This document shows, piece by piece, positions 1-35,365 of a stretch of 35,365 nt of DNA. Numbering within the stretch: the stretch's first letter is position 1; every line of letters starts with the position of its first letter. The stretch is from Vitrella brassicaformis CCMP3155 (Eukaryota > Protista > Chromerida). Both the position numbers and the translations under genes were made by a program. The stretch covers positions 1 to 35,365 of the forward strand of contig CDMY01000660.1 in assembly GCA_001179505.1 (NCBI GenBank), given 5' to 3'. The notes beneath the pieces were generated by a model, which made no database searches, was not told the DNA's origin, and saw nothing but the letters and a program-made list of their open reading frames with translations.

Positions 1-1257
1 GTGGTGGGGGGCGAGGGGCAGCAGACGGGCGAGAAGCCTCGAGTGGTCGCGCTGGGGGGCGAGGGCGGCATTGATGGCCGACATGACGACCTCGGACAGC
101 TCACTCAGCACTATGGCGTACTCAGCCAGCACCAGGTGACGATGACGGCCGTCCCTCTCGGTTGCTGTGGGTATGCGGGCGATGGATGGGGCCGCACCGC
201 TCCGCAGCAGCACACGGATGGTGGTCTTGTGCTGGCGGATCCGTCTTGAGTGCCACTCGCCCAGCGCTTCTCCCTGTCCATGCTGCTGCTGCTGCTGCTG
301 TTGGATGACGATTCTGAGCATCTCGGCAGCGACGGCGAGTGGTGTCCGATGAGGCTGGGGGGGCCTTCCTCGGTTGATGTCATCGGCTGTGATCCGGCGG
401 CACAGCCACTCAGCCAAGATGGCGGAGCCAGCTTTTGCTGCCAAGTGCAGTGGCGTGTAGCCGATGGTGTCTCTTGCCGTCATGTCGGCTCCGTGGCTGG
501 TGATGAGGGTGAGGTACTGATCGATGAATTGCTGGGAGAAGGTGGAGGGGGCGGTGGCTGCCAAATGGAGCAGACTGTCTCCAGCAGCGGACCGTTCGGC
601 TGCGAGAGTGCTGTCGTGTTGGATCAGCCTGCGATAGATGGACATGAGGGCAGCCTCGTACTCACGAGTGGGTGGAGGGGCAGCACCACCGACGCAGGGA
701 AGCTCCATCACCGGGCCCCAAATTCCCCGCACGTCGGCCTGACGCGCCAGGAGGACCTCCACAGCCGTCATATTGCCCGCACCAACCGCCACTCTGATGG
801 GCCTGTCCACCCCCATCAGCTCGCACCCGCCGCCATTGATGTCCGCCCCGCCGTCGATGAGTGCACTGAGGATGTCACGCTGCAGCTGAAGGGAGGACCA
901 CTGTGGCGGGACGACGGGCACCTGGGAGTTATCAGCGCCGCGCGCACGGAGGAATGGATAGTTTATTGGGCTGTCGATTGCGAAAGACAGGCAGCTGTAT
1001 CGCCAGCGCCAGTAAGGGGGTCCTGTGGCGCCGCGGACAAGAAGGGCGCCGATGGCTCTCGGGTTGGCTCCTTGCTCGATCAGCTGTGTAACTTGGCTGA
1101 CGTGAGTGAAGCTGCGGCGAGCGCAGCCCTCCAACAGCTGCCGACTCACAGCACTCACGCCCGGACTAGGAATAATGATGTCGACGTCGTCCAGCCCCTT
1201 ACAGCCGGGCGGCAGAGGAGGAGGTCCTTGTGATGCGGCAGAGGACGATTGGGCCAT
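1..1257 (-). CDS. Intronless ankyrin-repeat protein of a lineage-expanded family, copy 1 (3' end beyond window)
   Basis: Manual minus-strand translation from ATG 1257 gives MAQSSSAASQGPPPLPPGCKGLDDVDII..., including a canonical ankyrin-like segment DTIGYTPLHLAAKAGSAILAEWL and a polyQ tract. The frame stays open to base 1, so it is absent from the ORF track. It is colinear with the ORF at 5715..7286. Confidence 0.85.
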   Translation of the reverse strand, partial: MAQSSSAASQGPPPLPPGCKGLDDVDIIIPSPGVSAVSRQLLEGCARRSFTHVSQVTQLIEQGANPRAIGALLVRGATGPPYWRWRYSCLSFAIDSPINYPFLRARGADNSQVPVVPPQWSSLQLQRDILSALIDGGADINGGGCELMGVDRPIRVAVGAGNMTAVEVLLARQADVRGIWGPVMELPCVGGAAPPPTREYEAALMSIYRRLIQHDSTLAAERSAAGDSLLHLAATAPSTFSQQFIDQYLTLITSHGADMTARDTIGYTPLHLAAKAGSAILAEWLCRRITADDINRGRPPQPHRTPLAVAAEMLRIVIQQQQQQQHGQGEALGEWHSRRIRQHKTTIRVLLRSGAAPSIARIPTATERDGRHRHLVLAEYAIVLSELSEVVMSAINAALAPQRDHSRLLARLLPLAPHH

Positions 1258-1600
1258 TACAATGAGTCACAGCCCTGCACATACACATACACACAGACTC
1301 ACACGGTCACTTGCAAATCCTTCCTCCTTCCAACGTTGCTGGCGCACCTGCTCAGTCAGTCGGCGGCCGCCACAGCGAAGCCATTGACGGCACCTGCAGT
1401 GAGAACACACCGAGAGATGCCACCCAGCCAGTGGTGCTTTGCTTTTCCGTCACATGCCCTTCATCGGTCCATTCATACCATCAGCAGGTGAATCGGCAGC
1501 CCAAGCAGACTCCAAAGACAAACGCTGCTTCTCCGTTTGCTGCTTCACAGACGGGGCAACATCTGACAAAGCGGCAAACAGGGAGGTCACGCCTGTTCGG
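1258..1600 (-). promoter_or_regulatory. Upstream/5'UTR blocks shared with ankyrin paralog 2
   Basis: Blocks such as CCTTCCAACGxTGCTGGCGCACCTGxTCAGTCAGTCG, GTGGTGCTTxGCTTTTCCxTCACA and ACAGGGAGGTCACGC recur in the same order at about 7284..7497. Function is inferred only. Confidence 0.45.
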
Positions 1601-2140
1601 TTTTTTCGTTTGATTGCTTCCTTACAGTGTCTGCTGACGTGGACAAGCTGTGAAAGAGCCGTTTTGCTCCGCTTTCTGCCTCTGCCCACACCTTTTCTGC
1701 CTCTGCCGCCTGCGAGCTTGGTGGCGCGCAAGACGTGTTCATCCAGAAAGGAAAGAAAGGTCAACCGCGGCCTCCCGCCTGCTGCTCCATCCATAGCAAC
1801 TCATGAAGGTAGGTTCCAACCGCGACAGAACAAGAGGGTTGTCTCCCCTTTCATGTATCTACTTCTTCAATTGTTAACACAAGAGAGAGAAGCAATCGCT
1901 TTAGATCTTTCATTGGTTTGCAGGCGTGTTGTGAAGCCGACGAGAATGCCGGCAAGCGGCCTCGTGTGGACACTTATGACTCATCGCTCGCTGCTGCTGG
2001 AGGTGGGAAGAGGGACCCGTGAAGGGAACAGATCAGACTCACTCATGGCCGGCTGCCTTCCTTGTGTGATGCTCTCTCTCTCTGATGGCGGATGTGGCAC
2101 TGGTGCAGCTGTAGATGGAGGTCAGCAGTTGGACCAACAG

Positions 2141-5034
2141 ATGCGGCCCGTCATAGACTGGGTCAGCGACAGAGCCACCTGAATGGACGACACACGCAGG
2201 CACACTTGTTGGCTATGTGTATGCCCGTGTGTTCATTCATTCCGTCAGACTGACAAGGCGAATGTCCGCGGGCTGATCCCTCTGTTAAAGAAGGTCAAAT
2301 CGCTCGGGGCGCAGACGGCGGCCGTGCTGTCAGAGGTGCGACCATACGTCACCCCCACACTGGCCGACAAGGTACACACACACACGTATGCGCCCATCTC
2401 CCTCTGTCTGTGAGTGCTGATGTGTGTGTTGGCAGGTGCCGGGCCTGTCGAGTAATCTTCAGACGTTGGAGCAGTCAGTCGCGTGGCGATATGACACGCT
2501 AAGGGGTCTCATCAAGACACTCGACAGCGTGGCAGTCGCCAAGCCGCCACTCCCTCAGCCCATCGCCAAGAAACCCCTCCCGCCAGACGCCAAAATATCT
2601 CAGGCACGCCACAGATCAGCCCAAACATCCACACACACGACATGTGTGCCCCTGTGTGTGTGGTCAGCTCGGTCGTCCGTGTCTGGACGGCCTGCCGCCC
2701 GACGTGGCGCACATTGTGTTGGCCTTCCTGCCCACCAAAGACGCCGCGCCCCTCTCACGCGCCAACCGACCGATGAAATATCGCGTCATCGACGACACAA
2801 GAGGCGTGTACCGCCACTTGGTCATTGGTGTGGACGAGCGAGAGTGGTGGGATAAGGGCATTCGGAGGAACGCCGGGCGGACACTCGAGGACATCGGTAT
2901 CCATGGCGACATGAGGAGCGAGGAGAATGAAGAGCAGCGGGAGGGAAACGATAATAAGGGGGAGGGCGACGGGGCGGACATCAGACGGCAGAGAGAGAAC
3001 GAGACGCTCAACAACCTGAAGCAGAAACTGGTGGGTGGGTGGGCGGGCGAGGACAGAACACCAACTGACATGCTATGTGTCTGTCTCTTTGCAGAGTCGG
3101 TTGCGAACAGTACACATCAGCAGTCACTGGAGGGCCCTCTCCTTCCCTCTCGAGTGCATCTCACGACACCATCAAGCGCATGAAGCTCTGCGACACCACG
3201 GGCTACCCCTTCAGCGTGCCGACATCGCCGGCCACTGTGGCCTTCTCGCAGCTGGAGGAGCTCTACATCGAACCCTGGCCACATGGGTAAGCATCAGTGT
3301 TCCTATGGTCACACCCAAGATGTGTCCTGTGACATGCGTGTGTGTGTGCGTGTGTGTGTAGCTTGGGTCTCTTCACGCGCAGAGGAGGGTGGCAGTTTCC
3401 ATCTCTTCTTTACCTGCGAGTTGGGAATCGAGGCCTTTATGACCATGGTGTTAGGCTCATCCTGGAGCGTGCCCCCAAGCTAAAGTTTCTGTGTAGCAAT
3501 CACACCTCTTACATGCAGCCGCTGCATGCTGCTGGAGTAATTCTGTATCCCTCCTTCTTGTTTGCAGCGATCGAGCAGCTGAGAATCACCGATCGTGAGC
3601 AGGATGAGACCTCCGTCAGGCCGAACTGCCCGCACCTCACCACCATCGAGTGGGTTCAGCTCAGAGACAGCCATTGGGGCATGGCGCGGGACTTGGGCGA
3701 GCTGAAGCGTGCTCTCGATGCGATCTGGGGGAAGGCCAGCATGCCAGGTGAGTGAGCCAGGGGGTGGGTGAGCCAGCGAGCCAGAACAGACTTGCTGAGT
3801 TGCGTTTGTGTCTCGCTGCCGGGCAGGAGTCGAGAAGAGGCTGGGCCTGCGGTGCGCTGAGGGCTTCTCGTCGCCCTTCGTGGTGCCCTTGGCCAGTGAG
3901 CTGCTCCATCCCACAGACTCTGATGCTATCGGCCTTCCAGACTTCCTCGACTGGGCATGTAAGTTGGTTGGTACAACAAAGCGACAAGTGGAGGACTGGA
4001 GAATTGGAATGCTTAGCATCTCTCTGTTGTGTGGGTGTCTGCAAGCGTCGGTGAAGTGCACGGTCGAGTGGACGGCGCGTGAGGTGGTTGTGGACTGCTC
4101 CAGGGACCTCGTCATTTCGCCTCCTGCACCCACTGGCCCCATCGCCAAAATGATCAAAGACATCAGCAGCACGGCCGATAAGGTAAGCAGCGCAGTAAGA
4201 CAAGAGGCCTCCAAGAGACGAACATTCACTTCTGCTCCCTGTCTGTCTGCCTGGATGCAGGTGACTCTGCGGTGTGGCGGGAAGCCTCTGGACCAGTCTT
4301 GGGCCGGCCTGCTTTCTTTCACAAAGGCCACCACGCTATCGGTGAAGGGGCTGGGGTCGTCTCGGACCCTTTCGAGTGTGCCCCAGTGGATGGCAGCAAA
4401 GAGCGAGACCACCGGTGGCAATCGCCACCTGCCCAACATCACCAGCCTCAACCTCACAGGGGGCGACGGCTATCGGAAGCTGTGTGGTGACGTGCGTGCA
4501 GGGCTTGATGGCCTGGGTGCGTTGCTGGGCACATTAGACAGGCTCACGACAGTCAGTCTGACCCGTTTGCCGAACCTGGGTATGGCATCGTTTTGCCTGT
4601 CGCAGCTGCCCCCCACTGTCGAGCTAGAGAGTGTGTGTGTGGAGGCATCAGTGTGTCGCTCAGGGGTGCCCACCATCTCTGACTCTGCCCGATACCCTCA
4701 CATCGCCTCGCTAAGTGTCGAAGTGATCGATAGCGGCACGATAGATGAGGTTGCGTCTGGCGTAGCCTTTGCCTCTGCTCTGCGGCCGGCAACCGTCTCT
4801 CTGGAAGCGTGCGGCCGTCTGAGTGCTCTGCACAATCGGGAAGGGGGTGAGAGCAGAGAGGCTTATTGCCGTTCCGTAGTCGAGCAGTGCATTGATCAGG
4901 CAGAGGAAGCCCACTATGGGCTGCTTGCCGATGAGAGCAAGCCGATTGAAGAAGACGAGGAAGGGTTCTACGAGGAGGAAGTGGGTTACTTCTCTAGTGT
5001 AGTGCTGAAGGTGGCGCGGCTGCCATCTGTTTAG
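2141..5034 (+). CDS. Multi-exon F-box domain protein (lineage-specific; start uncertain)
   Basis: Spliceable exons join in frame (introns 2162-2248, 2372-2435, 2604-2667 and others). The motif LDGLPPDVAHIVLAFLPTKDAAPLSRAN near 2683-2766 fits the F-box consensus. There is a long terminal coding block with LRR-like LxxLxL segments, ending at TAG 5034. Confidence 0.65.
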
Positions 5035-5552
5035 CCTCTCCTGGGTGTAAACATACACACACCTCTAGCTACCTGGCTGGCTGCATGGTGATATGATAGA
5101 TAGACAAATGCGGGAGGGGAGGGCGTGGGTGCTGCATGCTGCCGACGCCGTCAATGCATGTCTGTCTTTAATTCACAGCTGAATTGATCTATCTCATGCT
5201 CTTCGCTTCTCAACCACAGTGCGATGTGATGAGCGTGATCCCGCGTGTCGTGCACTGCCCGTAAGGACCATTACGTGAGTGCAATGGCGCGGGTTCAATC
5301 AAGCGTAGTACGGATGAATGAATGTGGGTCGACCCAAAAGCTACGACCGGCGCAAGAGACGCTTCTGTCTCTTCGTGAGGCCACGCAAAAGAAAGACACA
5401 TTTGAAATGAATAAAGTCAGTGCTGTCTGCATCCACACACCAAGCACGGCGAGACTCGCCAACATAACTGTCATAAAACTGGTACAAAGGAGTGAAATAT
5501 ACAGTCACTTTCACCCCCCGACACTGAAGTTCTCTCCCCGTTTCCCTCTCAC

Positions 5553-7283
5553 TCATTCGATGCCCAGCGGCATAAAGAGGCCGGTCCTCGACAGATGCCC
5601 AGCTGGCCCCACGCGAACTGGCAGTCCTGATCGCCCAGATGCTCGTTGAAGCCCTTGACCACACCATGCACGCCATGCAGTGCCGCCTCGTCCAGCCGGG
5701 CCCGGTGCACCACCTCACGCACACCCACCAGGCGGGGCCCCACACCATGGCTGCCCCTCACGGCGAAGCACTGCAGCGGCGGGACGGTCACCTTGACGCG
5801 CTTGTCGCCCTGCTGCTGGTATCGCGTCCCGCCCACCACCTCCCTGTTGCTGCTCGTCTGGGTGGGCCGCCGACTTGACGAAGTGGCCGACGGCCGCACC
5901 CACGCGGCGCCTCAGCAGCGACTCGCCAATGAGGTACTGGTTGATGGCGGCCACAGCAGCGGGGGGCTCGTGCAGGAAGGCGCCGATCTTCCATCCGATG
6001 GCCTCAGCCTCGTGTGGGCCGAATGCCATGTTGGATGGGGAGGGGTGGGGGTGGGCGCCGTCGTGGTGGGGGGCGAGGGGCAGCAGACGGGCGAGAAGCA
6101 GCGAGTGGTCGCGCTGGGGGGCGAGGGCGCCGTTGATGGCCGACATGACGACCTCCGACAGCTCATTCAGCACTGTGGCGTACTCGGCCAGGACCAGGTG
6201 ACGATGACGGCGCTGGTCGGTTGCGGTGGGCAGGCGGGCAATCGATGGGGCCGCCCCGCCCCGCAGCAGCACACCGATGATGGTCTTGTACTGGCGGATC
6301 CATCTTGAGTGCTCCTCGCCCTGCTGCTGCTGTTGCTGGATGTGGCGATTGAGCCAGTCGGCAGCGACGGCGAGGGGTGTGTGGTTTGGCTGATTCGTCA
6401 TGCCTCTGTTGACGTTGTCGGCTGTGAGATGGCGGCACAGCCAATGAGCTACACAGGGAGAGTTACGCAATGCTGCCAACTGTAGTGGCGGGATGGCCCT
6501 GTTGTCTGCTGCCGTCATATCGGCTCGGTGGCTGGTGATGAGGGTGAGGTACTGGTCGATGAAGGACTGGGAGAAGAAGCTCGAAGGGGCCATGGCTGCC
6601 AAATTCACCAGACTGTCTCCACCGGGCCCGCCCCGCTCAGCTGCGAGTGTGCTGTCGTGTTGGAGGAGCCGACGGAAGACAGAGATGGTGGCGTCCTCGT
6701 ACTCACGGGTGGCGGAAGGGGCGGCACCACCGACGTAGGGAAGCCGCATCACAGCAAATCCACGCACGTCGACCTGTCGCGCCAGGAGGACCTCCACAGC
6801 CGTCAGATTGCCCGCACGAATCGCCACCATGATGGGCGTGCTAGACCCTCCGCCTCCACCCGCATTGACGTCCGCCCCGCCGTCGATGAGTGCATTGAGG
6901 ATGTCATGCTGCAGCTGACGGGAAGACCACTGCGGCAGGACCACCGGCACGGAGCCATAGGCGCCGCTCTGCGCAGAGAAGGATAGGCTGTCTGTTGGGC
7001 TGTCGATGGCGAAAGACAGACATCTGTATCGCCAGTACGGGTCGTCTGTGGTGCCGCGGACGCGCAGGCCGCCGACAGCTCTCGGGTCAGCTCCTTGACG
7101 TATCAGCTGTGTGACTTGGGCGGCCTCCGTCACGGTGCGGCGAATGCAGCCCTCCAGCAGCTGGCGAGTTACAACACTGACGCCCTCATCGGGGACGATG
7201 TCGACGTCGTCCAGCCCCTTGCAGCCGTGTGGCGGCACAGCCGGAGGAGGTGCTTGTGATGCGGCAGACGACAATTGGGCCAT
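5553..7283 (-). pseudogene. Intronless ankyrin-repeat family protein, copy 2, with apparent +1 and -1 frameshifts near the 3' end (pseudogene or sequence error)
   Basis: ATG at 7283, colinear with copy 1. After ...HFVKSAA the main frame becomes nonsense-like and stops at 5715, while plausible protein (TQTSSNREVVGG...EAALHGVHGVVKGFNEHLGDQDCQFAW) continues in another frame (ORF 5549..5899). The original frame resumes as HLSRTGLFMPLGIE* ending at 5553. Confidence 0.6.
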
Positions 7284-7497
7284 CACAATGAGTCACACCA
7301 CTGCACAAACATTGACAGGCACACACAGTCCTTGCAAGCCTTCTTCCTTCCAACGCTGCTGGCGCACCTGGTCAGTCAGTCGACGGCCGGTGGTGCTTGG
7401 CTTTTCCATCACAGTGAATCAGCTTCACCATCCGCTTCTCAACTCAACAGGGCTCAACACGGCTCGACCAACAGGGAGGTCACGCAGGCTCGGCTCC
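7284..7497 (-). promoter_or_regulatory. Upstream/5'UTR blocks shared with ankyrin paralog 1
   Basis: Visual alignment to 1258..1600; see that feature. Confidence 0.45.
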
Positions 7498-7656
7498 TTC
7501 ATTTGTTGCCGAAGAAATCAGCTGTAGCGCTCCTTCATTCGTGCGATCCAAGCTCGCAAATTGAATCCCCAGCTTCTGCGCTGACAGGCGGCCGACACAG
7601 ATCTGCTCATTGTAGGCCCTGACGTGACGTCGGTTCGATCAATTCATTTGTCGTCG

Positions 7657-10600
7657 ATGGGTAAGAAAAAGGAGGCGGGCAGCAAGGCGGCCAAGGACGC
7701 CAAGAAGCAGAAGCAGCAGGCCAAAGCGCAGAAGAAGCGGCAGAAGGAGCTGGGCGGCGACGATGACGAAGATCTCGACGCCATTCTCGCCGAGCTGGAT
7801 GCGCAGGAGGTAAGCGCCGCTGCGTGCCGACACGCAGACACCGACAGACGCAGCTGCCATGTGGACCATTGGGACGTGCTTTGATTCATGTTGGTCAGGC
7901 CAAGAAGAATGCCATCACTGTGACGCCCTGCGACCAGCCCGGGCCGAGGACGGGTGCCAGCCTCACTCTCATACCCTCGTACCCACACAGCAAGAGCGAC
8001 CCATGGGCCCTACCTTGATCCATTGTGGTTCCTCAACTCGTTGCTGTCGCTGTCGTGTTTTGCTCTCTCACACAGTGGGGAGTTGGTGCTGTTTGGCGGG
8101 GAGTATTACGACGGGCAGCGGCCGCGTGTGTACAACGATCTGTACAAGTGGAATGTCGAGAAGGGCGAGTGGCGCAGGGTGGAGGGGGCGGGGCCGAAGC
8201 CACGAGTCAGCCACCAAACCGTCCTCTTCAAGTGAGGCGACAACAACAAGACAGAGAGAGAGAGAGAGAGGATGAAGAGATGAGCGTGAAGGTGCCTGGC
8301 GTGTTGTCTTTCTGTTGGGTTGCAGGGACGACTTATATGTGTTTGGTGGCGAGTTCTGCACCCTGTATGAGTTCCACCACTTCCGCGACCTCTGGCGCTT
8401 CGATTGCAAGGCCAACGCCTGGAGTGTGGTCGAGACGACCGGCACATCGCCATCGCCCAGAAGTGGCCACAGAATGGTCGGTCGGGGGAAGAGGGCGGCA
8501 CCACACAGACACACACACACACACACACACACACGAAGGCAGAGAGGTGGATGAACGTATGTTGCTGTCCCTGCTGTATCGATCTATGTGTGTGTGCGTG
8601 TGTGCGTCAGGTTGTGTGGCGCAATTTCCTGGTCCTGTTTGGGGGTTTCTACGAGACGGTTCGCGAGACGAAGTACTTCAACGATCTGTACTACCTCAAC
8701 CTGCAGAACCTGCAGTGGACCAAAGTCGAATACGGGCCTCACGAACAGGTGGGTGATTCATGACGCACACACACGTATGTGGGTGTGTACCAGGGGGGTG
8801 GAGGGGGAAATGAGTGTGTTAGCCCTCTCTCTCTCTCTCTCTGTCCGTGTGTCCGTCTAGGTGCCTGCCCCTCGCTCAGGGACGTTGATGTGTCTGTATC
8901 CCGGCGGCGACTGCCTGTACATCTATGGTGGCTACTCTAAGAACAGAGATGCCGGCAAAATTCACCAGGTGAGTCCTCCATGGCTCAGTGGCGAATCCGT
9001 GCACCTCCCTCCTTCTCTGTTTCTGTTGTTGACGCATTCAGGACTGTTGGATGTTGAACCTGAAGCCTCTTGCTGGCGGCGGTGGCAGGCCCCACTGGGA
9101 GCGGGTCGGCAAGAAGGGCAACCCACCATCAATTAGAGCAAGTACCCACACACAAACACACACACAAGCAGCATGAGCAGTCCCCTCCCCTCCACCCTTC
9201 ACTGGCCCGGTTCGTCTGTTCATTCGTGTGTGTGTGTGGTCAGGTGCGTCATCGGTGGTGCACAAGAACCTGGCCATTGTGTTTGGCGGTGTGTACGACG
9301 AGGACGACGGCGGCCTCTCCATGACGTCGGTCTACTACAACGACCTCTACGCCTTCGACATGGAGAGAAGGTCAGTGACATGACCCCACACAAGTCCTTT
9401 GTGCCGTGCTCTGCTCTTCCTGCATTTGTACGTGTGTGCAGGCGCTGGTACCAGCTTGCTCTGCGGAAGAAGGCGTCAGACCAGGCCGACAAGAAGAAGA
9501 AGCGCACGCGGAAGAAGGCCAAAGGTCAGCTGGATGGCGGGGGCAATCTTAAGACGCACATCCGTTAACCACAACTGATATTTGTTTCCTCCCTCCCCAA
9601 AACCCGCGCAGATGGTGCGTCGGAGGTGGACGAGTCAGAGGCGGGTGATGGCGGTGAGGAGGAAGAGGACGATGAGGAGGATGACGAGATCATCCGGGAC
9701 GACGATGACGACCTCTTCGTTGCCAAGGTGGGGAGGCGGAAACCAATGCATGAGTGTGTGTTGTGTGACGGATGTCATGTGTCATGTGTCATGCGCTGTG
9801 CGTGCAGGAGGGGACGTTCGGATACATCGATCAGTTTGGCAAGCTAGTACGGATCAGAATCGATGGTAGAAAAGGCGACCACACAACCAACACACCCAGA
9901 CACACCAGCCAGCACGTGGGTGAGATCCCTCCCCTCTCCCCTGTTGTCAGATGCCGACCTTCCCCCCGACCTCGACGCAGCTCTCGAGGAGAGCAAGAAG
10001 GCCGACACACAGGCAGCACCCACAGAGGGCGACACGCCATCACAGCAGGACACGGAGCCCTCCACAGACCAGCCCACAAGCCCAGACACAGACGAGAACA
10101 AGGGTGACGAAGATCAAGATGAAGGAGAAGGAGAAGACGGTGAGGGCGACGAGGGCGATTGGGTGACCAACCAGCTGAAGCCGGAGGTGGACACGCCCCT
10201 CCCGCGCATCAACGCCATGCTGGCCATGAAGGGGCACACTCTGTATGTGTATGGCGGCTTGGTGGAGCTGGGCAAGAGGGAGGTCACGCTTGACGACTGC
10301 TGGGCACTCGACCTCAACAAACGGTAGGTGGGACGGTGCGGCAGATGGCGGATTGCACTGGATGGATGTCGCCCGTGTGTGTGTGTGTCAGTGAGAAGTG
10401 GGAGTGTGTGTTGAAGGGCCGACTGGACGAACAGACGTGGCTCGACGAGTCCGACGATGAAGATGAGGAGGACGAGGGAGACGAATCCGACAACGGCGAC
10501 GAGGTATGTGCTCAACAGACTACGCACACTACACACAACAGGCATACACACACCCACGTGCATTTGCTCTCGCCCTGCAGGGCGATGGTGAGACCGATGA

Positions 10601-11228
10601 CGAGAGCCAGCGTGCGGGCAAGGGCAAGGCGGGCGACATCAAGTCCATCCGTGAGGAAATGACCAAGCTCAAGGTACGGCAGCTGACATGGACCCCAAGA
10701 AGGGAATCAGTCAGTCTGTCTGTCTGTCTAATGGATGGATGGCTTCATGTTGATGCAGGAGCAGCTCAACGTGGATGACCTGAAAACCACTCCTCAGCTG
10801 GGCGAGAACCTCCGTCACTTCTTCGAGAGAACCAGGGACCACTGGACCGACCTCTTCATCAAAGGTAACCACACACACGCGCCAAACCACCACACGCAAC
10901 ACATGACCTACGACATATGACACACGAAGCGCAAAACACAACGCATCCATGCCATGTCGCTCTCCTTCTCCCTCTGCTTGTTGCAGAGGAGGCCGCTAAG
11001 GCCGAGGAGGCGTCGAGCAGCTCGAGCGAGCCGCCCCCGGTGCGGCACCACCGCGACGTCAAGGAGATCCGTCGTGAGGCCTTCGTGTTGTGTGAGGAGC
11101 GGTATGAGGCGCTGCGTCCGCTGCTGCGTCGGCTGGCCGAGCTTGAGGAGGAGCAGAACGAGTGGGAGGCGGTGGAGGGCAAGAAGGCAGGGGCGGGAGC
11201 TGCTGACAGAAGGAAGGGCGGCAAGTAG
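7657..11228 (+). CDS. KLHDC4: Kelch domain-containing protein 4 (KLHDC4/Kel3-like), multi-exon
   Basis: Basic N-terminus MGKKKEAGSKAAK... followed by acidic DLDAILAELD. Repeated kelch motifs (LVLFGGEYYDG..YNDLY, LYVFGGEF..FRDLW, LVLFGGFY..YFNDLY, LYIYGGYS, IVFGGVYD..YYNDLY, LYVYGGLVE..LDDCW). C-terminal TPQLGENLRHFFERTRDHW...RREAFVLCEERY resembles the DUF4110-type tail. GT-AG junctions restore frame where checked. Confidence 0.88.
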
Positions 11229-11586
11229 AGTGAGTGCCTGCTGGAGGGATGGGTGGGGGTTAGTGAGTGGGTGGCTATTGGTGAGTGGCTGGATCGATGA
11301 CATCGTTCGTGTGTGTGGGGCAGTCAGCCATGTCCAGGCGATTGGCGGGGATCATTGACCTGGCTGTCAGAAACAAAAGGAAACCCTGCCCTCTATTTGG
11401 CAACGCACCCAAACGGAAAGGCGTTTGCGGCTGCAGGCCAGCGAAAACGAAAACCTTCCTTGTTTCTCCAGCTTAAAGCTTTCCCTTCCCCCGAAAGCAG
11501 CTAGCCCTCCCGTCCGCCTTCCTGCCTGCCCAGCCCAGCGTCGGGTACCCTCCCTCCCTCCTCCCCCTGTCGAGGGGCGCTCCACG

Positions 11587-14500
11587 ATGACGTCCGTCAC
11601 GCGCTTCCCCTCCTCATTTTTCCTCCCCGCCCTCGCCCTCGGCTGCCTGGCCCTCCTCGCCTCCCTCTCTCTTGCCGACAAGCCCCCTGCCAACCTCAGG
11701 GAGCTCACCTTTGGCCACGACAAGAAGGCTGACCAGAAGCCGCCACAGGAGCACAACGGCAAGGACAAGGAGCAGAACCAGGAGGAGAAGCCGGAGGAGC
11801 CGAAGCCGGAGGCGCCGCCCAAGGCCGATGACGACAGCGAGGCCAACGGCGGGTGCTTCAGCGCGGTGGAGACACCACAGTTTGAGGTGGCCGAGTGCTC
11901 CGAGGCCGACCGTCAGTTCACCGTGAGCAAACCCGACGACTACAAGAGCGGCGAGGACGCCATCGAGGGCTCCCTCCGCGAGCAGCTCGACAAGGTCAGC
12001 AAGGCCGAGGGCAAGGGTCTCTTCTGTGTCTGCCTCGACTTTGCCGGGGACGCCACGATCAAGGCGCTCGAGAAGTTCGAGCTCAACGTCGACGACAAGG
12101 AGGTCATCCTCAGGACACCGGGCGGCTCCAAGGCAGCCGTCACGGTGAGCGCGGCTGAGATCACCGACGGCGCGGCCTTCGAGATCACCGTCACCAACAA
12201 TGGCGTCCTCACCTTCGGAGGGTACGCACGCTCACATCTCACGACACACACAGGGGAAGGGACGGAGGGAGGGAGGGAGGGTGAGGTTGTGACGCCGTGC
12301 TCACTGTTGTGCTGTGTGTGTCTTGTCTGGTGTGGTGTGGTCTGGTGTGGTGTGGCGGTGTGCAGGTTCACTGTTGCTGACAAGGACGGCCTGGAGGCCT
12401 CAGCGCTCGCCGTGGAGGGCGACGGTCTCTTCCAGACCTACGGCATGAGGTTCACGGGCAACCGCGCCATCCGGGGCGGCTCCATCTCCCTCATCGAGAC
12501 CGGCTACCTCGACTACGGCAGCACCTTCAGCAACAACGAGGTCACCACCGTGGGTGCGGCCATCTACGCCCAGTCGGTCGACAAGATGGCCATGGAGGGC
12601 TCCACCCTCACCGACAACAGGGCCGGTGGCTCGGGTGGCGGCATCTACGTCTTCAACACAAAGTATGAGCTGGTCAACACCAAGTTCGTCAAGAACATCG
12701 CTGGGGGCAAGGGCGGCGCCATGGCCGACTTCTCCTCGGGCACCTCGCAGATCGGACAGCCGGGCTACCTCAAGGACGTCACCGTTGCCGACAACGAAGG
12801 TACGTGGGTGGTGGGGTGGCTAGGGACACAACAACACACCATGCTCATGCCTCGTGTGTGTGTGTGTGTGTGGTGTGGTTGTCTTGTCTGTGTGCAGGTG
12901 GTGGTGTGTACAAGTTCGGTGGCGCCAAGCAGCTGACTGTCAACAGCACCACGTTCAGCAACAACAAGGCCAACGACGGTGACGGCACCGGCGCACTCGT
13001 CGTCGAGGGCGGCGCCAGCCAGCTCACAAAGGCCCTCCAGGTCGTGCTCAGCACCTTCGCCGGCAACGAGGGAGGCGCCATCAAAAGTACACACCACACC
13101 CCACACGAACCGATGCACGCACACACACCTGCCTGGATGCCTGTTTCTGCTTGCCTTGTGTGTGTGTGTGTGTGTGGTGTGTATCAGCCATCCGGACCAC
13201 TGCGTCAGTGATAGCGTCGACCATCACCAACAACGAGGGGCCCGCCGTGTCCGCCGAGGCAGGAGAGATAGTCCTCGAGAGCACGTGAGAACAGCACACC
13301 CAACACACACACACCAGCCCCCCACTAGTGGCCATCTCATTCGCCCGTGTGTGTGTGTGTGTGTGTCCTCTCCCTCCTCTCCCTCTCTGCCTGCCTGCCT
13401 GCCTGCCTGCCTGTGTGCCTTCCTTCAGGATCAACATAGACAACATTGACAACATGGACTGTGCGGTCAACAGCTCGAGCACCATCAGCATGTTCGGCGT
13501 CAACATGTTCCGCGCCAACGGCAACTGCGAGGACAACGGGTTCAACAACGTCGTCCTCGGCGACAAGGACAAGGCCTGCCTCGGCGACCTCTCCGACATG
13601 GAGGGCGTCTCCGTCCAGGTCGTCCCTCTCGACACCTGCTCACCCGCCATCAACGCCGGAGACGTCATCCCTCTCGAGGAGCTCCCATTGGACGTCGCGG
13701 GCCAGGTCAGGGGCGGCAGCCCCGATATCGGTGCCGTCGAGTCCGACAAGGAGGACGACAGCCCCAAGCAGAAGCGCGACGACAAGGGCAAGGGCAAGCC
13801 AAAGCAGGAGCCAAAGGAGGATGACGAGAAGCCCGAAGACGAGCAGCCAGAAGAGGACGAGCAGCCCAAGGAGAACGATGACGGCGAGAAGAAGTCACCG
13901 CCCAAGAAGCGTGACGACGACAAGAAGCCCAGCGACGAGGGCGACGAGCCCGAGTGCGATGTCCCCAAGTGCGGCAAGCCGCCTGTGGATGATGAGGATG
14001 AGGAGGACGAGCTGCCCAGTGAGGAACCCGACTTGCGTGATCCCGACGACGACGAGGAGGACACCGGGGTGAGTAGTGAGACAACACGGGCGGGTTGTGG
14101 CCAGGGTTGCGTGTGCCATGCTGGATGGGTGTCTTCACACCTCACTGACACGCCTTTCTGGCTGGCTCTCTGCCTATTGTGTTTTGTGTGTGCAGCCCAA
14201 AAAAACCACCACCACCACTACCAAGAAGCCCCCCAAAACCACCACCACCACCACTACCAAGAAGCCCCCAACCACCACCACCACCACCACCACCACCAAG
14301 GCGCCACCAACGGAGCCACCAAAGAAGTGCGCGGCGTACATTGGCATAGAGTACGGCAAGAAGGGCACATTCAAGGCCAAGGAGCTCTTCCCCGCCCTCG
14401 TGGGCAAGACTCTCGTCAAGTGCAAAATCACCGGAGGATACTTCCCGTAAGACAACAGACACAAGACACACCGGACAGACAGACAAGACAATCACCGCAC

Positions 14501-14999
14501 ACGCCCATCCTCTCTCCCCCTTCCCCCTCTCTCTGTTGTGTGGTTGGTTGGTGTGCGCAGGACTGAGAGACGTGAGCTGACCTACGGCTCGTACAAGCAC
14601 TACAAGCACGGCGGCCACTTCCTGTCGCGCGGCTACCACAAGAACAACTACTACTACAGCCAACCGGCCGCCCCCGCCCCCAGCTACAAGTCTCTCTCCG
14701 TGACGTGTGGCGGCGAGTACGTGAGCTGGGACTGCGCCGACTACAAGAGCACCTACGTGTTCGTGCTGACCTACCATTACTACATGGGGGAGCGGCTGAG
14801 GCAGCTCACGTGGGGCTATGGCAGCCATGGGTACCATTACAAGAAGCATCGCAAGCACGGCTACAGGAACAAGCACTACTACAAGAAGCACCACGGGTGG
14901 CACTACAAGCCCCACTATGGTGGCGGCTACTACTACCCACCCACACCCAGCTACCCCACCTACTCGGAGGACTGCCACGTCACCGTTGCTTGCGCCTGA
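11587..14999 (+). CDS. Secreted modular protein: signal peptide, right-handed beta-helix (Pmp-like GGAI/FxxN repeats), choice-of-anchor-Q-like motif, acidic and Thr-rich linkers, Tyr/His/Lys-rich C-terminus
   Basis: Hydrophobic leader FFLPALALGCLALLASLSLA. Exons join in frame: 11587-12221, 12366-12799, 12898-13086, about 13188-13284, about 13430-14068, about 14196-14447 and 14561-14999. Motifs include FSNN, GGGIY, GGAMA, GGAIK and CSPAINAG...DVAGQVR...DIGAVE. Confidence 0.8.
14196..14300 (+). repeat. Three degenerate ~36-bp (ACC)-rich units encoding a mucin-like PKKTTTTTTKKP linker
   Basis: The tandem units are visible. A phase-0 splice from 14068 to 14196 fixes the Thr-rich frame. Confidence 0.8.
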
Positions 15000-16487
15000 G
15001 GTGGTCGATGGGATGGGGCGAGGGAGGGGGGCGGGGGCGGGGCGGGGCTGAGTGTACATAGCGTGTAGTTGATGGACGTGATGGACCGGGTGGGCTGGGC
15101 GGGGCCTCTGTGTCTGTGGTTCCTTTCCTTTCCTTTGCTTTTCCTGTTTTTCTTTTTGTTTCCTTCACCATCTCAACTGGTTTGTCTGCGTAGACACCAC
15201 TCGCCTGCGCCTGCCTGCCTCCCTGCCTCCCTGCCTGGTGTGCCTGTCTGGTGTGCCTGCCTGTCTGTCTGGGTCGGTGCGTTGCGGTGCGGCATGTGAT
15301 GTTGCGTGGGTGTGGGTGTGGGCGGTGGGGGCGCTTGTCGAAAAGACAATAGACGCCGAGTGCGTACCTAAAGTGTAGAGTGCATACGTAGCCAGCAAAG
15401 AAAGAAACAAGTAGAGCAGCTAGACGGATGGATGGATGGATCATCGCACAGAACATGCGTGTCGTTGCGTGGGGGTGGTGTTTATATGCGTTGTCTATAT
15501 CCATGCAGTCAGTCAGTCAGTATGTGTGTGCAGCACATTCATTGTGTGTAGTCGGCCGGCCGTCAATTGCATGTCTTGGACTGAACGTCTCTCTGCCTGC
15601 CAGTGAGTGGGTGTTGTTAAACGACATTCACAAACCTGCCTGCTGCCATTTTGTAATTCGCTCACTTGCTCCCACTCACTTTCACTCACTTTCTGGATCG
15701 TCGAGCGGCGCGAAACAAACGAAGAAAAGGTCTCTGTCTTTGTTTCAGTGTCTCGTGTGTGCGATGCCTGCGCGTTCCTTTTGTCCAGCCAGGGCAGGCC
15801 TTTGGGAACAGAAAGGAGGAGAAGAAAGACCTGTCGCCTCTCTTGCGTCGTCTTGCATACATACCTCCATGGCACATTGCGGCGGTGTGGTGTGGCGTGG
15901 CGTGGTGTGGTATATTTGGTTCTTTTCGTTTCCTTCTCGTTCGAACATGCTTTTGTTTTCTCTCTCGCTGCTCGCCTGCCTGTCTGCCTGTCTGCCTGCC
16001 ACTCGGGCCGGTGGCTGCCCTGCCCGTCTTGTGCGCCTCGCACGTTTATGTACGTCCATCAAGTCATTATTCAATAATAATGCACACACGCACTGCAACC
16101 TACCTACGAAAGGTGTAGCAACGCGAAAGCGACACAAACCAGCCAATCGGGAAGGGATGGCGTGGCGTTGTTTTTTGGCATGTGTGTACTTCGGTGGTGT
16201 GATTGTGGTGTTGTGTGGTTTGTAAGTGTGTGGTGTGGTGTGTGTAAGTGTAGGCAGGTGTTGTAGTGTTCATTCATTCATTCATTCATTCTCTCATAAG
16301 TATTGTATTACTCATGTCATGTGATGTCATGTCATGTCATGTGTTGTGTGTGTTGTGTGGCTTGCTCTGCTCGCTCACGTGCACCGTACGGGTACATACA
16401 TACATTTTGTGAAGGGTTTGTGGTGAGAGGGGAGGGCAAGGGGAGGGGAGGGGAGGGGAGGGGGTGTGAAGAGGAACAGGGGGAAGG

Positions 16488-16539
16488 GGAGAGACGCAAG
16501 AGCAATGTCAAAAGGAGAGACGCAAGAGCAATGTCAAAA
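16488..16539. repeat. Perfect 26-bp tandem duplication (GGAGAGACGCAAGAGCAATGTCAAAA x2), intergenic
   Basis: Read directly from the sequence. Confidence 0.9.
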
Positions 16540-17827
16540 GAATATGAGTGTCCACCAATGTCAGTCATGTCTAATGAGCGAGCGAGGGGGGCGGGGGCTC
16601 TTCTGTCCATATCTGCCTGTCTGTCTAGTCCATATCCTCATCTGTTTATCTCTATCTCTATATATCTGCCTACCTGCCTGTCTGCCTGCCTGTCTGATCT
16701 CACTTTCCTTGTCTTGTCTTATCGCATCTGGTGTCTAGTTGGTGTGACGTCCTCTCCTCCTTGAGTGCTCGTGCGTTGCGTGCCGTGTCTCTAGTCCATT
16801 TGAGTTTTTTGGGGTGACGTGAGGTGGATGGATGAGTCCATCCGGGCTGTCGGGTCGATCACTAGTAGGCCAGAGAGACAGAGGAGAGGAGAGCAGAGGA
16901 GAGAGAAGAGGACAGCAAGAGAGACAGAGGAAAGATGTGGCCGGGATGGGTGGGTTTTTGTCATGTAGAACACGGCAAAGAATGTGTGTGGTGTCGGGCG
17001 GGATGGCTGGCTGGCTGCGTACGGTCCTGTACCTAATCGAATCGTGTGCATAGCGTAGTTGCTCACCTCAGCTTAGCTTTGCTTAGCTAGGGACGTAGGA
17101 CGTGTTCACTCACTCACTCACTCACACTCACACTCACACTCGCTCGCTCAGTTGCTACTCGCCTGCCCCGGAATTTGCGCCATCCATCCATCCACCAGAG
17201 AGCGATGGATTCCACCCCCGCCCCCTCCCCACCATCCCATCCACACATGTACGTGAAACATAGGTGGATATGTTGACCCCGTGACACGTACCTATCGCAC
17301 GCACAGCCCAGCAGCCCGCTCAGCAAATATCTTAGTTTCCGCATACTCGCCCTCGGTCAGTCGCTCCCTCGCTCCCTCGGACGGGTTTACACTTTCTGGT
17401 TTGATTTCGATGCTGTCAGTTTTCCTCTTATGGAACTCACATCCATCACCTCACTCACTCTCTGCTGGTATTTTTGTAAGCCGTTGCGAATGCATGTGTG
17501 TACGTATGTCGATGTGTGGGATGCTGTCTCAGTCTTGTGGTGCATGGTGTGCGCTGATGTGTGTGGGCCTGCCATGCCATGCCGTGCAACCTCCCTCTCG
17601 GACTGACTCGGGTGGATGGTCTCGACTCCACGAGACGACAGACTCTGGCCGGCCAGTGAGTCAATGAGTGATGAGAGCATCATGATGCACATACAGTACG
17701 CCCGAATCTGTCAGCCCCCCTGCCCACCTACACGCCAAGCTAGTCTGTCAGCCAGCCCCATAACTACCCGGCCACAAACACATCACCATCACGGCTACCC
17801 AATCCATCCATCCATCCATCCATCCAT

Positions 17828-20528
17828 CTAGTTGTGTGGCTGGCCCCCCTTCCCCCCTACCAATCCCCCGCCCCCGCCCCCGGCCCCTCCCCGTGGCGAC
17901 TTCGAGCCCACGATGATGCGCTTCTTCTGCTTCTTGGGTGTCTTGTTGGACTTGGTCGCTGAGGGAAGGCTGGCTTGGGGCTGGTATGGCTCCTCGTCCA
18001 TCTGCCGCTCCTTCATTCTGGCCAGCTGCTCGGCCTGCTGCCTCTGGCGCTCCACCTCATCCTCGGCTTTGGCTAGATTGGCATACAGCAACGAGAGATC
18101 ACTGCACAAATGCAGGCAGGCAGACAGGCAGACAGAGAGAGAGAGAGACATGACAAAATGGATGGATGGATGGATGTGTGTGGGGCTGGTGGGGATCGGC
18201 AACGGACGGTGGGCGTAATGCACCTGAATGCGATGGCGTTGAGTTGTGCGGGGTCGCCCAGGTCCTCTTCTAGCGCAGCGTTGAGCTGCACACATCACAT
18301 GAATGAATGAATGGATGGCCACATCATTCACACACACAGATGGTCGCATTGCATTCCTCTCATCCCTGTCTGTGGTTGGTTTGTACGGTGTAGTTGGCTT
18401 AGCTTACGGTGTTGACGGCCTCGGGGTTGGCCTCGTTTGCGGCGTCGAGTACCTTCTTGGTGGCTGCAGAGTCGGGCTCCTCGATGTTGTGGATGAGGTT
18501 CTTGGTCTCATCCTTGGTGAAGTAACTGCACAGCACATGACAGTCACGTCACACGACAGACAGACAGACAGACATGGATGGATGAATGGATGGCATTGGA
18601 TGGATGGATCTGTGTGTGTGTTTGTGTGTGTGTGTGGGTGGGGTGCAGCACAGACCGCATCTGTTTGGGTCTCTCGAGTGCGGCCTTGTTGATGCCGGCC
18701 TTGTGCACCTGACGCCTGCGAGAGTGTGTATCCCAGAGTGTACGTCACACGAATGCGATGCGTGGTTTGTTGTGATTTGGATGCAGCACCACCACACCCG
18801 CTGGCTGACCGGACCTGAACATCTTGTCCTCAATGCCGCCAGTGGCCATCAGACGATACGCTACCACCACAGGAGCCTGCACAGGACGCACACCACACAG
18901 ACACAGACACGCATACATCCGCATACATCCGTATGCGTGTAAAGTACACACCTTGTGTCGCTCTCTTCGTGTCGTGTGTGGTGTGTGGTGTGGGTGGTGG
19001 GAGTGGAATGACCTTCTGTCCATATCGGTTGATCCTATCTACGGCTTGGTCATCGGCAGAGGGGTTCCAATCTGGCCGGTCGGTCGGGTCGCCACACACA
19101 CACATGAAAGTTTGTTTGTCTATGTGTGTGTATTGCAGCTGAGCTGCTCAGCTCACCGGGGTCCATGATGATGACCCGATCGGCAGACACCAAATTCAAC
19201 CCGTGGCCACCAGCTGCGTCACGTGCGGGATGTGATTGTGATGACACACACAGACAACACAATGAATGAATGTCCCCCGTGTGCTGTCTTGTGCTGTCTG
19301 TGCATGTGCAAATTCATTCGATTCGTCCATTACATCTGGTGGTCAGCAGCATGCACTTGTACTTCCTCTTGGTCTTGAACCTGCACACACACACACACAC
19401 ACACGCGCACATAGACGTCATGACGACACACAATGGCATGGCAGCAGCCGCCTCTGCACTCACTGCACACGCACCTCTCCTGCCGCTCGGCCCGCTTCTT
19501 GGCGCTGACGGAGCCGTCGATGCGCAGGTACTTGATGGACGACGGGAGCAGCACCGCATACTCAAGCAAATCCAGCCTGACACACACACACACAGAGGGC
19601 CATCCTGTGTTTGTGTGTGTGTGTGGGTGGATGGTGTCATAAATGACTTACAGGGTGGTCGACCGCGAGAAGACCAGCGTGCGATGGCCGTTGGCCTGAC
19701 AGTGTGCGCCAAACAACACACACATACACACACACACACACACGCGTGTCTCTGACCCGTGACACATGCAGGCGTGTCTGTCTCTCTGTCTCGCTCGCGT
19801 GCCTTGTGTTGTTGCAGGATCTTCTGGACCGTCTGAAGTTTCTCCGAGTAGCTGAGCACCGCCTCGGGGGTCTGATCCAAATCGTAGATGTACTGACACT
19901 GACACAACCCACAACACAACACAACACAGCACAAACACCCACACAGACAGACACACACACATGCATATCACATGCATATCAGTGAGAAGATTCCACTCGA
20001 CTGGACTGCCTACGATCTCGTCGTCCATCTGTTTCCGTCTCTCCCGCGCACTGCCGTCCTCCTCCTCGTCTATGTCGTCCTCGCCTTTGTCGTCCTCATC
20101 GGGCTTGCGGCCCTTCTGGATGGCGCCCTCGGCCCACCGCCCGAACTCGTCCATGGCCTCGGGGTCCACCTCCTCGCCACGCCGCTCCGCCAACGCCAAG
20201 CGCCACGGCTGCCGCATCACGTCCTCCTTCCTGCACATAATGAGGCGTGTTGTGTGTTGTGTGGAGAGGGTGGAGAGAAGGGTGTAATTGTGCGTACAGC
20301 AGCATCATGAAGGGGTGCATGCAGACCTTCTGCAGCTTCGTCACGGCCTGGATGAAGGAATGAAGGATTCTTGTGCTGTGTGGGATCGGATGGGTCAGTC
20401 GTGTGTGTCAGGCTGCCTGCACACTCTTGATTGATTACCTTGAGCACTTTGCTGTAGTGGTCGCCGGCGCCCTGCTTGAAGGCCTTGGCGTCGTTCATCT
20501 CACTCCCCTGCAGATACATGCCGTACAG

Positions 20529-20562
<34 letters not shown>

Positions 20563-23500
20563 GTAAAGGAATGCGATTGTATGAAAACCTTCCCTCTCTC
20601 CTCCCTCTCTCCCTATCTCTCTCTCAGCGCACGTCTGGTCACGTACGTGGAGCTGCTGCTTGGACAGTCTATGCCAGACGACCACGTCATGCTTGGTCGG
20701 CATCGCCTGTCGATCCTCAGCCTCGAGGTCCTTCGTGGTCCGCCGCAGCATGTGGCGCTTGATCCTGGACCGCAGCGACGTGAGCAGCGCCTCGGCCTGG
20801 GCCTCTGACACAGACAGACAGACAGGGGGACAGGGGGACAGGGGGACATTGGATGGATGGATGTGTGTGGGGGTGTGAGGGGTTGTGAGTGTAGTTACTC
20901 TCCAGTGGCCGTGCGTCACTGGGTGCGCCTGAAATGATGGATGGATGGAGAGGGAGGGAGGGAGGGACGGAGGCACAGGCATCCATGCTTGAACCTGCCC
21001 GTCTGCCTGCCTGCCTGCCTGCCTGACTGCCTGACTGCCTGACTGCCTGACTGCGCACGCACCCCTCTCGATGGGCTTCCAGTAGTCAGTCTGACAGACA
21101 GACAGACAGACATGGGGGGATGACAGACCAAAGGCACACACACAGACCTCGAACGTCTTCTGGTTGCCGAGGAGGCCGGGCTCGGCGAAGTTCATAAGCG
21201 ACCAAAACTCTTTCAGGTTGTTCTCAATTGGCGTGCCTGTCCACACACAGATGAGAGAGAGAGAGAGAGAGACAGAGAGAGACAGAGAGAGACAGAGATC
21301 GAGAGATCAGCGCCTCCCCCCAGCCCCCATACCCACCCCACCAGTGAGGAGGAGCCTGAATTGTGTTTTCTCGTCTTGGGAGGCCCTGCAGATGGTGTTG
21401 ATGGCCTTGCTCCTCTGCGTGCCGGGGTTCTGAACACCCAACACATACACTCACACACACGCACTCCGCCTGTGTGTCTGTGTCAGTCGGTGGCCGATCC
21501 ACCCACCTTGATGGCTTTTGAGGCCTCGTCGAGTATGACGACGTCCCACGGCACCGCTCGGCTGTTCTCGCTGACCGTGAGCGCCTCCCTGCCCTCGCCA
21601 ACGTCGAGCATGCCGATGTTGGCCTTGGTGAGGTACTGCGCGCTCTCCTTGAACGTGTCGTAGGTCGTCACCAACAGACCTTAAAACACACACACACACA
21701 CACACACACTGTGCGACGGTGTGTTGGTGTCTCGTGTCGTTATGTGGTTATTACGCTTCCCGCGATTTCCAGAGGCGAACATGCCGCGCAGCGCCTTGCT
21801 GTCGGCAAGAAAGATAGATCCACAGACAAAAAGAAGGTGGAGGTGTGCCGTTTCTTCTTCGGTTGGTTATCAGCTTACTGCTTCTCCTGGTGACTGCCGT
21901 GGAATGTGTAAACCTGCACACACGGGCGGACGATAAACGAAACACACACGGCCACTTCCCGCTCTCTCCCTCCCTCCCTCCCTCCCTGCCTCTCATGCAT
22001 TTGAACACCTTCCACTTTGGGCACCAGATGGGGAACTCTTTCGTCCAGTTGTCCTTGCTGGTGAGCAGGCTCGTCGTCAGGATGACCAGCGCCGTCTTGG
22101 CCAGGTTGCTCTCACCCAGGCCGCCGAGGAAGGCGAGTGTCTGGACGGTCTTGCCGAGGCCCATCTCGTCCGCGAGAATGCCTGATGGGTTCATTTGTGC
22201 CAGAAAAGCGAATGCATGTGTGTGTGGGGGNNNNNNNNNNNNNNNNNNNNNNNNNNNNNNNNNNNNNNNNNNNNNNNNNNNNNNNNNNNNNNNNNNNNNN
22301 NNNNNNNNNNNNNNNNNNNNNNNNNNNNNNNNNNNNNNNNNNNNNNNNNNNNNNNNNNNNNNNNNNNNNNNNNNNNNNNNNNNNNNNNNNNNNNNNNNNN
22401 NNNNNNNNNNNNNNNNNNNNNNNNNNNNNNNNNNNNNNNNNNNNNNNNNNNNNNNNNNNNNNNNNNNNNNNNNNNNNNNNNNNNNNNNNNNNNNNNNNNN
22501 NNNNNNNNNNNNNNNNNNNNNNNNNNNNNNGGTGCGAGGGTGGTGTCTTGTGCTGGATGGGCCTGCTCACATCCACGGCCGTTGTTGAAGTTGTCCCACA
22601 TCCACTTGACGCCTTTGACCTGGTAAACCTTCCTGTGTCACATACAATCACACAGAGTGCCCCTCTCCCTCTCCCTCTCCCTCCCTCTCTGTCTCTGTCT
22701 GCAGTCATCGTACAGTCGGCCGTATATGTCCTTGTCTATGAAGAAGGTCCACTCCTGGCTCAGCTTGGTGGGCTCGCTGCCGCCGCCGTCGAGCGCGTAC
22801 TGATCCTCATCCGGATCGAACTCGAAACCATGGAGCTCTGAATACACCACCCAGCCGACCATACACACACACATCCACACACACCCAACAAAGGCACAGG
22901 TGCTGATAGTGTATCGTCTCGTCCTGCATCCCCTCATCTAGAGACCTGGGTATGGCGCTTTCTGGTCGTCTCCGTTGGCGATGCCCCCGCTCTCGTCGCT
23001 GATCTCTTCCTCTTCATCGCCTTCATCCTCTTCCTCCTCTTCCTCCTCCTCACCCTCGCCCTCGCCCTCGCCCTCGTCGTCGTCTACCACTATGAAGTCG
23101 CGACTTCTATCACTACGAGCACGCCCAACAACACCAACACCGCCCTGACACACACACACACATACACACACACAGACAGACAGGCAATAGGCAGGCACTG
23201 CGTCTCTGGAGGTCATTCTCACTCACTTACCCGTCGGCCCTTGCGGCCGCCGCCCTCCTCCTCTTCCTCGTCCGATTCCTCCTCTTCATCAGCTACCGCC
23301 GATCCCTTGCCCGCCCGCCCGTTGCGACCGCCCCTACCCCCACCGGCATCCCCAGCCCCGCCCCCACCCGCCGCCACTGGCTCTGGCCGCGCGAAGATGT
23401 CTCTTCCCGGCTCGTAGTCGTCCTCCTCCTCCTCAGGCTGATGGGTCTGCTGGCGGTTTTTGCGATTGGGCGGCGGTGTGGAGGCCGACATCGCTGCCAG

Positions 23501-26095
23501 GTCATCGTCGTCCTCGGGGCCGAACAGCTGGTCCGCTTCATCGGTGTTGGTGGTGTGTGTGTGCTGGTGGGGGCGTGACGAAGAGGGGCGGTCGGGGGGG
23601 AGGGGGATGGGGTGGGGGCCGTTGGTGTGGCCGTCACCTCCAAACACGTCAGCTACTGCACAGACAGAAGAAACAGAGAGACTTGACTGTGTGCCGTTTT
23701 GTGTGTCTGCGGATATGTGTGTGTGTGTGTGTGTGGTAGGGTGGTCAGGTCACCGACCATGTGGGTCGGGCATGTCTGCAGGGGTGGGAGTGGAAGCATC
23801 GTGGCCATCGTCCCCAGTCTGAACGACCAACACATGGACACGGACACACAGACACAACCAAGAGGTGAGTGACTTCCCCCAGCCCCTCTTTCTTTTGAAA
23901 CACACATACACGCACTCACCAGATCGATGACAGAAGCAGCAGAGGCACGCTCGGCCTTGCGCCCGCCCTGGTCTACCCCATCCGATTCGCCCCCCTGCTG
24001 CCGGGATGACGGCGAGTGTCTGTTGGCGTATTCCTTGGCGAGCTGCTCGAGCTGCTCGTCGTCTTCAGGGCTGATGGAGGGGGTGGGGGCGTGCACTGGA
24101 GGAGCAGACTCAAACACACCTTCGGCCGCTACTGCACACACACGACACACGCACACACGCAGAAATGCACGCGTCTGAATACCTGTGTGGATGCGACTGT
24201 GGCCCGCACCCCGGTCACTCACCGTTGGGCACCTCCTCTTTCTTCTGCTGCCGCTGCTGCTGCTGCTGCTGCTGGTGCTCATCGCGGTTGCCCCAGAGTG
24301 GCTGGCCGTGATAGTCATCCTCCTCCTCCTCCTCCTCCTCATCAGCGTGTGCATTGTGGGCGAGCCCCTCCAGGTCGAAGTCAGACAGCTCCGACTCGTC
24401 ATCGCCGTCCCCACCACCAGTACCGGCACGATCGGCACGACCGCCCTGCTCCTGCTCGCCTTCCTCAGCCTCATAGTCCTCACCCTCGACAGGCTCGTCT
24501 TCATCGCCGTCGGGGTCGGGCTCCCCCTCTGAATGTAGGGATATACACAGACAGCACAGAGACAGAAGTGACGGAACGACCCCTGTGTTGCCATCCAGGA
24601 TGGATGGATGGATGGATGACCCGCCCACCTACCTTTGGGTGCGTATATGGATTTGCGCAGGGGTTTGAGTATCGGCAGGGGCAGGTCGTCATCGTCTTCG
24701 TCCGACTCATCCTCGTCTCCCTCCTCGTCCATGCCCATGCCCATGCCCATGCCCATGCCGATGTGGTTGTGGTTGGCCGCTGCCGGCGATGCTGCCGGGG
24801 ATGGGCCACCTGAGAGGGCCATCATGGTGCGGCGACGCTGACGGGGGACACTGCACACACAGAGCACACAGAGCACACAGACAGACAGACAGACAGGGAG
24901 GGGAGGTGAAAGAGGAGCTGGAGAGTGTTCATGTCTTGCTCTGCGCAGGAGGTGGCGTGTGATGTGTGTCGGCCTTGCCTTGCGTCGCTTCGCTTACCAC
25001 TGGACGGGGGGATACACGGAGCGTCGGGCCTCCCTACGGGCTACCTGAGGGACAAGAACGCACAAGACGCATGCGCCCGGGTGGTGTGGTGTGTTGTGAT
25101 GCCGTGTGGTGTGGTGTGGTGTGTCGGTGTACCTTCTCCAACTCGTCAACTTCAGCTACCGCCGCCATTGCGGCCAAATCGCTATCGCCCTCAACTCCGA
25201 CACCCTCCCCCTCCCCCTCCCCCTCCCCCTCCTGCTCCTCTCCTCTGCACACGCATCAAACACACACGCACACACACACCGGGGCAACCAGCCATGGAAC
25301 CAGCCGTTGAGGGTTGGCGGATTTTTTGTCATCGGCGTGTATTCTCACTGGTCTGTCGGTCGGCGGTGCTCGTGTTGGTGGTCTTGTTCCCCATCCTCCG
25401 AGTCCTTCTCGGTGGCATAGCTGCCGTACTCTTCCTCTGCTGGGGGGGTGCGGCCACGCGGGGCTGACGGACCAACCGAAGAGCTGCATCACATGACAGA
25501 CACACACACACATATTCACACACACAAAGATACACACAAAGGGAGGAAAGGAAGACTGATAGGCCCATGCACACGGGGAAATTTCGCACCGGTTGCTTTC
25601 TTCTTCTTCTTCTTCTTCTTCTTCGTAATCTTCGTCTTCGTCGTCATCGGGCTCCTCTTCTTCCTCCTCTTCCTCTTCTTGAGACTCCTCAGACTCCTCT
25701 TCGTCCTCGCCGCTCTCCCCGCCCTTCTCCGCTCGACGGCTCCATGCCGCCACCTCCGAACGGGCCGTCGGGCGACGCCCACTCGACGCGCCATCGGCAC
25801 CATGACCATCGGCAGACAGGGCGCCCTGGAGTGAGTCGTCAGCGGTCACCGTGAGGTAGCGCTGAGCGCCGGCTGCAGTGTGTTGGGTGAGGGGCGGAGG
25901 GGGCACATTGGGAGGGGCGGCGTCCACGGGATCTACACGCACATCATCTTCGTCTGCATCAGCATCTGCAGCTGCGGCAAGGCCGTTGCGGGCAGGTGAG
26001 GCTGGATCTGCATGGCTGTTGGTGTTGCTGCTGTTGGGAGTGAAGAAGTCGTCCTGGTCGGCCTCCCCGCCGCCTCGGGCTGCTGCGCCGTCCAT
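17828..26095 (-). CDS. ERCC6L: SNF2-family ATPase/translocase, ERCC6L (PICH)/CSB-like, with long acidic low-complexity N-terminus; spans one N gap
   Basis: Spliced motifs: LKVYQVKGVKWMW, GILADEMGLGKT (I), WDVVILDEASKAIKNP (II), LLLTGTPIENNLKEFWSL (III), MLRRTTK..PTKHDVVVW, LQKVCMHP, GHRTLVFSRS (IV), YLRIDGS, LLTTRSGGHGLNLVSADRVIIMDP (V), WNPSADDQAVDRINRYGQK (VI). Subfamily assignment and linkage of the 22940-26095 exons are less certain than the SNF2 core. Confidence 0.8.
22231..22530. other. Scaffold gap (300 N), within the SNF2 gene
   Basis: Run of N. The flanking exons (...NNGRG | ...GILADEMG) are adjacent in the SNF2 motif order. Confidence 0.99.
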
Positions 26096-26716
26096 CCGAT
26101 CAGCGGCAGATCAGATCAGGTCATCAAATCGTCAAACCAGCCGACACAGCGCATTGTTATGAGATGGCTGCGAGATGTGGGGGTGGAAGGCCACTTTTCG
26201 CGCCTCCTCCTCCAGAGATGTAAACACTGATTTGTAAACAAGTGAACCGGTCGATGATGGGGCTTCACGAAAAAATCGTTGTGTGTTGTGTCCACGACTG
26301 CAAATGCATGCACAGAGCACCCACACGGTTGTCTGTCTACTGGCCTGGCGGAAGAATATGTACAATCGATCCATTCGTCGCACGCACTGCCCCGCCGCAC
26401 GCACGGCACCCACCAACGGGGATGAACGAATGGGTGGGAAGGAAGAAATCTGTACAACCAACGTGAGTGACTCATATCGTGCACACACCACACACACTCA
26501 CACGGACACACATACACAAACGAACGAACGTATGTGCATACCCCTCCCCTCCCCTCCTCTCCATCCGACCCCACCGGCGTGTGTGCATCAGGTCAGGTCT
26601 ACACTAGCAGCACGAACACATAGACAGACAGACTGCTTGGCAGTCGAGTCGACCTCATCAGGGTGTTGTGTTGGTGCTGGGCGGTGTGTGGCCACGGTGA
26701 AGTCAGGTGCCACCTC

Positions 26717-29700
26717 TCAGGCCTCCGTGGAGGTGACGGTCGGCTGCGTCGGGACTAGAGTGTCGCCCTCACTCTAAACACACACACAGCCACACAGCCA
26801 CAGTATCACCCAGCCTAACACAGCCATACGCACTCACATCATCGTGTGTGTGTGCCTGCCTGCCTGCCTGCCTGGCCGCCACATTGACTTTGTTTGTGCA
26901 CACGCACCTTGGCGTGGTTAGATCCCCCGACGCCCGGGATGAAAGTGTGGTGGTAGACGAGGAAGCCGGCGATGAAGATGAAGAGTGCGATGACGTTGGC
27001 CCACATGGCCACCAGCGAAAAGTTGCCCGCTGCCCCCCGGATGAACGACTGCCGCTGCAGCACCCCCGTCAGCATCGTGGCTATCGCACCCAAGTAGCTG
27101 ACACACACACACACACACACGGCAAAAGATGCGCATGACGCGCCTTTCTCTTGATGTGGGGCATGTGTCCCACTCACTCACATGTATCCGCCGCCGTTTT
27201 TGTGTAGGGGCATGAGGGCCGCCTTGACGCCCTCGGGGGCAAGCCCCGGGATCCAGTAGATGAACACAGACGACAGGTACTGAACAAACGCTCACACCCA
27301 ACCAACACAGCACAACACACCACACGCGCATTCCCTGCACGCCTTGCAGAATCCAAAGCTACCACCATGGCTGACCTGCAACAGCCCTGCTGCGAGGACC
27401 GCGGTGCCCATCCAGCTGTGGACACTGTAGAAGTCCGGGGCGCTGATCTGCTTGTGGAACTCAAAGATGGCAATCGTCGCCAACACGCCGGCGATGAACC
27501 CCGCTGTCTGCAGCACTGCACACATACACACACGCAACACAATACAATACACCAGGGCCGCAAAATGCGTCTTGTGAGAGCGCCTCTGATTGCGTGCCTC
27601 TGCACCTGCGTGAATGGTCTTCTTAACCTCGTGTGTCAGGGGCAAGACCCGCCACGCCAGAATCTGTTCAACCAGCAGGTGAGGTGCAACACCAAGGCAG
27701 GCGAAAAGTGCCTCGCTCCAGCTATGTGTTCATGCGTATGCGTGTGTCTGTGTGTGTGGNNNNNNNNNNNNNNNNNNNNNNNNNNNNNNNNNNNNNNNNN
27801 NNNNNNNNNNNNNNNNNNNNNNNNNNNNNNNNNNNNNNNNNNNNNNNNNNNNNNNNNNNNNNNNNNNNNNNNNNNNNNNNNNNNNNNNNNNNNNNNNNNN
27901 NNNNNNNNNNNNNNNNNNNNNNNNNNNNNNNNNNNNNNNNNNNNNNNNNNNNNNNNNNNNNNNNNNNNNNNNNNNNNNNNNNNNNNNNNNNNNNNNNNNN
28001 NNNNNNNNNNNNNNNNNNNNNNNNNNNNNNNNNNNNNNNNNNNNNNNNNNNNNNNNNNNAAAAAAACAAAAAAACAAAAAAACAAAAAAAAAAAAATAAA
28101 AAAAAATGCCTGTCTTTCATGAAATCACTCTTTCATCGGTCCGCTCTTTCACAGAGAGGTTCTTCATCGTCTTGCGGTCATTTTGACTGTGTACAGAGTG
28201 ATCGGGATGGGCTGACCCACTTCTACGGACTGGACTTTAGCAGCATGTTCATACGGACAAACATGCATAAGAGCATGCACACGACCTGTCTACCCCTCCC
28301 TACACTGGCACCGGCGGACAAACAGATGGCAACAGAGAGCACTACCTGCCTTGTAGAACGTTTGACAAACATGTTCCGGCTACATACACAAGAACAGGCG
28401 CTGTCACGCCCAGCAAGAGCCATGGCAAGTGTATAGAAGCCAGAACGAGGAAGTAGAAAAATGGGCGCCCTCTGCCATCAAAGCTTAAGCAACAAGCAGC
28501 CAATCACATGAATACACCACCATCTACACACGGGACCCATAGGAAAGGAAGAGAGGAATACAGCAGAGGGAGAGAGAAGGAAATAGCCAGACAGGCTATG
28601 GGGCCCTGCAACATTTGACAGACAATTCCCAAGGTGCGCTCCATCTGCTCTTGGATGGTCTACATCACACAGCACTGAATGACTTGCACTTAACCCGTTC
28701 TGGCCAGACAGTCAGTCAGCAGCAGAGGGTGAATTGGTGTATGAAGAGTATGTATCAGCAACAGAGAGTACGGTGTGATCCAAGTCGAAAGGCACGTGGC
28801 AGTCACATGGCATTTAGAGGGAGTTCTGGCTGGGCCGGCAGAGGAAAACAGAAGGCAGCTAGAGAAAAGAGCCCTACCGCGGTGATAACAATGCACACAG
28901 ACATGCGGCACTGGCTGAAATGGCACGAGTATGGTCGCAACACAGAGGCACGCTAAAGTATAACCAACGCGCGACATACACACACAAAAGAAAGGGCATG
29001 GTGGCGCAGCGACCACACCCCACATGATAGGCTACCGCAGAGAAGAGAGACCACACCAATGACAAGACATGCCAAACTAGCCTCCGCCCACCCACACACA
29101 GAGCACATCATAAAACACGGTGTCAGTGCGATAAGCGAATGATGCAATGGAGCAGATGCCCTCGCATCCCCACGCAAACATCATTGCAGCTTCACCACGG
29201 CAACACCATCGGTTCACCACACTCTGACGACCGGGGACGGAAGGGGTCGTTAGGGGTTGAAGGAAAGGGAAACATTGCGGCTCCACTCATCCATCGCCAC
29301 ATGAAAAATGCCATTGGCTATGTATGGCTTGTCGCCATCCATTGCAAAACCAGAAATACTCTCATATATCAGCCCATTCACTGCGGCCCCATATGTGCCT
29401 GTCTTGACGAAAACCACTGGCAATGGCCGGCGAAAAAAAGGCCTACGGGCTGCACTGCACAGCAGGGCTAGAAGGGCTTGGAGGGCTCGGAATCCCCGCT
29501 CAGGGTGGAGGAGGCCTGAGAGCCGATTGACAAACACACGAAATCATGCAACGACGGTGTGCAGTGCAGGCAGCCCATTCTCTGGCTCACCCGAGGAAAG
29601 CGACGGGCTTCTCGACGCTGCAGCCGCCAGCCGCAAAGGACGTGTACCTGCACACAACCAACAAGCCACACGCAGAGGCATACAGCCAAGGAGAGAAGCT

Positions 29701-30983
29701 TTCTCTGTTGTGTGGCGATTGATTTGATGTGTGTGCGGAGTGCAGTCACCTCATTGAGTGTGGGAAGGGCAGAGTGTATGTGGATGCCTCGTCCAGCTCT
29801 CTCAGCTGGTCCTTGGTCAGTTTGAAGTCCAACGCTGCACACATAGCAGTAGGGGCGGGGAGGGGCGGTGTGGTGTGCATGGTGTCTGTCTGTCTGCCTG
29901 TTTGTCTGTACGGCTGACTGACCTCCCAGGTTGTCCTCCAGCTGTTGGACGGTGCGTGCGCCGATCAGGGGGGATGTACAGGCACGGCAGGTCCAGTTGA
30001 TGGCCACCTGCACCCACACAGACATGACCGACCGATGCCGGTACCTCAATGTGTGTGATTGTCTACCTGTGCTGGCGTCTTGCCGATTTCCTTGGCGACC
30101 TTCTCGACCGTAGACAGGATCTTCCAGTTCTGCTCCTCCTTCACCTGCACACACAGGCGCGCAAAAGAGACCAGAGACAGTCATGAACACAGAGGCCTCC
30201 ACGCCTCCTGTCTCGTCCGNNNNNNNNNNNNNNNNNNNNNNNNNNNNNNNNNNNNNNNNNNNNNNNNNNNNNNNNNNNNNNNNNNNNNNNNNNNNNNNNN
30301 NNNNNNNNNNNNNNNNNNNNNNNNNNNNNNNNNNNNNNNNNNNNNNNNNNNNNNNNNNNNNNNNNNNNNNNNNNNNNNNNNNNNNNNNNNNNNNNNNNNN
30401 NNNNNNNNNNNNNNNNNNNNNNNNNNNNNNNNNNNNNNNNNNNNNNNNNNNNNNNNNNNNNNNNNNNNNNNNNNNNNNNNNNNNNNNNNNNNNNNNNNNN
30501 NNNNNNNNNNNNNNNNNNNGGGGGGTCTTTCACCGCTTCAGCCATGAAGATTCCGAATGCCGCGTACATGAGCACCGGGTGCCAGAAGAAGAGAGGCACC
30601 TCTGCACACAGCACAGCACAACACAACACATGACACCATAATACACCCAACACAGGAATGCACGCGGGCGTCGTCCCGCCCATCCCGCACCGCACCCCCC
30701 AGGCCCTGCCATTTTTGCTTTGCTTACTCTCCCATCCCAGTCCCTTGCCGTTGATCTCAAAAGAGTACGTCCACACCAGGATGAACACCAGAGGCGCCCA
30801 GATGAACAGGTGCTGACACACATCAACACACAACACACAACACACAACAACAGCCACACAGCCACGCATCCAATCCGCCTGTGCATTCTTGTCGCATGTG
30901 TGGAGGCCAGTGAGTGCTGTCTGTGCATCGCGTCGCCTCACCGTGACGAACAGGTAGAGCTGATACCCTGGCGAAACCGCCAT
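26717..30983 (-). CDS. Cytochrome b561 family transmembrane reductase (CYB561/DCYTB-like), split across gaps
   Basis: Exons give MAVSPGYQLYLFVT|HLFIWAPLVFILVWTY...GLGW|..FFWHPVLM..FMAEA|ILAWRVLPLTHEVKKTIHAG|..FYSVHSWMG..|..LMPLHKNGG... All four heme-ligating His motifs of the family are present. TGA is at 26717-26719. Confidence 0.85.
27760..28059. other. Scaffold gap (300 N)
   Basis: Run of N. Confidence 0.99.
28060..28106 (+). repeat. A-rich tract at a contig edge
   Basis: About 47 nt, almost all A with a few C/T interruptions, in a GC-rich context. Confidence 0.9.
29275..30219. repeat. Copy C of the AKR 3' exons plus 3' flank (near-identical to 31202..32083 and 32468..33413)
   Basis: Direct sequence identity, also reflected in duplicated ORF translations in the track. 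Confidence 0.95.
29587..30219 (-). other. Partial aldo/keto reductase (3' exons only; truncated by gap)
   Basis: Same terminal exons as the AKR gene (VKEEQNWKIL..., PLIGARTVQQLEDNL, ALDFKLTK..., ...KPVAFLG*). Stop at 29587-29589. Confidence 0.8.
30220..30519. other. Scaffold gap (300 N)
   Basis: Run of N. Confidence 0.99.
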
Positions 30984-31117
30984 TCTTGTCCGCGGCTCTG
31001 CGGAACCGTGTCAAAGTCTTTCGGACCCTTGAACCGCTGGAAAATGGTCTCTCTCACTGAATGGCTGTGCCTGTGCTGTCGCTATGCCTCACGATTTAAG
31101 GATGGAAGAAGACACCG

Positions 31118-32083
31118 AATCCGCATACGCGCGTTTTACTAACCCTGAGCCCGAACGCCAAACCCTGCGGTCCCACTACGACCATCGAATCCACGAAAAT
31201 CTTGCGGCTCCATTCATCCATCGGCCACACGAAAGATGCCATTGGCTGTGTATGGCTTGTCGCCATCCATTGCAAAACCAGAAACACTCTCATATATCAG
31301 CCCATTCACTGCGGCCCCATATGTGCCTATCTTCACGAAAACCACTGGCAATGGCCGGCGGAAAAAAGGCCTACGGGCTGCACTGCACAGCAGGGCTAGA
31401 AGGGCTTGGAGGGCTCGAAATCCCCGCTCAGGGTGGAGGAGGCCTGAGAGCCGATTGACAAACACACGAAATCATGCAACGACGGTGTGCAGTGCAGGCA
31501 GCCCATTCTCTGGCTCACCCGAGGAAAGCGACGGGCTTCTCGACGCTGCAGCCGCCAGCCGCAAAGGACGTGTACCTGCACACAACCAACAAGCCACACG
31601 CAGAGGCATACAGCCAAGGAGAGAAGCTTTCTCTGTTGTGTGGCGATTGATTTGATGTGTGTGCGGAGTGCAGTCACCTCATTGAGTGTGGGAAGGGCAG
31701 AGTGTATGTGGATGCCTCGTCCAGCTCTCTCAGCTGGTCCTTGGTCAGTTTGAAGTCCAACGCTGCACACATAGCAGTAGGGGCGGGGAGGGGCGGTGTG
31801 GTGTGCATGGTGTCTGTCTGTCTGCCTGTTTGTCTGTACGGCTGACTGACCTCCCAGGTTGTCCTCCAGCTGTTGGACGGTGCGTGCGCCGATCAGGGGG
31901 GATGTACAGGCACGGCAGGTCCAGTTGATGGCCACCTGCACCCACACAGACATGACCGACCGATGCCGGTACCTCAATGTGTGTGATTGTCTACCTGTGC
32001 TGGCGTCTTGCCGATTTCCTTGGCGACCTTCTCGACCGTAGACAGGATCTTCCAGTTCTGCTCCTCCTTCACCTGCACACACA
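31118..32083. repeat. Copy D of the AKR 3' exons plus flank; overlaps the start of the next contig (32384..33349) at a constant 1266-bp offset
   Basis: AATCCGCATACGCGCG occurs at both 31118 and 32384, and identity continues to the gap. The AKR stop of this copy is at 31515-31517. Confidence 0.95.
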
Positions 32084-32383
32084 NNNNNNNNNNNNNNNNN
32101 NNNNNNNNNNNNNNNNNNNNNNNNNNNNNNNNNNNNNNNNNNNNNNNNNNNNNNNNNNNNNNNNNNNNNNNNNNNNNNNNNNNNNNNNNNNNNNNNNNNN
32201 NNNNNNNNNNNNNNNNNNNNNNNNNNNNNNNNNNNNNNNNNNNNNNNNNNNNNNNNNNNNNNNNNNNNNNNNNNNNNNNNNNNNNNNNNNNNNNNNNNNN
32301 NNNNNNNNNNNNNNNNNNNNNNNNNNNNNNNNNNNNNNNNNNNNNNNNNNNNNNNNNNNNNNNNNNNNNNNNNNNNNNNNNNN
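32084..32383. other. Scaffold gap (300 N)
   Basis: Run of N. Confidence 0.99.
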
Positions 32384-32780
32384 AATCCGCATACGCGCGT
32401 TTTACTAACCCTGAGCCCGAACGCCAAACCCTGCGGTCCCACTACGACCATCGAATCCACGAAAATCTTGCGGCTCCATTCATCCATCGGCCACACGAAA
32501 GATGCCATTGGCTGTGTATGGCTTGTCGCCATCCATTGCAAAACCAGAAACACTCTCATATATCAGCCCATTCACTGCGGCCCCATATGTGCCTATCTTC
32601 ACGAAAACCACTGGCAATGGCCGGCGGAAAAAAGGCCTACGGGCTGCACTGCACAGCAGGGCTAGAAGGGCTTGGAGGGCTCGAAATCCCCGCTCAGGGT
32701 GGAGGAGGCCTGAGAGCCGATTGACAAACACACGAAATCATGCAACGACGGTGTGCAGTGCAGGCAGCCCATTCTCTGGC

Positions 32781-34711
32781 TCACCCGAGGAAAGCGACGG
32801 GCTTCTCGACGCTGCAGCCGCCAGCCGCAAAGGACGTGTACCTGCACACAACCAACAAGCCACACGCAGAGGCATACAGCCACCGAGAGAAGCTTTCTCT
32901 GTTGTGTGGCGGTTGATTTGATGTGTGCGCGGTGTGCACTGACCTCATTGAGTGTGGGAAGGGCAGAGTGTATGTGGATGCCTCGTCCAGCTCTCTCAGC
33001 TGGTCCTTAGTCAACTTGAAGTCCAACGCTGCACACATAGCAGTAGGGGCGGGGAGGGGCGGTGTGGTGTGCATGGTGTCTGTCTGTCTGCCTGTTTGTC
33101 TGTACGGCTGACTGACCTCCCAGGTTGTCCTCCAGCTGTTGGACGGTGCGTGCGCCGATCAGGGGGGATGTACAGGCACGGCAGGTCCAGTTGATGGCCA
33201 CCTGCACCCACACAGACATGACCGACCGATGCGGGTACCTCAATGTGTGTGATTGTCTACCTGTGCTGGCGTCTTGCCGATTTCCTTGGCGACCTTCTCG
33301 ACCGTAGACAGGATCTTCCAGTTCTGCTCCTCCTTCACCTGCACACACAGGCGCGCAAAAGAGACCAGAGACAGTCATGAACACAGAGGCCTCCACGCCT
33401 CCTGTCTCGTCCGTACGTGTCTGTTGATGCGTCCAGTCCTGGCTGTGGGCTGGATGCTGTCCTGCTTGTGCTTGCCTAAAGAAGACACACACACACACAC
33501 ACCTCCACCACATTCCATCCAGCCCACATTTCATTTCCCCCCATCACCAGTGAGGAATCCCTCAGCGATCACGCCCCAGGGCACGATGCCCAGGCCGCAT
33601 TCAACTGCCATCGGCAGCAGGTCGTTCTCCAAAGTCCGCTCCAGCATGTTGTACCTCGTCTGCAGGGCGATGAACGGGGTCCAGTCTGCACACACACATG
33701 TGTTCACAGGGGCGCATGCAGATGCCATGTCTGACCTTTGAAGTGCGCCATGGTGTTTGCCTTCGAGATGACCCATGCGGGTGTGTCGGACACGCCGCAG
33801 TACAGCACCTTGCCGCACCTGACGCAGTCGTCGAGGGCGCGCATCACCTCCTCCACAGGCGTCCGGTACTCCCACGCTGTCAATCCAATGCACAGCAAAC
33901 AATACACATGGCAAACCAACACACGATTCCCATGTGCAGCGCGTCACCATGGATGTACAACAAATCGATGTATCCAATCTGACACACACACACACACATC
34001 CCAATCACATGAAGCCACTCCCGCACTGCACTGCTTGTATGGTGGCGTGTGCATGCCTGCATGCGCTTGAGCGATGCGTCCAGGTTCTCGACCAGACTTT
34101 TGCGGCTGTTTCCAGAGAGGCACTCGCGGCGCTTGTCGGCCCTGTTTTGGGGCATTATGTGGCCCAGGTTGAGGGTGTACTTGGTCGCCTGCACCATCCA
34201 TCGCACCATCGCACGGTGGGCCGCCCTCCTGTCTGTTGTATATGTGTGTACCAGGACGAGGTTGCTGCGCCTCTCGCCGATCATGTCGCCCAGGAATTTC
34301 TCAGAACGGCCGCCGGCGTATATGTTTGCCGTGTCGATGAAGTTGCCTGACCAACGAGAAAGCACGGGGAAGAGCCCACAGCAGCCGTGTCCATGTCACA
34401 GGCGCACATAGAGCGTGGGTGCGGTGACTGTCTGACTCACCGCCCTTGCTGTAATAGAGGTCGAAGATCTTCTTGCTCGTCTCAAAGTCACACCCCAATG
34501 CACTGCCTTCCGCATTTGGGTTCTCGGCGCCAAAAGTCTACAGTGTCACACACGGCACAAACGCCATCCATGAGTGGCTGATCTCTCTTTTCTGCACCAT
34601 GGCGCCGAGGCACAGCGGCGAGACCCTCAGGCCGGACCTGCCGAGGAGCACATAGTCATCAAGGGCCTTTGAGCAGCCGTATGCAGGCGACACGTAGGCA
34701 GGCTCTATCAT
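32781..34711 (-). CDS. Aldo/keto reductase (aryl-alcohol dehydrogenase/AKR9-like), multi-exon, complete copy
   Basis: YVLLGRSGLRVSPLCLGAM|TFG; catalytic tetrad motifs GNFIDTANIY (D, Y), ATKY (K) and IDLLYIH (H); GKVLYCGVSD, LQTRYNMLER, PWGVIAEGFLTG, PLIGARTVQQLEDNL. TGA at 32781. Confidence 0.9.
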
Positions 34712-34743
34712 GGGTGTGTCAGTCTGGGATGCAACGACAGACA

Positions 34744-34799
34744 GGGATCTGCTGCACTGCCAGAACGGGATCTGCTGCACTGGAAAGATCTGCTTCACT
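34744..34799. repeat. Three short direct repeats GATCTGCT(G/T)CACT just upstream of the AKR start codon
   Basis: GGGATCTGCTGCACTG at 34744 and 34767; GATCTGCTTCACT at 34787. Confidence 0.8.
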
Positions 34800-35365
34800 A
34801 AGCTCGCAGGATTTTGTTCGCTTACATGCTGCGTGTTGCACGTCATGATGGGACAGACCGACAGAGGACTTGGCCGTCAGGCCGCCTATGGTGCTCCCTG
34901 AAACCGCTGCTGCTTTATTCGCTTACATGGTAATCAGGACTCAACCTCGCCAAGCAAACTCGCCTTTTCATCGCAAATCACCATCGAGAATGTTTCATCT
35001 CAGAACATGACAATCAAAATGCCTGTCTTTGGGAAACTGTCATTAACCGTTTGTCTCGTCTGTGTGTCCGTGATACTCATACAAATACAGTCCCATCAGC
35101 ACGCAGACTCAAACAGGCTCAAGGGGAGGAGGGATCAATCCCCGCCCCATCAGCACACCCCAGTCCCGCAAACCCTCCCCTCCCTCCCCCACGCAGACAG
35201 AAGCTAGTCGCACGCGCGAGGGCGATAGACAAGCGAGAGCGAATCCATCCAGACACATGACTGAACCCCCGACCCTTCCACCCCTCCTTCTCCAACAGCG
35301 CATGAGCCATGTGGGCGATGAACACGTTGGCATCGTGTCCCCACACACCGTCACACGTCACCACC

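Follow-up and report, generated by a model that had tools for sequence, protein, structure and literature searches.

A hexapeptide of the form R-[E/Q]-L-T-aromatic-G occurs three times in a single expressed, predicted-secreted protein of Vitrella brassicaformis CCMP3155, encoded in a contig of 35,365 nucleotides (CDMY01000660.1; hereafter "the window," on whose forward strand all coordinates given below lie). We tentatively interpret these hexapeptides as sites of endoproteolytic maturation in the secretory pathway, at which a 10-residue propeptide would be taken off and two tail peptides would be freed from an adhesin body; in our estimation, this interpretation falls a little short of an even chance of being correct.

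The gene (11587..14999) has seven exons (11587-12221, 12366-12799, 12898-13086, 13188-13284, 13429-14068, 14196-14446 and 14561-14999) and six spliceosomal introns, and it ends with a TGA stop codon (14997-14999). In this model, which was built from the sequence, every junction is GT-AG, and the 894-aa translation is identical to a public protein of the same strain (P0001). Three public intron-less transcript contigs contain all seven exons, exact and contiguous; thus, transcription and the modeled splicing are confirmed. The public protein record and the natural transcript contigs served as input for the whole-protein analyses, with no hand-joined exons. In a search of the genome for paralogs, exons 1, 2, 5 and 7 each matched only themselves. 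The neighboring genes were uninformative.

The initial annotation had reported LRELTFG, RRELTYG and LRQLTWG in one protein, and both direct translation and the 894-aa model agree with it. The hexapeptides proper are RELTFG (motif 1, R38-G43, 11698..11715), RELTYG (motif 2, R753-G758, 14571..14588) and RQLTWG (motif 3, R829-G834, 14799..14816). Could three copies have arisen by chance? The composition-based expectation is 8e-4 motifs per protein, giving a Poisson P(>=3) of 1e-10 (1e-13 with x = E/Q), and when the 72.7 Mb genome is read in all six frames, three of its 15 true R[EQ]LT[FYW]G sites are located in this gene; chance is thereby ruled out. The R-x-L tripeptide taken by itself is not significant: the protein has three, all within the motifs, and 1.2 are expected.

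The constraint on the motif appears to act at the level of the peptide. Third positions vary at four of the six motif codons among the copies while the amino acids are retained, and the flanks cannot be aligned; it is from these two facts together that we infer selection on the peptide. The two halves of exon 7 yield no BLASTP alignment (E = 22), which bears out the earlier description of the contexts as otherwise unrelated. A motif in DNA or RNA was also considered, as a branch-point-like CTSAC lies inside every copy. It was rejected: besides the variable third positions, the conserved bases are only those that the amino acids fix.

The three copies fall at boundaries in the protein. A heuristic call places a signal peptide at residues 1-30 (11587..11676), cut after SLA (between SLA and DK), with Arg6 in the n-region, a hydrophobic core at residues 10-29, hydropathy above 2 over residues 13-29, and small residues at -3/-1. 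Motif 1 starts 8 residues after this predicted signal-peptidase site, directly past the signal peptide as had been claimed, and its R-E-L closes the putative 10-residue propeptide (residues 31-40; 11677..11706). Then come a linker that is rich in K, E, P and D (residues 41-85; 11707..11841) and a beta-helix body (residues 86-585; 11842..13828), which spans introns 1-4, has Chlam_PMP repeats in exon 2, and includes a choice-of-anchor Q domain (residues 503-557; 13580-13744). The body is followed by an acidic D/E/P-rich linker (residues 586-665; 13829..14068; pI 4.1), a Thr/Lys/Pro mucin-like stalk (residues 666-709; 14196..14327) with 23 Thr among its 44 residues and a 36-39 nt tandem repeat, and a basic segment bounded by Cys710 and Cys741 (residues 710-755; 14328..14579), which spans intron 6 and has the R-E-L of motif 2 at its end.

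Two tail modules complete the protein. Module A (residues 756-831; 14580..14807; pI 9.1) has a Y/H/K/G-rich stretch, a Pro-rich patch and a Cys798-Cys807 loop; Tyr accounts for 14 of its 76 residues. Module B (residues 832-894; 14808..14996; pI 9.5) also has a Y/H/K/G-rich stretch and a Pro-rich patch, ends in a C-terminal Cys887-Cys893 loop, and contains 13 Tyr and 10 His among 63 residues. Overall, module A is rich in Y, S, G, K and H, and module B in Y, H, G and K. The earlier observation that each copy opens a compositionally distinct segment (residues 41-85, 756-831 and 832-894) is thus sound. Short tandem DNA repeats are present in the low-complexity flanks of the motifs. Exon 7 begins four residues ahead of motif 2, which makes the tail a cassette. 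With the proposed cuts, the mature protein's 16 Cys would be distributed 12/2/2, so that every piece has an even count.

The resemblance of the two modules in the order of their parts (motif, Y/H-rich stretch, Pro-rich patch, Cys loop) raises the possibility that the copies are functionless relics of old internal duplications, the unique sequence having changed more slowly than slippage-prone flanks; the flanks are indeed of the low-complexity, repeat-bearing type. We regard this account as improbable. It must contend with the codons that differ at third positions while encoding the same amino acids, with the placement of motif 1 far from the tail and in a different composition, and with the finding that BLASTP detects nothing else common to the modules. 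Moreover, five of the six positions have been kept three times, which is hard to achieve without selection.

The body of the protein has recognizable relatives. Pfam PF02415 (Chlam_PMP) matches at 1.7e-8, over its cut-off, and NCBIfam NF041518 (choice-of-anchor Q) at 9.6e-6, with 25.8 bits (cut-off, 25), over residues 503-557; PF13229 (Beta_helix), which is listed in the public records, matches at 2.5e-4, under its cut-off. The protein therefore has both features of the Pmp-like/choice-of-anchor Q group, namely Chlam_PMP repeats with a beta-helix and the choice-of-anchor Q domain. An exhaustive HMMER search, queried with exon 1, the in-frame intron 1 and exon 2, returned about 1500 distant relatives that match the beta-helix part only: below 1e-30 the sole match was the protein itself, and the remaining matches were confined to the Chlam_PMP region. 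The nearest named relative is a "PmpC precursor" of Gimesia aquarii, and identity to bacterial Pmp-type relatives is only about 30%, over one exon. No homolog found in word or HMMER searches spans the motif regions. Word searches gave no relatives of exon 7 and, for residues 700-894 of P0001, only the protein itself; the motif is present in none of the 149 nearest relatives.

These features provoke another question: need the hexapeptide be cut at all? The protein contains five T-aromatic-G sites where 0.6 would be expected, and two of the five, inside the beta-helix, are without RxL. Because of this excess, the motif may in part reflect a structural habit of the protein. The hexapeptide could accordingly be non-proteolytic. 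It might open each basic low-complexity segment with a short beta-strand/turn, or with a docking motif that recruits, for example, a peroxidase or a lectin or that promotes self-assembly; the protein would stay whole, and its Tyr/His-rich tail would serve as a wall anchor in place of the bacterial C-terminal anchor normally seen downstream of a choice-of-anchor Q domain. Consistent with this notion, L-T-F-G occurs without Arg at residue 208 in the beta-helix, the rungs of the helix use related [ST]-[TK]-F-x-x-N strands, and the choice-of-anchor Q domain implies an anchor module downstream. For residues 706-894, the Atlas model has Ig-like look-alikes that are weak (TM 0.32-0.43) and hint at a partly folded tail, but similarities with TM below 0.5 are not meaningful, and these were not used as evidence. 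A single-sequence AlphaFold2 model was unusable (mean pLDDT 34) and says nothing on the accessibility of the sites. Opposing a non-proteolytic role, R and L are found at fixed spacing in all three copies and are absent from the T-aromatic-G sites of the beta-helix, and the K/E/P-rich linker behind motif 1 cannot be a fold element. We also know of no docking motif of the form R-x-L-T-aromatic-G. On balance, we consider a non-proteolytic role possible but rather unlikely.

If the hexapeptides are instead maturation sites, a protease must recognize them. The initial annotation had proposed looking for an ortholog of ASP5/plasmepsin V, and the genome encodes a protease of that clade (G000:C688): the encoded protein matches 4zl4/8tyf at 4e-39, compared to 3e-7 for the next family, and its frame contains DTGS, a Cys-rich insert and DSGG, such that both catalytic Asp motifs are present. 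The known rules for this clade are not obeyed by the sites. PEXEL is a pentamer, R-x-L-x-[E/Q/D] (PMC10900883, PMC4764566), and each of the three copies has F, Y or W at the fifth position; TgASP5 requires RRL and did not process a RELLD peptide (PMC4764566), and the Vitrella sites read R-E-L, R-E-L and R-Q-L. The proposed link to the apicomplexan motif is consequently weak: the plasmepsin V-clade gene speaks for it, and the aromatic residue at position 5 and the lack of RRL speak against it. The conservation of T-aromatic-G past RxL is unexplained by known plasmepsin V specificity.

The rule for the subtilase S1P/SKI-1, by contrast, fits all three sites (RELT, RELT, RQLT). This enzyme cuts after R-X-aliphatic-Z, where X is not P or C and Z is not V, P, C or E; a proven example is proBDNF, cut between RGLT and SL (PMC8310232). 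In the genome, PF23094 (MBTPS1_3rd) had no match and the HGTFVAG signature had no coding match, with exon splitting lowering the sensitivity of this search for an S1P ortholog; at least 35 subtilase (S8) loci are present, counted at the level of the family. A plasmepsin V-clade enzyme would cut between Leu and Thr, and a subtilase with S1P-like specificity would cut between Thr and the aromatic residue.

Other N-terminal signals were considered and dismissed. Plastid targeting, with an aromatic residue at the new N-terminus, does not comport with a highly acidic next segment and an adhesin as the body. The R-x-L-R of oomycete RxLR proteins is not present near the signal peptide, and a Cu/Ni-binding X-X-His motif at the N-terminus after cleavage would fit site 1 only.

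The presence of a plasmepsin V-clade protease would also accord with a broader reading, in which the six-residue form serves secreted Vitrella proteins generally as a code for export or maturation, a free-living counterpart of PEXEL/TEXEL. This reading is already contradicted by the genome scan, and we deem it exceedingly improbable. Across all six reading frames of the genome, the degenerate pattern was less frequent than its reversed control, both with x = E/Q (49 vs. 67) and with any x (714 vs. 1044). Outside this gene, there are 12 exact R[EQ]LT[FYW]G sites; 11 are in stop-ridden frames, and none of the 12 has a Tyr/His-rich or signal-peptide context. The extended motif is not a signal shared across the secretome, and no other secreted-looking gene in the six-frame scan has it. 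A genome-wide signal in the six-residue form was rejected on these counts, and this gene is the only one in the genome that carries the motif.

How might maturation proceed? The product would be a secreted wall- or matrix-directed adhesin, apparently built from a bacterial-type Pmp/choice-of-anchor-Q beta-helix followed by the acidic linker, the Thr-rich stalk and the two-module Tyr/His-rich tail. Cleavage at site 1 would remove the propeptide. Cleavage at sites 2 and 3 would free, or make releasable, two basic, Tyr/His-rich, Cys-looped peptides (63-76 residues) that may be suited to cross-linking or to metal-mediated hardening of an extracellular layer. The earlier idea of a processed polyprotein is retained with respect to processing, in keeping with the signal peptide, the short pro-segment ending in RxL and the motifs at segment boundaries; "polyprotein" is too strong a term, as a single adhesin-like body makes up about 80% of the product and the two tail modules are small.

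Should the sites be cut, the protein would be an expressed substrate with which to ask what a plasmepsin V/ASP5-type protease did before parasitism, and it would help to explain how chromerids build resistant walls; the three sites, which differ at P2 and at the aromatic residue, would constitute a small natural specificity panel for the Vitrella enzyme. Should they remain uncut, the motif would be a structural peculiarity of a single orphan protein, of little wider interest. A bolder proposal is that the hexapeptide serves chromerids as a maturation code for an ancestral plasmepsin V/ASP5 protease, which before parasitism would have cut Tyr/His-rich, Cys-looped wall blocks from secreted precursors. 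In the present protein, such blocks would have been grafted onto an adhesin that came from bacteria, and PEXEL/TEXEL export would descend from wall building. We view this proposal as a long shot, though a conceivable one.

Comparison with known systems reveals partial likenesses. As in PEXEL/TEXEL, R occupies P3 and L occupies P1; one site is near the signal peptide and others are internal, as in TEXEL, and an ortholog-grade plasmepsin V-clade gene is in the genome; the Vitrella sites differ in having an aromatic residue at P2' rather than E/Q/D and E/Q rather than R at P2, and this free-living organism has no host cell as an export target. All three sites conform to the S1P/SKI-1 pattern R-X-aliphatic-Z, with Thr as Z just as in proBDNF, whereas the S1P rule makes no provision for the aromatic-Gly that is conserved on the prime side. 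The Chlam_PMP repeats and choice-of-anchor Q domain are shared with bacterial Pmp-like surface proteins, but in the Vitrella protein the bacterial anchor has given way to the acidic linker, the mucin stalk and the Tyr/His tail. In the sister lineage, Eimeria GAM56 and GAM82 are secreted precursors from which proteases release Tyr-rich peptides that are cross-linked into a resistant wall (PMC3770453). The Vitrella protein would likewise be a secreted precursor with Tyr-rich parts, a likeness in composition only: there is no detectable homology, and its Tyr-rich parts form a small tail attached to an adhesin. To our knowledge, the processing sites of GAM56 are not defined by RxL. Finally, the RXL domain of diatom proteins follows the signal peptide and is removed by an unknown protease, and internal RxL sites fence peptides (PMC5525289). 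The Vitrella protein has this layout (signal peptide at 1-30, REL at 38-40, K-rich sequence from 41, and internal sites ahead of basic Y/H/K-rich modules), and it shares with silaffin-type precursors a short segment ending in R-x-L, a basic low-complexity region and internal RxL. It differs in belonging to the alveolate lineage with no sequence homology to the diatom proteins, in consisting mostly of a folded beta-helix, in the conserved T-aromatic-G added to its motif, and in the composition of the putative released parts, which are Tyr/His-rich where silaffin peptides are Lys/Ser-rich.

The gene at window positions 11587–14999 (+ strand), read directly from the DNA, comprises seven exons (11587–12221, 12366–12799, 12898–13086, 13188–13284, 13429–14068, 14196–14446 and 14561–14999) with GT-AG at all junctions. 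An exhaustive protein search found this model identical over 894 residues to the public protein P0001, whose database name is "unnamed protein product [Vitrella brassicaformis CCMP3155]". All seven exons are contiguous and exact in three public contigs that have no introns (one Logan run, two JGI assemblies). These contigs show that transcription and splicing follow the model and, as the initial annotation had proposed, that all three motifs lie within one polypeptide; translation confirms the three stretches and places them at R38–G43 (motif 1, RELTFG), R753–G758 (motif 2, RELTYG) and R829–G834 (motif 3, RQLTWG).

All six introns (12222–12365, 12800–12897, 13087–13187, 13285–13428, 14069–14195 and 14447–14560) are AC-rich by the donor and GT/TG-rich by the acceptor; from this composition, the two ends of each could base-pair. 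The intron 6 donor (14445–14449) reads CCG/GTAAGA. Retention of this intron would put the frame straight into TAA and, on its own, would yield a product truncated shortly ahead of motif 2, without any of the Tyr/His-rich tail. The intron-less sequence L075 (Logan SRR646408_4185, 1–5621) joins a spliced upstream Kelch-repeat gene, the motif gene and ~1.4 kb past the latter's stop; it represents either read-through or overlapping transcripts, or else an assembly chimera. Elsewhere on the scaffold, a long open frame at 5715–7286 (− strand) contains ankyrin repeats (Ank_2, 5e-8), and the other nine long frames scanned had no Pfam match.

The protein is laid out like a precursor. A predicted signal peptide (residues 1–30) is followed by ten residues ending in REL (31–40), a K/E/P/D-rich linker (41–85), a beta-helix body (86–585; Chlam_PMP repeats, 1.7e-8) that includes a choice-of-anchor Q domain (503–557; 9.6e-6), an acidic linker (586–665), a Thr/Lys/Pro stalk (666–709) and a basic segment with REL at its end (710–755; bounds Cys710 and Cys741). 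Two tail modules complete it: Tyr-rich module A (756–831), with a Cys798–Cys807 loop and RQL at its end, and module B (832–894), whose 63 residues include 13 Tyr and 10 His, with a Cys887–Cys893 loop. Every motif falls exactly at a change in composition, in keeping with the earlier claim that each begins a distinct segment, and putative cuts at the three would divide the mature protein's 16 Cys as 12/2/2. Exon 7 starts four residues ahead of motif 2; the tail is thus a single exon-defined cassette.

Given the protein's own composition, R-x-L-T-[FYW]-G is expected at 8e-4 copies; the probability of three or more is 1e-10, or 1e-13 with x limited to E/Q. Third positions vary at four of six codons between copies and the flanks do not align, bearing out the description of the contexts as unrelated; this places the constraint on the peptide rather than the DNA. 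With synonymous sites differing in this way and motif 1 set in another context, it is improbable that the copies are a neutral duplication relic. On the main rival reading, the hexapeptide would serve in structure or docking rather than in proteolysis. In its favor, T-aromatic-G occurs five times (0.6 expected), twice in the beta-helix without RxL, and the anchor normally downstream of a choice-of-anchor Q domain could here be nothing other than the tail; overall, we regard it as an unlikely, if serious, alternative.

Genome searches covered 72,700,666 bases in 1064 contigs, the size of the published Vitrella brassicaformis CCMP3155 assembly (PMC4501334), in which the window is the whole of scaffold C660. 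Exons 1, 2, 5 and 7 each matched only themselves, revealing no paralog. Among 1.84 billion representative proteins, nothing but P0001 itself scored below 1e-30; some 1500 weaker matches cover only the Chlam_PMP exon at ~30% identity. The planctomycete Gimesia aquarii supplies the nearest named relative, a choice-of-anchor Q / "PmpC precursor" protein, and the top matches include one protein of the green alga Bryopsis. R-x-L-[ST]-[FYW]-G occurs in 0 of the 149 nearest relatives, and word searches found no relative of the Tyr/His-rich tail. Window positions 11842–13828 place a bacterial-type Pmp / choice-of-anchor Q beta-helix inside a six-intron eukaryotic gene without a genomic paralog, and an old gene transfer is possible.

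A six-frame genome scan showed no enrichment: a degenerate DNA pattern written for R-[EQ]-L-T-[FYW]-G gave 49 matches vs. 67 for the reversed control, and with any x, 714 vs. 1044. The true peptide is encoded by 15 of the 49, three of them in the P0001 gene. All 12 other exact sites lack a Tyr/His-rich or signal-peptide context, and 11 lie in stop-ridden frames. With the pattern rarer than its control and no secreted-like context at other sites, a secretome-wide code in six-residue form was rejected; the hexapeptide is confined to a single orphan gene.

The pepsin family is represented in the genome by about a dozen loci. One, on contig C688 (G000:C688:132567–133730, minus strand; also L022:1468–2631), scores 4e-39 against the plasmepsin V structures 4zl4/8tyf (next family, 3e-7) and contains both DTGS and DSGG as well as a Cys-rich insert. 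The genome thus encodes an enzyme of the plasmepsin V/ASP5 clade. Its open frame stops at an intron directly past the second catalytic motif. Another locus is of the generic cathepsin D/plasmepsin X type. The three motifs agree with known plasmepsin V/ASP5 specificities at the R and L positions only. PEXEL, the Plasmodium plasmepsin V site, requires E/Q/D at position 5 (PMC10900883, PMC4764566), which is aromatic here; Toxoplasma ASP5, whose site motif is TEXEL, requires RRL and leaves an RELLD peptide uncut (PMC4764566), whereas these sites read REL, REL and RQL. They belong to neither class.

The Golgi subtilase S1P/SKI-1 (MBTPS1) cuts after R-X-aliphatic-Z, as in proBDNF at RGLT↓SL (PMC8310232). 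RELT and RQLT satisfy this rule in full, and an S1P-type rule would also account for the conserved Thr. Searches of the genome turned up no S1P ortholog, with no match to the S1P-specific MBTPS1_3rd domain and no coding match to the HGTFVAG catalytic signature; at the family level, however, it contains at least 35 subtilase loci.

The most likely explanation, which we advance tentatively, is that the three hexapeptides are putative maturation sites of a secreted adhesin. The processing-site interpretation of the initial annotation thus survives in part: precursor-like layout, expression and a candidate plasmepsin V-clade enzyme speak for it, but the sites fail the PEXEL and TEXEL rules, and the motif is found in one gene only. 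Cleavage at motif 1 would remove a short propeptide, like that removed from diatom RXL domains (PMC5525289). Cleavage at motifs 2 and 3 would release two basic Tyr/His-rich, Cys-looped peptides, whose composition suggests that they may cross-link an extracellular layer or harden it through metals. A parallel is offered by Eimeria GAM56, from which Tyr-rich peptides are released by serine-protease-dependent cleavage (PMC3770453).
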